From Myxococcota bacterium (GTDB taxonomy: Bacteria; Myxococcota_A; UBA9160; SZUA-336), in the NCBI GenBank assembly GCA_046757685.1, contig JBHHYV010000004.1, forward strand, positions 1,403 through 65,402: DNA of 64,000 nt, given 5' to 3'. Below are positions 1 through 64,000 of this stretch, one piece after another (position 1 is the stretch's first letter; each line of letters starts with the position of its first letter). The notes under the pieces are model-generated. The model had not been told where the DNA came from, did no database searches, and worked only from the letters and a program-made list of their open reading frames with translations. Made by a program: the position numbers and the translations under genes.

Positions 1-1217
1 CGCGGCATCGAGCCGGTCAGCGCACGAGCCTGCTACCGCTTCCTCGTGCGCTGGCAGCACCTGCACCCCGAGACGCGACTCGCCGGGGAGGCGGGCACCC
101 GCGAGGCCATCGCGCAGCTCTCGGGGTTCGAGGCCGCCGCCGGAGCCTGGGAGTCCCAGCTGCTGACCGCTCGCATCGCGGGCTATCGTCCCGAGCTCCT
201 CGATCGACTCTGTCTGTGCGGCGAGGTGGCCTGGGGCCGGCTGGCTCCCGCAGCGCTCGAGGCGCGCTCGCGACCGTCGCGCGCCACACCGATCGCGCTG
301 TTCCCGCGCGACGATCTCGACGCGCTGCTCGAGAGTGCGCGGCCGTCGGTCCCTCGCGAGGCCGACGCCGCGCCGCTCGGTGGTCCGGCGCAGCGGGTTC
401 TCGAGCTGCTCGATCAACGCGGCGCGCTCTTCGCGAGCGAGATCCAGAAGCGGAGCCGGCTGCTTGCGGTGCAGGTCGAAGAGGCCTTGCGCGAGCTGGT
501 CGCTCGCGGGCGAATCACCTGCGACGGCTTCGCGCCCCTGCGCCGGCTGCTGACGGGCGCTCGCCCGCGTGCACGCCCTCGACCCGGGCGCCTGCGGATC
601 ACCCCGAACGGGGTCACTCGACCGGGCGTGGCTCGTGGCTCGGGCGCGAGCGCGGGCATGGAGGGACGATGGCGAAGGTGGCCCGCACCGCCGATCTCGC
701 CCTCGAGTGCGCCGAGACCGGCGACCTCGACCGGGAGACGCTCGCGCAGGGAATGGCCGAGCGGCTGCTTCGCCGCTACGGCGTGGTGTTCCGGGATCTG
801 CTCGCGCGCGAGTGGCTGCCGGAAGGCTGGCGTCCCATCCACCGCGCACTGCGCCAGATGGAAGCGCGCGGCACGGTGCGCGGGGGGCGCTTCGTGAGTG
901 GTTTCGTCGGTGAGCAGTTCGCCCTGCCCGAGGCGGTTCCACTGCTGCGCCGGGAGCGCGCGGCCGATCCCGATGCCATCGAGATCCGGATCGGAGCGGC
1001 GGACCCCCTCAACCTGGCCGGGATCCTGACCCCGGGTCCCCGGGTCGCGGCGGGGCCTGCGCGAGCCCTGATCGTCCGGGACGGCCTGCCCGTCGCGGGG
1101 ATCGAACGCGGGACTCGCAGGGAGCTCGGCGGCTCAGGCGGGAGCGACCTCGACGCGGATCCCGGTCATGTGGGCCTGGCTCGAGAGGGGCTCGAAGCTT
1201 CCCGGCCCCGCCGGTAG
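1..1217 (+). CDS. lhr: C-terminal part of Lhr-family DEAD/DEAH helicase (5'-truncated by window edge; apparent 1-nt frameshift at ~671)
   Basis: Frame +1 reads FLVRWQHL..QLSGFEAAAGAWESQLLTARI..LDRLCLCGEVAWGRL..LRELVARGRITCDGF..EGRW. Frame +3 continues with LLRRYGVVFRDLLARE..EARGTVRGGRFVSGFVGEQFALPEAV..AADPLNLAGIL. These are typical Lhr C-terminal motifs. One extra G at 671-672 joins the two frames. Confidence 0.85.
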   Translation, partial: RHRAGQRTSLLPLPRALAAPAPRDATRRGGGHPRGHRAALGVRGRRRSLGVPAADRSHRGLSSRAPRSTLSVRRGGLGPAGSRSARGALATVARHTDRAVPARRSRRAARECAAVGPSRGRRRAARWSGAAGSRAARSTRRALRERDPEAEPAACGAGRRGLARAGRSRANHLRRLRAPAPAADGRSPACTPSTRAPADHPERGHSTGRGSWLGRERGHGGTMAKVARTADLALECAETGDLDRETLAQGMAERLLRRYGVVFRDLLAREWLPEGWRPIHRALRQMEARGTVRGGRFVSGFVGEQFALPEAVPLLRRERAADPDAIEIRIGAADPLNLAGILTPGPRVAAGPARALIVRDGLPVAGIERGTRRELGGSGGSDLDADPGHVGLAREGLEASRPRR

Positions 1218-3248
1218 CAGGATGTTCGCGTTGGCGCCCGGGTGGCGTTGCGCGACCTGCATGCCCGAGGTCCTCGCGTTGCCCCAGCCGTGGGTCATGG
1301 CGACGACACCGGGCCGGAGGCTCTCGTCGAGACGGATCTGGGTCTCGACCTCTCCATGGGCGCTCTTCACCGATACGCGTGCCGCATCCGCGAAGCCACG
1401 GCTGCGGGCATCCTCGGGATTCATGTGCAGCCAGTTGCGATCGTGCAGGCCACGCTTGAGTCGAGGCAGGTTCTGGTACCAGGTGTTGTGCATGTAGGGC
1501 GTCCGCAGGGTGATCAGCTTCAGCACCTCGGGGCCTTCGGCTCGTAGCTGCTCGAAGATCTCCTCGCAGCGCTCGAGGGCACCCGAGAAGCCCGGCGGGC
1601 AGCAATCCACCCGGCCGTCTTCGGTCTGGATCACCTCGTCGTAGAAGCGTCCCGGCTCGGAGCGGGGAAGAACCACGCCGCGCGCATCCCGCTTGAGATC
1701 CGCGAGCGAGAGCCGCGAGCGGGCGAGCATGTGCTCCATCCGCTGCCAGACCAGCGCCTCGGGGTCGGCAGCGTCGAGCGCGGAACGCTGGCCCATTGCC
1801 TGGGCCAGGCGCGCGAAGATCCACCACTCCTCCCGGCGCTCGTCGCGGGGCGGCACCACCGGCTCACCGAGCTGGACCCAGGGCCTGTGCTGGAGCCCCA
1901 GACCCGCGATGTTGAGGTCCGCACGCTCGAGCCAGTCGGTCGCGGGCAGGTTGAAGTGCGCGAGCTCGCCCGTGGCGGTCCGGTAGAGATCGATCGTGAC
2001 CAGGAGCTCGAGCTTCGAGAACGCGCGGCGCAGGGCGGGCTCGCCCGCCACCGAGAGCAGCGGATTGCCCGCCACCACGATCAGCGCCCGCAGGGGCTGC
2101 GGGTGCTCCTCGATGTACTGTGCGAGCAGGTTGGCGGGCAGCGTCCCGCGGCGGAGCGGCCCAAAGGGACTCTCCCGGAAGGCGTCGTCGGGACCCCCCC
2201 GGCCGGCGCGGCTGTTGGGGTAGAAGCCGTCCGACTTGAGATTGCCGCCGCGCCGATCGAGATTGCCGGTGACGAAGGAGAGCATGTGCAGGAGCCAGTA
2301 GGCGAGCGTGCCCTGGCGTCCCATGTTCACGCCCGTCGACATGTGCACGGCCGCGCGCTCCGCCCTTGCGAACTCGGCGGCCAGACCCCGGATCTCGGAG
2401 GCCGCGAGACCGACGACGGGGGCCACGCGATCGGCCGGGTAGCGACGCACGAAGCTGCGCAGCGCCTCGATGCGCGTGGCGTGCGCGGCCACGACCTCGG
2501 CGTCGAAGCCGACCGTCGCATCGATCTCGGCGAGCATGGCCGCGAGCAGGTACACGTCGGTGTCGGGCCGGATCTGCACCACGTCTCCGACCTCGGGACC
2601 CGCCGACTCGATCCGGCGCGGATTCACGAAGCGGATCGTGGCGCCGCGCCGACGCGCGTCCTTCAGCACGCGCATGGGGTCGGCGATCGCGAGAAAGCTC
2701 ATGTGGCTGACGCGCGGGTTCTCGCCGAAGATCAGCAGGTGGTCGCAGTGATCGAGGTCGGGAACCGGATGGATCGTGCTCGAGCCGAAGACCGCCTCGC
2801 TGCCCGCGAACTTGTTCGCACAGTCCTGCGTGCCCGAGCTGAATCCCCGCCTCACGCCGAGGGTTCTGAAGAAGCCGGAAGCAGCCGCACCGAGCAGCGC
2901 GTTGAAGGCGCTCGGGTTGCCAATGTAGGAGCCCACGGCCTCGGGTCCGTAGCGGGACAGGAGGCCCTTCAGGCGGCCGGCGATCTCGTCGACCGCCTCG
3001 TCCCACGAGAGCTTCTCGAAGCGCCCGTCTTCGCGACGCCTCTCGGGGTAGCCCAGGCGGTCGGGATCGCGATGGATGTCGATCGACGCGAGCCCCTTGT
3101 GGCACGCAAACCCGCGGGTGACCGGGTGCTCCCGGTCGGGACGAAGACCCTGGAGCTCGCCCTCCCCCACGGTGGCGACCAGCCCGCAGGCGGGCTCGCA
3201 GACCCTGCAGAAGGTAGGGACCTCGTGGCGCCCGCCGTCGCTCTCCAC
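1134..3248 (-). CDS. Molybdopterin (bis-MGD) oxidoreductase, cytoplasmic, uncharacterised clade
   Basis: N-terminal 4Fe-4S motif TFCRVCEPACG..GFACHKG, GENPRVSH, IRPDTD and C-terminal MGD-binding domain (HMNPEDA..PGVVAMTHGWG). GTG start at 3248 chosen, 20 nt after the thiolase stop. No Tat signal seen. Confidence 0.88.
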   Translation of the reverse strand: MESDGGRHEVPTFCRVCEPACGLVATVGEGELQGLRPDREHPVTRGFACHKGLASIDIHRDPDRLGYPERRREDGRFEKLSWDEAVDEIAGRLKGLLSRYGPEAVGSYIGNPSAFNALLGAAASGFFRTLGVRRGFSSGTQDCANKFAGSEAVFGSSTIHPVPDLDHCDHLLIFGENPRVSHMSFLAIADPMRVLKDARRRGATIRFVNPRRIESAGPEVGDVVQIRPDTDVYLLAAMLAEIDATVGFDAEVVAAHATRIEALRSFVRRYPADRVAPVVGLAASEIRGLAAEFARAERAAVHMSTGVNMGRQGTLAYWLLHMLSFVTGNLDRRGGNLKSDGFYPNSRAGRGGPDDAFRESPFGPLRRGTLPANLLAQYIEEHPQPLRALIVVAGNPLLSVAGEPALRRAFSKLELLVTIDLYRTATGELAHFNLPATDWLERADLNIAGLGLQHRPWVQLGEPVVPPRDERREEWWIFARLAQAMGQRSALDAADPEALVWQRMEHMLARSRLSLADLKRDARGVVLPRSEPGRFYDEVIQTEDGRVDCCPPGFSGALERCEEIFEQLRAEGPEVLKLITLRTPYMHNTWYQNLPRLKRGLHDRNWLHMNPEDARSRGFADAARVSVKSAHGEVETQIRLDESLRPGVVAMTHGWGNARTSGMQVAQRHPGANANILLPAGPGSFEPLSSQAHMTGIRVEVAPA

Positions 3249-3268
3249 GCTGGGCCCCCCGGCCGCGC

Positions 3269-4450
3269 CTAGTCGCCGCGGCCGACGACCGACACGAAGC
3301 TCACGCAACGCCCGGGGGCCCCACCCAGGTTGTGGGTCAGGCCCAGCTGCGGGTTGGCGATCTGCCGCTCGCCCGCCTCGCCCCGAAGCTGCAGCCACAT
3401 CTCGTACATCATCCGCAGGCCGCTGGCGCCGATCGGGTGGCCGAAGCTCTTGAGCCCTCCATCCGGATTGATCGGCTGCGGACCGTCGCCATCGAAGCGA
3501 CCCTCCTGGACATCCTTCCAGGCCTGCCCGCGGGGCGAGAAGCCGAGATCCTCCATCAGGACCAGCTCGGTCGGCGTGAAGCAGTCATGGACCTCGGCCA
3601 TGCTGATCTGCTCGCGCGCGTCGGTCACCCCCGCCTGCTTGTAGGCATCCTGCGCGCTGGCCACGACCTCGGGGAAGGTCGTGAAGTCGTAGTCCTGGCT
3701 GTAGTAGCCCTCCGCCGGTCCGGCCGAGAACGCCAGCGCCTTGATGAAGATGGGGTTGTCGCAGTAGCGGTGCGCATCCTCGGCCCGGCACAGGATGGCG
3801 CACGCCGAGCCGTCGCTGACCCCGGAGCAGTCGAAGATCCCGAGCGCTCCCGCGACCCGCGGCGAGGCCTTGATCTTCTCGAGGGGCACCTCCCTGCGAA
3901 ACTGCGCCTTCGGGTTCTTGGCGCCGTTTACGTGGTTCTTCCAGGCGATCCGCGAGAGCACGTCCTTCATCGTGTCTTCGTCGACGCCGTACTTCTTCGC
4001 GTAGGCCGGGACCAGCAACGAGAAGGTGGCGGGGGCGGTCATGGCCGACTCGGTGCCGTCGGAGGGCGGGCGGGAACCCGTCAGTCCCGAGAAGCCCGAG
4101 TCCTTGAGCTTCTCGACGCCGACCGCCATGACCAGGTCGTAGGCACCGCTCGCGACCGCATAGGCCGCATTGCGCATGGCCTCGCTCCCGGTCGCACACA
4201 TGTTCTCGAGCCGCGTGACGGGCTTGTAGGGAATCTTCAGGGGCTCCGAGAGCACCAGGCCCGAAGTCCCGCTGCCCATCGTCCCCAGCCAGAACGCATC
4301 GATCTGGTCGGCCTCGATCTCGGAGGTCTGAAAGGCCTCGCCGGTCGCCTCGACCAGCAGATCGCTCACGCCCTTGTCCCAGTGCTCGCCGAAGGGCGTG
4401 CAGCCCATTCCGACGATGGCTACCCGGTCGCGGATTCCGTTGCTCGCCAT
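3269..4450 (-). CDS. SCP2/PhlC-type thiolase (acetyl-CoA acetyltransferase family)
   Basis: VAIVGMGCTPFGE, ENMCATGS (nucleophile Cys), EVHDCFT, NPDGGLKSFGHPIGASG, THNLGG; RBS GGAG. Confidence 0.92.
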   Translation of the reverse strand: MASNGIRDRVAIVGMGCTPFGEHWDKGVSDLLVEATGEAFQTSEIEADQIDAFWLGTMGSGTSGLVLSEPLKIPYKPVTRLENMCATGSEAMRNAAYAVASGAYDLVMAVGVEKLKDSGFSGLTGSRPPSDGTESAMTAPATFSLLVPAYAKKYGVDEDTMKDVLSRIAWKNHVNGAKNPKAQFRREVPLEKIKASPRVAGALGIFDCSGVSDGSACAILCRAEDAHRYCDNPIFIKALAFSAGPAEGYYSQDYDFTTFPEVVASAQDAYKQAGVTDAREQISMAEVHDCFTPTELVLMEDLGFSPRGQAWKDVQEGRFDGDGPQPINPDGGLKSFGHPIGASGLRMMYEMWLQLRGEAGERQIANPQLGLTHNLGGAPGRCVSFVSVVGRGD

Positions 4451-4543
4451 CTCGACTCCTTCGGGCGACTCGCTCGCCCCGCTCGATTCGATCTTAGCCC
4501 AGAGCGCGCCCCGCCGACGCTCCGGCGGGCCCCGGGCGCCTGC

Positions 4544-5929
4544 CTAGCGGCGCGGCCGCGCCTTCCAGAAGTAGTTGTGAACCCCCTGGCCGGTGAAGAG
4601 CCGCCGGAAGGTCATCTCGAGCTCCATCCCGATCTCGACCACCGACGGGTCCACGTCGGTCAGCTGGCCGTTGGTGCGGCCTCCCCCCTCGTAGTCGAGG
4701 ATCGCCGCCACCACCGGCGGCTGCAGCGTGTAGGCGAGGTGATCGAGGGTGAAGGTGGCGACCCGGCAGGGAACCTCGGCGTAGGGCTCCGGATCCATCT
4801 GGTCCACGGCCGCGCACTTCACGCAGACGCGCTGCGGCGGCAGGTGACCGGCCCCGCACGCGCGACAGCGGCTCCCGACGTAGGAGAACTTCCAGGCCTC
4901 GGCCCGGCGGCTCGGCGGCGCGGCGGGCCGCTCGGGATCGGGGCGCCGGGGCGGCTCGAAGGGCAGCACCCCGCGCCACTTCAGGTAGCTCAGGTACGCC
5001 AGGTCGTCTCGCTTCGAGGCGATCCAGGCATCGACCGTGTGCGCCGGTCGGCAGTCCGCGATCCGCCCGGTCACCTCGAGGACGACCGCGTCGCAGCCAT
5101 CCGCCGCGGAAAGCACCAGGATGCGGTCGCCGGGCGCGGCCGCGTCGAGGGCACGGGCGAGCAGCAGACACGCGTGGGCGGCGCCGCAGCGACCGACCGA
5201 GTCGGCGAGCCCATCGGCGACCTGCTCGGGCTTGAGCCCGAGCGCGCGCGGGATCGCCGCCAGCGCGCGCGGATTGGTGCCGTCGAGGATCGTCAGCTTG
5301 AGGTCCGAAGGCTGCACCCCGGCGTCCTTCAGCGCGCGCTCCGCGGCATCGACGAGCAGCGCCGTGGCGATCTCGGCACCGAAGCGCACCTCCCACTGGT
5401 GGGCGAAGGGCTCGTCCGGCAGCCGCCACACATCGAGCAGCTCCTGGGTCGCGGCCGCCCGACCGATCAGCCTCGCTCCCGCCTCGGTCTCGTCACCGAG
5501 CACGAACGCAGCCGCCGCGTCGCCTCCACCCGATTCGCGCGCCCCACCCGGAGCACCCACGACCACGTCGGAGGCAACGCAGAGGGTTCGCGTCCCGGCC
5601 TGGGCCATGTCGGCTGCGAGCCACAGGGACGAGAGGCCCGCCCGGCTCGTGGCCCCGAGCTCGAGCGAGCGGAGCGACTCGGGCAGGGCGCAGGCCGCCT
5701 GCAGCGTGGCCGCGTTCAGCTTCTCGGCGTAGGGGGGACTGGTCGTCGCAAAGACCAGCGCCGCCGGGGGAGCGGCTCCCCGCAGCGCCTCGCGCGCGGC
5801 CTCCACTCCCATCGACACCGAGTCCTCGTCATAGCTCGCGGTCGCGCGCTCTCCCTTGCCGGCGCCGATCGCGGAGCGCGCGAGGCGAAAATAGGGGATA
5901 TAGCTTCCGTAGCGGACGATTCCGGACAC
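4544..5929 (-). CDS. HMG-CoA-synthase-like domain fused to DUF35 (Zn ribbon + OB fold)
   Basis: GIVRYGSYIPYFRL, DEDSVSMGVEAA and GGDAAAAF (HMGS/FabH fold). C-terminal CRAC..CVKC and OB fold ending GMELEMTFRR..HNYFWKARP. RBS GAGGAG before GTG 5929. Confidence 0.88.
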   Translation of the reverse strand: MSGIVRYGSYIPYFRLARSAIGAGKGERATASYDEDSVSMGVEAAREALRGAAPPAALVFATTSPPYAEKLNAATLQAACALPESLRSLELGATSRAGLSSLWLAADMAQAGTRTLCVASDVVVGAPGGARESGGGDAAAAFVLGDETEAGARLIGRAAATQELLDVWRLPDEPFAHQWEVRFGAEIATALLVDAAERALKDAGVQPSDLKLTILDGTNPRALAAIPRALGLKPEQVADGLADSVGRCGAAHACLLLARALDAAAPGDRILVLSAADGCDAVVLEVTGRIADCRPAHTVDAWIASKRDDLAYLSYLKWRGVLPFEPPRRPDPERPAAPPSRRAEAWKFSYVGSRCRACGAGHLPPQRVCVKCAAVDQMDPEPYAEVPCRVATFTLDHLAYTLQPPVVAAILDYEGGGRTNGQLTDVDPSVVEIGMELEMTFRRLFTGQGVHNYFWKARPRR

Positions 5930-5991
5930 CTTTGCGCTCCTCATCGATTGGGCGGCGCCATCATATCAGAGCATCGCGCTACCCTCGGAGC

Positions 5992-6558
5992 ATGCTGCAA
6001 TCCGTCACCGACCCACGCTGGCTGCCGGCGGCGGTCTCCGATCCCGACCGGTTGCTCGGCGACCTGGCGCACGCCGAAAAGAAGGCCGCCGCCCAGGCCC
6101 TCTCGCTGGTCTCGGCCGACGCGGGGCGCGCGCGCCTGGTCCGCCAGCTCTCGTCCCTTGCGATCGAGGAGCTCGGCCACTTCCAGCGCGTCCACGCCGA
6201 GATCCTGCGGCGCGGAGGCGCGCTCGGACCCGATCCGGGTGACCCCTATGTCCAGACCCTGCGCCGGGAGATCCGTCACGGCTCACCCGAGCGCAGCATC
6301 GACCGCCTGCTGGTCGCGGGATTGATCGAGGCACGGTCCCACGAGCGCTTGAGCCTGCTGGCCGAGAGCCCTCTCGACGCCTCGCTGCGCGCGCTCTTCT
6401 CGTCGCTGGCCCGCGCCGAGGCGGGTCACGCGCGTATCTTCGTAGAGCTCGCGGCGGGGATGCCGGGGCCGACGGGGGTCCGCGAGCGGCTCACGCAGCT
6501 GGCGCTACGCGAGGCCGAGATCCTCGCAGCGCTGCCCCTCGAGCCGCGAATCCACTGA
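5992..6558 (+). CDS. miaE: tRNA-(ms2io6A37) hydroxylase MiaE (ferritin-like di-iron)
   Basis: DLAHAEKKAA, EELGHF, DPYV, DRLLVAGLIEARSHER, EAGH, LEPRIH. Confidence 0.88.
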   Translation: MLQSVTDPRWLPAAVSDPDRLLGDLAHAEKKAAAQALSLVSADAGRARLVRQLSSLAIEELGHFQRVHAEILRRGGALGPDPGDPYVQTLRREIRHGSPERSIDRLLVAGLIEARSHERLSLLAESPLDASLRALFSSLARAEAGHARIFVELAAGMPGPTGVRERLTQLALREAEILAALPLEPRIH

Positions 6559-6612
6559 TGCCGCGCCAGACCGGGGGGACGACCCCCGAAGCGCCCGGTG
6601 CCCTGCCCGGGC

Positions 6613-7605
6613 TCAGGGGTGGAGACCGTTCCCCAGCGCCGGGGGCCAGACATACCAGAAGCCCGGCGGGATCCACTGCCGTCCCAGGTCGAGCAGGTGC
6701 ACGTCGACCACCTGGAGCGGGCCGACCGGAGCGCGGCTGTAGAGGTTCTGCTTGTACTCTCGAGGACTGTGGTAGACGACGACCCGGGAGTGCTCGATGC
6801 CTGCGCGTCTCTCGGTCTCGGCGACGCTGTCCTCCAGGTAGCCGATCTCGTCGATCAGTCCGGCTGCGAGTGCCTGGCGAGCGGTGAAGATGCGACCATC
6901 TGCCAGCTTCGCGATCGCCGCCTCGTCGAGAGAAGGCCGGCCGGCCGCCACGACCTCGCGGAAGCGCGCGTAGAGATCGTCGATCACGCTCTGGAGCTGC
7001 GCGCGCTCGTCGGGTCGCATGGGTCGCAGCGGAGAGCCGGCATCCTTGAACTCCGCACTCGTCAGGGTCTGGTTCTGGATGCCCAGCTTCTCCATGAGTC
7101 CCGCCACGTTGACGCCCGCCAGGAGAACTCCGATCGACCCGGTGATCGTCGTCGGGTGTGCCACGATGTGATCTGCGGCCATCGCCACGTAGTAGCCCCC
7201 CGAGGTGGCCAGACCCTGGAGCTGTGCTGTGACCGGCCGCCCCGTCTCCTTCTTGAACTGCTCGATCAGGTGATAGAGGGTCTCACTGGCGGCGACCGTC
7301 CCACCGGGAGAGCGGATGCGCAGCAGCACGGCCGCGACGTCGTCGTCCTCGCGGGCCCGCTCGAGCGCCTCCCGCGCGCGGGCCACCAGGCTGGGGGCCG
7401 TTCCAAGCGCCCGGCGGCGCGGGCTCTCGGTCAGCAGACCCTCGAGCTCGAGCATCAGGATCTTCGGACCCGACTCCCCGAGAACGACGGTCTCGGTCAG
7501 AGGCTGCGAGCGCGTGAAGGCGCCCAGATCCAGGGTACAGGCCGAGAGGGCGAGCAGGATGCTCACGGCCAGCGCCCCGGGCCGCAGGCCCGGCGAAGGG
7601 CTCAA
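6613..7605 (-). CDS. sppA: Signal peptide peptidase SppA (S49), lipoprotein-anchored
   Basis: LRIRSPGGTV, ATSGGYYVA, ITGSIGV, FKDAGSP, DGRIFTARQAL..LIDEIG; lipobox LSAC. The TTG start overlaps the stop of the upstream gene (TTGA). Confidence 0.88.
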   Translation of the reverse strand: MSPSPGLRPGALAVSILLALSACTLDLGAFTRSQPLTETVVLGESGPKILMLELEGLLTESPRRRALGTAPSLVARAREALERAREDDDVAAVLLRIRSPGGTVAASETLYHLIEQFKKETGRPVTAQLQGLATSGGYYVAMAADHIVAHPTTITGSIGVLLAGVNVAGLMEKLGIQNQTLTSAEFKDAGSPLRPMRPDERAQLQSVIDDLYARFREVVAAGRPSLDEAAIAKLADGRIFTARQALAAGLIDEIGYLEDSVAETERRAGIEHSRVVVYHSPREYKQNLYSRAPVGPLQVVDVHLLDLGRQWIPPGFWYVWPPALGNGLHP

Positions 7606-7871
7606 GAGGAGCGACGCCGGGTCGCTCGCTTCTTCTCGGCGCGATAGCGTTCCCAGCGCTTCTTCGCGGCTCGCGAGATCGCGGCCCGCCCCTCCGAGCT
7701 GAGCTGACGCTTGCGCCGAGGTCGGCGGGCGGAGGACTTTACACCTCCCTGACGCGCCATTTCTTCGAGGTCCGCAATCTTGGAGCGCAGTGTCTCGAGC
7801 TGCTTCTCCAACGCGGATTCTTCGGTCTTGAGGGCCCGCACCGCGGTGTGAATCGATCGCTGCCAGGACAT
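7602..7871 (-). CDS. Small basic protein (coiled coil + Arg/Lys-rich tail), putative DNA-binding
   Basis: 89 aa with RBS GGGGGAG. N-terminal heptad helix, then RRKRQLSSEGRAAISRAAKKRWERYRAEKK. Confidence 0.75.
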   Translation of the reverse strand: MSWQRSIHTAVRALKTEESALEKQLETLRSKIADLEEMARQGGVKSSARRPRRKRQLSSEGRAAISRAAKKRWERYRAEKKRATRRRSS

Positions 7872-7995
7872 GAAGCATCTCCCCCGTGCCGGGAAGCGGT
7901 TAGCTTAGGCAGGGCCTCTGGCCTTGTCGACCGCCGATTTGACCGGCACGCTTGCGGCGGTCCGCCCCGGCGCGGATCTGGAAGGAACGTTCGAC

Positions 7996-8877
7996 ATGGC
8001 TCGTCCCCAGGATGAACTGGTGCGCGCCCTCTCGGCCGAGGGGGACCTCTCGATCCGGGCGATCGTGGGAACCTCCCTGGTGGCCGAGGCCGCCCGGCGC
8101 CACCGGACGGCGCCCACCGCGACGGCCGCCCTCGGACGCGCACTGATGGGTGCGATCCTGCTGGCGAGCGGGAGCAGTCCCGAAGAGCGCGTCCAGCTCG
8201 AGTTCCGAGGCGACGGTCCGCTGGGCGGCCTGACTGCCATCGCCGACGGATCGGCTCGCGCTCGCGGCTACGTCTCGCGACCCGGCACCCATCCGCCCCC
8301 ACGAGAGGGGAAGCTGGACGTCGCCCGCGCGGTCGGGAGCGGACTTCTCGGGGTCGTCCGCTCCCACCCCTCGCGCCGCGAGCCCTATCGCGGCGTCGTG
8401 CCGCTCACCTCCGGCGAGATCGCCGAGGACCTGGCGCGCTACCTGGACCGGAGTGAGCAGACCGCCTCCGCGGTCGGTCTCGGCGTCTACGTCGCCGCCG
8501 ACGGCTCGGTCGAGGCGGCCGGTGGGTTCCTGGTTCAGGCGCTCCCGGGAGCGTCGAAGACGTCCCTCGAGCGCCTGGAGCGGAACGTTCGAGAGGCCCC
8601 CTCCCCCACAGGGATGCTGCGCTCGGGCCTGGACGCCGATGGCCTCGTGGACACTCTCTTTCACGGAGTCGGGACCCGGGGCCGTCACTCGACACAGCCC
8701 CGCTTCTACTGTGGCTGTGGCAGGGACCGCGTGCTGCGCGCCCTCACCCTGCTCGGGCGCAGCGAGGTCCGCGAGGCCGCGGCGACCGGGGAGACGCTCG
8801 AGGTGCGCTGTGAGTTCTGCGGGGAGAGCTACTCCGTCGAGCCCGACGAGGTCGGCGCGTTGCTCCCCGACGCATGA
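7996..8877 (+). CDS. hslO: Hsp33 redox-regulated chaperone
   Basis: ALGRALMGA, GDGPLGG, SGEIAEDLARYLDRSEQ, AAGGFLVQALPG, Zn centre CGC..CEFC. Confidence 0.95.
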   Translation: MARPQDELVRALSAEGDLSIRAIVGTSLVAEAARRHRTAPTATAALGRALMGAILLASGSSPEERVQLEFRGDGPLGGLTAIADGSARARGYVSRPGTHPPPREGKLDVARAVGSGLLGVVRSHPSRREPYRGVVPLTSGEIAEDLARYLDRSEQTASAVGLGVYVAADGSVEAAGGFLVQALPGASKTSLERLERNVREAPSPTGMLRSGLDADGLVDTLFHGVGTRGRHSTQPRFYCGCGRDRVLRALTLLGRSEVREAAATGETLEVRCEFCGESYSVEPDEVGALLPDA

Positions 8878-9674
8878 GCACCGATCCCACTCCGGGCACC
8901 GTCGACGGAGCCGCACGCCGGGGCCCCAGGGTCGGCCTCTTCGTTCCGTGCTACGTCGATCAGCTCGCACCCGAGGTGGCCTGGGCGACGGTGCGGGTGC
9001 TCGAACGGGCCGGCTGCCAGGTGGTCTTCGACTCGCGCCAGACGTGCTGCGGCCAGCCACTGTTGAATCTCGGCCGGCCCTCCGAGGCCCGCACGCTCGC
9101 AGGGCGGCACCTCACCTGGTTTCGGGATGTCGACTACGTGGTGTCGCCGTCGGCCAGCTGCGTCGCGACCATCCGCGAGCGCTACGGCGCGCTCGGGATC
9201 GCCGCCCGCCCACCCGAGAACGCGATCCGCACGCACACCTTCGAGCTCGCCGAGTTCCTGGTTCGCGTGCTCGATCTCGTCGACGTCGGGGCGCACTTTC
9301 CCCATCGGGTCGCCCTGCTCCAGAGCTGCCACGGGCTGCGAGACCTGGGGCTCGGTCGGCCGAGCGAGCTTGCGGGTGCGGCCCCGCCGGGTCCGGTCGA
9401 GCAGGTTCTCCGCGCGGTGCGAGGTCTGGAGCTGGTCTTCCCGGAGCGACGAGACGAGTGCTGCGGCTTCGGAGGCGCCTTTGCCGTCGAGTCTCCGGAG
9501 ATCTCGACGCGGATCGGCCGCGATCGTCTGCGGGCGCTGGAGGCGACCGGCGCCGAGATCATGACGGGAACGGACTCGAGCTGCCTCTTCCACCTGGAAG
9601 GGCTCCGGCGTCGCGCGGGGGTCGGGCCGCAAGCCCTGCACCTGGCCGAGATCCTGGACCGGAGGCCGGCGTGA
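8874..9674 (+). CDS. lutA: Lactate utilisation Fe-S protein LutA/LldE (CCG domains)
   Basis: LFVPCYVD, QTCCGQP, SASC, SCHGLR, ECCGFGGAF, DSSCLFHL. Confidence 0.9.
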   Translation: MSTDPTPGTVDGAARRGPRVGLFVPCYVDQLAPEVAWATVRVLERAGCQVVFDSRQTCCGQPLLNLGRPSEARTLAGRHLTWFRDVDYVVSPSASCVATIRERYGALGIAARPPENAIRTHTFELAEFLVRVLDLVDVGAHFPHRVALLQSCHGLRDLGLGRPSELAGAAPPGPVEQVLRAVRGLELVFPERRDECCGFGGAFAVESPEISTRIGRDRLRALEATGAEIMTGTDSSCLFHLEGLRRRAGVGPQALHLAEILDRRPA

Positions 9675-11041
9675 GCCTGCCGCTCGACCGGGAGGCCAGA
9701 CGCGTCCTGCCCGACGAGGCGGCGGTCCACAGGCACGATCGGAGCGTCTGGACGCTGCGCCAGGCTCGGGACCGCGCGGCCGCGGCCGTCCCGGACTTCG
9801 AGGCCCTGCGCGACCAGGCGGCCGCGATCAAGGCGCACACCCTCGATCACCTGGGTCGCTATCTCGAGGAGTTCGAGAGACACGCCGCCGAGCGCGGAGC
9901 GCGGGTCCACTGGGCCCGCGACGCCGACGCCCACAACCGGATCGTCCACGGCCTGCTCGCCGAGCGCGGAGTCCGGCGTGTGGTGAAGAGCAAGTCGATG
10001 CTGACGGAGGAGTGCGGCCTCAATCGCCATCTCGAGGCACGCGGCATCGAGGTGACCGACACCGATCTCGGAGAGCGCATCGTGCAGCTCTACGCCGAGC
10101 CGCCCTCCCACATCGTGGTCCCTGCGATCCACCGCACGCGATCCGAGATCGGGCGGCTCTTCGAGCGCGAGATGGGAGCGCCCTCGGGCGAGAGCGACCC
10201 CGCCCGACTGGTCGAGATCGCTCGCGGGAACCTGCGTCCCCGCTTCCTGGAAGCCGAGGCGGGCATCACCGGAGTGAACTTCGCGATCGCCGAGACCGGC
10301 TCACTCACGATCGTGACCAACGAGGGCAACGCCGACCTGGGCACCAGCCTGCCTCCGCTCCACATCGCCTGCATGGGGATCGACAAGGTCCTCCCGACGC
10401 TGGAAGACCTGGCCGTGCTGCTGCGGCTGCTCGCGCGCAGCGCGACCGGCCAGCCCCTCTCCGTCTACACCACCCTGCTGACCGGGCCGAGAGAGGGCGC
10501 CGAGCAACACGTCGTCCTCGTCGACAACGGGCGTAGCCGGCTGCTCGCCGATTCCCGCCACGCCTCGGTGCTCGCCTGCATCCGCTGTGGCGCCTGCATG
10601 AATACCTGTCCCGTCTACCGTCGCGCCGGAGGGCACGCCTACGGCTTCACGCCTCCCGGACCTCTCGGCGCCGTGCTCGCTCCCGCCTTGGCCCCCACGC
10701 GCGCAACCGAGACCCTTCCCTTCGCCTCCTCGCTCTGCGGCAGCTGCAGCGCGGTGTGTCCGGTCCGGATCGATCTCCACAGCCAGCTCCTGGCATGGCG
10801 CGGCGAGCGGACGGCGATCCGGGGCGTCGGCCGCCTCGGTGTCCGATCCGCCGCGTGGGTGCTCTCACACCCGCTCGCACTCGAGGCGGCAGGTCGCCTG
10901 GCTCGGGGACTCTGGCCCCTCTGGTCGCTGCGCCTTCCGGGCAACCCGCTCTCGGCCTGGCTCGCAAGCCGCGACCTGCCAGAGCGACCCAGAGAGAGCT
11001 TTCGACGAGGCTGGCGGCGAGACCGCGGGCGGCATCGATGA
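9671..11041 (+). CDS. lutB: Lactate utilisation protein LutB/LldF
   Basis: VKSKSMLTEE, TDLGE, PSHIVVPAIH, VTNEGNAD, RSATGQ, CIRCGACMNTCPVY, SSLCGSCSAVCPVRI; GTGA overlap with lutA. Confidence 0.92.
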   Translation: MSLPLDREARRVLPDEAAVHRHDRSVWTLRQARDRAAAAVPDFEALRDQAAAIKAHTLDHLGRYLEEFERHAAERGARVHWARDADAHNRIVHGLLAERGVRRVVKSKSMLTEECGLNRHLEARGIEVTDTDLGERIVQLYAEPPSHIVVPAIHRTRSEIGRLFEREMGAPSGESDPARLVEIARGNLRPRFLEAEAGITGVNFAIAETGSLTIVTNEGNADLGTSLPPLHIACMGIDKVLPTLEDLAVLLRLLARSATGQPLSVYTTLLTGPREGAEQHVVLVDNGRSRLLADSRHASVLACIRCGACMNTCPVYRRAGGHAYGFTPPGPLGAVLAPALAPTRATETLPFASSLCGSCSAVCPVRIDLHSQLLAWRGERTAIRGVGRLGVRSAAWVLSHPLALEAAGRLARGLWPLWSLRLPGNPLSAWLASRDLPERPRESFRRGWRRDRGRHR

Positions 11042-11688
11042 GCGAACGCGACCCCGTCTCGGAAGGGGCCCGCGAGCAGATCCTCCGGGCCGTGCGATCG
11101 GCGACGCTCGGTCGCCGGGAGCACCCGGGCCCCTACGTCCCCGCGCCGACTCCTCCGGCGCCCGCGACGGGCGCGCTGCCGGGCGCCTGGGAGGCGTTCC
11201 GGAGCGCCGCCACGGCGGCTGGCGCACACGTCCTGGGCCCGGTCTCTCGCGCCGAAGCCGCGCGGGCGGCGCGCGAGCGCGTCGCCCAGCTCGGATCCGG
11301 ACGCTGCGTGGCGGAGCCTGCCGCAGTCGAGATGCTGGGCGCCGGACCGTGGCAGGTCGCCGCGGGCGCCCCGCGCGAGTTTGCAGACGTATCGCTCGCG
11401 ATCGCTCGCGGAGCCTTTGGCGTGTGTGAGAACGGCGCGATCCTCCTGACCGCCGACCTGGCGCCGCATCGCTCGCTCTGGGTGCTCTGCGAGCACCTGT
11501 GGCTGCTGATCGAGGCGACGGACCTGGTCGCCGACATGCACGAGGCGGTCGCTCGCATCTCCGCTCGCGGTCTCTCGACCCCCCACAGCGTCTGGGTCGC
11601 AGGTCCGTCCAAGACGGCCGACATCGAGCAGGCGCTGGTCGAGGGCGCGCATGGACCGAGGTCCCTCTGGGTCGTGGGCGTGGTCTAG
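11038..11688 (+). CDS. lutC: Lactate utilisation protein LutC/LldG (LUD domain)
   Basis: GVCENGAI, AGPSKTADIEQALVEGAHGPRSL; ATGA overlap with lutB. Confidence 0.9.
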   Translation: MSERDPVSEGAREQILRAVRSATLGRREHPGPYVPAPTPPAPATGALPGAWEAFRSAATAAGAHVLGPVSRAEAARAARERVAQLGSGRCVAEPAAVEMLGAGPWQVAAGAPREFADVSLAIARGAFGVCENGAILLTADLAPHRSLWVLCEHLWLLIEATDLVADMHEAVARISARGLSTPHSVWVAGPSKTADIEQALVEGAHGPRSLWVVGVV

Positions 11689-11716
11689 CGAAGTCGCGCG
11701 GAGCGCGGCGCCAGAC

Positions 11717-14524
11717 TCATCCTCGGAGACGCCGGCGCGCGTGGAGGGCGAAGGCCTCCTGCAGGAACTCCGCCTCCTGCTCGACGTGCTGCGAGAAGCT
11801 GCCGGTCGCGGGCGAAGCCGCCTCGGGGCGTCCGATGTAGCGAAGCTGCGCACCGGGCGGCAGCGCCGGGTGGAGCCGCTCCTTCACGAAGCTCCATCCC
11901 CCCTGGTTCCAGGGCTCCTCCTGGACCCAGGCCACATCCTGCACCGAGAAGCGGGACAGCACCTCTCGGAGCTCTTCGAAGGGAAAGGGATGGAGCTGCT
12001 CGAGCCGCACGATGGCGACATCGTCGAACGCGTGCTCTGCGCGCGCCGCGTCCAGCGCGTAGTAGACCTTCCCGCTGCAGACGAGCAGCCGACGCACGCT
12101 CGTGGGATCGACCTCGCCGCTCTCGACCCTCGGGTCCGGGAGTGCGCAGCGGAAGTGACCCTCTTCGAACTCGCGCCGGGTCGACACCGCCGCGCGATGA
12201 CGCAGCAGGGACTTGGGCGACATCAGGACCAGGGGCTTTCGGAAGTTCCGGTGCATCTGACGCCGTAGCGCGTGAAAGTACTGCGCGGGAGTCGTCAGAT
12301 TGCAGACCTGCAGGTTGTCCTCGGCGCAAAGCTGCAGAAAACGCTCGAGTCGCGCGCTGGAGTGCTCCGGGCCCTGACCCTCGTAGCCGTGCGGAAGCAG
12401 CATCACGAGGCCCGAGGAGCGTCCCCACTTGGTCTCGGCGCTCGCGATGAACTGGTCGATCAGGACCTGGGCCCCGTTCGCGAAGTCTCCGAACTGCGCC
12501 TCCCACACCGTGAGACGGTTCGGGTCGACGGTGCTGTAGCCGTACTCGAATCCCAGCACGGCTGCCTCGGAGAGCATGCTGTTCTTGATCAGCAGACGCG
12601 CGTCGCCATCCTCACACAGACCGTCGAGCGGGATGTAGGGGGCCCCCGTCTCGGTGTCGTGGAGCACTGCGTGACGGTGGCTGAACGTCCCTCGTTCCAC
12701 GTCCTGACCGGTGATCCGCACCGTGTGCCCCTCGGCCAGCAGGGTCCCGAACGCCAGTGCCTCGGCCGTACCCCAGTCGATGCCCTCGCCGGCTTCGATC
12801 GCGAGGTGACGCTCCTCCATCAGGCGTCGGATCTTGGCGTGCGGCTGGAAGCTCTCGGGAAACTCGACGAGGCGACGGGCGATGCGGTCGAGCACTTCGC
12901 CCGAGACGCGCGTGTCGGCCCGCCAGTCGCTCTCCTTCTCGGGGCGGCTGTACCCCTGCCAGAGGCCGTGGTAGCCCTCGGCTCCCGCCAGCCGCATCTC
13001 CTCGGTGCTCCGCTCGAGCGCGCGCTCGAGCGAGGCCAGGTTCTCGGCTTCGAGAGCCTCGACCTGTGCGCGCGACGCCACGCGCTCGCTCACCAGCCGC
13101 TCGATGTAGCGGGTGGCCACCGTGGGATGACTCGCGATCCGGCGGTAGAGAACGGGCTGCGTAAAGGTGGGGTCATCGCCCTCGTTGTGACCATGTCGGC
13201 GGTAGCACACCAGGTCGAGGATCACGTCCTCCTTGAAGACCTGCCGGTACTCGATAGCCAGCCTCGCGGCACGCACGCAGGCCTCGGGGTCGTCGGCATT
13301 GACGTGAAATACCGGGGCCTGGATCGCCATCGCCGTGTCGCTCGGGTGACGCGTGAATCGATAGTCGGCGGGATCGGCCGTGAAGCCGATCTGGTTGTTG
13401 ACGATCACGTGGACCGTGCCTCCGGTCCAGTAGCTGTCCAGCTCGGAAAGCGCGAGGGTCTCGGTCACGAGACCCTGGCCGCTGAACGCGGCGTCGCCAT
13501 GGATCACCAGCGGGACCACCTCGCCTCGGCCCGTGTCGCCCCGGTAGTTCTGCTTGGCGCGGACGATTCCCTCGGCGACCGGGTTGATCGCCTCGAGGTG
13601 AGAGGGATTGGGCGACAGCGACAGGTGGATCGAACGACCCGAGCGCAGCGCGCGGTCGGCGGAGTAGCCCCGGTGATACTTCACGTCGCCGGATCCCTGC
13701 GCGTCGCGCGGCTGCAGGCCGACCTGGAACTGCGCGAGCATGGCGCGATAGGGCATGCCCATCGTGTGCACCATCACGTTCAAGCGGCCGCGGTGCGCCA
13801 TCGCGATCACCATCTCGCGAACCCCCAGCGCCTCGGCGTCCTCCACCAGGAAGTCGAGCATCGGGATCAGCGCGTCTCCTCCCTCGATCGAGAAACGCTT
13901 CTGGCCCAGGAAGCGCTTCTGCAGAAACTGCTCGAAGCGCTCGGCCGCAAGGGTCTCGGTCAGGATCCGCAGGCGCTCGCCGGCCGAGAAGCCGGGCTCG
14001 TTGCGAACCGGCTCCATCTTCTCGATCAGCCAGTCGCGGCGCCGCTTGTCCTGGATTCCCATGAACTCGACCGCGAAGGTCCCGCAGTAGGTCTGTCGCA
14101 GCATCTCGATCAGCTGCCGCACGCTCGAGCGGCCCGCACCACGGAAGTGGCTGCAGTCGACCGGCCGATCGAGACGATCGGGACGGACTCCGTACTCGGC
14201 CGGATCCAGGTAGGGGTGACTCGCGTCGGTGCGTCCGAGGGGATCGAGGTCCGCGACCAGGTGGCCGTAGGTGCGGTAGGCATTGATCAGCCCCACGACG
14301 CCGACCGCGCCCGGCGCTGCGGCGACCGAGGGTCCCTCCGAGACCGCGACGGTCGCGGCAGCCGAGGTCGGGACCTTCTTCCCGTTGCGGCCCGCGACGC
14401 CCTCGAAGAGGTCACTCCAGCTCCCGGAGACGGCGGCCCGCCCCGTGACCCAGTCCTCGTAGAGCCGCTCGACCCAGGCTCCATTCTCACCCGAGAACAG
14501 GGTGGCGAGATCTGCCTCCGACAT
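11717..14524 (-). CDS. sucA: 2-oxoglutarate dehydrogenase E1 component
   Basis: GQKRFSIEG, MAHRGRLNV, GDVKYH, NPSHLE, HGDAAFSGQG, RRHGHNEGDDP, WEAQFGDFANGAQ, LPHGYEGQGPEHSSARLERFLQL. Confidence 0.97.
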   Translation of the reverse strand: MSEADLATLFSGENGAWVERLYEDWVTGRAAVSGSWSDLFEGVAGRNGKKVPTSAAATVAVSEGPSVAAAPGAVGVVGLINAYRTYGHLVADLDPLGRTDASHPYLDPAEYGVRPDRLDRPVDCSHFRGAGRSSVRQLIEMLRQTYCGTFAVEFMGIQDKRRRDWLIEKMEPVRNEPGFSAGERLRILTETLAAERFEQFLQKRFLGQKRFSIEGGDALIPMLDFLVEDAEALGVREMVIAMAHRGRLNVMVHTMGMPYRAMLAQFQVGLQPRDAQGSGDVKYHRGYSADRALRSGRSIHLSLSPNPSHLEAINPVAEGIVRAKQNYRGDTGRGEVVPLVIHGDAAFSGQGLVTETLALSELDSYWTGGTVHVIVNNQIGFTADPADYRFTRHPSDTAMAIQAPVFHVNADDPEACVRAARLAIEYRQVFKEDVILDLVCYRRHGHNEGDDPTFTQPVLYRRIASHPTVATRYIERLVSERVASRAQVEALEAENLASLERALERSTEEMRLAGAEGYHGLWQGYSRPEKESDWRADTRVSGEVLDRIARRLVEFPESFQPHAKIRRLMEERHLAIEAGEGIDWGTAEALAFGTLLAEGHTVRITGQDVERGTFSHRHAVLHDTETGAPYIPLDGLCEDGDARLLIKNSMLSEAAVLGFEYGYSTVDPNRLTVWEAQFGDFANGAQVLIDQFIASAETKWGRSSGLVMLLPHGYEGQGPEHSSARLERFLQLCAEDNLQVCNLTTPAQYFHALRRQMHRNFRKPLVLMSPKSLLRHRAAVSTRREFEEGHFRCALPDPRVESGEVDPTSVRRLLVCSGKVYYALDAARAEHAFDDVAIVRLEQLHPFPFEELREVLSRFSVQDVAWVQEEPWNQGGWSFVKERLHPALPPGAQLRYIGRPEAASPATGSFSQHVEQEAEFLQEAFALHARRRLRG

Positions 14525-14726
14525 CCCGGCCTCCCTCACGATGGTCTCCCCTGGCGCTGCGACATCCGAGGACAGCGGCCCTCTCCCGGGACTCGATACG
14601 CCCAAGGGTAGCTCCCGCCAGACACCCCGCCCGGAGGCGCTCCCCCCTCCGAACCCATCGACCCATCGCGTGGCGGGATGAAGTGGCTCGGGCCCCCGCG
14701 GCAGCCCCTTGCTAGCTTGGGCCTCC

Positions 14727-15947
14727 ATGAAGCTACGCGCACTCCAGGGCTTCCGGGACTTCTACCCCGAAGATCTGGCGACCCGCCGGTGGATCGAGAG
14801 CGCGTGGCATCGGGCCTCGCGGCGGGCGGGCTTCGAAGAGTGGGACGGACCGCCCCTGGAGTCCCTCGACCTGTACACGGCGAAGTCCGGAGACGAGATC
14901 GTCCGACAGCTCTACGCGTTCGAGGACAAGGGTGGCCGCTCCGTGGCGCTGCGGCCCGAGATGACGCCGACGCTCGCACGCATGATCGGCGCCCGCGCGG
15001 GGGGCATGCGAAAGCCGATCAAGTGGTACTGCGTACCCCAGTTCTTTCGCTACGAGCGCCCCCAGCGGGGCCGGCTGCGGGAGTTCTACCAGTGGAACGT
15101 CGACGTGATCGGTGCGAGCGACCCGGCCGCCGATGCCGAGGTGATCGGGGTCGCGCTCGACGCCCTCGCGCTGCTGGGGCTCGGGGACGACGACGTCCGG
15201 GTCCGCGTCTCGGACCGCCGGTCGCTGCATCGCCTGCTGCGCGAGCTGGAGGTCGACGACGAGGCCCAGGCGCCGGTGCTGGCGGCGCTCGACAAGCTGG
15301 AGCGCGACCCCAGCGCCGGAGAGGGGCTCGTCTCCCTGCTCGGAGCGAGCGCGAGCCGCCAGCTCCTGGACTGGTGTCAGCGCACCCCCCTCGACCGGGC
15401 TCCCGAGATCGAAGCGCTTCTCGCCGCCTGCGCCGACTACGGCCTCACCGATCGGGTCCGGCCCGACCTGCGCATCGTGCGCGGGCTCGACTACTACACC
15501 GGACCGGTCTGGGAGATCTTTGCAGCGGGACGCGACCTGCGCGCCATTGCGGGGGGGGGGCGCTACGACGAGCTGATCGCCTCTCTCGGGGGTCCCGCAC
15601 TCCCCGCCCTCGGCTTCGGAATGGGCGACGTCGTCCTCCACGACCTGCTCCGGGAAAAGAGCCTGATTCCGGACCCTCCGGCGCGCATCGAGGTGATCGT
15701 CGTTCCCATCGGTGCGGCCATGTGCGGTCCCGCACGCCGGGTGGTGCGTCAGCTGAGGAGCCGGGGCGTGGCCGCGGAAGCGCCCTACGACGCGCCCAAG
15801 CTCTTGAAGGCGCTGCGCGCGGCGGAGCAGGCGGGTGCACGCCGGGCAGTGATCGTCGGGCCGGACGAGTGGGAGAGCGGGTCGGTCGTGGTGAGGGACC
15901 TCGAGGCGCGCAGGGACCGGACCGTGAAGCTGGAGGACCTGGAATAG
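14727..15947 (+). CDS. hisS: Histidine--tRNA ligase
   Basis: GFRDFYP, LRPEMTP, FRYERPQRGRLREFYQ, IVRGLDYYTG, GGGRYD, plus C-terminal anticodon-binding domain. Confidence 0.96.
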   Translation: MKLRALQGFRDFYPEDLATRRWIESAWHRASRRAGFEEWDGPPLESLDLYTAKSGDEIVRQLYAFEDKGGRSVALRPEMTPTLARMIGARAGGMRKPIKWYCVPQFFRYERPQRGRLREFYQWNVDVIGASDPAADAEVIGVALDALALLGLGDDDVRVRVSDRRSLHRLLRELEVDDEAQAPVLAALDKLERDPSAGEGLVSLLGASASRQLLDWCQRTPLDRAPEIEALLAACADYGLTDRVRPDLRIVRGLDYYTGPVWEIFAAGRDLRAIAGGGRYDELIASLGGPALPALGFGMGDVVLHDLLREKSLIPDPPARIEVIVVPIGAAMCGPARRVVRQLRSRGVAAEAPYDAPKLLKALRAAEQAGARRAVIVGPDEWESGSVVVRDLEARRDRTVKLEDLE

Positions 15948-15965
15948 GGACCGCGCCGCGCGCGA

Positions 15966-16883
15966 TCAGTCGTCGCCTGCTTCGGGGAGGCCCAGTGCGG
16001 CCGGCGCCACGCCCATCGCGTGGAGCCCCTTGTCGACGTACACGATCGTCCCGGTGATTCCCGACGCCAGGGGGCTCGCGAGGAATGCCGCGGTGGCGCC
16101 CACCTCGCGCGCATGAACCGCCTCGGGGAGCGGTGAGTTGCGGCGTGCGTACTCGATCATCGATCCGATGAAGCCGATGGCACTGGCGGCTCGTGACGCC
16201 CATGCACCCGCCGAGATCGCATTGACGCGCAGCCCGTAGCGGCGCCCCGCCTCCCACGCCAGCACGCGCGTGTCGGACTCGAGTGCCGCCTTCGCCGACG
16301 ACATCCCTCCGCCGTAGCCCGGAACCACCCGCTCCGAGGCCAGGTAGGTCAGACACAGGAACGAGCCTCCCGGTCGAAGCAGCGGCGCAAAGCGCTGCAC
16401 CATGGACACGAACGAGTAGCTGGACTGGCTGACGGCGCGCAGGTACCCCTCGCGGCTCGTCTCGAGCAGCGCGTTTCGCACTTCGGGTCCGTTCGCCAAG
16501 CTGTGCACGACGATGTCGAGCGGACGCTCGCCAAAGTCCGAGACGAAGCGTTCGGCCACCCCCTGGATGCTGAAGTCCGCGTGGGACTTGTAACGACGGT
16601 TCTCGCGAACCTCGAGCGGGACCTGCTCGAGTCGATCGAACTCCGCGTCGAGCGCATAGATGCGCTCGAACTCGAGGGTTCCGCCTCCCTCGAGCGCCAA
16701 CGACTCGGCGATCCGGCCGCGTGCCAGCAGCTTGGTGAAGATCCCGTAGGCCGGCGGCCAGGTTCCGGCGCACACGCTCGCTCCCGCGCTGGCGAGCGCC
16801 CTCGCGATCGCAAAGCCGAAGCCGGCATCGTCGGCGACGCCCGCCACGAACGCCCGCCGTCCCCCGAGATCGATCCCGAGCAT
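15966..16883 (-). CDS. fabI: Enoyl-ACP reductase FabI, chlamydial/plastid type
   Basis: AFVAGVADDAGFGFAIA, GTWPP, HSLANGPEV, LTYLASERVVPGYGGGMSSAKAALESDTRVLAWEAG, SRAASAIGFI. Confidence 0.93.
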   Translation of the reverse strand: MLGIDLGGRRAFVAGVADDAGFGFAIARALASAGASVCAGTWPPAYGIFTKLLARGRIAESLALEGGGTLEFERIYALDAEFDRLEQVPLEVRENRRYKSHADFSIQGVAERFVSDFGERPLDIVVHSLANGPEVRNALLETSREGYLRAVSQSSYSFVSMVQRFAPLLRPGGSFLCLTYLASERVVPGYGGGMSSAKAALESDTRVLAWEAGRRYGLRVNAISAGAWASRAASAIGFIGSMIEYARRNSPLPEAVHAREVGATAAFLASPLASGITGTIVYVDKGLHAMGVAPAALGLPEAGDD

Positions 16884-16973
16884 GGCTGGAGTGGAGCACG
16901 CGGAGGGAGCCGTCGCAACCGGCCCGGGTGTAGACTGGCGCCTCGTCTCGCCGCGCGGAGAAGGGAGGAGCAC

Positions 16974-17429
16974 GTGTCCCGACGCGACAAGATTCGCCTC
17001 AGCGAGTTCGAGATCCGGGCCTTTCTGCTCGAATCCAAGACCCTCACCATCGTGAGCAACGGGCCCCGGGGATTTCCCCATCCCATGCCCATGTGGTTCG
17101 CCCTCGACGACGACCTCTCCGTTCGGATCACCACCTATGCCAAGAGCCAGAAGGTCCGGAACATCGAGCGCGATCCTCGCGTCAGCGTGCTGGTCGAGTC
17201 GGGGGAGGCGTACGAAGAGCTGAAGGGCGTGGTCTTGTACGGCCATGCCGAGCTGATCCGAGACGTCGAGCAGGTGATCGACACGCTCGTCGATATCAAC
17301 CGCTTCGATCGCGCGGACCCACAGGTTCGCGAGGGCATGCAGGGCAATGCGGCCAAGCGGGTGCTGATCCGCGTGCGGCCCGAACGGATCGTGAGCTGGG
17401 ACCACTCGAAGCTGGGCGGAGTGTACTGA
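16974..17429 (+). CDS. PPOX-class (split beta-barrel) probable F420/flavin-dependent oxidoreductase
   Basis: PHPMPMWF, KSQKVRNIERDPRVSVLVESG, ELKGV, SWDHSKLGGVY; strong RBS GGGAGGAG. Confidence 0.85.
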   Translation: MSRRDKIRLSEFEIRAFLLESKTLTIVSNGPRGFPHPMPMWFALDDDLSVRITTYAKSQKVRNIERDPRVSVLVESGEAYEELKGVVLYGHAELIRDVEQVIDTLVDINRFDRADPQVREGMQGNAAKRVLIRVRPERIVSWDHSKLGGVY

Positions 17430-17438
17430 CCGCGTGTC

Positions 17439-18233
17439 CTACCAGGCGGTCCAGCCTCCATCGACGTAGACGACCGACCCCGTCACGTAGCTGGATGCGG
17501 GCGCGGCCAGGAAGAGCACCGCGGTCTCGAGCTCCCCCGGGCGGCCGAGCCGCCCCTGCGGGGTGAAGCGACGCATCACCTCGAGCTGATCCTCCCGCAC
17601 CGCGCCGACCCGGGGATCGATCGTCATCTCGGTCGGAAAGTACGCCGGAGCGATCGCGTTGACGCGGATCTCGTGCCGGACCCACTCGATCGCCAGGTGT
17701 CGGGTGAGGTTGGTCAGGGCGCCCTTGCTCGCGGAGTAGCCGACCGCCCGGTGCACCGGGTTCCCCAGGCTGCCCGCCACCGAGGACAGGTTGATGATCA
17801 CCCCGCCGCTCTCGCGCTCGATCATCTGCAGTGCGACCGCACGCGAGACCAGGAACGCCGAGGTGACGTTGGCCTCGAGCACGGCCTCGAACCTCTCTCG
17901 CGTGTGCCGCTCGGCCCGGCCGAGCAGCGCGATCCCCGCGCCATTCAGGAGCACGTCGACCGGCCCCAGCTCCCGGGTCACGCGCTCGATCGCCCGAGCG
18001 ATCTGGTCCTCGTCGGTCACGTCAGCCGGGGCCGAGCAGGTCCGCACGCCGAGGACCTCGAGCTCGGCGGCGAGGCTCTCGAGCCGCTCCCGGCGCCGCG
18101 CCACCAGCGCCACGTCCGCGCCCGCCTTGGCGAGCGCTCGGGCGCACTCGGCGCCGAGCCCACTCGATGCCCCCGTGACCAGCGCGACCTGCCCCGCCAG
18201 GCCAAAGAGCTCCTCGAGATGAGAGGCGGTCAT
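17439..18233 (-). CDS. Short-chain dehydrogenase/reductase (FabG/Gno-like)
   Basis: TGASSGLG, YSASKG, VNAIAPAYFPTEMT, VDGGWTAW. Confidence 0.9.
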   Translation of the reverse strand: MTASHLEELFGLAGQVALVTGASSGLGAECARALAKAGADVALVARRRERLESLAAELEVLGVRTCSAPADVTDEDQIARAIERVTRELGPVDVLLNGAGIALLGRAERHTRERFEAVLEANVTSAFLVSRAVALQMIERESGGVIINLSSVAGSLGNPVHRAVGYSASKGALTNLTRHLAIEWVRHEIRVNAIAPAYFPTEMTIDPRVGAVREDQLEVMRRFTPQGRLGRPGELETAVLFLAAPASSYVTGSVVYVDGGWTAW

Positions 18234-18352
18234 GCTGCGTGGCTCCCCTGGAAGTCTGCGCTCCGCTCTGGCGCGCGCCCGCCCGCCTTGTATCACGAGG
18301 GACGCGGCACCGCGATCGAAGCTGTGCAATAGTGCCGGCCGGAGATCCGCGG

Positions 18353-19174
18353 ATGCCCCTCGATGCGTACCGGCGCGCAAACCTCGCGCAGTGGAACGAG
18401 GCGGTGCCCGTCCACGTCGCTGCAGACGCCTACGACGTGGCGGGCTTCCTGGCGGGTCGCACGACGCTCCATCCGCGCGAGATCGCGGAGCTGGGTGACG
18501 TACGCGGAAAGACCCTGCTCCACCTCCAGTGTCACTTCGGGATGGACACGTTGTCCTGGGCCCGGAGGGGCGCCCGGGTGACGGGCCTGGACTTCTCGGA
18601 GCCGGCGCTGGAGGCGGCGCGCCAGCTCGCGGCCGAGGCCGGCCTGGACGCCCGCTTCGTCCACTCCGAGCTCTACGATGCCCCGTGCGTCGTGGCCGAG
18701 ACCTTCGACATCGTCTACACGGGAATCGGCGCGTTGAACTGGCTCCCGGACATTCGCGGCTGGGCCCGCGTGGCGGCGGACTTCGTCGAGCCCGGGGGCG
18801 TGCTCTACATCCACGAGTTCCACCCGATCCTGGCTACGCTCGACGACGAGCGAACGGACGCCCAGCTCGTGATCGCGCGACCCTACTTCGAGCAGCCGGA
18901 GCCCCTGCGCTGGGACGACCCCCGCGATTACGCGGACCCCGAAGCGCGTCTCGGCAACACGATCACCTACGAGTGGAACCACGGCCTCGGGGAGGTCGCC
19001 ACGTCCTTGATCGACGCCGGCCTCGCGATCGAACTCCTCCACGAGCACGCCACCTGCGCGAGCCAGGTGCTGCCGGCGCTGGTCCATCGCGAAGACGGCT
19101 GGTGGGAGCTCCCCGAGGGCACCGAACGCCTGCCCCTGATGTACTCGATCCGAGCCCGCCGTCCCTCGAGCTGA
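18353..19174 (+). CDS. Class I SAM-dependent methyltransferase
   Basis: LLHLQCHFGMDT, GLDFS, FDIVYTGIGALNWLPD, EFHP. Confidence 0.88.
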   Translation: MPLDAYRRANLAQWNEAVPVHVAADAYDVAGFLAGRTTLHPREIAELGDVRGKTLLHLQCHFGMDTLSWARRGARVTGLDFSEPALEAARQLAAEAGLDARFVHSELYDAPCVVAETFDIVYTGIGALNWLPDIRGWARVAADFVEPGGVLYIHEFHPILATLDDERTDAQLVIARPYFEQPEPLRWDDPRDYADPEARLGNTITYEWNHGLGEVATSLIDAGLAIELLHEHATCASQVLPALVHREDGWWELPEGTERLPLMYSIRARRPSS

Positions 19175-19214
19175 GCGACCGTCCCCTTCCGGCGGCGGGC
19201 CGGCCGAGGGCCGC

Positions 19215-19898
19215 TCAGGGCTGCAGCCGCTGTCGCGACCAGCGGCCTGCGCGAAATCCAGCGCCTTCCGCCTCGAGCGCTCGTGTCCACAAGGCCCGGT
19301 CGTGGAGTCGCCCGAAGCGGCCCACCCAGAGCTCGAGGCTCTCGATCCAGAGTCGGTAGCCACCCCAGTGTGGAGGGCGGGGGACCGGCGCGCCCGGGTC
19401 CCGGCCGCGGAACCTGGCCTCGGTCCGCGCGAGCTTCTCGAGCAACGCCGCACGAGAGGCGATGGGCCGACTCTGGTCACTGGCCCATGCAGAGAGAGCC
19501 GCCTCGGGTGGGCGAGACGAGAAGTAGGCATCGGACTCCGACTCCGGGGAGCGGACCACGGGCCCCTCGACCCGCACCTGACGCGCGAGCGCGTCCCAGT
19601 GGAAGACGGCTGCCGCTCGCCCGCTTCGCTCGAGGGCAGTCCCCTTGGGACTCCTGCGGTGGGTGTAGAAGACGAGCCAGCCCGACTCGAGGTCCCAGCC
19701 CCGACAGATCACGACGCGCGCCTCGGGCAGCCCGCTCGCTCCGACGGTGGCCAAGGTCATGGCGGTCGGGTTGCGGGCGACGCGCTCTGCGATCGCCTCG
19801 TCGAGCCAGCGCTGCAGCAGCGGGAGGGGAGCCTCGGGCAGGGGATCGTCGAGGGATCGGTCGGGCCGTTCTCGGCTCTCGGGCTCGAATCGCACCAT
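19215..19898 (-). CDS. pdxH: Pyridoxine/pyridoxamine 5'-phosphate oxidase
   Basis: PTAMTLATV, FYTHRRSPKG, RQVRVEG, YFSSRP, WASDQS, RPPHWGGY, ELWVGRFGRLHDR, RLQP. Confidence 0.93.
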   Translation of the reverse strand: MVRFEPESRERPDRSLDDPLPEAPLPLLQRWLDEAIAERVARNPTAMTLATVGASGLPEARVVICRGWDLESGWLVFYTHRRSPKGTALERSGRAAAVFHWDALARQVRVEGPVVRSPESESDAYFSSRPPEAALSAWASDQSRPIASRAALLEKLARTEARFRGRDPGAPVPRPPHWGGYRLWIESLELWVGRFGRLHDRALWTRALEAEGAGFRAGRWSRQRLQP

Positions 19899-19922
19899 CG
19901 TGGACGGGGGCCGCGCCGCGGC

Positions 19923-20999
19923 TCACCCCTGGAGCGGCGCTTCTCGTGTGGGCGTGATCGCCTCCATGGCGTAGACGGGAACGCCCTCGGCCGCCAGGGT
20001 GAAGAAGTCGGGGCCGAAGGGATCGCGGCCCCGGATCGGCATGGACCCCCGACGGATCGTCCAGTCCCGAGGCGCCAGCTCGTCGGCACGCTCGAAGTGA
20101 GGGCGGGCAGACTCTTCGAGGCCCCGCTGGTGCAGCTGCCAGGCCAGCATCCACTCCGCTCGCGCGTGCTCGGAGTCTGCGGTGGGGACGGGCATGTGGC
20201 GACGAACCTCGTCCTCGTCGAGCGCCCCCACGCCCTCCTTCACCCAGGCGCGGATCATGTTCAGGTAGGGCTCGGAGCGCTTGCCATGGAACGGCGTGAA
20301 GGTGTCGGTGCCGAACTGCGCGTCGTGCGGTCGACAGATCCGGCCACGCTCGTCGATCCACAGGAGGGTCGGAACGTTGGTGATGTGAAAGAGCGCAGCG
20401 ACCCGGTGGTGGGTGTCGACGACACTGGGATGCGTAGGCTGCGCGGCCTCGATGAAGGGTCGCGCGTCGTCCGCCGAGCGGTCGAGTGCAACGGCGAAAG
20501 GAACGAAGCCCTGCTCGCCCAGCTCCTCGTAGAGCGCCTGCCAGACCGGCAGGTCCTCACGGCAGCCTCACCAGGACGCGTAGACGATGAGCAGGACCTT
20601 GCGGCCCCGGTGCTCGGACAGCGTCTGCATGTGCCCCGACAGGTCGGGGAGACTGAAGTCTGGAGCGATGCCCGCCGCCAGACCCCGTGCGCGGTCGAGT
20701 GCCCGCGCCCCCAGCACGGCCATCCCTTCGGAGGCCTCGAGCGCCAGCGGCTGCCCGGCAAGCTCGGCCAGGACCTCCAGATCGACGCCTCGCGCCGTCA
20801 GGAGGCGGTCCGGGCTCGAGACCGGGATGCAGACGCGTCCGCGGCAAAGGCCCTCGGGCTTGAGCTCCCATCCCAGACCGTCGCGAACGCTCTCACGCGT
20901 GAGGACGACGCGACCTCCGTGGATCTCCCCCTCGAGAGCCCTGGGAGTGGCATCGTCGAAGACCGTGAACTCTCGCATCGCGGGCGCACTCGGACTCAT
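19923..20999 (-). CDS. Selenocysteine-containing redoxin (ResA/TlpA-like thioredoxin fold, ASW-U-GC motif), ~358 aa
   Basis: ORFs 20568..21122 and 19923..20258 share a frame, separated only by one TGA (20570-20568). Read-through gives APDFSLPDLSG..LSEHRGRKVLLIVYASW-U-GCREDLPVWQALYEE..FAVALD..TNVPTLLWIDERGRICRP. A SECIS-like hairpin follows the UGA. Confidence 0.9.
20532..20558 (-). promoter_or_regulatory. Bacterial SECIS element
   Basis: mRNA after UGA: GGCUGCCGU-GAG-GA-CCUGCC-GGUCU-GGCAGG-CG-CUC. Perfect 6-bp upper stem with a GGUCU apex, as in the E. coli fdhF SECIS, with the apical G's at +24/+25 counting the U of UGA as +1. Confidence 0.85.
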
Positions 21000-21256
21000 G
21001 GAGGGCTCCTCGATCCGTCCGTCGCCGATGCTAGCACGCGACCGGGGCTCTCCCGCGACGGCGCCCGGATGGAGGATCCCGTGCAGGGGAGCCTCCCGCG
21101 CGACAGAGCCCCAGAAGGACACAGGCTCCGATCGCCGGGACCTCAGAGCGGATCGAGTTCGGAGGCTCGCCGGGCCCTGGGCCCACCTCTCCCTGCCGGC
21201 GAGTCCCGGGCGCGGCTGGCCGCCGCCCCGGGATTTCCGCCGGAGGCTCGCCGGGG

Positions 21257-21601
21257 CTAGTCGTCGGACCCGCTGGACTTCGACGACTTGCTCGACTTCG
21301 ACGACTTGCTCGACTTCGATGACTTGCTCGACTTCGACGACTTGCTCGACTTCCCCGCTGCGGGGGATGCGGGCACCGCCGGCCCGCTCCCGAGCCCGTC
21401 TCCCGGAACCGAGGTCATCGCGCCTCCGCCCGAGCCCCCGCCGGAGGGCACCGGGACCGTCTGGCCCGTGATCTCGTTCGAGATCACGATCGGCTGTCGG
21501 CCGGTCATGTAGCCCTGTGCAGACGCCGTGGGCGCAGCAAGTAGCAGGCCCAGGCAGGCGAAAATACCGAGACTCAGGACACCGTATCGCATTCTCTTCA
21601 T
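21257..21601 (-). CDS. Small secreted protein with Gly-rich linker and (SSK)n tail
   Basis: RBS AAGGAG; Sec signal MKRMRYGVLSLGIFACLGLLLAAPTASA|Q; C-terminus GKSSKSSKSSKSSKSSKSSKSSKSSGSDD. Confidence 0.8.
   Translation of the reverse strand: MKRMRYGVLSLGIFACLGLLLAAPTASAQGYMTGRQPIVISNEITGQTVPVPSGGGSGGGAMTSVPGDGLGSGPAVPASPAAGKSSKSSKSSKSSKSSKSSKSSKSSKSSGSDD
21276..21352. repeat. Coding tandem repeat, 18-bp unit GACTTCGACGACTTGCTC x4.3 (9-bp sub-period)
   Basis: Read directly; one unit has CGAT instead of CGAC. Encodes Lys-Ser-Ser on the minus strand. Confidence 0.95.
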
Positions 21602-21706
21602 TGAGGGGGCTCCTTCTCTGGCGTCATCGCGCCGTCAGCTCTCCGGAGCCCTCATCGGTCATCGGTGCCCACTTCTTGAATCTCCCGCCACTCCCGGAGC
21701 CGCGAG

Positions 21707-22630
21707 CTAGCTGCCGGTGCCCGAGGGTCCGACGCGCGAGGCCGGGTCGATCCAGAGCCGCCCCCCGCGATAGCTCAGCACCAACCGGCCCCTGGAATCG
21801 AACACCAGCGACGAGCGATGGCCCGCGCGGGCCAGGCTGTCCGCCAGCGAGCGCGCCGCGTTCCGCCGCCGATCGGCATCCAGGTCGGACCAGCTCGGAG
21901 CCAGGGTCCCGAAGAACATCTCTCCCTCCTGCCCGACGTAGGCGGCGGCAAGCTGGGGCGAGAGCGCCCGCAGCTCGACCGGACCCAGCTCGCGGATGTC
22001 GGACGGAGCCGGCTGCAGGAACGCCAGGCCGGCGACCAGTCCCACCACACCGACGACGAATCCAAACGCCCTCCAGGCGGGTCCAACGACGCGCCGTGAC
22101 CTCCTGTGTCCGGGGTTCGACTGGGGACGGCCGGGCTGCAGGCCGGATGGGACGGGTGGGGAGGCGATCGGACACGGCGGAAGCTCCCCCGGCGCACCGC
22201 CCAGGAGCCGCTCCAGGCTCGTGCGAGTCGACGCGAGCTCCGTCGCCCGAGCGAACTCTCCGGCGCCGACACACTCCCGACTCAGCCGGCCCAGCCGCGC
22301 GCTGATCTCTTCCGGCCAGCGGCCGGCCGGGTCCGCGCTGCGAGCCAGCTCGGCCATCGGTGACGCGGGATCCCGGCGCGCCTCCGAGATGGAAGCGGCG
22401 ACGGCCAGGGCGGCCGCGAGCGCGCGCTCGGTCTCGTCGGCCGAAGGGTGAGCGAGCGCGCGCTCCTCCCACGCCCGAAGGCGCCAGGGCACGCAGCGCT
22501 GGGACGGACCTGCCTTGGGGCCGCCCGACTTCGTGCCGCTCGTGGGCCCCGGGATCCGGCGGATCATCTCGGCGAGGACGGGATCGTCGAGCCGCGGGGG
22601 GGCCTCGCGATCCGGGCTCTCGTCACTCAC
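21707..22630 (-). CDS. Hypothetical bitopic membrane protein
   Basis: 307-aa ORF with one TM segment (AFGFVVGVVGLVAGLAFL). Starts 14 nt after the pilin stop. Confidence 0.6.
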   Translation of the reverse strand: MSDESPDREAPPRLDDPVLAEMIRRIPGPTSGTKSGGPKAGPSQRCVPWRLRAWEERALAHPSADETERALAAALAVAASISEARRDPASPMAELARSADPAGRWPEEISARLGRLSRECVGAGEFARATELASTRTSLERLLGGAPGELPPCPIASPPVPSGLQPGRPQSNPGHRRSRRVVGPAWRAFGFVVGVVGLVAGLAFLQPAPSDIRELGPVELRALSPQLAAAYVGQEGEMFFGTLAPSWSDLDADRRRNAARSLADSLARAGHRSSLVFDSRGRLVLSYRGGRLWIDPASRVGPSGTGS

Positions 22631-22644
22631 GAGGGCACCCCTCT

Positions 22645-23049
22645 CTACTTTCCCACGACCAGGATGTCTCGCACCGGGCTTCCTGGATCGATGTCCCCGT
22701 TCGCGACGGCCTGGAAGTTCGCAGCCCCGTTGAGGGTGGCGAGCGAGTAGGTGTAGTAGGGGCCCTGGATCGTGGATGGATCGACCCGAACTCCTCCCAG
22801 CAGATCGAAGCCCAGGTCATCGAAGGTGCTGGCAAAGCGCCCGTTGCTCGCGAAGTACTCGGTCTCGGAGTCGTAGATCGCCACCAGGGCGGTATAGGCC
22901 TCCGATCGCTTCGAGCGCGCCACGAACTGCCTGAATCCGGGAACCGCGAGACCGGCAAGGATCCCGAGAATCGCGATCACGATCACGAGCTCGACGAGCG
23001 TAAAGCCCGAGCGTCCCGATGCCGGGTTCTCTTGCGGCGCAGGGCCCAC
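22645..23049 (-). CDS. Type IV pilin (prepilin with class III signal)
   Basis: G|FTLVELVIVIAILGILAGLAVPGF with Glu at +5, then RSKRSEA; RBS GGGGAG. Confidence 0.92.
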   Translation of the reverse strand: MGPAPQENPASGRSGFTLVELVIVIAILGILAGLAVPGFRQFVARSKRSEAYTALVAIYDSETEYFASNGRFASTFDDLGFDLLGGVRVDPSTIQGPYYTYSLATLNGAANFQAVANGDIDPGSPVRDILVVGK

Positions 23050-23242
23050 GGAATCTCCCCGAGTCAGGTACCCGAGGTCCTCTTCGAGGTTCCGCCGCCT
23101 CTACTTGACTTCCGGTCGAGGAGCCGAACGCAGAGCCCGGGCGGGGGTCCGAGGCCCGGGCCCCGCGCCCAAGCCGAAGTGGCCGATCGCCGATGAGGGA
23201 CCGGAGGGGCTTGGCCGGACCCATCCCAGCGAGGAACCCGCC

Positions 23243-24058
23243 ATGGAGCAAGCACCCAGGGACCAGCTCGCGCCTCTCCAGCTCTGCCCGACCGCCGTCC
23301 CGCGCGTACTGGCCGGCGTGTCGATCGGCCTCGTGCTCGCGCACGTCGCCATCCAGACCTTCCACTACCGGGTGCACGAGCTCCCGTGGCTCTTCACGTC
23401 GCTCTTCGACGTCGACGAGGAGCAGAGCTTTCCGACCTGGTTCTCCTCGGTCCTGCTCGCGATCGCCGGAGTCCTGCTGCTCGCCAGCGCCCGGGTCGCA
23501 GAGTCCCGCCACGATCGCTTCTCGAGCCACTGGTATGGGCTGGCCTTCGGCTTCGCTCTCCTCTCGATCGACGAGGTCGCGGGCCTGCACGAGACCCTGA
23601 ACGCCCTGACCGATGCGTCGTGGACGGGTCCCGCTGCCCTGGGCGTCGGGGTGGTCGGCCTCGTGTACCTGCCCTTCCTGTGCGCGCTGCCAAGCCGGAC
23701 CCGATGGGCCCTGATGGCCGCGGGCATGGTCTATCTGGGCGGAGCCCTGGGTGTGGAGCGGCTCTCCGACTTCTGGGTCGATGCCTACGACATGGACAAC
23801 CTCGGCTACCAGGTCTGGACGGCGGCTGAGGAGGGCCTGGAGATGATCGGCGTCGTCTGGGGAATCCGCGCGATCCTCGTCCATCTCGCGCAGACCCTCC
23901 CCCGGCGCGTCTCGCTGGTGCAGCTGGGAGGCCCCTCGCCCACCAGGGCGGCCGAGCGATGCGACCCGAGATCGGGAGCCGACGCCAGGCCGGGCGGAGA
24001 CTGGGAGGCGGAAACGGTCCCCCGACTACCGGACGGATCTCCCGCGCCGCGCTTGTGA
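23243..24058 (+). CDS. Hypothetical polytopic membrane protein
   Basis: About 6 TM segments; motifs FDVDEEQSFPTWFSS, LSIDEVAGLHE, EEGLEMIG. Confidence 0.75.
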   Translation: MEQAPRDQLAPLQLCPTAVPRVLAGVSIGLVLAHVAIQTFHYRVHELPWLFTSLFDVDEEQSFPTWFSSVLLAIAGVLLLASARVAESRHDRFSSHWYGLAFGFALLSIDEVAGLHETLNALTDASWTGPAALGVGVVGLVYLPFLCALPSRTRWALMAAGMVYLGGALGVERLSDFWVDAYDMDNLGYQVWTAAEEGLEMIGVVWGIRAILVHLAQTLPRRVSLVQLGGPSPTRAAERCDPRSGADARPGGDWEAETVPRLPDGSPAPRL

Positions 24059-24089
24059 CCTCTGCGCGAGCGCGTACCCTCGGCTCGCC

Positions 24090-24782
24090 ATGGAGCGGCC
24101 GGACGCCCCGATCCTGATCGTCGATGACGAGCCCGACATCCTGGAGCTGGTCGGGTTCCACCTCGAGGAGGCGGGCTTCCGGGTCGCGACTGCCTCGACG
24201 GGAACCGCCGCTCTCGATGCGCTCCGGAGCGGCCCGCCGTCGTTGGTCGTGCTCGACCTGATGCTGCCCGACCTCTCGGGAGCCGAGATCCTGCGGTCGC
24301 TGCGCGCCGGCAGGTACGGTTCCCGCGAGATCCCGATCATCGTGCTGACGGCACGCTCGGGCGAGGTCGATCGGGTGGTCGGCTTCGAGCGGGGCGCCGA
24401 TGACTATGTGACCAAGCCCTTCAGCCCGCGCGAGCTCGTGCTGCGGGTCGAGGCCCTGCTGCGCCGGGCGCGCGGGCCGATCGAGGAACGCGCCGCGATC
24501 CTGGAACGGGGATCGATCCAGATGGACCGAGAGCGGCACCGCTGCCAGGTGGAAGGCAGGGACCTGGCGCTCACGAGCAAGGAGTTCGAGCTCCTCGCGG
24601 CGCTCCTGGAAGCCCCCGGGCGGGTCTTCTCGCGCGAGCACCTGCTGCAGCGGGTGTGGGGGGGCTCGATCCACGTGGGTCCGCGTACGATCGACACGCA
24701 CCTGAGGAGGCTCCGGGCAAAGCTGGGTCCAGCCGGCCGGCGAATCGAGACGGTTCGCGGCGTCGGCTACCGGCTGGGCTGA
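24090..24782 (+). CDS. phoB: OmpR/PhoB-family response regulator (PhoB)
   Basis: IVDDE, LDLMLP, GADDYVTKPFSPREL, RTIDTHLRRLRAKL, ETVRGVGY; lies upstream of the pst operon. Confidence 0.9.
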   Translation: MERPDAPILIVDDEPDILELVGFHLEEAGFRVATASTGTAALDALRSGPPSLVVLDLMLPDLSGAEILRSLRAGRYGSREIPIIVLTARSGEVDRVVGFERGADDYVTKPFSPRELVLRVEALLRRARGPIEERAAILERGSIQMDRERHRCQVEGRDLALTSKEFELLAALLEAPGRVFSREHLLQRVWGGSIHVGPRTIDTHLRRLRAKLGPAGRRIETVRGVGYRLG

Positions 24783-24786
24783 GGCC

Positions 24787-25974
24787 GTGCTCCCGGTCTG
24801 GGTCGTCCCCGGCCTGGCGGTCGTCGCGATCGGCGCTCTGGCAGCGGCGCTGCTGGCGACGATTCGCCGGCTCGCGCGGGAAAGGACGCTGCGCGCGTCG
24901 GAGGGCGCTCGGCTTCGAGAGCAGCTGGAGCATGCGAGCCGCGAGAGGATCCGCTGGCGCTCGATCTTCGACGCGATCCCGGTGGGTCTCGTGGCGCTGG
25001 ATTCGAGCGCACGGGTCACGTGGGTCAACCTCGCGGCTCGGGAGCTGCTCGCCCTCGAGGGCGAGCCGGGCGGGCGCCCCGTGCTCGAGATCGCCCGCAG
25101 CGCCGAGATCGAGGCGGCCGTCCGCAGCGCCCAGCAGCACGGGCAGGCCCAGGCCGAGCTGCGGATCGGCGCCAGCGAGCGACTCCTGGAGTTCCTCTGC
25201 GTGGCCTATCCCGCCGAGCAGGAAGAGACACGCCGCGCGGCGGGTACGGTCGGAGTCCTTCGCGACGTATCGGCGGAGCGCAGGCTGGAGCGCGTTCGGC
25301 GCGACTTCGTGGCCAACGTCTCGCACGAGTTTCGCACGCCGCTCACCGCGATCCGCGGCTTCGCGGAGACGCTCGAGGACCCTGCGGTTGCCGAGGCACG
25401 CCGAGCCCGATTTGCTGCGACCATCGTGCGGCACGCCCGTCGTCTCGAGCAGCTGGTCGAGGACCTGCTGACGCTCTCCGAGATCGAGGCCGGGAAGCGC
25501 CCACTCGAGCTGCGAGAGGTCGATCTCTCGAGTCTGGCCATGGAGACCATCGCCCGGTCCAGGTCGCGCTTCGAGTCCGCCTGCGTCGCGATCGAGCTGC
25601 TCCCGGGGCAGGGAGCGCCCCCGGCCCGCGCGGACCCGCGGGCGCTCGAGCTCGCACTCGAGAACCTGCTCGACAACGCGCTCAAGTACACGCCCGAAGG
25701 GGGCTCCGTCGAGGTCGCCGTGCGAGCCGAGGGGGCGGAGATCGCTCTCTCGGTACGCGATACGGGAATCGGGATTCCCGCGCGCGACCTGCCCCGGATC
25801 TTCGAGCGCTTCTACCGGGTCGATCGATCGCGGAGCCGGGCGCCCGGCGCAGGGGGCTCGGGAATCGGTCTGGCGCTCGTCAAGCACCTGGTCGAGCTGC
25901 AAGACGGACGCGTGACGGCACAGAGCGAGCGGGAGCACGGCTCCACCTTCACGATCCACCTTCCCCGGGCCTGA
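24787..25974 (+). CDS. phoR: Sensor histidine kinase PhoR (TM-PAS-HisKA-HATPase)
   Basis: RRDFVANVSHEFRTPLTAIRGFAETL, NLLDNALKYT, DTGIGI, FERFYRVDRSRSR, GIGLALVKH. Confidence 0.9.
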   Translation: MLPVWVVPGLAVVAIGALAAALLATIRRLARERTLRASEGARLREQLEHASRERIRWRSIFDAIPVGLVALDSSARVTWVNLAARELLALEGEPGGRPVLEIARSAEIEAAVRSAQQHGQAQAELRIGASERLLEFLCVAYPAEQEETRRAAGTVGVLRDVSAERRLERVRRDFVANVSHEFRTPLTAIRGFAETLEDPAVAEARRARFAATIVRHARRLEQLVEDLLTLSEIEAGKRPLELREVDLSSLAMETIARSRSRFESACVAIELLPGQGAPPARADPRALELALENLLDNALKYTPEGGSVEVAVRAEGAEIALSVRDTGIGIPARDLPRIFERFYRVDRSRSRAPGAGGSGIGLALVKHLVELQDGRVTAQSEREHGSTFTIHLPRA

Positions 25975-26001
25975 TTCAGCGTCGGCACATCCGCGGAAGG
26001 A

Positions 26002-26043
26002 TCGTCACCGAACCGTCACACGACTGCCACCGTTCCGCGACAT
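26002..26043 (+). promoter_or_regulatory. PHO box: four direct repeats at exact 11-bp spacing
   Basis: GTCAC 26004, GTCAC 26015, GCCAC 26026 and GCGAC 26037, between phoR and the porin. Matches the PhoB CTGTCAT-N4 architecture. Confidence 0.8.
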
Positions 26044-26205
26044 CCCGCTGGAAGACTCCGCCGCATCCAAACGAGAGGAGGACTTCGGATGCGATGTTTC
26101 CACGCGGCGGGGGCTGCACCCCCGCGCAATCCGTCGGCAGACGGCGTTCGCTTCGCGATGGGCGGTCCGAGGAGACGCCGGGTCCAGGCGCGGAAGGCAG
26201 GATCC

Positions 26206-27552
26206 ATGCGCCTCTTCGCCACGCTACTGATCCTCACGGCGTTCGGCACGTCGCTCGCGGCGGCGGTCGCCCGGGCAGGCGAGAAGAGCGTCGCGGAGGA
26301 GATCCTCGACATCCTTCGCGCAAGCCACCAGATCGACCAGCGCCAGTACGAGGATCTTCTCGAGAAGGCCCGCTCCGAGCGGACCGGCGCCCAGGCAGCG
26401 CCGCAGGACCCCCGGACCTTCCGGGTCTACTGGAAGAACGGGATCCGCCTGGACACCCGCGACGGGGCCTTCAAGCTCAAGATCGGTGGGCGGCTCCAGA
26501 ACGACTGGGCGGTCTTCCAGGAGGACTCCGGCGTCGGGCGGAGCATCGGCCAGCTTGGCAACGGAACCGAGTTCCGGCGCGCTCGCCTCTACGTGGCGGG
26601 GACCCTCTACGACCGCCTGAAGTTCAAGGCCCAGTACGACTTCGCGGGCGGCCAGACGAAGCTGAAGGATGCCTACATCGAGCTCACCAGGCTGCCGGGA
26701 GTCGGTCACCTCCGGGTGGGGCACTTCAAGGAGCCCTATGGCCTCGAGGAGCTGACGAGCAGCAAGTACCTCACGTTCCAGGAGCGATCGATCGGCAACT
26801 TCGCTCCCTCGCGCAACACGGGGATCATGATCTTCGACAGTGTCCTGGAGAAGCGGCTGACGTGGGCGGCGGGTGGCTTCTACGGGACGAATGATTTTGC
26901 GTCGAGCGACACGACCGAAGGAAACGACAAGCAATTCAACGCGACGGCCCGGCTGACGGCACTCCCCTGGTACCGGGACCAGGGAGCCAGGCTCCTCCAC
27001 CTGGGGCTGTCGTACTCGCACAAGTTCCGCACGAGGGACATGCTCCGGTTCCGAAAGCGGCCCGAGGCGCACCTTGCAGCCCATCGCCTGGTGGATACCG
27101 GGAATGTCCTGGTCGATGGCGCGGACCTCGTGACTCCCGAGGTCGCCCTCGTCTGGGGACCCTTCTCGATTCAGGCGGAGTACACGCGGATCTTCCTGGA
27201 CGCCGTGGGCATGAGGAACTCCGACTTCGAGGGCTACTACGTGCAGGCGAGCTACTTCCTCACGGGGGAGCACCGGCGCTACGCCCCGGCGCACGGCGCC
27301 TTCTCCCGCGTATCCCCGATCACCGACTTCACCCTCGGGGGAGGGCCGGGCGCCTGGGAGCTCGCCGTACGCTACTCGCGCATCGACCTCGACGACGCGG
27401 GGGTATCGGGCGGGAGGCTCGGGGACCTGGCGGTCGGGGTGAACTGGCACCTCAACCCGAACGTCCGCCTGATGCTCGACTACGTTCACTCACGCCTGGC
27501 ATCGACCGGAGACGTGAACCTCGCAGAGGGGCGCTTCCAGGTGGACTTCTAG
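26206..27552 (+). CDS. OprO/OprP-family phosphate-selective porin
   Basis: Signal peptide; IGGRLQND, EFRRARL, QYDFAG, KDAY, GHFKEPYGLEELTSS, GAWELAVRYS, GVNWHLN; C-terminal Phe (FQVDF). Confidence 0.92.
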   Translation: MRLFATLLILTAFGTSLAAAVARAGEKSVAEEILDILRASHQIDQRQYEDLLEKARSERTGAQAAPQDPRTFRVYWKNGIRLDTRDGAFKLKIGGRLQNDWAVFQEDSGVGRSIGQLGNGTEFRRARLYVAGTLYDRLKFKAQYDFAGGQTKLKDAYIELTRLPGVGHLRVGHFKEPYGLEELTSSKYLTFQERSIGNFAPSRNTGIMIFDSVLEKRLTWAAGGFYGTNDFASSDTTEGNDKQFNATARLTALPWYRDQGARLLHLGLSYSHKFRTRDMLRFRKRPEAHLAAHRLVDTGNVLVDGADLVTPEVALVWGPFSIQAEYTRIFLDAVGMRNSDFEGYYVQASYFLTGEHRRYAPAHGAFSRVSPITDFTLGGGPGAWELAVRYSRIDLDDAGVSGGRLGDLAVGVNWHLNPNVRLMLDYVHSRLASTGDVNLAEGRFQVDF

Positions 27553-27676
27553 GCCTCGGAAGCTCGAGCCAGGGCGCTACGAGCTTCGCGAGCCCGCGCC
27601 GAGCGCGAACTCGGGCAGACGGGATCCTCGAGGTCGTGCGAGTCCGGTCCGTCCGCCAGAAGAAGGATCTTCGAAG

Positions 27677-28732
27677 ATGAAAGTCATGATGAAGGCGTGG
27701 CTCGGGGCCGCCGTTCTTGCGGCTACCGCGGTGGCCGGTCCCGCGACCTCGCGCGCGGGATCCGCGATCACCGGAGCGGGGGCGACCTTCCCCTTCCCCA
27801 TCTACTCGAGCTGGGCGCACTCCTACAACCGGGAGACGGGCGTGCGCCTGAACTACCAGTCGATCGGCTCGGGTGGCGGCATCAAGCAGATCAAGGCCGG
27901 GACCGTGGACTTTGGAGCGTCCGATGCCCCGCTACGGGCCGATCTGCTCGAGCGGTTCGGGCTGATGCAGTTCCCCATGATCATGGGCGGAGTCGTACCG
28001 GTCGTTCACCTGCAGGGCGTCGAGGCCGGTCAGCTGAAGCTCACCGCTGCCAATCTTGCGGACCTCTACCTGGGCCACATCACGAAGTGGAACGATCCGC
28101 GCATCGTCGCGAACAACCCCCGTCTGACTCTGCCCGACCGAGCGGTGACTGTCGCGCACCGGGCCGATGGGTCGGGAACGACCTGGATCTTCACGAACTA
28201 CCTGTCCAAGGTCAGCCCGGAGTGGAAGCGTACGCTCGGCAACGCGAAGGCGGTGGCCTGGCCGGTCGGCATCGGAGGGAAGGGCAACGAAGGTGTCGCC
28301 GCGTTCGTCAAGAGACTGAGTGGATCGATCGGGTATGTGGAGTATGCCTACGCGATCCAGAACCACATGGCCTACGTGTCGCTCCAGAATCACGAGGGCC
28401 GGTTCGTCGCGCCGACCGCGGAGGGCTTCCAGTCGGCCGCCGCCGGCGCCGACTGGTCCCATGCCAAGGGCTACTACCTGGTGCTGACCGATCAGCCGGG
28501 AGCCGATTCCTGGCCGATTGCCGGTGCGTCGTTCATCCTCATGCACCGGGTCCAGACCGACCCCACCCAGGCCCGCGAAGTCCTGAAGTTCTTCGACTGG
28601 TGCTACCGCAACGGCGCGGAGGCCGCTCGCGCGCTCGACTACGTCGCCATGCCCGAGAGTGTCGTCGAGAGCATCCGGGCTACCTGGAGCAGCGTGTTGC
28701 GCGACAGGTCCGGGAACGCGCTCTGGCCGTGA
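27677..28732 (+). CDS. pstS: Phosphate ABC transporter substrate-binding protein
   Basis: ITGAGATFP, YQSIGSGGG, DFGASD, HRADGSGTT, GGKGNEGV. Confidence 0.97.
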   Translation: MKVMMKAWLGAAVLAATAVAGPATSRAGSAITGAGATFPFPIYSSWAHSYNRETGVRLNYQSIGSGGGIKQIKAGTVDFGASDAPLRADLLERFGLMQFPMIMGGVVPVVHLQGVEAGQLKLTAANLADLYLGHITKWNDPRIVANNPRLTLPDRAVTVAHRADGSGTTWIFTNYLSKVSPEWKRTLGNAKAVAWPVGIGGKGNEGVAAFVKRLSGSIGYVEYAYAIQNHMAYVSLQNHEGRFVAPTAEGFQSAAAGADWSHAKGYYLVLTDQPGADSWPIAGASFILMHRVQTDPTQAREVLKFFDWCYRNGAEAARALDYVAMPESVVESIRATWSSVLRDRSGNALWP

Positions 28733-29655
28733 AGCCTGGGTTTGACGGCCCCTCGGGCGACGACGTCTTTCGAGGGCTGACGTTCGCCTTTGCGGCGGGG
28801 ATCCTCGCACTCTTCGTCGCCCTCGTCGCCAGCCTCTGGCGCGAGTCCCTGCCTTCGATCCAGAGATTCGGCTTCTCGTTCCTCACCAGTACGGCGTGGA
28901 ATCCCGTCGAGGACGACTTCGGGGCCATGGTCGCAATCGGCGGAACCCTGCTCTCGACGCTGCTCGCCATGCTCTTCTCCGTTCCGGTCAGCATCGGAGC
29001 GGCACTCTTCCTTGCGGAGCTCGCGCCGTCGTGGATGAGGACGCCATTCGGGGTGGGGATCGAGCTGCTTGCCGCCATCCCGAGCATCATCTACGGAATG
29101 TGGGGGCTCTTCACACTCGCCCCCCTGCTCGCCGACCCCCTGCAGCCATCGCTTGCGACCCTGTTCGGCTTCCTGCCTCTCTTTCGAGGGCCGGCGATGG
29201 GCATCGGCATCGGGACCGCGGGCCTAGTCCTGGCGCTGATGATCCTCCCGTTCATCACCTCGGTGACGCGGGACGTCTTCCTGATGGTGCCGCAGAACCT
29301 CAAGGAAGCCGCCTACGGCATGGGCTGCACTCGGTGGGAAGTCGTCCGCGACGTCATGATTCCCTACGGGCGAAAAGGCATCGCGGGCGGCGTGGTTCTC
29401 GGCATGGGGCGGGCGCTGGGGGAAACCATGGCCGTCACGTTCGTCATCGGCAACGCCCATCGCTTCTCCTGGTCGCTGTTCGCACCCGGTAGCTCGATCG
29501 CCTCCACGCTGGCCAACGAGTTCACCGAAGCGGACAGCGAGATCTACCTGGCTTCACTGGTCGAGCTTGGCCTGGTGCTCTTCTTGATCACATTCGTGAT
29601 TCTCGGGCTGGCCGAGTGGTGGCTGCGGCGCAGCACGCCGATCCGGGCATCCTGA
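28729..29655 (+). CDS. pstC: Phosphate ABC transporter permease PstC
   Basis: [42 protein letters not shown]; GTGA overlap with pstS. Confidence 0.95.
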
Positions 29656-30503
29656 TGCGTACCCGTCGGCGAATGTGGACCAACTACGCAGTCCTCAGTG
29701 CCTCGGCCGGGGCGGCGGTCTTCGGCCTGCTGATGTTGGGCTGGATTCTCGCGGATGTCACCGTGCAGGGGATTCGCGCCATCAACTGGAGCTTCTTCAC
29801 CGAGCTCCCGACGCCGCCAGGCCTAGAGGGTGGCGGTCTGGCGAACGCCATTGCCGGCACCCTGCTGATGACCTCGGTCGCCGCCGCCATGGCGGTCCCC
29901 TTCGGCGTCCTGGCCGGAACCTGGCTGTCGGAGTTCGGGAGGGACTCGGCGTTCTCCCGCATCGTACGCTACCTGTCCGACATCCTGGTCTCGGCCCCCT
30001 CGATCGTCATCGGGGTATTCGTCTACCTCGTCCTGGTCCGGCCCCTGGGCCACTTTTCCGGGTGGGCCGGAGCCGTGTCGCTGGCCATCATCATGCTCCC
30101 GGTGGTCAGTCGCACCACAGAAGAGATGCTCGGGCTGGTACCTCACGAGCTCCGCGAGGCTGCGCTCGCGCTTGGCGCGCCCTACTGGAAGATCATGGCG
30201 CAGGTCGTCTATCGCGCCGCCGCCGCCGGGTTGCTGACCGGTATCATGCTCGCCGTCGCCCGCGTCGCAGGAGAGACCGCGCCTCTCTTGTTCACCGCTC
30301 TGAACAGCCCATACTGGATGCACAGCATGAACGAGCCGATGGGCAACCTGACCGTCACCTTGTTCAACTACGCCACGAGCCCCTACCAGGACTGGCAGAC
30401 GATGGCATGGGGAGCCGCTTTCCTGATTACGAGCGGGGTGCTCGTCACCACGCTCGCCGCCCGCCTGATTCTGCGCCTGCGGAGCGTGGTTCGAGCCAGG
30501 TGA
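29655..30503 (+). CDS. pstA: Phosphate ABC transporter permease PstA
   Basis: [38 protein letters not shown]. Confidence 0.95.
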
Positions 30504-31321
30504 CCGCCCGGAGCGACACGCCATCGACGCCGATCGGGCCAGTGCCTGGAGAGGCGCGTACCCCGACGCCCGTCAAGATCTCGGTGCGCCACCTGGACTT
30601 CTACTATGGGAGCCAGCAGGTCCTCTTCGACAACAGCCTCGACATCCCAGCTCGCCGCGTCACCGCATTCATCGGCCCGTCCGGATGCGGAAAGTCCACG
30701 CACATCCGAACCTACAACCGCATGTTCGACCTGTACCAGGGGCATCGCGCGGAGGGAGAGGTACGCCTGGATGGACTCGATGTTCTCGATCCGCGGGTCC
30801 CGGCCCTCGAGCTGCGTCACCGGGTCGGGATGATCTTCCAGAAGCCCACACCCTTCCCGATGTCGATCTTCGACAACATCGCCTATGGCATGAGGCTCCA
30901 CGGGAGAATGACGAGAGCGGAGACCGAAGAACGGGTCGAGAAGGCGCTGCGCGACTCCGCCCTGTGGGACGAGGTGAAGGATCTCCTGACGCAGCCCGGC
31001 ACGGCGCTCTCCGGCGGGCAGCAGCAACGACTGTGCATTGCCCGCGCCCTGGCGGTCGAGCCCGACGTTCTCCTGATGGATGAGCCCTGCTCATCGCTGG
31101 ACCCCATCGCGACGGCGAAGATCGAAGAGCTGATCGATCAGCTCAAGCTCAGGTTCACGATCGTATTGGTGACGCATAACATGCAACAGGCGAGCCGCGT
31201 ATCGGACTTCACGGCGTTCTTCTACCTGGGGAAGCTCGTCGAGGTCGGTCCCACCGAGGAGCTCTTCTTGAACCCGAGGCTGGAGCCCACTCGCGACTAC
31301 GTGACCGGCCGATTCGGCTAG
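30500..31321 (+). CDS. pstB: Phosphate ABC transporter ATPase PstB
   Basis: [60 protein letters not shown]. Confidence 0.97.
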
Positions 31322-31332
31322 GGGAGGGGCAG

Positions 31333-31998
31333 ATGCCTGCGCGCGAGAGAATGACCGAGCTGCGCGGCCAGATCCTCCGGATGGGTAGCCTGGCCGAGAC
31401 CATCCTGGCTCGGGCGGTCGAGTCGGTGTGGGAACGCGACGCGGAGGCGGCCACCCGCGTCAAGGATGACGACCTCGAGATCGACCGGAGCGACGTCGAG
31501 ATCGATCGGAGCGTCCTTCGTGTGCTCGCCCTGACGGCTCCCAAGGCGGACGACCTGCGAGCCGTCATTGCGATCAAGACCATGGCGACGGACCTCGAGC
31601 GCGTCGGCGACCTGGCGCGCAACATCGCAAGGAGCGCCCTCCGGCTCTCTGCTCGACCGCAGATCGCCCTGCCCTCCGGACTGGAGCGGATCGCCGCAGG
31701 CTCCCGGCGGCTCCTGTCGAGCGCCCTGGACTGCTTCGGGAGCGGCGACACGGCCGCCGCCCGCGCAGTGATCGAGGCCGACGACGAGATCGATCGGATC
31801 CAGGACCAGATCGTCCAGGCCGCGATCGCGCGGCTGGCCGAGGAGCCGACGAGCGCTCCGCAGGAGGTCGACGTGATCCTGATCGCCGAGGCTCTGGAGC
31901 GGGTCGCCGATCATGCGACCAACATCGCCGAGTCCGTGATCCTGCTCTATGACGCCGAGATCGTGAAGCACGCCGCCAAGCTGGGCTCCGGCCGCTGA
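31333..31998 (+). CDS. phoU: Phosphate signalling protein PhoU
   Basis: DLERVGDLARNIA, DDEID, LERVADHATNIAE. Confidence 0.95.
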   Translation: MPARERMTELRGQILRMGSLAETILARAVESVWERDAEAATRVKDDDLEIDRSDVEIDRSVLRVLALTAPKADDLRAVIAIKTMATDLERVGDLARNIARSALRLSARPQIALPSGLERIAAGSRRLLSSALDCFGSGDTAAARAVIEADDEIDRIQDQIVQAAIARLAEEPTSAPQEVDVILIAEALERVADHATNIAESVILLYDAEIVKHAAKLGSGR

Positions 31999-32130
31999 GG
32001 CCGCGCGCCGCCTGCCCTATCGTCCAGGGTCCGGGGCGAGGAGGTCGCGGCCCCCGATGCGAGACGATCGCTCCCGGGGACCCGGCTCCGGGCCCATCGA
32101 CTCCGATCCCGCATCGAGGGGGACGCGCGA

Positions 32131-32418
32131 GTGGCGAGAGAGACCGTGCGCTGCGCGCAGTGCCGGGTTCGCGGGCGGGTGCAGGGGGTCTTCTTTCGCG
32201 CCTCGACCCGAGCGCGGGCGCAGGCGCTCGGAGTCTCGGGATGGGTCCGGAATCGGCCCGACGGCGACGTCGAGGTCCTCGCGCAGGGTGAGGAAGCCCG
32301 GGTGCGCGAGCTGATCGAGTGGCTGCAGCGGGGTCCCGAGCTCGCCCGGGTGCAGAGCGTCGAGGTGGAGTGGCGCGCCCCCGAGGAGACTCTCGCCGGA
32401 TTCGAGCTACGACACTAG
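32131..32418 (+). CDS. acyP: Acylphosphatase
   Basis: GRVQGVFFR, GWVRNRPDGDVE, GP..ARV. Confidence 0.95.
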   Translation: MARETVRCAQCRVRGRVQGVFFRASTRARAQALGVSGWVRNRPDGDVEVLAQGEEARVRELIEWLQRGPELARVQSVEVEWRAPEETLAGFELRH

Positions 32419-32427
32419 GCTTCTCGC

Positions 32428-33402
32428 GTGGCCGAGCCCTCTTCGCCTTCCCTACGGCCTTTGCCCGCGGCCCGGGTCGAGCAAAGGCACGGAGGCCCCC
32501 CGCTGACCCTCGCCCTGTCGGGCGCCTCGGGCTTGATCGGCTCCGCGCTCGAGCCCCACCTGTCGCGCTCCGGGCACCGGGTCCTGCGGCTGGTGCGCCG
32601 CCCCGCACGGGGCGACCGCGAGATTCCCTGGGAGCCGGGCTCCGGGAGGCTGGACGGAGGCCGCCTGCAGGGGATCGACGCTGCGATCCATCTGTCTGGC
32701 GAGCCGATCGCGCCCCGTCGATGGACCGAGCGACGCCGCCGGGCGATCCGCGGGAGCCGCATCGAGAGCACGCAGCTGCTGTCGACCACCCTGGCGCAGC
32801 TCGATCCGCCGCCTTCGGTGCTGCTGGCCGCCTCGGCGGTCGGGTTCTACGGCGATCGCGCCGATCAGTGGCTCGATGAGTCGAGCGCACCCGGAGAGGG
32901 GTTCCTGGCGCAGGTGTGCCGGGAGTGGGAGGCCGCCACGCGCCCCGCGCGCGATGCGGGAGTCCGCGTCGTGAACCTGCGGATCGGCATCGTGCTGTCG
33001 CGGGCCGGGGGCGCCCTGGCCGCGCTGCTCTGGCCTTTCCGGATGGGACTGGGCGGCCCGCTGGGAGACGGTCGCCAGTACCAGAGCTGGATCTCGCTCG
33101 AGGACCTGCTCCGCGCGATCCACCGGGCGCTCCGCGACGAGTCCCTGGCCGGTGCGCTCAACCTCACGGCCCCGGAGCCCGTGCCCCAGGCGGAGCTCGC
33201 CCGGACGCTGGGTCGGGTCCTGCACCGTCCCTCCCGGCTTCGGGTTCCCGCGGCCTGGCTCCGGCTGGCCCTGGGAGAGATGGCGGACGAGACCCTGCTG
33301 GCCAGCCAGAGGGTGCGGCCCGCCCGCCTCCTGGAGAGCGGGTTCCACTTTCACCACCCCGAGCTCGAGCCCGCGCTGCGCGCCGAGCTGGACCGCGGCT
33401 GA
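32428..33402 (+). CDS. TIGR01777/YfcH-family NAD-dependent epimerase-like protein
   Basis: SGASGLIG, HLSGEPI, SAVGFYG, FLAQVCREWE, RIGIVLS, GDGRQYQSWI, ASQRVRP. Confidence 0.92.
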   Translation: MAEPSSPSLRPLPAARVEQRHGGPPLTLALSGASGLIGSALEPHLSRSGHRVLRLVRRPARGDREIPWEPGSGRLDGGRLQGIDAAIHLSGEPIAPRRWTERRRRAIRGSRIESTQLLSTTLAQLDPPPSVLLAASAVGFYGDRADQWLDESSAPGEGFLAQVCREWEAATRPARDAGVRVVNLRIGIVLSRAGGALAALLWPFRMGLGGPLGDGRQYQSWISLEDLLRAIHRALRDESLAGALNLTAPEPVPQAELARTLGRVLHRPSRLRVPAAWLRLALGEMADETLLASQRVRPARLLESGFHFHHPELEPALRAELDRG

Positions 33403-33410
33403 GCCCTCCG

Positions 33411-35000
33411 ATGGACCGGCAGAAGCCCGACACGACGACCAACGAGATCGACCTCTACATCCGCACCTACTACTCCCTGCTTCGCAGCTCCGGGGAGATC
33501 CGCGTGCGCTCACTCGAGGAGGTGCACTCCTACAGCCAGTCCAGCCTGCACGTGGGAGCCCGCAGCCCGGAGCCCGATCTCGCCGCCTTCGGCTATGCGG
33601 CCGCGCGCCTTCCAGGCTGCATGCCCCGGGTCGAGCGCGTGATCCTGGGCCAATCCCTCGAGACCTTCGAGTCCTTCGGCTACCCGGTCCGGGACTGGGT
33701 CCGGGTCGAGACGCGCGGTCGCCGCAGGCCGCTGCGCTACGACGGCTCGAGCACGCTCGCAGCCTTCGTGGCGAGCTCCTCGGACATCGACGACCTGATT
33801 CCGATCCTCTGCGCCTACCAGATCGAGTGGAACAAGCTGCATGCCCGCGCGCTCTCCGATCGCCAGGGCCTGGGGCTCTCGGACGCGGACCGCGCGCGGC
33901 TGCGAGAGGCCCTGGGAGTGAATGCGGGCGATCCGTTCGTCGACTGCATGGAGCGACGCCTCGATCTGCGCGTACGGCTGCTCGCGGGCGCCTTCAGCGA
34001 GTACCAGCGCGCCGCCCAGCGCTGGTGGTCCGCGATCGAGCAGCGCTACGTCTCGGGGGATCGATCGCCGCGGCCGGTGTACTTCGTCTCCTCGAACACC
34101 CATGCACTGGCCAATCTTCTGGGCGGCTACGCGCTCGCCCACTCCGAGGCGCTCGGCGCCCGCGACGCGAACGACCTCTACTTCCGCCTCCGGGAGCACC
34201 TGAAGGACGATCCGCGGATGCTCGAGCCCGTGCTTGCCTGGGATCGAGAGGGCGGCATCGAGTCGATCCGCAACCGCGCCCAGGTGGAGGTGGACGCCCA
34301 GCGGATCGAGATCGCCCGCCTGCGACCGGAGCGCTTCGATCCGCGGCTCCAGATGTCCGGGCTCGACGCCCTGGCTCGAAGCGACGCGGTCGTGCTCAAC
34401 ATCGACTACCCGCTCGGGATGGCAGCCTACCATCTGCTGTCTCGCGTCGGCCAGGGCGTCGGTCCGCTGCTCGGCGTCTACGTCATGGGCAAGGCCGCGA
34501 CGCTGAATGCCCAGGTGGGAGACGTGATGATCTCGCGCGTGGTTCACGACGAGCACTCCCAGAACACCTACCTGTTCCGCAATGCGTTCTCGGCCGACGA
34601 CGTATCGCCCTACCTGGTGCACGGAACGGTCCTGGACAACCAGAAGGCCGTCACCGTCCGCGGGCCCTTCCTGCAGAACCCACGCTACATGAACGTCTTC
34701 TATCGCGAGGGCTATAGCGTGCTCGAGATGGAGTCCGGGCCCTACCTGTCAGCCGTCTACGAGCACGTCGATCCCAGGCGCCACCCCAACGACGAGCTGG
34801 TGGAGCTCTCCGACCGCTGCACGGTCGAGCTGGGAATCCTGCACTACGCATCCGACACGCCGATCAGTCGCCGGCAGGCGCTGCTCTCCAAGAGCCTGGG
34901 AGCCTTCGGGATGGACGCCACCTACGCCTGCGCGACCGCCATCACGCGCAGGATCCTCGAGCGAGAGCTCGAGCGGATCGCCGCGCAGCGCGCGCGCTGA
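33411..35000 (+). CDS. Conserved hypothetical protein (DUF6909-like by recall) with possible nucleoside-phosphorylase-like C-terminal fold
   Basis: 530 codons with good codon bias; EIDLYIRTYYSLLRSSG, NIDYPLG, MGKAATLN, EMESGPY, HYASDTP. Confidence 0.75.
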   Translation: MDRQKPDTTTNEIDLYIRTYYSLLRSSGEIRVRSLEEVHSYSQSSLHVGARSPEPDLAAFGYAAARLPGCMPRVERVILGQSLETFESFGYPVRDWVRVETRGRRRPLRYDGSSTLAAFVASSSDIDDLIPILCAYQIEWNKLHARALSDRQGLGLSDADRARLREALGVNAGDPFVDCMERRLDLRVRLLAGAFSEYQRAAQRWWSAIEQRYVSGDRSPRPVYFVSSNTHALANLLGGYALAHSEALGARDANDLYFRLREHLKDDPRMLEPVLAWDREGGIESIRNRAQVEVDAQRIEIARLRPERFDPRLQMSGLDALARSDAVVLNIDYPLGMAAYHLLSRVGQGVGPLLGVYVMGKAATLNAQVGDVMISRVVHDEHSQNTYLFRNAFSADDVSPYLVHGTVLDNQKAVTVRGPFLQNPRYMNVFYREGYSVLEMESGPYLSAVYEHVDPRRHPNDELVELSDRCTVELGILHYASDTPISRRQALLSKSLGAFGMDATYACATAITRRILERELERIAAQRAR

Positions 35001-35029
35001 GCCTCGAGAAGCCCCGGATCGATCGGGCC

Positions 35030-35992
35030 TCAGCTCGCCGCGCGGGAGGTGGCCGCCGCGAGCACCCGGCGGTAGCCCCGGACGACGTTGGCACCCTCGA
35101 GCGCTCCCCGCTCGCGGAGCAGCCGATGAAAGCGCCGCAGGTTGTAGTGCGGAACCGTCATGATCAGGTGGTGCTCGAGGTGGAAGTTCACACGATTGGG
35201 AGCGATCAGCAGTCGTTCCCACCAGGAGGCGAGCGTGGTACGGGTGTGCTGCAGGGGATCGGATGGATCCGAGGGCATCGAGTGCTCTGCGATCGCCCGG
35301 ATCCGCGTGACGAGCGTGTGGGTCGTGAACCAGGCCCCGACCCAGAGAGCGTAGAGCCAGGGATGACCGATCGCGGTCAGCAGCCCCAGACCGATCGCCT
35401 GGGTCGTCACGAAGCCGATCACGGCGCGGCGACCGTCCGGCTGGCCCGCGCGCCAGCGCGCCCGGGCGGACCCGAAGCGCGCGCGCGCGAACTTGAGGCC
35501 GGTGCGGCCCGAGAGATCGCGCCTCACCTTGCGCCCGAAGCTGGCACGCGTGATCGGGAAGGGCCGGGCCAGCTCCAGATCGGGATCGTCCTCGGTCCAG
35601 GTCCGGGCGTGGTGCCTCAGGTGATACGCACGGTAGCTGTGAAGATCGCTCCAGACCGGGTAGGCGCAGAGCCAGTTGCCCACCGCGTCGTTCAGGCGAC
35701 GGTTGCGGAAGAGCGTGCGGTGCGAGGCTTCGTGCATGAGCACCGCCAATCCGAGCTGACGGGTTCCGATGACGGCGAGCGCCACCACCACCGAGAGCAC
35801 CCCCGGCAGCCAGACCACCGCGCCCATGGCCGCGGCAATCAGCGCCCAGTCGATCCCCACGGAGACCCAGGACCGCAGGTCATTCATCTCGAGCAGCGCA
35901 TCGAGCTCCTCGCGAGGGAGAGCCGCGCGCCAGCCGCCGCCCCGCTCCCCTTCGCGCTCTCGTTCTCGTTCTCGTTCCGATGGGTCGTTCAT
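35030..35992 (-). CDS. Membrane fatty acid desaturase family protein
   Basis: Three His boxes (HEASH, HLRHH, HLEHH) and TM segments. The start overlaps the PaaX-like stop. Confidence 0.9.
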   Translation of the reverse strand: MNDPSEREREREREGERGGGWRAALPREELDALLEMNDLRSWVSVGIDWALIAAAMGAVVWLPGVLSVVVALAVIGTRQLGLAVLMHEASHRTLFRNRRLNDAVGNWLCAYPVWSDLHSYRAYHLRHHARTWTEDDPDLELARPFPITRASFGRKVRRDLSGRTGLKFARARFGSARARWRAGQPDGRRAVIGFVTTQAIGLGLLTAIGHPWLYALWVGAWFTTHTLVTRIRAIAEHSMPSDPSDPLQHTRTTLASWWERLLIAPNRVNFHLEHHLIMTVPHYNLRRFHRLLRERGALEGANVVRGYRRVLAAATSRAAS

Positions 35993-36885
35993 CAGGCGCG
36001 TCCTCCAGCGGCCGGGGGATGGCCCAGCCAGTCGCTCGCGGGTCCGTGGGCGGGTGCGCGCGAGCCGAGAACGCCCCACTCCCGCATGAAGTCGGCCCAG
36101 CAGCGGCGCCCGAAGCGATCGTACTCGCGCATCTCGCGAACCAGCGCCCGGTACCCGGCCGGATCCAGGATCTCTTCAGGCAGCAGGGGATCGAGGACGA
36201 GCTGCCGGATCACGCGGCCCCCGAGCAGGAAGCTCTCGACCATCGCCTCCTCCCGATCGGCGTGGGCGAGGCGCTTGCGGCTCAGGACCAGCATCTGGCG
36301 CGAGCGGCGGTAGGCCACCCGCAGCTCTCGGATGGGCCACAGATCGCGGGCCCTCGCCTCGAGCTCGGGGCCCAGGTCGAGAGCTCGGAAGACCGCGCTC
36401 CCGGGCCAGATCCCCAGCGCGAGCAGGCGCGCGCGTGCGCCCTGAAGACCCGCTTCCAGGTTGTCGGGCCGGACCGACAGGCCCGCCGTGAGCGGCCGCA
36501 GCCCGGCGAGGCGCAGCGCGCGCTCGTGACGCGCGCGACCGGGCTGCGCCAGGCCGCGACCTCGCGCGTCTCTCTCCCGCCCCCCTTTCGCGCCGGGCGG
36601 CAGCATGGCGATCCAGGCTCCGTCCCAGCGGCGGGTTGCACGCCGCGAGCCGCGCCAGGCGACGACCTCGCGCTGGATGGCCTCCGCGCCGGCTCCCAGC
36701 CGGTAGTGGCCCCGCTGCAGGCTCTCGACCTGGCCCGCCGCGCACAGTCGCGCGAGCGCCACCCGCACGGCGTTGCCATCGAGACCGAAGAGCGCCCCTG
36801 CCTGGACGAGCGCCCGCACGGGCATCGACCCGCTGCGCAGGGTCGAGAGCAGGTCCAGGATCAGCGACCGGGGCGTGGGCGACAT
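35992..36885 (-). CDS. PaaX-family transcriptional regulator
   Basis: wHTH RSLILDLL..NAVRVALARL..RGHYRL, WDGAW, ARARDLW, DPLLPEEI. Confidence 0.85.
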   Translation of the reverse strand: MSPTPRSLILDLLSTLRSGSMPVRALVQAGALFGLDGNAVRVALARLCAAGQVESLQRGHYRLGAGAEAIQREVVAWRGSRRATRRWDGAWIAMLPPGAKGGRERDARGRGLAQPGRARHERALRLAGLRPLTAGLSVRPDNLEAGLQGARARLLALGIWPGSAVFRALDLGPELEARARDLWPIRELRVAYRRSRQMLVLSRKRLAHADREEAMVESFLLGGRVIRQLVLDPLLPEEILDPAGYRALVREMREYDRFGRRCWADFMREWGVLGSRAPAHGPASDWLGHPPAAGGRA

Positions 36886-36893
36886 CGCTGCGA

Positions 36894-36936
36894 GATATTA
36901 CACGATCTTGGATTTCGGATCGATCCTTGTAATATC
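36894..36936. promoter_or_regulatory. Wide-spaced inverted repeat GATATTACA-N25-TGTAATATC, putative PaaX-like operator overlapping the promoter
   Basis: Perfect 9-bp AT-rich arms in a GC-rich background, 8 nt upstream of the regulator ATG. The left arm contains a minus-strand -10-like TAATAT. Confidence 0.75.
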
Positions 36937-36940
36937 GGAG

Positions 36941-37498
36941 TCAGTGGATCCCGCTGCCCGGAGCCAGGCTGGCCGGCTCGACTCCCAGGGAGTGGAGCGC
37001 GGCCTCCCACAGGCGGTCGGGAGGAGTCTCGAAGACGAGATCCGCATCGCCCTCCGCCAGCACCCACGCGCCGGCCGCGAGCTCACCCTCCAGCTGACCG
37101 GGGCCCCAGCCCGCGTACCCCATCAGGAAGCGCAGCCGGGCCGGAGGACGCAGGGCCAGCGCCTTGAGCTGATCGGGCGTCGTCGAGAGCTGGATCCCCG
37201 GGACCCCCTCGAGGCCCGGAGCCCCTTCGCCAGCGCAGGGCGCGTGCAACACCCACCCGGACTGCGGGGTCACGGGTCCTCCGGACCACACCGTGGCCTC
37301 GGGATCCCCCATCCACGGGAGGTTCAGCACCTCGAGAACATCGGCGACGCGCGTGTCGGTGGGTCGGTTCAGGACCAGTCCGAACGAGCCCGCAGATCCG
37401 TGCTCGAGCATCAGCACCACGCTCCGCACGAAGTTGGGGTCGCGCAGCTGGGGCATCGCGATCAGCAGGCCTGGAGCTACGCCACGTTCTTCGGTCAC
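36941..37498 (-). CDS. YqgE/AlgH (UPF0301) family protein
   Basis: LLIAMPQLRDPNFVRSVV, GLVLNRP, GGPV, GYAGWGPGQLEGE. Confidence 0.93.
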   Translation of the reverse strand: MTEERGVAPGLLIAMPQLRDPNFVRSVVLMLEHGSAGSFGLVLNRPTDTRVADVLEVLNLPWMGDPEATVWSGGPVTPQSGWVLHAPCAGEGAPGLEGVPGIQLSTTPDQLKALALRPPARLRFLMGYAGWGPGQLEGELAAGAWVLAEGDADLVFETPPDRLWEAALHSLGVEPASLAPGSGIH

Positions 37499-37634
37499 GT
37501 CCCTTGCGCTCCGCCTCGCCCCCTGAGGCTCCGTCGCGGCCCTCTCGGATACTCTGCGACAGTCCGCGGAGCCCGTCCACGTCGGGGCTCCGCCCGCGCG
37601 GCCCTCTCCGCGACCCATGGGATAGACTGGCCGC

Positions 37635-38063
37635 GTGAGCCATGCGTCTCGGAGCTCGATCGGCCTCTGCCTCGCGCTCGGCGCGATGCTCGTCGCCTCG
37701 GGGTGCGCCACGCGCGGCACCCGCTTCGACGTGGACTCGGTCGACCGGATCGTCGCGGGCGTGACCACCCGCGACCAGATCCGCGCCTGGTTCGGCGGCC
37801 CCGCGATGATCCGGGAGAACGCGAGCGGCCGAACCGGCTGGGGCTACGAGTTCCAGGAGACGCAGATCCAGAGCACCCATACCTTGAGCAAGATCGGTCG
37901 CTTCACCGCCGGGCTCTTCGGCCTGCGGGCGCTCTTCCCCCCCGTGGACGTGACCTTCGAGAAGACGACCCGGCACCGGCTCGACGTGATCTTCGACCGC
38001 CGGGGGGTCGTCGCGGACTACCACTACGAGCGGACGGTGACACCTTCGCGACGGGTGAACTGA
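37635..38063 (+). CDS. Lipoprotein, BamE/SmpA-like fold
   Basis: Lipobox LVASGC; GVTTRDQIRAWFGGP, WGY, LDVIFD..GVV. Confidence 0.75.
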   Translation: MSHASRSSIGLCLALGAMLVASGCATRGTRFDVDSVDRIVAGVTTRDQIRAWFGGPAMIRENASGRTGWGYEFQETQIQSTHTLSKIGRFTAGLFGLRALFPPVDVTFEKTTRHRLDVIFDRRGVVADYHYERTVTPSRRVN

Positions 38064-38105
38064 CCGGCCCCGCCGGGAGCGGAGCGGAACCTCGCGACCG
38101 GCCCC

Positions 38106-39665
38106 TCAGATCAACGAGTCGCGGCCTTCCCAGTAGCGCTGCTTGATCTTCCGCTTCTGGAGCTTGCCGGTCTCGGTGCGGGGAAGCTCGTCGGCAAAAT
38201 CGATGCTGCGCGGACACTTGTAGTGTGCGATCTGCGTCCGGGAGTACTCGATCAGCTCGGACTCCAGCTCGGGACCCGGCCGGGCTCCCGTTGCAGGGAT
38301 GACGACCGCCTTCACCTCTTCGCCCATCGAGTCGCTCGGCACGCCGATCACGGCCACGTCGTGCACCCGCTCGTGCGCCATCAGGCAGTTCTCGGTCTCC
38401 TGCGGATAGATGTTCACTCCACCCGAGATGATCATGTTGGACTGGCGGTCGGTCAGAAAGAGGTAGCCCTCCTCGTCGAGGAATCCGACGTCGCCAAGGG
38501 TGAACCAGTCGCCGCGGTAGGAGCTGCGAGTCTTCTCTTCATCCTTGTGATACTCGAAACGCGCCAGCGGCTCCGCCGCGGCGGCAAAGTAGATGGCTCC
38601 CTCCCGCCGGGGCTCATCGATCGGCTGGCCCCTCTCGTCGAAGAGCATCACCTGCGCCCCGGGCCAGGGGCGGCCCACCGACCCGGGATGGGCCAGCCAC
38701 TGCTCGGAGTCGATGATCGTCCCCCCGCCCTCGGTCCCCGCGTAGTACTCCCAGAGGATTGGACCCCACCAGTCGATCATCGCCCGCTTGACCGGCACCG
38801 GGCAGGGAGCGGCCGCGTGCACGGCCACGCGCAGGCTCGATACGTCGTAGCGCTTGCGACGCTCGGGAGGCAGCTCGAGCATGCGCTTGAAATGGGTCGG
38901 GACCCACTGCGAGATGGTGACCTTCTGGTTCTGGATGATCTGCAGCGCCTGCTCCGGATCGAAGCGGCGCATGACGACGACGGTCGATCCGAGAAAGTGC
39001 TGGTTTGCGGAGAACGCGAGGGGCGCCGCATGGTAGAGCGGCGCCGGACAGATGTAGCGATCACCCTCGCGAAAGCCGAACATGCCGCCGAAGCCCGCGG
39101 CCGCGAGTCCCAGAATCGGATCGTCGAAGTCCCGCCCCGGAAGGGGGCGCCGCACGCCTTTGGGCTGGCCGGTGGTCCCCGACGAGTAGAGCATGACGGA
39201 GCCGCCCCGCTGGTGGTCGAGGGGCGGGTCCTCCGGAGCCGCCCCGACCGCGTCCTCGTAGCGCGTGAAGCCCTCGATCTCACCGTGCAGGGAGATCCGC
39301 TGCTCGAGGTTCGTAGCCTTCCCTCCCGCGACCGCCAGCTTCTCCATCCGCGCCGACGCGAAGAGAACCTTCGCGTCGCAGTTCTCGACGATGTAGCGCA
39401 CCTCGGCCTCGGCCAGGTGCCAGTTCACCGCGGTGAAGTAGAGGCCGACGCGCTGTGCCCCCCAGTACAGGTCGAAGAACTCGTCCTCGTTCCCGACCAG
39501 CACGGCCACTCCGTCGCCCTCGACGAGCCCGAAGCCGCGGAGCATGTGGGCCACCTGCCTCGATCTCTGCTCGAGCTGCGCATAGGTCTCGACGCTCTCG
39601 CCGTTTCCGTAGATCAGGGCCGGTCGGTCGGGGGCGGTACGGGCGAAGTCGATCAGGTTGGGCAC
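38106..39665 (-). CDS. Acyl-CoA synthetase (AMP-binding)
   Basis: YSSGTTGQPKG, APLYHAAP, EYYAGTEG, GDVG, ISGGVNIYPQE, LPRTETGKL; RBS AAGGAG. Confidence 0.93.
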   Translation of the reverse strand: MPNLIDFARTAPDRPALIYGNGESVETYAQLEQRSRQVAHMLRGFGLVEGDGVAVLVGNEDEFFDLYWGAQRVGLYFTAVNWHLAEAEVRYIVENCDAKVLFASARMEKLAVAGGKATNLEQRISLHGEIEGFTRYEDAVGAAPEDPPLDHQRGGSVMLYSSGTTGQPKGVRRPLPGRDFDDPILGLAAAGFGGMFGFREGDRYICPAPLYHAAPLAFSANQHFLGSTVVVMRRFDPEQALQIIQNQKVTISQWVPTHFKRMLELPPERRKRYDVSSLRVAVHAAAPCPVPVKRAMIDWWGPILWEYYAGTEGGGTIIDSEQWLAHPGSVGRPWPGAQVMLFDERGQPIDEPRREGAIYFAAAAEPLARFEYHKDEEKTRSSYRGDWFTLGDVGFLDEEGYLFLTDRQSNMIISGGVNIYPQETENCLMAHERVHDVAVIGVPSDSMGEEVKAVVIPATGARPGPELESELIEYSRTQIAHYKCPRSIDFADELPRTETGKLQKRKIKQRYWEGRDSLI

Positions 39666-39756
39666 GCGTGCTCTCCTTTCGCGGAGAGTATACGAGAACC
39701 CCTTCCCTGCGGGACCGGGTCGGCGCCGCCCTCCGAAAGCCGCTAGCCTGGCCGGG

Positions 39757-41061
39757 ATGTCGGACGTCCTTCGCGACCTGCGGCGCTTCCTCGACGCCTC
39801 TCCCACGCCTTACCACGCGGTGGGCGAGGCGGCGCGGCGGCTCGACGACGCGGGCTTCTCGCGTACGGATGAGCGCGAGCCGTGGAGCCTCGAGCGGGGT
39901 GAGCGCGGGTACTCGATCCGGGGCGGAAGCCTGGTGGCCTTCCAGGTCGGCGGCCGATCACCCGCCGAGGCGGGATTTCGGATCGTCGGGGCACACACCG
40001 ATTCCCCGAACTTCCGCCTGAGGCCCCTCAGCGACGAGAGCCGCGAAGGCTACCGGCAGCTCGGGGTCGAGCCCTACGGCGGGGTGCTGCTCCATACCTG
40101 GCTCGACCGCGACCTGTCGATTGCGGGCCGCGTATCGCTGGCATCCGCCGAAGGCCTCCGCAGCGTGCTCGTCGACTTCGAGCAGCCGCTCGTGCGCATC
40201 CCGAGCCTGGCGATCCACCTGTCACGCGAGGTGAACAAGGAGGGGCTCAAGCTGAACCCCCAGCAGCACCTGGTGCCGGTCTCCGGCCTCGCCGACGCGC
40301 CCCCGCTTCGCGAGCTGCTCGCGGCCGAGCTCGCCCGGCGGAGGACGGCCGACGTGGCGGCCGGGGACATTCTCGCCTGGGATCTCATGCTCTACGACGT
40401 GCAGCCCGCGTGCATCGCAGGAGCGCGCGGCGAGTTCCTGCTGGGGGCCCGACTGGACAATCTCGTGTCCTGTCACGCCGCCCTGTGCGCGCTCGTGGCC
40501 GCGGGGGAGGCTCCCGGGACTCCGGGCTTCACGCGGGTCGTGGCGCTCTACGATCACGAGGAGGTCGGAAGCCGCAGTGCAAGTGGCGCCGCAGGACCCG
40601 TCCTCGCCGAGGCGCTCGAGCGGATCGTGACCGGATTCAAGGGAGGCGCCCCGCAGGCACTGGCGCGCGCCCTTTCGCGTTCCACGCTGATCTCGTCGGA
40701 CATGGCGCACGCCGTCCACCCCAACTACGCCGACCGGCACGAGGCCTCGCATCGACCGATCCTCGGGCGCGGGCCGGTGATCAAGACCCACGCGAGCCAG
40801 GCCTACGCGACCGATTCCGACACCGCGGGGCTCTTCGCGGCGATCTGTGCGCGGGTCGACGTGACGCCTCAACACTTCGTCAGCCGCAGCGACCTGCCCT
40901 GCGGGTCGACGATCGGTCCGATCACCGCGACCCGGCTCGGCCTGCCGGCGGTCGACGTAGGGAGTCCCATGCTCTCCATGCACTCCTGTCGCGAGATGGC
41001 GGGCACCGCAGACGTGCAGCCGATGATCCGCGTGCTCGAGAGCTACCTGTCAGGCGGGTAG
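39757..41061 (+). CDS. apeB: M18 family aspartyl aminopeptidase
   Basis: SPTPYHAV, GAHTDSP, WLDRDL, RLDNL, DHEEVGS, DMAHAVHPNY, CGSTIGP, LSMHSCRE. Confidence 0.93.
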   Translation: MSDVLRDLRRFLDASPTPYHAVGEAARRLDDAGFSRTDEREPWSLERGERGYSIRGGSLVAFQVGGRSPAEAGFRIVGAHTDSPNFRLRPLSDESREGYRQLGVEPYGGVLLHTWLDRDLSIAGRVSLASAEGLRSVLVDFEQPLVRIPSLAIHLSREVNKEGLKLNPQQHLVPVSGLADAPPLRELLAAELARRRTADVAAGDILAWDLMLYDVQPACIAGARGEFLLGARLDNLVSCHAALCALVAAGEAPGTPGFTRVVALYDHEEVGSRSASGAAGPVLAEALERIVTGFKGGAPQALARALSRSTLISSDMAHAVHPNYADRHEASHRPILGRGPVIKTHASQAYATDSDTAGLFAAICARVDVTPQHFVSRSDLPCGSTIGPITATRLGLPAVDVGSPMLSMHSCREMAGTADVQPMIRVLESYLSGG

Positions 41062-42171
41062 ACCCTCCCGTCTCGGGCGCCGCTCCTCGACGGGGGGGAG
41101 CGCAGGCAAGGGCCCGGGGCGGTCCACCTGGTACCAGTAGGCAGTGCTCGAGTAGTCGTTCGCGAGCGCGTTGTCGTGACCCGTCTCGATCGTCACCCGG
41201 ATCGAACGCTCGAAACGGATCGGGTCCTCGACGTGGAAGCGGTACATCGAGTTCTTGCCGCCCCAGGGCCAGGCCCCGGTTCCGCTGTAGACGGTGATCC
41301 CATGGTAGGGCGCGGAGTACTCCTGCCGGGGGCAGAAGGCCGTGTTGAAGTAGTCCTCGGTTCCGGTTCCGTGCAGGCGGGGTGGCCAGGGCTCGCCGTC
41401 GATGAAGATCATGTCGTCCCCCTCGCCGTACCAGTCGTTCACCTGGCGCTCGAAGACGTCGATGTTCAGGTTGCAGCCCACGTAGTGGCCGCGACCCAGC
41501 GTATCGAGGATCCGGTAGTTGCGCTCGCCGGTCAGGTTCGGCGCCCGCCACGCCTCGCGAAAGCCGCCCCCCGCGCCGACCGGACGGGTGTCGCTGTAGC
41601 CGTAGTCCTCGCGCGTCCAGCCGCGTTCGCGCGCCGTTCCCGCGGTGGGATTCGCGCGGTTCCACCAGGCGTGGAAGAACGCGAGATCCGGATCCACGCG
41701 CTCGTGCTCCTCCCAGTCGATGTAGTAGAAGAGAAAGAGGGAAGCCGAGCTCTGGCTCTCGACCTCGAAGCGGGCTCCCCGCTGGAAGGGCATGGGAAAC
41801 CAGCAGTTCATTCCCTTGCCGTCCTGCGGACTCATCTGGAGTGGGAGCGACGTGAAGTTGCGTCTCAGGCCGAAGCCGATCCCGAAGAAGTCTCCGATCG
41901 GGACCTCGACGCTGGGCGAGCTCTCCCCGTCCCAGAACATGCGCAGCACCGTGGTGCGCAGCTCGTCGGGCTCGAGATCCCGCGTCGTGAGGGTCATCCA
42001 GATGTGGCGCACGCATCCCGGGCCCTCGAGCTCGCCCAGGCAGCGCACCTCGCCCGCATCGATCGAGATGCAGTCGAAGTTCCCGCCCCGACGGTCCCAG
42101 CTCGAGAGACGATGGCTGCGGTAGGGACGCAGCCGTGCAAGTCCAGCCAGAGAGCCCGATCCCAGGTCCAT
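41050..42171 (-). CDS. DUF2961 / glycoside hydrolase family 172 protein
   Basis: SSWDRRGGNFD, GPGCVRHIWMT, WDGE..PSVEVPIGDFFG, MPF, WYGEGDD, GTGTEDYF, YRFHVEDPI, SSTAYWYQ. Confidence 0.9.
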   Translation of the reverse strand: MDLGSGSLAGLARLRPYRSHRLSSWDRRGGNFDCISIDAGEVRCLGELEGPGCVRHIWMTLTTRDLEPDELRTTVLRMFWDGESSPSVEVPIGDFFGIGFGLRRNFTSLPLQMSPQDGKGMNCWFPMPFQRGARFEVESQSSASLFLFYYIDWEEHERVDPDLAFFHAWWNRANPTAGTARERGWTREDYGYSDTRPVGAGGGFREAWRAPNLTGERNYRILDTLGRGHYVGCNLNIDVFERQVNDWYGEGDDMIFIDGEPWPPRLHGTGTEDYFNTAFCPRQEYSAPYHGITVYSGTGAWPWGGKNSMYRFHVEDPIRFERSIRVTIETGHDNALANDYSSTAYWYQVDRPGPLPALPPVEERRPRREGLPA

Positions 42172-42347
42172 GACACCTCCTCCTCGTTCGCCACGCCACT
42201 ATGCCACGGCGCTCGCACCGCGCGGGGGACCCGACCCTGCGCCGCTCGCGACGAGCCCCCGCGAGCGATGCGCGACTCGAGCGTCGCGCCTACACTCCCT
42301 TCGGCGAAGGCCGGGCTCCTGGAGGCCGGTCGCGAGGGGGAGAGTGT

Positions 42348-43238
42348 ATGCGGAGGCTCGTGAGGGCGGTCATTGGAGTGGGACTTTGCGTCGGCGTCGC
42401 CTGTGCCCCGGGGGTCCCGGGCGGTCGAGCCGCAAAGAAGGCCATGGAGTCCGGCCGCCTCGACGAGGCGGCGCAGATGCTCGAGCAGCGGCGCGACCAC
42501 TACCCCAACGATCCCACCGCGCACGACGAGCTCGGAGAGGCCTACTACCGGCTCGCCCGCAAGGCGCTCGACGAGGGGCGCTCCGACGACTACGAGCACG
42601 ACCTCGAGCAGGCGCTCGACGAGTGGATCGAGAGCCTGCGACTCGCCCCCGAGCGTCCTTCGCCCCACGTCTGGATGGGCATCCTCGCGGCCTACCAGGG
42701 GGACCTGAAGCGTGCGGAGCAGGACTTCCAGAACGCGCGACGCCTCGACCCGCACAACCCGGTGCACTACACGAACCTGGCGGAGGTCTACGTCTACGAG
42801 GGCGACCTGGCCAAGGCGCGGCGCTACCTGGAACGGGGTCGCCGGCTCGGCTCACGAGCCGTCACCCTCGAGATGACCGGGGCCCTCGCGGCCTGGAAGG
42901 CGGGCGACATGGTCGAGGCGCGCGACCTCTTCGACAGCGCCTATCACCTGGATCGCAAGGAGGTGAATACCTGGAACGAGGCGCCGGTCTCGAAGCCGAT
43001 CGAGTCGTTCGAGGGCATGGCGGCGTTCTGCTGCTCCCACGTGGCCTGTGGGCCCTACATGGAGAGCGCCTGCCGCAAGGAGCGGCTCGAGGTGACCCGG
43101 CGCAAGCTGCGCGACGAGACGGCGCGCCGCGAGCTGGTGCTCGAGATGGAACGCCGGCGCAAGCTTCGCGAGATCTACGAGAAGCGACGCGACCTCAAGG
43201 TCGAGGTCGAGCCCGCAGAGCCCGCCCCCTCGCGCTGA
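42348..43238 (+). CDS. Tetratricopeptide-repeat lipoprotein
   Basis: Lipobox-like VGVAC, TPR helices (AHDELGEAYY, HVWMG, HYTNLAEVY) and a C-terminal CC..C..C cluster. Confidence 0.75.
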   Translation: MRRLVRAVIGVGLCVGVACAPGVPGGRAAKKAMESGRLDEAAQMLEQRRDHYPNDPTAHDELGEAYYRLARKALDEGRSDDYEHDLEQALDEWIESLRLAPERPSPHVWMGILAAYQGDLKRAEQDFQNARRLDPHNPVHYTNLAEVYVYEGDLAKARRYLERGRRLGSRAVTLEMTGALAAWKAGDMVEARDLFDSAYHLDRKEVNTWNEAPVSKPIESFEGMAAFCCSHVACGPYMESACRKERLEVTRRKLRDETARRELVLEMERRRKLREIYEKRRDLKVEVEPAEPAPSR

Positions 43239-43272
43239 GCCCCCAGCTCCGCCTGCGACGCGGGAGCGCGCC

Positions 43273-44325
43273 TCAGGCGCGGACCTCGTAGAAGGCGTTG
43301 AAGGGATTGTCCACGTCGAGGCGCTCGAAGCGGGTGAAGCCCGCCTCGCGGCAGAGCGCCTGGGCCCGCCTGGGTCCCCAGGCCGCGCCCAGGCCGACTC
43401 CCCCCTGGGCCAGGGACTGGGTCATGCAGTGCAGCGTGCTCATGGCGTAGAGGAGCGCCCCCCCGGGGTGCAGGTTCTCCTCGAGGTCGTGACCCGCGTC
43501 GGGCTCCACCATCAGGTAGGTCCCCCCGTCGGCCAGCGCCCGGCGAATGGCCTTCAGCGCGTGTTCGGGCTGGGCGATGTCGTGGATCACGTCGAACGTG
43601 GTGATCAGATCGAAGCCGGGGTCCGCCGGCAACGCCTCGGCCCCTCGCGGCTCGAAGCTCGCGTTCGCCAGGCCCTCGGCCTCGGCCGCCGCGCGCGCGC
43701 GCTCGATGGAGCGGGCGCTGATGTCGAAGCCGTGGATGCGCGACTTCGGATAGGCGCGGGCCATGGTGAGCACCGCGGCGCCCGACCCGCACCCCACGTC
43801 GGCGACCCGGATTCCCAGGCGCAGCCGCTCGACCACCTCGGGCATGGCTGGAAGCCACTTCCGCGTCAGCAGGATGCGCATCCCCGGGCTGTTGGAGCGG
43901 TCGATCCCCTCGATCATGTCGTCGCCGAACGCGTCGAACGCCACCCCGCCGCCCTCGCGACAGGCGCGGGCGACCCCGGGTACGGCGTTCAGGATCGACG
44001 GGATCATCTGGCTCCAGCCCGCCAGGAAGTAGGGGCTCGACTCGTCGGCCAGACAGGCCGCGTGCTCGTCGCAGAGCTCGAAGGATCGTGTCGCCGCCTC
44101 GTAGTGCAGGATCTCGGCCGCGGCCAGGCCGGAGCAGAGCTCCTGCAGGTAGCGCGGCTGCAGGCCGCTGCGATCGGCGATCTGCTCCAGCGTCTGCGGC
44201 CCGGCCCCGGCGAGGCAGGCGAAGAGACCCACCCGGTCCGCGACCCCCACCAGGCCCAGGGTCGCGCCTCCGGTCACCATGCCCATGAACCGCTCCATGA
44301 ATGCCCGGATACCCTCTCGATCCAC
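43273..44325 (-). CDS. Class I SAM methyltransferase with N-terminal winged helix (Rv2258c-like)
   Basis: DRVGLF..IADRSGLQPRYL, VADVGCGSG, GFDIS, FDVIHD, STLHCMTQSLAQGG.GLGA.WG. Confidence 0.88.
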   Translation of the reverse strand: MDREGIRAFMERFMGMVTGGATLGLVGVADRVGLFACLAGAGPQTLEQIADRSGLQPRYLQELCSGLAAAEILHYEAATRSFELCDEHAACLADESSPYFLAGWSQMIPSILNAVPGVARACREGGGVAFDAFGDDMIEGIDRSNSPGMRILLTRKWLPAMPEVVERLRLGIRVADVGCGSGAAVLTMARAYPKSRIHGFDISARSIERARAAAEAEGLANASFEPRGAEALPADPGFDLITTFDVIHDIAQPEHALKAIRRALADGGTYLMVEPDAGHDLEENLHPGGALLYAMSTLHCMTQSLAQGGVGLGAAWGPRRAQALCREAGFTRFERLDVDNPFNAFYEVRA

Positions 44326-44483
44326 GCCCGATCTCCCATTGCCGGAGTGCCCGGCCTGCGGCGGCATCCTCGCACGCGCCGGGGAGCGGGCAAAGTGTAC
44401 GCTCGCGGTGGGACATCGCGGCACGATCACGGGCAGCCGCGCCCCAGGAAGTCGCCTCCGGCCCCCGCCGCGCCCCGGGGTCT

Positions 44484-44499
44484 CGGTACGAGGATTGCG
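44484..44499 (+). promoter_or_regulatory. Putative sigma-54 (-24/-12) promoter of hemN
   Basis: CGGTACGAGGATTGCG against consensus TGGCACG-N4-TTGC. GG(44485-86)-N10-GC(44497-98), 38 nt before the start. Confidence 0.55.
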
Positions 44500-44536
44500 T
44501 CGCTTGCCTGGCGGCCCTTGCAGCGAGAGGGGAGAC

Positions 44537-45919
44537 TTGGAGATCGTGGCAGCGCAGGATCTCCGCGAGACGATCGAGCGCTACGACCGGCCCGGTCCGC
44601 GCTATACGAGCTACCCGACGGCGCCCACCTGGAGCGAGGGCTTCGGCGAAGGGGAGCTGCGCGCGGCGCTGCGCCGCTCGCAGGCGCGAGAGCTGTCGGT
44701 CTACGTCCACGTCCCCTTCTGCGAGCGGCTGTGCGCCTTCTGCGCCTGCAATCGCACCATCACGCAGGACCACGCGGTCGCCGGCCCCTACCTCGAGGGC
44801 CTGGAGCGCGAGGCGTCGCTGATCGCCCGCGAGCTCCCCGAGGGGGTGGCGGCGGTGCAGCTCGCGCTGGGAGGCGGAAGCCCGAACTTCCTGCGATCGA
44901 GCGAGCTCGAGCGGCTGTGCCGGATCGTCGATCGCCACTTTCCTCCGCGACCCGACGCCGAGAGGAGCGCCGAGCTGGACCCCCGCCGCACCACGACGGA
45001 GCAGCTCGAGGCGCTCGTCGGCGGCGGCTTCAACCGATTCAGCTTCGGGGTCCAGGATCTCGACCCTCGAGTCCAGCGCGCCATCCACCGGGAGCAGACC
45101 CCCATGCAGGTCCGCCGCCTGGTCGACACGGCTCGAAAGCTCGGGGTCCAGAGCGTGGGCTTCGACCTGATCTACGGGCTGCCCTACCAGACGGTGGCCC
45201 GCTTCGACCGCACCCTCGAGCAGGTCGTCGAGCTGGGGCCCGACCGGATCGCGCTCTACAGCTACGCGCACGTCACCTGGATCTCGAAGGCCCAGCGGCC
45301 CTTCGAGCGCAAGGACCTGCCGACTGCGAGCCAGAAGATCGAGATCTTCCTCCGGGCCCTCGAGCGGCTCGAGGCCGCCGGCTACCGCTCGCTGGGCCTG
45401 GATCACTTTGCGCTGCCGCACGATCCGCTCGCCCGGGCGGCCGATGGGGGCGACCTGCACCGGAACTTCATGGGCTACACGACCCGCTCCGGGGTCGACC
45501 TGGTCGCGCTCGGACCCAGCGGCATCAGCGAGCTCTCCGACGCCTTCGGCCAGTCGGAGCGAGACCCCGAGACCTGGCGGGCCACGGTCGCCCAGGGCCG
45601 GCTCGCCACCTGCCGCGGCTGGCGGCTCGGCGAGGACGACCTGCGGCGGCGCTGGCTGATCCAGCGGGTGATGTGCACCGGAGAGATTCCCACCCGCAGC
45701 TACCGCGCGCGCTTCGAGGAGCCCCTCGAGGAGCGCGTCCCGGACCTGCGGTCTCGCCTAGCGCCGCTGGTTGCGGACGGCCTGCTCACCCCGGAGACCC
45801 CGGAGGGCTGGCGAGTCACGCCCACGGGGCGGCTCCTGCTGCGGGTCGTCGCCATGGCATTCGACGCCTACCTGACCCCGCCCGATCCCGACCAACCCCG
45901 CTATTCGAGGACGGTGTAG
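44537..45919 (+). CDS. hemN: Oxygen-independent coproporphyrinogen III dehydrogenase
   Basis: YDRPGPRYTSYPTA, YVHVPFCERLCAFCAC, GGGSP, SFGVQD, DLIYGLP, GLDHFA, LHRNFMGY; TTG start with RBS GAGGGGAG. Confidence 0.95.
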   Translation: MEIVAAQDLRETIERYDRPGPRYTSYPTAPTWSEGFGEGELRAALRRSQARELSVYVHVPFCERLCAFCACNRTITQDHAVAGPYLEGLEREASLIARELPEGVAAVQLALGGGSPNFLRSSELERLCRIVDRHFPPRPDAERSAELDPRRTTTEQLEALVGGGFNRFSFGVQDLDPRVQRAIHREQTPMQVRRLVDTARKLGVQSVGFDLIYGLPYQTVARFDRTLEQVVELGPDRIALYSYAHVTWISKAQRPFERKDLPTASQKIEIFLRALERLEAAGYRSLGLDHFALPHDPLARAADGGDLHRNFMGYTTRSGVDLVALGPSGISELSDAFGQSERDPETWRATVAQGRLATCRGWRLGEDDLRRRWLIQRVMCTGEIPTRSYRARFEEPLEERVPDLRSRLAPLVADGLLTPETPEGWRVTPTGRLLLRVVAMAFDAYLTPPDPDQPRYSRTV

Positions 45920-45947
45920 AGCCGACGGGCTCTATAATCCGCGGACC

Positions 45948-46784
45948 GTGACTCCGCGCGATTCGCCGCTCGCGATCTTCGCCCCGAACCTCTTTGCCGG
46001 AAGGACCGCGCTGGTCACCGGGGGCGGGCGCGGCATCGGCCGGGCGATCGCGCTGGCCTTCGCGCGGCTCGGCGCCAGCGTGGTGATCGCGAGCCGGAGC
46101 AAGGAGAATCTGGATCCCACGGCGGCCGAGATCGAGTCGCTGGGCGCCTCGTGCCTGGCCTTCCCCATGAGCATTCGTGAGACCGACCAGGTCGAGGCAC
46201 TGCTCGAGGCCAGCCGCGATCGCTTCGGCGCCGTCGACTGCCTGGTGAACAACGCGGGCGGCCAGTTTCCGGCCCGGCCCTGGCAGATCAGCGACCGCGG
46301 CTGGCGGTCGGTGGTCGACCTGAACCTGAACGGAACCTGGAACATGTGCAGCCGCTTCGGAAGCGAGATGATCCGTCGCGGATCCGGCTCGATCGTGAAC
46401 ATCGTCCACGTCTACTCCTTCGAGCGGGGCGCTCCCTCCTTCGTCCACTCCGGCGCGGCACGGGCCGGGGTGGTGAGCCTGACGCGGAGCCTGGCGTACT
46501 ACTACGCCCGCCACGGAGTGACCGTGAACGCGCTGGCGCCGGGGAGCATCTCGACCCGCGGGCTACGCGAGGAGGAGTACGCGCGAGCCGAGGTCGACGA
46601 CTACGAGACCCTCCAGGTGCGCGACGTTCCGGCGCATCGCCTGGGAACGCCCGATGAGGTGGCCGCGCTCGTGCTCTTCCTGTGCTCTCCGGCTGCGCGC
46701 TACATCAACGGCGCGGCCCTCGTCGCCGACGGGGGCCAGACGCTCGCGAGCTGGGCGGACATGTGGAACCCGGACGAGCTCTAG
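45948..46784 (+). CDS. SDR, AtuB/2,4-dienoyl-CoA reductase-like
   Basis: TGGGRGIG, NNAGGQF, HSGAARAGV (the AtuB/peroxisomal reductase signature). Confidence 0.82.
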   Translation: MTPRDSPLAIFAPNLFAGRTALVTGGGRGIGRAIALAFARLGASVVIASRSKENLDPTAAEIESLGASCLAFPMSIRETDQVEALLEASRDRFGAVDCLVNNAGGQFPARPWQISDRGWRSVVDLNLNGTWNMCSRFGSEMIRRGSGSIVNIVHVYSFERGAPSFVHSGAARAGVVSLTRSLAYYYARHGVTVNALAPGSISTRGLREEEYARAEVDDYETLQVRDVPAHRLGTPDEVAALVLFLCSPAARYINGAALVADGGQTLASWADMWNPDEL

Positions 46785-46816
46785 GGCCAGTCCTTCGATA
46801 CGGAGCGAACACCGCC

Positions 46817-47962
46817 ATGGCACACGACCTCTTCCCGACCCCCGAGCACGAGCTCTTCCGCGATACCGTTCGCAAGTTCGTCGACGGGGAGCTGCGACCC
46901 CGCGCCCGTGAGTTCGACGCCATGGGACGGATCGACAAGGCGCTCTTCCGCAAGATGGGAGACCTGGGGCTCCTGGGGCTGCGCTACGACCCACGCTGGG
47001 GAGGCGCCGGTCTCGACTGGTCGTTCACGACCATCCTCTACGAGGAGCTCGGCCGCGCGGACAACGCCGGAGTCACCATGGGAATCAGCGTGCACACCGA
47101 CATGGCCACCCCGTCCCTGCATGCGTTTGGCAGCGACGCCCTCCGGGAGCAGTACCTGACTCCCGCCATTCGAGGCGAGATGGTGTCCGCGATCGCCGTC
47201 ACCGAGCCGGACGCGGGGTCCGATGTATCGGGCATCAAGACCCGCGCCGTCCGGGATGGCGATGACTGGGTGATCCACGGCAGCAAGATCTACATCACCA
47301 ACGCGGCGACGGCCGACTGGCTGTGTCTGCTCGCCGTCACGGACCCCGACGCGGGGTACGGAGGCTTCTCGCAGATTCTGGTACCCACGGACTCTCCCGG
47401 GTTCCGCTACCAGCTCCTCGACAAGATCGGGAACTGGGGGTCGGATACCGGACAGCTCTTCTTCGAGGACGTTCGGGTGCCGGTATCGAACACGATCGGC
47501 GAGATCGGCCGGGGCTTCCAGCAGCAGATGATGCAGTTCCAGGACGAGCGACTCGTCGCCTGCGTGAGCTCGGTCGCTGGATCCTTCGAGCTCTGGGAGC
47601 AGACGCGCCGCTGGGCGGAGGAGCGGGAGCTCTTCGGGACACGGCTCTCGAAGATGCAGGTCACCCAGTTCGCCTTCGTCGAGATGCTGACGCAGCTGAC
47701 GGCCGCTCGCGAGCTCACCTACGCCTGCGTACGCAAGACCCTCGCCGGGGAGGACGCGACCCGGGAGATCTCGATGGCCAAGCTCTTCTGCGGCCGCACC
47801 AGCCGCCAGGTCGCCGACCAGTGCATCCAGCTCCACGGCGGGTACGGCTACATGAAGGAGAGCGCCGCGGGCCGGGCCTTCGTCGACAGCCGGCTGATCA
47901 GCATCGGCGGAGGCTCCGACGAGACCATGATCCACTACCTCGCTCGCCAGCTGGGCTTCTAG
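46817..47962 (+). CDS. atuD: Acyl-CoA dehydrogenase (citronellyl-CoA DH AtuD-like)
   Basis: [60 protein letters not shown]. Confidence 0.82.
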
Positions 47963-47965
47963 GCG

Positions 47966-49560
47966 GTGGAGCCCCTCCCCACCCACGTCGACCGGCGCTC
48001 CGAGACCTACCGCGCCAACCGCGCGGCATTCCTGGAGCGCCTCGAGCAGCTCGACCGGGAGCTCGCCCGAGCGAGTCAGGGAGGGGAAGCGAAGTACGTC
48101 GAGCGTCACCACCGGCGCGGCAAGTGGATGGCGCGCGAACGGATCGAGCTCCTGCTCGATCGCGACTCACCCTTCCTCGAGATCGCGCCGCTCGCCGGCT
48201 GGGGAACGCCCTTCGCGCTCGGAGGCAGCGTGATCTCGGGCATCGGCGTGGTCTCGGGCGTCGAGTGCGTGATCACCGCCCACGAGCCCACCATACGGGG
48301 TGGCTCGATCAACCCCTTGGGGCAGCGCAAGACCGCCCGAACGCTCGAGATCTGTGCCCAGAACCGCCTGCCTCTGATCCAGCTGACCGAGTCGGGCGGT
48401 GCCGACCTTCCCCACCAGGCCGAGATCTTCGTGCCCGGAGGGCGCGGGTTCCGCGAGCTGACGCGGCGCTCCGCGGAGCGGATCCCGACGATCTGCCTGG
48501 TCTTCGGTCCTCGACCGCGGGGGGCGCCTACGTGCCCGGCATGTCGGACTACGTGGTCATGGTCCGGGAGCGCGCGCACGTATTCCTGGGCGGCCCCCCG
48601 CTCGTCAAGATGGCGATCCACGAGGAGAGCAGCGAGGAGGAGCTGGGCGGGGCCGAGATGCACAGTCGCGTCTCGGGGGTCTCGGACTACCTGGCCGCCG
48701 ATGAGCTCGACGCGATCCGGATCGGGCGCGAGATCGTCGCGCAGCTGAACTGGCGCAAGCTCGGAGCCTCGAAGTGCGTTCCGGCCGAGGAGCCGCTCTA
48801 CGATCCCGACGAGCTGCTCGGACTCGTCAGCTTCGACGTGCGCCGACCCTTCGAGGTCCGGGAGGTGATCGCCCGGCTCGTCGACGGCTCGCGCTTCCAC
48901 GAGTTCAAGCCCACCTACGGCACCACGCTGGTCACCGGCTACGCGCACCTTCACGGCTATCCGATCGGGATCCTCGCGAACAATGGCGTGCTCTTCTCGG
49001 AGTCCTCGCAGAAGGGGGCACAGTTCATCCAGCTCTGCAACCAGACCGACACGCCCATCCTCTTCCTGCAGAACATCACGGGCTTCATGGTCGGCCGCCG
49101 CTACGAGGAGCGCGGCATCATCAAGGATGGCGCCAAGCTCATCAACGCCGTCTCCAACAGCGGCGTGCCTCACCTGACCCTGATGATCGGAGCCTCCTAT
49201 GGGGCGGGGAACTACGGCATGGCGGGACGCGCCTACGACCCGCGGCTGCTCTTCAGCTGGCCCAACCACCGGATCGCGGTCATGGGCCCGGAGCAGCTGG
49301 CCGGGGTCCTCTCGATCGTGCGCCGACAGGCGGCCGAGCGTGCGGGGGAGGCGTTCGATGAAGAGGCGGACACGAGGCTGCGCCGTCAGGTCGAGTCCCA
49401 GATCGAGAAGGAGTCCGACGCCTTCTTCGCGACGGGACAGCTCTGGGACGACGGGATGATCGACCCGCGCGACTCGCGGACCGTCCTGGGGATCGCGCTC
49501 TCGGCGGTGCACTCCGCGCCGGTCGAGGGCACGCGAGGCTACGGGGTCTTCCGGATGTGA
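47966..49560 (+). CDS. atuC: Geranyl-CoA/acyl-CoA carboxylase beta subunit (AtuC-like); apparent 1-nt frameshift at ~48507
   Basis: [16 protein letters not shown], then VFG|[14 protein letters not shown] across the frame change, [40 protein letters not shown]. Confidence 0.85.
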
Positions 49561-51629
49561 GGGAGCCACGCCGGTTCGAACGCGTCCTCGTCGCGAACCG
49601 CGGAGAGATCGCGCGCCGCATCTTCCGCACGCTCCGCGAGATGGGAATCGAGAGCGTCGGCGTGTACTCCGATGCCGACGCAGAGGCGCCGCATGCGAAC
49701 GAGGCCGACCTGGCGGTCCGCATCGGAGCCGGGCCCGCCCGCGATTCCTACCTCTCGATCGAGCGAATCCTCGAGGCGGCGCGGCGCACGCGGGCCGACG
49801 CCCTGCACCCCGGCTACGGATTCCTGGCCGAGAGCGCAGAGCTGGCCGAGCGCTGCGAGGCTGCCGGCGTGACCTTCATCGGACCCTCGCCGGAGGTCCT
49901 CCGGCGACTCGGAAGCAAGCTCGAGGCGAAGGCCACGGTCGCGGAGGTGGGCGTTCCGGTGCTCCCCGGGTTTGCCACCCGGGGTCTCTCTCCGGGAGAG
50001 ATCGAGAAGCGGGTGCTCGAGGTGGGTCTTCCCGTCGTGGTGAAGGCATCTGCCGGCGGAGGAGGTCGCGGCCTGCGCAAGGTCGCCCGCCCGGACGAGA
50101 TCCCCGCCGCGATGGCGGCCGCGGGACGCGAGGCGCAGCTGGCCTTCGGGGACGACACCTTGCTCGTCGAGCGCTTGCTGGCGGCGCCGCGGCACGTCGA
50201 GGTCCAGATCCTGGGGGACCGGCACGGGCAGACGATCCACTGCTTCGAGCGCGAGTGCTCCATCCAGCGACGCCACCAGAAGCTGATCGAAGAGGCGCCC
50301 TCCCCGGCACTCGATGCCGAGCTTCGCGAGCGGCTGTGCGAGGCGGCCCTGACGGCCGCTCGGGCCGTCGGCTACGTGGGGGCGGGCACCATGGAGTTCC
50401 TCCTCGACCGGGACGGCCGGTTCTTCTTTCTCGAGGCAAACCCGCGGCTGCAGGTCGAGCATGCCGTCACCGAGGCGGTGACTGGACTCGACCTGGTGCA
50501 GCTGCAGATCCAGATCGCCGCGGGCGCGCCCCTGCCCCTCGAGCAGCGCGACCTTCGCCTCTCGGGCCATGCGATCGAGGCGCGCGTGGTGGCCGAAGAT
50601 CCCGAGCGCGACTTCCGCCCGTCGACGGGTCGCGTGGCCCTCTGGGAGGCGCCCCGCGTGGGTGGCGTGCGCTGCGACGCCGGCGTCGATACGGGGACGC
50701 AGGTGACCGTCCACTACGACTCACTGCTCGCCCGGCTGATCGCGCACGGCGAGAGCCGGGAGGCGGCGCGCCAGCGGCTGGCACACGGGCTGCGCCAGCT
50801 TGGGCTCGCCGGCGTCGCGAACAACCGGGCGTTCCTGATCCAGGCGCTCGAGCATCCCGCGTTCGTCTCGGGAGATACGCAGACCGACTTCATCGAGACC
50901 CACATTCCCCGGGGACGCCGGTCCCCGCGCCTGGAGCCCGAGCGGCTGCGCCGGCACGCGATCGCCGCCACCCTCTTCCTTCACGAGCGCCGCCGCGCCC
51001 GGGGCGGTCCCCTGCCGGAAGGCATTCCCTCGGGCTGGAGGAACAACCGCTTTCGAGGCCAGCGCGAGCGCTACCGCTCGGGTGATCTCGAGCTCGAGAT
51101 CTCGTACGTGGCGGAGGGGGACGCGACCTTCGCGATCGAAGCGGAGGGCGCAGGCCCCGATGGTTCGTCGCGCGCGCGCGTGGTGGCGTGCGATCCTGCC
51201 GGGATCCGCGCCGAGCTCGACGGCGTACGGCAGCGCTTCCGGGTCGCGCGTGACGCGGATCGGATCTTCGTGCTCGGCCCCGACGGGAGCTCGGAGCTCA
51301 CGCGGGTCCCGAGGTTCCCTCGAGACCGGCGGGACGAGATCGCGCAGGGCTGTGTCGCGCCCATGACCGGAGTGATTCGCGAGATCCACGTCTCGCCAGG
51401 GGACCGGGTTCGGAAGGGGGCGCCCCTGCTCGTGCTGGAGGCGATGAAGATGGATCATGAGCTCATCGCGCGGGCCTCGGGAGTCGTCCGCGAGATCCGG
51501 GTACGGGTCGACCAGCAGGTCGACCCCGACGAGGTGCTGATCGTGATCGAGAGCGAGCCGACCGCACCCTCGAAGCCCCGGTCAACGCCCCCGTCGGGAT
51601 CTCGCTCGGGAACGAGGGGACGCGCATGA
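49557..51629 (+). CDS. atuF: Biotin carboxylase/biotin carrier alpha subunit (AtuF-like)
   Basis: [39 protein letters not shown], biotinylation motif EAMKM. Confidence 0.88.
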
Positions 51630-53392
51630 CGGATCCCCTGCGCGTGGCGAACTGCAGCGGGTTCTACGGAGACCGCCTCTCCGCGGCAAGGGAGATGGTC
51701 GAGGGGGGACCCATCGATGTTCTGTGCGGAGACTATCTCGCCGAGCTGACGTTGATGATCCTGCTTCGCGATCGCCAGCGGGACGAGCGCCTGGGGTTCG
51801 CGCGGACCTTCCTGCGCCAGCTCGAGGAGGTGGCAGCCTCCTGCCTCGAGCGGGGCATCCGAATCGTCGTGAACGCCGGCGGGCTCAACCCGCGCGGCTG
51901 TGCCGAGGCCGCTCGCGCCATCTACTCCAGGCTCGGGCTGCGCGCGAGGGTGGCACACATCGAGGGCGACGACCTGCTGCCGCGGCTCGCCGAGCTGCAG
52001 GCGCAGGGCGAGCCGTTGGCGCATCTGGACCGGGGTGTCGCGCTCTCGAGCCTGGACGCACCGATCCTGAGCGCCAACGCGTACCTGGGCGCCTGGGGGA
52101 TCGTCGCGGCGCTCGAGCGGGGCGCCGACCTGGTCGTCTGTCCGCGCGTCACCGATGCGGCCCTCACGCTCGGCCCCGCCGCCTGGAAGTTCGGCTGGAA
52201 GCGCGACGACTGGGATCGGCTGGCGGCGGGAATCGTGGCCGGCCACATCCTCGAGTGCGGAGCCCAGTGCACCGGCGGGAACTACGCGTTCTTCGAGGAG
52301 GTTCCCAGACTCGCGCACCCCGGCTTTCCGATCGCCGAGATCTCCGGCGACGGCAGCTTCGTGATCACCAAGCATCCGGGAACGGGAGGCCGGGTCTCGG
52401 TCGGGACGGTGACCGCCCAGCTCCTCTACGAGATCGGCGGGCCCGAGTACCCGAACCCCGACGTCACCGCACGCTTCGACACGATCCGGCTCGAGCCGCA
52501 GGGTACGGATCGCGTGTACGTGAGCGGCGTCCGGGGCGAGCCCCCCCCACCGACGACCAAGGTCTGCATCAACCACCACGGCGGCTACCGCAACAGCATC
52601 ACCTTCGTCCTGACCGGCCTGGCCATCGAAGAGAAGGCCCGACTCGCCGAGGAGACCCTCTGGGAGGCCCTCGGGGGCCGCGAGCAGTTCGCCGAGACGC
52701 GGGTCTCGCTGCGCCGCTCGGCCCACCCCGACCCGGAGAGCAACGAGGACGCCTCGGCCTTTCTGACCGTCTCGGTCAAGGATCCCGACCCCCAGAAGGT
52801 CGGCCGCGCGTTCTCGGGCAAGGGGGTCGAGATGGCCCTGGCGAGCTACCCCGGCTTCTACGCGACCGCTCCGCCGGCTCGCGAGCAGCTCTTCGGCGTC
52901 TACTGGCCGGCCGTCGTGGCGGCAGACCGGATCCAGCAGCGCGTGGTCGTGGAGGGCGAGACCCTGGAGATCGACCCGGTCCAGGTCCCGGCTCGGTCCG
53001 AGCCCAGCGCCCCACCCCCCGCGCCTGTCCTCCAGGGGGCCCCGCAGCCCGGCTCGCCCACGACGAGGCGGCCGCTGGGTGCGCTCTGCGGCGCGCGCTC
53101 CGGGGACAAGGGCGGCAACGCCAACCTCGGGGTCTGGGTGCGGACCCCGCGGGCCTACCCCTGGCTCGAGGACTTCCTGTCCATCGAGCGACTGCGCGAG
53201 CTTCTTCCAGAGACCCGGAGCCTGGAGATCGAGCGCTACCCATTCCCCAACCTGCTGGCAGTCAACTTCGTCGTGAAGGGATTGCTCGGGGACGGGGTCG
53301 CCGCCTCGCTGCGTCCGGATCCCCAGGCGAAGAGCCTGGGCGAGTACCTGCGCGCCCGCCACGTGCCGATCCCCGAGGAGCTCATGCCCTAG
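51626..53392 (+). CDS. atuA: Acyclic terpene utilisation protein AtuA (DUF1446)
   Basis: NCSGFYGDR, DYLAELT, NAGGLNP, GHILECGAQCTGGNY, QLLYEI, ARSGDKGG, DPQAKSLGE. Confidence 0.93.
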   Translation: MTDPLRVANCSGFYGDRLSAAREMVEGGPIDVLCGDYLAELTLMILLRDRQRDERLGFARTFLRQLEEVAASCLERGIRIVVNAGGLNPRGCAEAARAIYSRLGLRARVAHIEGDDLLPRLAELQAQGEPLAHLDRGVALSSLDAPILSANAYLGAWGIVAALERGADLVVCPRVTDAALTLGPAAWKFGWKRDDWDRLAAGIVAGHILECGAQCTGGNYAFFEEVPRLAHPGFPIAEISGDGSFVITKHPGTGGRVSVGTVTAQLLYEIGGPEYPNPDVTARFDTIRLEPQGTDRVYVSGVRGEPPPPTTKVCINHHGGYRNSITFVLTGLAIEEKARLAEETLWEALGGREQFAETRVSLRRSAHPDPESNEDASAFLTVSVKDPDPQKVGRAFSGKGVEMALASYPGFYATAPPAREQLFGVYWPAVVAADRIQQRVVVEGETLEIDPVQVPARSEPSAPPPAPVLQGAPQPGSPTTRRPLGALCGARSGDKGGNANLGVWVRTPRAYPWLEDFLSIERLRELLPETRSLEIERYPFPNLLAVNFVVKGLLGDGVAASLRPDPQAKSLGEYLRARHVPIPEELMP

Positions 53393-53443
53393 AGGACTCG
53401 AACACCGGGCCCGGTCCGCCCTCTCCGCTCACGAGGACTTCAG

Positions 53444-54640
53444 ATGTCATCGGCTCTCGAACTCTGTGCGTTCGGATCGCTCGTGAGCTGGGTCTACCTG
53501 ACCTTCCTCCACGCGCGCTTCTGGCGCGCGGATCAGCGACTTCCGCTCGCGGGGGACTCTCCGAGCGACACGGCGGAGTGGCCGGCGGTTGCGGCCGTGG
53601 TGCCAGCACGAAACGAGGCACGGGGAGTGGAGCGCGCGCTCCGGTCGGTCCTGGACCAGGACTACCCGGGTCGCCTTCGTGTGATCCTCGTCGACGATCA
53701 GAGCGACGACGAGACCTGGGAGCGCGCGCTCCGTGTCGCGCGGAGCCACCCTCGAGGCGCTCAGCTCGAGATCCTGCGCGCCCCGCCGCGACCGGGAGGC
53801 TGGGTCGGCAAGATGTGGGCCGTACACACGGGAGTGTCCCGCGCCCACGAGACGGCGCCCGATGCCCTCTTCCTGTGGATCACCGACGCCGACGTCGATC
53901 ACACTCCATCCGTCGTCCGGCGCCTCGTCCGCAAGGCCCAGCGAGAGCAGCTGGACCTGGCCTCGATCCTGGTACGCCTGCACTGCCGGAGCCGCTGGGA
54001 GAGGCTGCTGGTTCCGGCCTTCGCCTACTTCTTCCAGCTGCTCTACCCCTTCGCGCGCGTGAACGATCCGCGCTCGCGCGTCGCCGGCGCCGCGGGCGGC
54101 TGCATGCTGGTCCGCGCCACCGCACTCGACCGCGCCGGCGGCTTCGAGGCAATCCGGGGCGAGATCATCGACGACTGCGCCCTCGGCCGGCTGCTCAAGA
54201 GAGGAGGCCGGATCTGGCTGGGCCTGTGCCCCGAGGAGTACAGCTTCCGCCCCTACACGGGTCTCACCGAGATCTGGCAGATGATCGCGCGCAGCGCGTA
54301 CACGCAGCTGCACCACTCGCCGCTTCTGCTCGCGGGCACCCTGGTCGGCCTCGCCCTGCTCTTCGGGGCGCCGCTGATCAGCGTCCTGGGTCTAGCGTGG
54401 ACGCACGACCTCGGCGCCGCCCTCGCCGGAGGACTCGCGTGGGCCCTGATGACCCTGACGCTTCAGCCGACCCTGCGCGACTACGCGCTCTCTCCGGCCC
54501 TCGGTGCCGCCCTGCCCCTCGCGGGGCTGCTCTACGCGACGATGACCCTCGATTCCGCCCGCCGCAGCTGGCTCGGCCGGGGCGGCGAGTGGAAGGGGCG
54601 CGCCGGCGCCGGACGCGCCGACGCCCCGTCGGGGGGATAG
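53444..54640 (+). CDS. hpnB: Hopene-associated glycosyltransferase HpnB (GT2)
   Basis: FWRADQRL, VVPARNEA, GWVGKMWA, TDAD, PAFAYFFQLLYPFARVNDP, AAGGCML, IIDDCALG, RSAYTQL, GEWKGR. Confidence 0.9.
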   Translation: MSSALELCAFGSLVSWVYLTFLHARFWRADQRLPLAGDSPSDTAEWPAVAAVVPARNEARGVERALRSVLDQDYPGRLRVILVDDQSDDETWERALRVARSHPRGAQLEILRAPPRPGGWVGKMWAVHTGVSRAHETAPDALFLWITDADVDHTPSVVRRLVRKAQREQLDLASILVRLHCRSRWERLLVPAFAYFFQLLYPFARVNDPRSRVAGAAGGCMLVRATALDRAGGFEAIRGEIIDDCALGRLLKRGGRIWLGLCPEEYSFRPYTGLTEIWQMIARSAYTQLHHSPLLLAGTLVGLALLFGAPLISVLGLAWTHDLGAALAGGLAWALMTLTLQPTLRDYALSPALGAALPLAGLLYATMTLDSARRSWLGRGGEWKGRAGAGRADAPSGG

Positions 54641-54679
54641 CGCGTTCCTGCTCGCAGCGGGGCGCGACCGGGAAGCGAG

Positions 54680-55819
54680 ATGAAGGGGAGCAACCGGGCG
54701 ACGGCGGCGAGAGGCTCCAGCGGCGAGCTGGGACTGGCCGAGCTGGTCGCGATCGGGGTGGGCGGCATGATCGGGGGCGGGATCTTCTCGATCCTGGGGC
54801 TCGCCGTAGACGTCGCGGGTCACGCTGCTCCGCTGGCGTTCGGGATCGGGAGCGCGATCGCCTTTGCCGCGGGCTATAGCTACGTGCGGCTGGCCCTGAC
54901 CTACCGCGGCGACGGCGCGAGCTTCACGTACCTGGAGCGGGCCTTCCCCCGCACGCCCTCGATCGCCGGAGTCGCCGGCTGGACGGTGGTCTTCGGCTAC
55001 ATCGGGACCCTCGCACTCTATGCCTTCACCTTCGGGGCCTACGCATCCCACCTGCTCGGCCTGGACCCGTCGGCCTTCGCGCGAGCAGTGCTCCTGGGCG
55101 GCGCGCTGATCTTCGTCGCGTACGAAGGATTCCAGCTCATCACCAACGCCGTATGCGAGACCCGGGACCCGGAGCGAACGATTCCCCGGGGGCTCTTCGG
55201 GTCGATCGCGATCACCTCGCTGATCTACATGGCCGTCGCCCTCGTCGCGGTCGGGAACCTGGATGTCGCCTCGATCCACGCCGCCCAGGAGTACGCGCTC
55301 GCAGCGGTCGCCGAGCCGGTCCTGGGCCGGCTCGGCGTCGTTCTCGTCGATGTCGCCGCCATGCTTGCGACGGCGTCCGCGATGAACGCCACGATCTTCG
55401 GGGCCAGTCACCTTGCGTTCGAGATCGCGAACGACCACCTGGCTCCCAGCGCTTTCTCACACCGCAATCGGTCGGGGGTACCGCTCCCGGCGGCGGCGGC
55501 CATCACCCTGGCATCGATTGGACTGACCGCCTTCGGCGGTCTGGAGCTGATCGCCTCGTTCTCGAGCCTGACGTTCCTGCTGGTATCGATTGCGGTCTGC
55601 GTCGCCAACTTCAGGCTGCGCGAGCAGACGCGGTCTTCTGCAGTGCCGATCGTCGTGGCCCTGATCCTGATGGCACTCACGGTGGCTCTGCTCCTGCTCT
55701 ACCTGGCCGAGAACGACCGGGGCGCGCTCTACTTCGCGCTCTCGGCGTACGCGGGCACCGGGCTCAGCTTCCTGCTCTTTCGCGTCGTCGCCGGCCGGCG
55801 GCGCCGAACCTCGGAGTAG
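54680..55819 (+). CDS. APC-family amino acid permease, apparently with an in-frame internal deletion
   Basis: GVGGMIGGGIF, SYVRL, FVAYEGFQLITNA..E..DP, TASAMNATIFG. Only 379 aa: the TM3 end runs straight into TM6. Confidence 0.75.
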   Translation: MKGSNRATAARGSSGELGLAELVAIGVGGMIGGGIFSILGLAVDVAGHAAPLAFGIGSAIAFAAGYSYVRLALTYRGDGASFTYLERAFPRTPSIAGVAGWTVVFGYIGTLALYAFTFGAYASHLLGLDPSAFARAVLLGGALIFVAYEGFQLITNAVCETRDPERTIPRGLFGSIAITSLIYMAVALVAVGNLDVASIHAAQEYALAAVAEPVLGRLGVVLVDVAAMLATASAMNATIFGASHLAFEIANDHLAPSAFSHRNRSGVPLPAAAAITLASIGLTAFGGLELIASFSSLTFLLVSIAVCVANFRLREQTRSSAVPIVVALILMALTVALLLLYLAENDRGALYFALSAYAGTGLSFLLFRVVAGRRRRTSE

Positions 55820-55830
55820 AAGAGGACGAG

Positions 55831-56435
55831 ATGGAGGAGCTGTACGAGCTCGCCGAGGGAGTCCATGTCGGACGCTCCGAGATCCGCTTCTACGGGTTCC
55901 GCCTCGAGACGCGGATGGCTGCGATCCGGCTTCCTGGCGAGCGTCTGCTCCTCTACTCGCCGACCTGGCTGACCGACTCGCTGCGCCGTGAGCTGGCCCC
56001 CTGGGGCGCGTCGCGTTCGTCGTCTCTCCCAACAAGATCCACAACCAGACGCTCGGTGAAGATCGATCGGCCTATCCCACGGCGTGAATCCTCGCACCCC
56101 CGGGGCTACCCGAGCGCCGTCCAGAGCTGGAGTTCGACGCCGTCCTCGGCGATCGACCGCTCGCGGAGTGGTCCGAGACCCTGGACCAGGTGCTGACGGA
56201 CGGCAACGTCTTCTTCCGGGAGGTGCTCCTCTTTCATCGCCCGTCGGGCACGTTGCTCGTGGGCGATCTGGTCGAGAACCTCGAACCCTCGACCACCTCG
56301 TGCCTCGGTCGCTGGGTCAGCCCGCTCTTCGGAATCCAGAGGCGACCGATGCCGTCCCCCGAGTTCCGGTTCTACACCCACGATGCGGCCGCAGCGGAGA
56401 GGTCGCTGGCGCACGCCCGCCGCTGGCCGATCCCG
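55831..56435 (+). pseudogene. DUF4336 (metallo-beta-lactamase-like) pseudogene
   Basis: TRMAAIRL..LLLYSP in frame +1; frameshift near 56000; then VVSPNKIH, in-frame TGA 56085-56087, EVLLFHRPSGTLLVGDL. Truncated after RRWP, with the terminal HG motif missing. Confidence 0.8.
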
Positions 56436-56490
56436 AAGACCCGGAAATCCCCGCACCACCGAAGACTTCACAGCCGAAGCGCGGTGGCTC

Positions 56491-57120
56491 ATGCTCCACG
56501 CGGAAGTGAGCCATGGAGGGGATGCGAGATGGGCGACGCGGGGCTCACAGGCGCGTGCGAGAGCGAGCGTCCTGCGGATCCGGCGGGTCGCCGTCCTCTG
56601 GGTCCTGATCTCGGCGCTGGGAGCGGGGTGTGGGAGTCCGAGTGGGGCGTCGTCGGAGGGGGCGGATCGCGGACCCTACGTTCCCGGACTGGGTGAGATC
56701 ATGTCGGCGACGCAGATGCGCCACCTCAAGCTCTGGTACGCGGGACGAGCTCGCAACTGGGCACTTGCGAGCTACGAGGTCGACGAGCTCGAGGAGGGCT
56801 TCGAAGCGGCCATGCGCTTTCATCCCGAGCACAAGAACTCTCCGCGGCCGCTCACCGAGCTGATCCCGGAGTTCACCCGCGGCCCGACCGAGGCGCTACG
56901 CGCCGCCCTGCGCCGCGAGAGCCCCGATGCCTTCGTCGCCGCCTACGAGCAGCGGACCGAGGCATGCAACGGCTGTCACATCGCTACCCGCTTTGCCTTC
57001 AACCGCGTCGTGCGTCCGTCGGAGAATCCCTACTCGAACCAGCGCTTCGATGCTCGACGCGATTCTCCGGGGGGATCTCGCTCCGAGGCCCAGAGAGGCG
57101 AGAGCCGTGCGACCCGCTGA
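56491..57120 (+). CDS. Putative monoheme c-type cytochrome lipoprotein (helical bundle, C-terminal CxxCH); start uncertain
   Basis: Hydrophobic signal with lipobox LGAGC; PGLGEIM..QMRHLKLWYAG..NWALASYEVDEL; CNGCH. Confidence 0.7.
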   Translation: MLHAEVSHGGDARWATRGSQARARASVLRIRRVAVLWVLISALGAGCGSPSGASSEGADRGPYVPGLGEIMSATQMRHLKLWYAGRARNWALASYEVDELEEGFEAAMRFHPEHKNSPRPLTELIPEFTRGPTEALRAALRRESPDAFVAAYEQRTEACNGCHIATRFAFNRVVRPSENPYSNQRFDARRDSPGGSRSEAQRGESRATR

Positions 57121-57312
57121 ACCGACGCGCATCCACCGGCCCGAGCCGTCGGGCTCCCTCGCCGAGGCCCGCCAGGAAGCCGGCTTCTCGAGAGCTCCGT
57201 CCGCGGGATCTCGAGCTGCGAGGAGAGAGAGCGGTTCATCGACCGGTACGATCCGAAGTATGATTGGATCCTGACGCTCCAGGCAGATCGCCCCGAGCGA
57301 GCGGAGGGAGCC

Positions 57313-58803
57313 ATGAGTCTGAACCTGGGTACGATCCTCGAGGCCTCGGCGGAGAGCCGGCCGGACCATCCGGCGCTGCGGCTCCACGAGACCGTGCTGT
57401 GCTATCGCGACCTGGATCGCGCGGCGCGGGGCGTGGCGAGCGGGCTTCGCGCGCGGGGAGTCTCGGCGGGCGACCAGGTGGCGCTCATGGTGCCGAACGT
57501 TCCGGAGTTCACGATCGCCTACTTCGGGATCCTCTATGCGGGCGCGACGGTCGTTCCGCTGAACGTGCTGCTCTCCGCGCCCGAGGTCGAGTACCACGTT
57601 CGCGACTCCGCCTCGCGTCTGCTGATCGCCCATCCGCTCTTCTCGGCGCCGGCGAGCCAGGGTGCCGAGCGGGCGGGGGTCGAGGTGATCTGGGCGGGGG
57701 GCGAGACGGAGCCGAACCTCTCGGCGCTCGCGGAGGGTCCGGCGATCGATGCGATCGCGGCCACATCGGCCGACGACACGGCAGTCATCCTCTACACGTC
57801 CGGAACGACCGGAAAGCCGAAAGGCGCCGAGCTGACGCACGCCAACCTCCTCATCAACTGCTCGCTCGTGGTTCCGAAGCTCCTGCCGCTCGGACCGGAC
57901 GACGTGGCGCTTGCGACGCTCCCCCTCTTCCACTCCTTTGGCCAGACCTGCATCCAGAACACGGCGATCTCGCTCGGCGCGACCTTCACGCTCCTGCCGC
58001 GCTTCACGCCCCAGGAGGCTCTCGAGATCATGGAACGCGACTCCGTGACCCTCTTCGCGGGCGTCCCGACCATGTACTTTGCACTCCTCCACCACGAGGG
58101 GGACCATCACTACGACCTCTCCAGCCTGAAGTACTGCCTGACCGGTGGCGCTGCCATGCCCGTCGAGGTGATGAAGTCCTTCGAGGCCCGCTATCCGGTC
58201 CAGATCCTCGAGGGCTACGGCCTCTCCGAGACGTCTCCAGTGGCGAGCTTCAACATGCTCGACCGTCCCCGTCGGGCGGGATCGATCGGTTACCCGGTGT
58301 GGGGGGTCCAGCTGCGGATCGTCGACGAGAACGACCAACCGGTACCCGACGGGGAGCGCGGAGAGATCTGCATCCGGGGTCACAACGTGATGAAGGGCTA
58401 CTGGCAGCGGCCCGATGCCACCAAGGAAGCGCTCCGCAACGGCTGGTTCCACTCGGGCGACATCGGGATTCGCGACCCGGACGGATCGTTCCGGATCGTC
58501 GATCGCGTGAAGGACATGATCATCCGGGGCGGCTTCAACGTCTATCCGCGGGAGGTCGAGGAGGTGCTCTTCGCCCACCCCGCGATCGCAGAGGCCGCCG
58601 TGATCGGCGTGCCCCACGAGAGCCTCGGCGAGGAGGTGAAGGCGGTCGTCGTGCTGGCGCCGGGGCAGGAGCTCTCGCGCGACGAGCTGATCGCTTACAC
58701 GCGCAAGCATCTCGCGGCCTACAAGTACCCCCGGATCGTGGAGTTCCGGGACGCGCTCCCCAAGGGACCGACCGGCAAGATCCTGAAGCGCGAGCTGCGC
58801 TAG
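57313..58803 (+). CDS. Long-chain fatty-acid--CoA ligase
   Basis: YTSGTTGKPKG, LPLFHSFG, EGYGLSET, GWFHSGD, RGGFNVYPRE, LPKGPTGKILKR. Confidence 0.95.
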   Translation: MSLNLGTILEASAESRPDHPALRLHETVLCYRDLDRAARGVASGLRARGVSAGDQVALMVPNVPEFTIAYFGILYAGATVVPLNVLLSAPEVEYHVRDSASRLLIAHPLFSAPASQGAERAGVEVIWAGGETEPNLSALAEGPAIDAIAATSADDTAVILYTSGTTGKPKGAELTHANLLINCSLVVPKLLPLGPDDVALATLPLFHSFGQTCIQNTAISLGATFTLLPRFTPQEALEIMERDSVTLFAGVPTMYFALLHHEGDHHYDLSSLKYCLTGGAAMPVEVMKSFEARYPVQILEGYGLSETSPVASFNMLDRPRRAGSIGYPVWGVQLRIVDENDQPVPDGERGEICIRGHNVMKGYWQRPDATKEALRNGWFHSGDIGIRDPDGSFRIVDRVKDMIIRGGFNVYPREVEEVLFAHPAIAEAAVIGVPHESLGEEVKAVVVLAPGQELSRDELIAYTRKHLAAYKYPRIVEFRDALPKGPTGKILKRELR

Positions 58804-59522
58804 CCGTCGCCCTCCCGGACTTCGCGGGAGCGGTGTACGTCGACGCGGCGGGCGATCTGTGCGGCGAGCGCCGCCATCTTGCCCGGGTCGACGCGAATGA
58901 AGAGGCCCTCCGACTCCGCGAGCAGGCGTCCCTCGGCGCGCAGCGTACCCGAGGTGAAGATCTTGCGGCCCTCGACTCGAAGGACGCTTCCCTCGAACTC
59001 CAGATCGGTGTAGAGCGGTGTCGGCCGGCGATAGTGCACGACCAGGCGACCCGTCATGCCCGGGTGCTCGGTCAGGGACTGGGTGTAGCCGAGCAGCTCG
59101 TCGAAAGCCGCGGCAATCATGCCGCCATGCACGTGGCCGGGCGGCCCTTCGTATGCGGCACCGTAGCGCGCGCGCCCGAGTACACGATCCCCCTCGACCC
59201 AGAGCTCGATGGGAGGCGCGATCGGATTCGAGCGTCCCAGGAGCGGACTCTGGTCGAAGAACTCGCCGACGTCTCCCGAGACCGAGCTCTCGCGAAAGAG
59301 CTGGTCCCAGGCGCCGCGTCGGGGGTGAGCGCGAAGGCGTTCCGCGAAGCGCTCGAGCGCATCCGCCGCGCGGGTGAGCTCGTCTTCGGGCGCCTCGCTG
59401 GTGACGAGGTGATCGATGACCTCGCGCATCGCGGCCGCCAGCCGGCGCCGGGCGGCCCAGGCCCCCGAGACCTCGCGCTGCGGGGCGCGGAAGCGCGCCT
59501 GGGCTCTCTCGTTGGTAGACAC
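58800..59522 (-). CDS. PaaI-family (hotdog) thioesterase with N-terminal helical extension
   Basis: SPLLGRSNPIAPP, YEGPPGHVHGG..AAFDELLG, YRRPTPL. Confidence 0.88.
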   Translation of the reverse strand: MSTNERAQARFRAPQREVSGAWAARRRLAAAMREVIDHLVTSEAPEDELTRAADALERFAERLRAHPRRGAWDQLFRESSVSGDVGEFFDQSPLLGRSNPIAPPIELWVEGDRVLGRARYGAAYEGPPGHVHGGMIAAAFDELLGYTQSLTEHPGMTGRLVVHYRRPTPLYTDLEFEGSVLRVEGRKIFTSGTLRAEGRLLAESEGLFIRVDPGKMAALAAQIARRVDVHRSREVREGDG

Positions 59523-59548
59523 TCGGTTCCTCCCGGAAGAAGGGCGGC

Positions 59549-60964
59549 TCAGACGCTCCCCTCCGGCCAGGCGGGGTGCCAGGGACGCTCGCGCTCGAAG
59601 GCGCGAGCCACCTGCAGCACGCGATCGTCGCGATGCCGCGGCCCCACGATCTGCATGCCGACGGGCAGTCCCGCGCGCGACATGCCCGCTCGCACGGTGG
59701 CAGCCGGGTGCCACGACAGGTTGAAGGGAATGGTGAACGTCGCAACGCTGGCTGTAGGCTGGCGGCGCCCCTCCGTCTCGGCGGGGAAGGGACCCTTCGC
59801 GGGCGGCGGGTCGTAGGGCACGGTCGGCGTGACCAGCACGTCGCAGTGCTCGAACACCTCCTCGCACCATCGAGAGAGGCTCGCCCGCTGGCGAAGCATG
59901 TCGCCGAGCTCTTCGGGCGTGACCTGCCACGCCAGCTTCACCCCGGCCAGAAAGGCGCGCCCGAACTCACTCTCGTGGTCGGGAAGATGGCGATGGAGCT
60001 GGGCAGCCAGCTCCAGGCTTCCCAGGCGTCCCCAGGCCCGGGCGAGGCCCGCGGGCGCGTCCGGGACCTGCGCGATCCGAGCGCCGAGCTTCTCGAAGAC
60101 TCCCACCGCATCGGACACGACCTCCGCGACGTCCGACTGCACCACACCAAAGCCCAGATCGGGGGACCAGCCGACCCGCAGGCCGCTCGCGTCGGGGACA
60201 CGCACCGCCTCGAGGTAGGAGATCCCGGGGTGCGGGAGCGAGTTGGGGTCGCCCGGAGAAGGCCCGACGACCTGGTCGAGGATCAGCGCCGCATCCTCGA
60301 CCGTCCGCGTCAGCGGTCCCGAGACCGCCGTGTCGCCAAGCGGCCAGAGCTCCGAGGGGCCCGCCGGGACCCGGCCGTACGAGACCTTCAAGCCGAAGGC
60401 CCCGGTGAAGCTCGCCGGGATCCGGATCGATCCCCCGCCGTCGCTGGCGGTGACCAGCGGCAGCATCCCCGACGCAAGCGCCGCGGCCGAGCCGCCACTC
60501 GATCCCCCCGGGGTACGCTCCAGGCTCCACGGGTTGCGGGTGACCCCGTAGACGCGGTTCTTGGTGAGCGCGGTGTAGCCGAACTCGGGAGCGTTGGTCT
60601 TTCCAACGACGATCGCCCCGGCGGCCTTGAGACGGGCCACCTGGGTCGTATCGCGGGTCGCCACGCGCTCGCGAAAGGGAACCGATCCCATCGAGGTCAC
60701 GAGTCCCACAGTGTCTTCCAGGTCCTTGACACCGAGCGGGATGCCCTCGAGCGGGCGCGCCTCGCCCTTGCCGATCCGCTCCTCCGCCGCTCGCGCGGCC
60801 GCGAGCAGCGCCTCGCGCTCGTGCATTGCGACCACCGCGTTGAGGGCGGGGTTGACCGAGTCGATGCGTTCCAATACGGCCTGCATCAGGTCGACGGGCG
60901 TCGCCTCACGAGCTCGAAGGCGCCCGCAGAGCTCGGTGAGAGTGAGAGTCAGCAGCTCTTGCAT
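59549..60964 (-). CDS. Amidase signature family protein
   Basis: PLGVKDL, GKTNAPEFG, PGGSSGGSAAA, SDGGGSIRIPAS, GLPVGMQIVG. Confidence 0.93.
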   Translation of the reverse strand: MQELLTLTLTELCGRLRAREATPVDLMQAVLERIDSVNPALNAVVAMHEREALLAAARAAEERIGKGEARPLEGIPLGVKDLEDTVGLVTSMGSVPFRERVATRDTTQVARLKAAGAIVVGKTNAPEFGYTALTKNRVYGVTRNPWSLERTPGGSSGGSAAALASGMLPLVTASDGGGSIRIPASFTGAFGLKVSYGRVPAGPSELWPLGDTAVSGPLTRTVEDAALILDQVVGPSPGDPNSLPHPGISYLEAVRVPDASGLRVGWSPDLGFGVVQSDVAEVVSDAVGVFEKLGARIAQVPDAPAGLARAWGRLGSLELAAQLHRHLPDHESEFGRAFLAGVKLAWQVTPEELGDMLRQRASLSRWCEEVFEHCDVLVTPTVPYDPPPAKGPFPAETEGRRQPTASVATFTIPFNLSWHPAATVRAGMSRAGLPVGMQIVGPRHRDDRVLQVARAFERERPWHPAWPEGSV

Positions 60965-61123
60965 GTCTGGGCCCTTCCTCGCTGGCACCATCATACCCTA
61001 CGGCGCTGGCCCGGACGCCGCAGCTCGGAGCTGCCTTGTGACTTGTCCGTGCAAGGACGAAGGAAGGGTGGGAAGTCTGCTAGCGTAGAGGGTAGGAGAC
61101 CGTCTCGAGCGGGGCGAAGAAGG

Positions 61124-62362
61124 ATGACCGGAAGCCGCCGACGATGGAAGCCGGAACGCCGCTGGGCCCGGGGGCTGCCCGCGCTGGCCATCCTACTCCT
61201 CAGCGCAGGCTCGTCTTCGGCCCAGACCTACGATCGGCTGCAGATCTCGAACCAGGCGAGCACGAACGGCATCTTCGATCCGTCCGTGGAGTACCTGCCC
61301 GACGGATCCGTCGGCTGGCTCTTCTACTCGTCGGTGGGCGGAGGCCTGACGCCGCCCCTCTGGGGGCCCGAGGTCTCTTCTCGCGTCGCCCGAACCACGG
61401 ATCACGGATCGACCTGGACGTTCGTCCAGGACATCAACGTGTCGGTTCCGGGTGTGGTGATGGTCCAGGGGAGTCCCGTGACGGGAGTCTGGAACACCGA
61501 GGTCACGAGCGTCACCTACGATCCCGATGACCCGAGCCGCGAGTGGAAGCTCTTCTCCCACCGACTCTTCCGAACCGACACGCCCCCCCACACCAACCTG
61601 GTCCAGTTCGGCTGGATCGTGCACCGCTGGGCCTCCGACCCGGCCGGCACCTGGTCCCCGGAGGTGGCTCTCTTCGGGTCGAGCTTCATCCCGGATCCCG
61701 CGCTCTTTCCGACGCAGGTGAACATCAACGCCCTGGATCCGAGCCTCAGTGGAATCCTGACGTACAGCGAGCCGGGAGCGTTCTACGCCGGCGGTGTCCT
61801 CTACCTGAGCCTCACGGGCCTCCTCGCGTCGGGCCCCGACCGCATCGTGCTGCTCGCCTCCGACGATCACGGCACGAGCTGGCGCTACGTCGGCGCGCCG
61901 GTCGTCAGCGACGTCGACATGCCGCCTCTCGGCTTCCTGTCCTTCACCGGGACGAGCATCGTCGCGCAAGCGGGACGGGTCTTCCTGATGGGAACGCCCG
62001 AGAGCCCCGCCCTCGAGCACGATGGAACGCTCGTCTTCGAGTTCGAGGATCTGACGACCGGAACCCTCAGGCGACAGGGCGGCCGCCTGGTCGTCGTCCG
62101 GCGCGTGCCCCCCCAGCCGGCACTCCTCTCCGTCGGGTTCGGAGGAGGTCAGGCCGACTTTCACGAGCAGAACACCGCAGGCGGAATCTTGATGCCCCAG
62201 CTGGATGTGGGGGCCCTTCCGGAGCTCTTCAAGATCTTCGAGACTCGAGTCAGCCCGCTCGACGTCGCACCGGTTCCTGCGCTCGGTCCCCTGCGATGGA
62301 TCGGGATCGGTCTCGTGCTCGCCGTGGGTGCGGTGGGTCTCCGCGGGGGCTCGAGGCGATAG
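61124..62362 (+). CDS. Secreted Asp-box (BNR) beta-propeller protein with IPTL/PEP-CTERM-like anchor
   Basis: Signal ..LLLSAGSSSA|Q; Asp boxes RTTDHGSTW and ASDDHGTSW; C-terminal VPALGP-TM-LRGGSRR. Confidence 0.78.
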   Translation: MTGSRRRWKPERRWARGLPALAILLLSAGSSSAQTYDRLQISNQASTNGIFDPSVEYLPDGSVGWLFYSSVGGGLTPPLWGPEVSSRVARTTDHGSTWTFVQDINVSVPGVVMVQGSPVTGVWNTEVTSVTYDPDDPSREWKLFSHRLFRTDTPPHTNLVQFGWIVHRWASDPAGTWSPEVALFGSSFIPDPALFPTQVNINALDPSLSGILTYSEPGAFYAGGVLYLSLTGLLASGPDRIVLLASDDHGTSWRYVGAPVVSDVDMPPLGFLSFTGTSIVAQAGRVFLMGTPESPALEHDGTLVFEFEDLTTGTLRRQGGRLVVVRRVPPQPALLSVGFGGGQADFHEQNTAGGILMPQLDVGALPELFKIFETRVSPLDVAPVPALGPLRWIGIGLVLAVGAVGLRGGSRR

Positions 62363-62420
62363 CGCGCTCCAGACCCGACCCGAGCGCAGGCGGCTCCCGG
62401 AAGCCGCGCGGGGCCCGCGC

Positions 62421-63341
62421 TCACGCCTTGGCGTGGATCTCCATGATCTCGTGCAGGAGATCGATCGCCTCCGACCTGGAGCGCTGAAAGGAGTTTCGCC
62501 CCACGATCGACCCAAAGCCGCCCCCCTCGGCGATGGCCCGGATCTCGTCGAGGACCTCGTCGCGTCCCTTGGCCGGCCCCCCGCTGAAGATCACGAGCCG
62601 GCGCCCGTTGAACGCGGACTGCACGACGTGGCGGACGCGGTCGGCGAGGGTCGAGATGGGGATCCCCTGGGCCTCGTACACCTTGCGCGCCGCCTCCAAC
62701 TCTACGTGCGCGCTCGGAGGCTTGACCTTGATCAGGTGGGCCCCCAGCTGGGCAGCGATCTGGGCGGCGTAGGCGATCACGTCGACCGCGGTCTCGCCCT
62801 CCTTCGACAGGCCCGAGCCCCGCGGGTACGACCAGACCACCACCGCCAGCCCCTTGCGGCGGGCCTCCTCGGAGAGCGCCCGAAGCTGCCCGTACATCTC
62901 GTTGCGGTGCGCCGATCCCGGATAGATCGTGAACCCGATCGCCGCACAGCCGAGCCGGAGCGCATCGTCGACGCTGCCGGTCACCGCCGGGCACGGATCG
63001 CTCGAGGAGTACAGGGAGTCGGAGCTGTTGAGCTTGAGAATCAGCGGCAGATCGCCGGCAAACTCGGCGGCCCCCGCCTCGAGAAAGCCGAGCGGCGCCG
63101 CGTAGGCGTTGCAGCCGGCCTCGATGGCCAGCTCGAAGTGGAAGCGCGGGTCGTAGGCCGGCGGGTTGGGCGCAAAGCTGCGGGCCGGACCGTGCTCGAA
63201 GCCCTGATCGACCGGCAGGATCACGAGCTTGCCGGATCCCGCCAGGCGGCCGTGGCTCATCAACCGCGCGAGGTTCGCGAGCGTCCCCGGAGTCTCGGAG
63301 GCGTACCAGCCCAGGATCTCCTTCACTCGTTTGCTCGTCAC
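62421..63341 (-). CDS. fbaB: Class I (DhnA/FbaB-type) fructose-bisphosphate aldolase
   Basis: ILPVDQGFEHGP, AAPLG, KLNSS, GFTIYPGS, WSYPRG, IKVK, FSGG, IVGRNSFQR. Confidence 0.95.
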   Translation of the reverse strand: MTSKRVKEILGWYASETPGTLANLARLMSHGRLAGSGKLVILPVDQGFEHGPARSFAPNPPAYDPRFHFELAIEAGCNAYAAPLGFLEAGAAEFAGDLPLILKLNSSDSLYSSSDPCPAVTGSVDDALRLGCAAIGFTIYPGSAHRNEMYGQLRALSEEARRKGLAVVVWSYPRGSGLSKEGETAVDVIAYAAQIAAQLGAHLIKVKPPSAHVELEAARKVYEAQGIPISTLADRVRHVVQSAFNGRRLVIFSGGPAKGRDEVLDEIRAIAEGGGFGSIVGRNSFQRSRSEAIDLLHEIMEIHAKA

Positions 63342-63496
63342 CGCTCTTCTCCCTCCGATTCGACCTCCCCTCCCCCGGGGATGGCGAATGTAGCTGATCG
63401 GGCCGCCTCTGCCTCGCGCCGCACGACGGCACCGGCGCGGCCGCGAGCGGGCCGTGTACACTCCCCAGCGACCCACGGGGAGGGGGAGGGCAGCGC

Positions 63497-64000
63497 ATGG
63501 CACAGGTCGAGGTCGAGCTCGAGAAGGGCGTGGCAACCCTGACGCTGAATCGTCCCGAGGCGCTCAACTCGCTCACCGGCGCGCTCCTCGCCGAGCTCGA
63601 CGCGGCGGTCGGCGATGTCGCGGCGCGGCCCGAGATCGGGGGGGTGCTGATCACCGGCGCGGGTCGGGCGTTCGCAGCCGGGGCCGACATCGACGAGATC
63701 TCGCAGCTCGATGCGACGCGCGGGCTCGAGTTCGCACGCCGCGGACAGCGGATCTTCTCGCGGATCGACGGCCTCGAGAAGCCGGTCGTCGCCGCGATCA
63801 ATGGCTATGCGCTCGGAGGAGGCTGCGAGCTCGCGATGGCCTGCCACGTGCGGCTGGCCTCGTCGCGAGCGAAGCTCGGCCAGCCGGAGGTCAAGCTCGG
63901 CATCCTCCCAGGCTTCGGGGGCACCCAGCGCCTGCCGCGCCTGGTCGGGCGTGGCCAGGCGGCTCGGCTGATCCTGTCGGGCCAGCCGATCTCGGCCGAG
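63497..64000 (+). CDS. Enoyl-CoA hydratase/crotonase (3'-truncated by window edge)
   Basis: ATG 63497 after RBS GGAGGG; TLNRPEALNSL, AFAAGADI, AAINGYALGGGCELAMACH, GQPEVKLGILPGFGGTQRLPRLVG. Not listed in the ORF track. Confidence 0.92.
   Translation, partial: MAQVEVELEKGVATLTLNRPEALNSLTGALLAELDAAVGDVAARPEIGGVLITGAGRAFAAGADIDEISQLDATRGLEFARRGQRIFSRIDGLEKPVVAAINGYALGGGCELAMACHVRLASSRAKLGQPEVKLGILPGFGGTQRLPRLVGRGQAARLILSGQPISAE

Follow-up and report, generated by a model that had tools for sequence, protein, structure and literature searches.

The window, the whole 64,000-nucleotide stretch of DNA that was analysed, carries on its minus strand a gene for a three-domain thioredoxin-fold protein whose reading frame is open except for a single in-frame TGA (Table 1). 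Upstream of the ATG at 20999 is GAGGAG, at a spacing of 6 nt; the alignment of homologues starts at residues 1-11, and the terminal stop codon is also TGA (19925..19923). The read-through product is 358 aa long and reads ...LLIVYASW-U-GCREDLPVWQ... around the internal TGA. A preliminary description of this DNA had proposed that two separate open reading frames are pieces of one frame, with a lone TGA at the position of a catalytic Cys (YASW-TGA-GC-R), and that the active site is of the UxC and not the UxxC type. The frame reads exactly so, and the motif is U144-G-C146.

Table 1. Features of the selenoprotein locus, in window coordinates
Feature	Position	Strand	Remarks
Complete selenoprotein gene	19923..20999	-	358 codons plus terminal TGA stop
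N-terminal domain, residues 8-105, mixed beta/alpha	20685..20978	-	C52-x4-C57 on a beta hairpin
ResA/TlpA/DsbE-type thioredoxin-fold domain, residues ~106-260	20220..20684	-	U144-G-C146; cis-Pro loop N208-V-P-T211
In-frame TGA, selenocysteine U144 in W-U-G-C-R	20568..20570	-	TGA/Cys column in relatives
Lower GAG/CUC extension of the hairpin	20532..20558	-	Predicted fold of the window; not conserved in relatives
Predicted SECIS upper hairpin, 6-bp stem CCUGCC/GGCAGG around GGUCU	20537..20553	-	Conservation; loop covariation
C-terminal helical domain, residues ~261-358	19926..20219	-	Conserved DWTIRR; weakly TPR-like

The in-frame TGA and the Sec/Cys column

The preliminary description expected homologues to carry Cys or Sec at the U144 column, and no other residue was found there. 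Cys is present in all 52 full-length database homologues, which bear the NCBI product name 'TlpA disulfide reductase family protein'. TGA is present in all 80 related loci of species genomes and in 75 of the 79 metagenome loci, the other four having Cys; genomes and metagenomes together give TGA at 155 of 159 independent loci. A search of 401 genomes of the same phylum returned 50 matches, every one with TGA, spread over 32 genomes, and among 301 genomes of a second phylum, matches were confined to four, with one Cys form only. Judging by record titles, the carriers include Myxococcota-like, Binatia, Methylomirabilota/Rokubacteria, Chloroflexota and actinobacterial MAGs, and the family is common there. 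The great excess of Sec over Cys forms among the DNA loci sampled would make the family unusual.

Translation with table 11 yields two ORFs (20568..21122 and 19923..20258), as would a TGA that is a true stop in a split or dead gene, or one that arose by assembly error; alternatively, the codon could be read as another amino acid. Such explanations are very improbable given the recurrence of TGA at the same column in so many independent loci. The frame and the coding G+C pattern run on at both sides of the TGA, and fused Cys forms exist. Sequencing error, with TGC or TGG misread as TGA, had been named beforehand as a possible objection; contigs from a second sample contain the identical TGA-bearing sequence with zero differences. 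The genome also has the full Sec machinery, which the preliminary description had predicted as selABCD: selA (profile score 516 bits), selB (291 bits), selD (322 bits, with an in-frame TGA of its own) and tRNA-Sec (76.5 bits, anticodon tca). The selB frame leaves the contig end at 539 aa, so that the SECIS-binding C-terminus of SelB is absent from the assembly. Because the terminator of the gene is itself TGA, and no internal stop interrupts selA or selB, the genetic code is unchanged, which argues against decoding as another amino acid.

The gene is a genuine selenoprotein gene that is halved at the Sec codon by ordinary gene callers. All 68 short (~200-aa) database matches start immediately past the UGC motif, which fits genes truncated at the TGA. 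The locus is thereby a clean, well-supported example for selenoproteome annotation. A scan of the whole window for further in-frame TGAs flanked on either side by a coding signature recovered only the terminal stop and one weak candidate (57118-57120).

The hairpin behind the UGA

Directly 3' of the UGA, the transcript is predicted to form a hairpin of CCUGCC (20553-20548), GGUCU (20547-20543) and GGCAGG (20542-20537), below which GAG pairs with CUC (20558-20556 with 20534-20532). This is the structure drawn in the preliminary description, and both the upper stem and the lower pairing are found in the MFE and centroid folds. In an RNAalifold analysis of 142 distinct sequences, the upper hairpin was the sole consensus structure and the lower stem was dropped. 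Stem cells are paired in 98.6% of cases across these sequences, compared to 25-58% with slid partners. The hairpin is not unusually stable for such G+C-rich sequence (z -0.28; 76 of 200 shuffles fold equally well or better), and its significance derives from conservation and covariation, not from stability. A search of positions 19800-21200 against Rfam at a permissive threshold returned no SECIS and no other credible family.

Covariation in the stem proper is thin, with 6 of 852 stem cells doubly changed. Among the codons for the stem Leu, CTG occurs in 135 sequences, TTG in 12 and CTC in none, the four-fold-degenerate site being fixed to G; five other Leu columns are mixed. Gln is encoded by CAA in four cases, all of which adjoin a Leu TTG (4 of the 12 TTG rows). 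In the loop, the synonymous positions +24 and +27 covary (G:C in 78, C:G in 61, other combinations in 3) around an invariant G that is followed by U or G. This G, at loop position 2, is present in 156 of 156 copies, and approximately 43% of relatives have CGUGU in place of GGUCU. The tree requires at least 16 switches of the 24:27 state; both positions changed together in all seven independent supported pairs. The five Cys-form loci with DNA, four from metagenomes and one from the second phylum, retain the stem and differ only in the loop, a sample too small for a firm claim of loop loss. Since the stem is present in Cys forms, it is not diagnostic by itself.

The resemblance to E. coli fdhF that the preliminary description had noted was confirmed on the K-12 record, in which 18 nt separate the TGA from GGTCT; the corresponding distance is 20 nt here. 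Both elements are in-frame hairpins close behind the UGA with the same GGUCU string, and both would expose an apical-loop G-U approximately 20 nt past the UGA. Roles have been described for U17, G23 and U24 of the SECIS, the G and U being conserved SelB contacts, as far as the available text of that study goes (PMC8659212). Numbered from the U of UGA, the G-U dinucleotide lies at +25/+26 here but at +23/+24 in fdhF, a shift of 2 nt away from the UGA. The 5' bulged U (U17) of the fdhF upper stem is not evident here, as the 6-bp stem is continuous in the consensus structure, and by our own reading the U after GGUC is unpaired here, whereas it pairs with A21 in fdhF. Comparison of the sequences supports a putative SECIS that is fdhF-like and conserved in relatives. 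For this family the element provides a SECIS description of its own, including covariation at synonymous positions, and it may reveal a general rule in which a covarying cross-loop pair extrudes a G-U dinucleotide for SelB. The selenocysteine reading of the TGA agrees with the residues at the column, with the Sec machinery, with the second sample and with the conservation of the SECIS.

Domain architecture and known relatives

The three-domain layout suggested earlier was borne out by the alignment and the predicted structure (AF2 model, pLDDT 94.6). The N-terminal domain contains the string GWELKPEGLCRGRVCIP, which holds the second Cys pair that had been noticed at the outset; C52 (codon 20846-20844) and C57 (codon 20831-20829) are invariant in 50 aligned sequences. 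The Cys hairpin is missing from about 16 of 148 Sec-form copies, and thus the pair cannot be essential for catalysis. Foldseek found no match for this domain in the PDB at E<=0.001, and the best VIA match (5h3k; Z 6.2, rmsd 4.1, 90 aligned) is below a trustworthy level; a new fold is not claimed. In the ESM Atlas, residues 1-105 correspond just to unnamed clusters of ~85-101 aa. The C-terminal part is helical in the model, as had been anticipated, and the DWTIRR motif has the invariant residues D312, T314, R316 and R317, but the TPR character ascribed to it is weak (Pfam TPR_14, E 0.095, 13.9 bits against a cut-off of 23.5). The Kyte-Doolittle hydropathy (19-residue mean) has a maximum of 0.95, and is -0.12 in the first 40 residues. 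This low maximum indicates that there is no visible membrane anchor, and the scan of the whole protein found no signal peptide or membrane segment.

The central domain matches ResA (2f9s) in Foldseek with an E of 1.3e-11, and ResA, DsbE, TlpA and CcmG are the top structural matches in VIA (Z 12.7-15.4), including 3gl3 at Z 15.4 and ResA at Z 15.0. The alignment with 3gl3 places 'aswcg.cre' opposite 'ASWCGpCRQ', leaving one residue as a gap, and the protein retains the cis-Pro loop. The active site is a WCxxC motif minus one residue, giving W-U-G-C in a ResA/TlpA-type fold. The best Pfam match is AhpC-TSA (52.9 bits, cut-off 26), followed by Redoxin (37.7 bits) and a weak match to GSHPx (E 7e-4), and because AhpC/TSA ranks first, a function as a peroxiredoxin-like peroxidase has to be considered. 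Peroxide would oxidise U144 to a selenenic acid, C146 would resolve it and the N-terminal Cys pair would recycle the enzyme. Bcp/Prx structures do match in VIA (Z 11-12), but every Prx is outranked by ResA, DsbE and TlpA in sequence, Foldseek and VIA alike. Peroxiredoxins have the signature PxxxTxxC, and their conserved Arg occupies a position equivalent to that of the cis-Pro. The signature is not present here, with L137 and A141 at the respective positions (L137-I-V-Y-A-S-W before U144), and the loop is a ResA/TlpA-like NVPT where Prx has the conserved Arg. A peroxidase is therefore an unlikely identity for the protein, even though the first name given to its family in the literature points that way.

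That family is not unreported: UGC-containing TlpA/Prx-like selenoproteins are listed in two selenoproteome papers (GOS 2008; 2026 review; PMC2398784), initially under the name 'Prx-like (UGC-containing)'. The gene described here appears to be a member of this family, already predicted from metagenomes. According to the available portions of those papers, the published proteins share the thioredoxin/AhpC-TSA fold (pfam00578, cd02966), a UGC motif with a lone Sec, and Cys-containing homologues and, as here, they are computational predictions to which those portions assign no function. The gene has the corresponding features, namely a pfam00578/TlpA-like fold, a TGA-encoded U-G-C with Cys homologues, and a 3' SECIS together with Sec machinery. 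Motif and fold, together with the name that NCBI gives to the Cys homologues, as opposed to the sequences of the published members, suggest that the three-domain architecture is the same, as far as those portions describe the family.

A label mentioned in the preliminary description, 'ResA-like WAxxUGC', exists as NCBIfam NF041054 (WAxxUGC_long, equivalog), while a full-text literature search for 'WAxxUGC' returned nothing. The N-terminal CxxxxC and UGC redoxin domains match profile positions 10-202 of 354 (E 1.5e-70), and true members of NF041054 co-occur with this gene in related genomes, with one TGA each. However, the gene scores 238.3 bits, below the 300-bit cut-off, whereas 448-548 bits are reached by true members, whose matches span positions 1-353. 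In this gene, the C-terminal half of the profile is unmatched, in agreement with six-frame scoring, and none of 12 relatives scored against the profile reached 300 bits. The motif also departs from W-A-x-x-U-G-C, being Y-A-S-W-U-G-C here, and Y is the first motif residue in the majority (63%) of 148 clade sequences. The gene belongs to a sister clade with a different C-terminal domain and not to NF041054 itself. No NCBIfam equivalog model reaches its threshold on this clade; the ResA model gives 61.9 bits against a cut-off of 170.

The likeness to ResA, TlpA and CcmG (DsbE) extends beyond the fold to the (W/Y)A(S/T)W-Cys context, a basic residue past the second Cys and the cis-Pro loop. Those proteins are membrane-anchored and act outside the cytoplasm. 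The protein described here has no hydrophobic segment, has two extra domains and has U-G-C instead of CxxC (one residue shorter than the CGPC of 3gl3). It would represent a TlpA/ResA-type fold that has become a U-x-C enzyme of the cytoplasm and carries two further domains.

Proposed chemistry

What is directly seen comprises the recoding signals and the Sec machinery, the Sec/Cys column, and the fold with its motif geometry. Together these are best explained by a cytoplasmic thioredoxin-fold enzyme that carries Sec in a U-G-C motif and performs disulfide exchange, a reading with a probability of roughly 0.85. We infer both the actual incorporation of selenium and the direction of redox chemistry in the protein. 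During translation, the in-frame hairpin (20553..20537) would recruit SelB carrying Sec-tRNA(Sec) to UGA-144, where selenocysteine would be inserted instead of termination. U144 would then replace the nucleophilic first Cys of WCxxC at the start of helix 1, and C146 would serve as the resolving partner, one residue nearer than in CxxC. With such a nucleophile and a nearer partner, the most likely cycle alternates a selenolate/thiol form with a strained selenenylsulfide across U-G-C, as the enzyme exchanges with a partner's disulfides or mixed disulfides. An accessory role in relay or docking is probable for the N-terminal CxxxxC hairpin, as is binding of a partner for the helical tail. The 'three-domain selenium-dependent thiol oxidoreductase' of the preliminary description remains a putative function.

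Instead, the selenol and thiol could bind a soft metal or metalloid (Cu, Hg, As or Se), either by themselves or jointly with the N-terminal CxxxxC, making the protein a chaperone or detoxifier and not a redox catalyst. Four invariant chalcogen ligands in two short motifs are consistent with this role, as are the SCO1/SenC copper chaperones that share the fold (4hde, Z 10.1) and the action of TlpA on Sco and CoxB (structure titles 4txo and 4txv). It is nonetheless quite unlikely, as the WAxWC-type context and cis-Pro loop are features of exchange catalysts and the N-terminal Cys pair is dispensed with in some Sec forms. Furthermore, no conserved adjoining metal-handling genes were found among 81 loci. 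Neighbours were clustered at these loci after filtering by codon-position G+C; the unfiltered version consisted mostly of low-complexity wrong-frame ORFs and was discarded. The commonest neighbours encode an SDR (18 of 81 loci) and a P450 (15 of 81), neither of which occurs in the window. With no neighbour in more than 18 of the 81 loci and none common to the window, the neighbourhood gave no functional hint.

For the disulfide-exchange enzyme, a more speculative extension, to which only a low likelihood can be attached, is that the clade constitutes a distinct cytoplasmic selenium-dependent 'redoxin' that combines a strained U-G-C selenenylsulfide with the N-terminal CxxxxC domain, which on this reading would have an undescribed fold, as an internal relay, the SECIS cross-loop rule included. 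Such an enzyme may reduce mixed disulfides of low-molecular-weight thiols, for example, or isomerise disulfides under oxidative stress. The bacilliredoxins BrxA/BrxB (YphP/YqiW), which have a cytoplasmic thioredoxin fold and a CGC site (PMC8113031), and an engineered thioredoxin with CGC offer parallels in mechanism only: the available text describes a C-G-C type site in a cytoplasmic thioredoxin fold, but with Cys where Sec is found here, and no such family is among the Pfam/NCBIfam matches of this protein. In the portions of the two sources available, CxC disulfides have potentials of -130 to -200 mV, which is comparatively oxidising (PMC3173608, PMC8113031), with -167 mV for a CGC peptide and -200 mV for the thioredoxin CGC mutant (PMC3173608).

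A selenocysteine codon at the catalytic column

The preliminary description took the gene to be one frame split by a single TGA at the catalytic Cys column of a redoxin, and the frame, together with the TGA and Cys counts in relatives, bears this out. Translation with table 11 lists the gene as two ORFs; the read-through product has 358 residues (...LLIVYASW-U-GCREDLPVWQALYEEL...). The start codon at 20999 is preceded by GAGGAG with a 6-nt spacer, and no GAGGAG-type site lies upstream of the internal ATG at 20978.

Features of the window
Feature	Position	Strand	Remark
Predicted selenoprotein gene	ATG 20999 to TGA stop 19925..19923	-	sole interruption of frame is TGA 20570..20568
SECIS hairpin CCUGCC-GGUCU-GGCAGG	20553..20537	-	20 nt between TGA and GGUCU
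Pyridoxamine 5'-phosphate oxidase-like gene	19215-19898	-	next gene downstream; start 24 nt past selenoprotein stop, same frame
Small ORF	21257-21601	-	hydrophobic signal-like N-terminus; C-terminal run of (SSK) repeats
Other in-frame TGA	57118-57120	+	context RGESRATR*TDAHPPAR; coding-like G+C on both sides; weak signal

Homologues carry Cys or Sec at this column, a check that the preliminary description had proposed. Of 8000 candidates scored against the read-through product, 560 reached E<=0.001, and 120 of these were listed. Among the matches listed, 52 are full length (339-367 aa), all with SW-C-GCR at the column, and 68 are short (196-214 aa), all starting a few residues past the UGC motif, the product expected of gene callers that stop at an in-frame TGA. 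The short proteins are 62-71% identical to the window protein, compared with 41-60% for the full-length ones. Contigs representing one genome per species contain 190 stretches encoding a relative, and TGA fills the column in all of the best 80 of these 190. In metagenomes, a scan that started from the nearest Cys-form protein found 79 loci, 75 with TGA, one of which holds two copies, and 4 with TGC or TGT. On one metagenome contig (L130:271-579) the WASW-TGA-GCRED segment occurs twice, 255 nt apart, which reflects a partial duplication in tandem or an error of assembly. Within the phylum, 32 of 401 genomes have a match at E<=1e-30, with one TGA in each of the 50 matches.

The base call itself recurs in a second sample from the same study, whose contigs cover 19923-20760 with zero differences, TGA included. 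Short contigs of other community organisms pile up on the TGA/SECIS segment (20535-20570), where summed depth reaches 8.5 and 38.3 in sequencing runs X3 and X4, versus 0-5 in the majority of other bins; nucleotide conservation across community members peaks in this segment. An altered genetic code is rejected, because the gene itself ends in TGA and neither selA nor selB has internal stops.

The genome, 92% complete, was predicted to encode selA, selB, selD and tRNA-Sec, and all were found, with scores of 516, 291 and 322 bits for the three proteins and 76.5 bits for the tRNA, which ARAGORN calls SeC with anticodon tca. The selB frame leaves the end of its contig (C51) after 539 aa, so that the C-terminal SECIS-binding part lies outside the assembly. 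The gene immediately upstream of it is seryl-tRNA synthetase-like (L001:3-1619 and 1616-2890, minus strand). One in-frame TGA in selD (...AKGGG-U-AAKL...) indicates that SelD is itself a selenoprotein here. Matches to selD occur at C57:1165-2097 and C33:6747-7667 (L010, L011); the second selD-like match has no stop and lies in a 643-aa open frame that may be a fusion. The TGA finding is real and its preliminary interpretation essentially right: Sec would be inserted at UGA-144 by way of the in-frame hairpin and the Sec machinery.

The SECIS hairpin

The hairpin previously noted directly 3' of the TGA and its lower GAG/CUC extension are both present in the MFE fold and in the centroid fold. Its stability is ordinary for the G+C-rich context (z -0.28; 76 of 200 shuffled sequences match or exceed it), and the case for it must therefore rest on comparison with relatives. 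In an alignment of 142 distinct sequences, 54 nt from the TGA onward, the only consensus structure found by RNAalifold is a stem of 6 bp that pairs columns 18-23 with columns 29-34. Standard pairs fill 98.6% of 852 stem cells, versus 25-58% with partners slid 1-3 columns. Stem covariation is thin, with double changes at two pairs (6 such cells), including CUUGCC/GGCAAG in 4 sequences. Synonymous sites are more telling. Of 147 sequences, 135 use CTG and 12 use TTG for the Leu within the stem, and none uses CTC, whereas CTC, CTG and CTT are mixed at five further well-conserved Leu columns of these sequences (87/38/18 at one, 73/64/4 at another). For Gln, 144 sequences have CAG and 4 have CAA, and those 4 are all TTG-bearing.

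The loop reads GGUCU in 80 of 156 copies, CGUGU in 67, CGGGU in 5, GGUGU in 2, and AGUCU and AGGCU in 1 each; G is invariant at position 2 and U at position 5, while position 3 holds U or G. Positions 1 and 4, the third bases of Pro and Val codons, covary (G:C 78, C:G 61, other 3 in the 142 sequences). A maximum-likelihood tree of 137 proteins requires 16 or more switches of this state, and all 7 of the 7 pairs that are phylogenetically independent and supported show a joint change at the two positions (sign test p about 0.016). From these substitutions, positions 1 and 4 are read as a putative cross-loop pair that would leave a G-U dinucleotide exposed. The Cys-form loci (n=5) keep the stem and have GGCGU, GGCCU or CGCCU loops, with Val changed to Ala; this would fit loss of SelB contact, though five sequences are a slender sample.

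The E. coli K-12 record (fdhF TGA, 18 nt, then GGTCTGCACC) confirms that fdhF shares the GGUCU apex, as the preliminary description had stated. The G-U is at +23/+24 in fdhF but at +25/+26 in the window gene. A review gives U17, G23 and U24 as conserved SECIS positions, with SelB contacting U17 and G23 (PMC8659212); the bulged 5' U of the fdhF type is not evident in the window hairpin. Rfam has no family matching the hairpin, and its covariation-supported description is new here.

Family membership and paralogues

Matched by description, the gene is a new member of a previously predicted selenoprotein family. The GOS selenoproteome lists 'Prx-like (UGC-containing)', pfam00578, motif UGC, with 46 Sec sequences from 15 samples and 855 Cys homologues (PMC2398784, Table 2). 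A review (PMC13188914) also treats the UGC-containing family; neither source assigns it a function, and the string 'UGC' is absent from the main text in Peng et al.

The 'ResA-like WAxxUGC' label mentioned earlier exists as NCBIfam model NF041054, but the window protein scores 238.3 bits, below the cut-off of 300, over profile positions 10-202 of 354. Eleven relatives and paralogues score 222-290 bits. Among 101 same-class genomes, 16 have an over-cut-off match, and these true members score 448-548 bits across the whole profile; orthologues of the window gene match just the first 200 positions, at about 190-220 bits. Many of these genomes carry both. The partial, sub-cut-off match and this co-occurrence indicate that the window gene belongs to a sister clade, which no existing equivalog model covers. 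The two clades share the first two domains, but that of the window gene has another C-terminal domain and usually Y for the motif's first W. A second paralogue in the same genome (C201; L183:113-1222, plus strand) shares 43% identity; its motif reads T-W-A-S-W-U-G-C and its hairpin is of the CGUGU form. At 290.2 bits it falls just below the NF041054 cut-off, and it is followed by a metallo-beta-lactamase-fold gene.

Fold, candidate function and neighbouring genes

A single AlphaFold2 model, run on a 50-sequence alignment, is confident (pLDDT 94.6, pTM 0.92) and predicts the three-domain layout suggested earlier. The C-terminal part, proposed to be TPR-like, is indeed helical, with an invariant D-W-T-I-R-R stretch; TPR_14 matches it below threshold (residues 282-317). 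The N-terminal domain, folded alone (residues 8-105, pLDDT 92.7), carries an invariant C52-x4-C57 on a beta hairpin and matches no solved structure with confidence (best Z 6.2; no Foldseek match at E<=0.001). The three-domain model, with an N-terminal domain predicted to have no recognised fold, is new here. In about 16 of 148 Sec-form copies this domain is shortened and lacks the Cys pair, indicating that C52/C57 are accessory, not catalytic. Shortened Sec forms without the GWxLKPEGLCxxxxC hairpin (L099, L103, L133-L146 and L157, from metagenomes and genomes) may constitute a 'short' form of the family.

The redoxin domain (residues ~103-260) matches AhpC-TSA (52.9 bits) and Redoxin (37.7 bits) in Pfam at residues 112-222, and ResA, DsbE-like, TlpA and CcmG structures (Foldseek: 2f9s, E 1.3e-11; VIA: 3gl3, Z 15.4, rmsd 2.4, 139 aligned; 2f9s, Z 15.0; 1jfu and 1kng, Z 12.7). 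HMMER aligns 'aswcg.cre' with 'ASWCGpCRQ', which leaves a gap of one residue within CxxC, and places NVPT opposite the cis-Pro loop. The active site is thus a ResA/TlpA site in which Sec stands for the first Cys and the spacer is one residue shorter, a reading of the alignment that is new here. In contrast to ResA, TlpA and CcmG, the protein is predicted to be cytoplasmic, since it lacks a hydrophobic segment (maximum 19-residue hydropathy 0.95; -0.12 within the first 40 residues).

The attacking nucleophile would be U144, located where helix 1 begins, and C146 would resolve it to a U-G-C selenenylsulfide. CxC disulfides are reportedly rather oxidising (CGC peptide -167 mV, thioredoxin CGC mutant -200 mV, YphP -130 mV; PMC3173608), and BrxA and BrxB are cytoplasmic Trx-fold bacilliredoxins whose CGC site strips bacillithiol off proteins (PMC8113031). 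By analogy, a fast-exchanging thiol/selenol-disulfide oxidoreductase that works as a redoxin or isomerase is favoured. The protein lacks the Prx signature and has a Trx/TlpA-type cis-Pro loop, which makes a peroxidase role less likely. Metal binding is another low-probability candidate role.

Gene context does not help with function. The commonest neighbours at 81 loci of the family, SDR (18/81) and cytochrome P450 (15/81), are both absent from the window. The small ORF at 21257-21601 has no match in Pfam. A scan of the window found only one other in-frame TGA with coding-like G+C on both sides, at 57118-57120, which is probably in the wrong frame. The pyridoxamine 5'-phosphate oxidase-like gene is probably co-transcribed with the selenoprotein gene.
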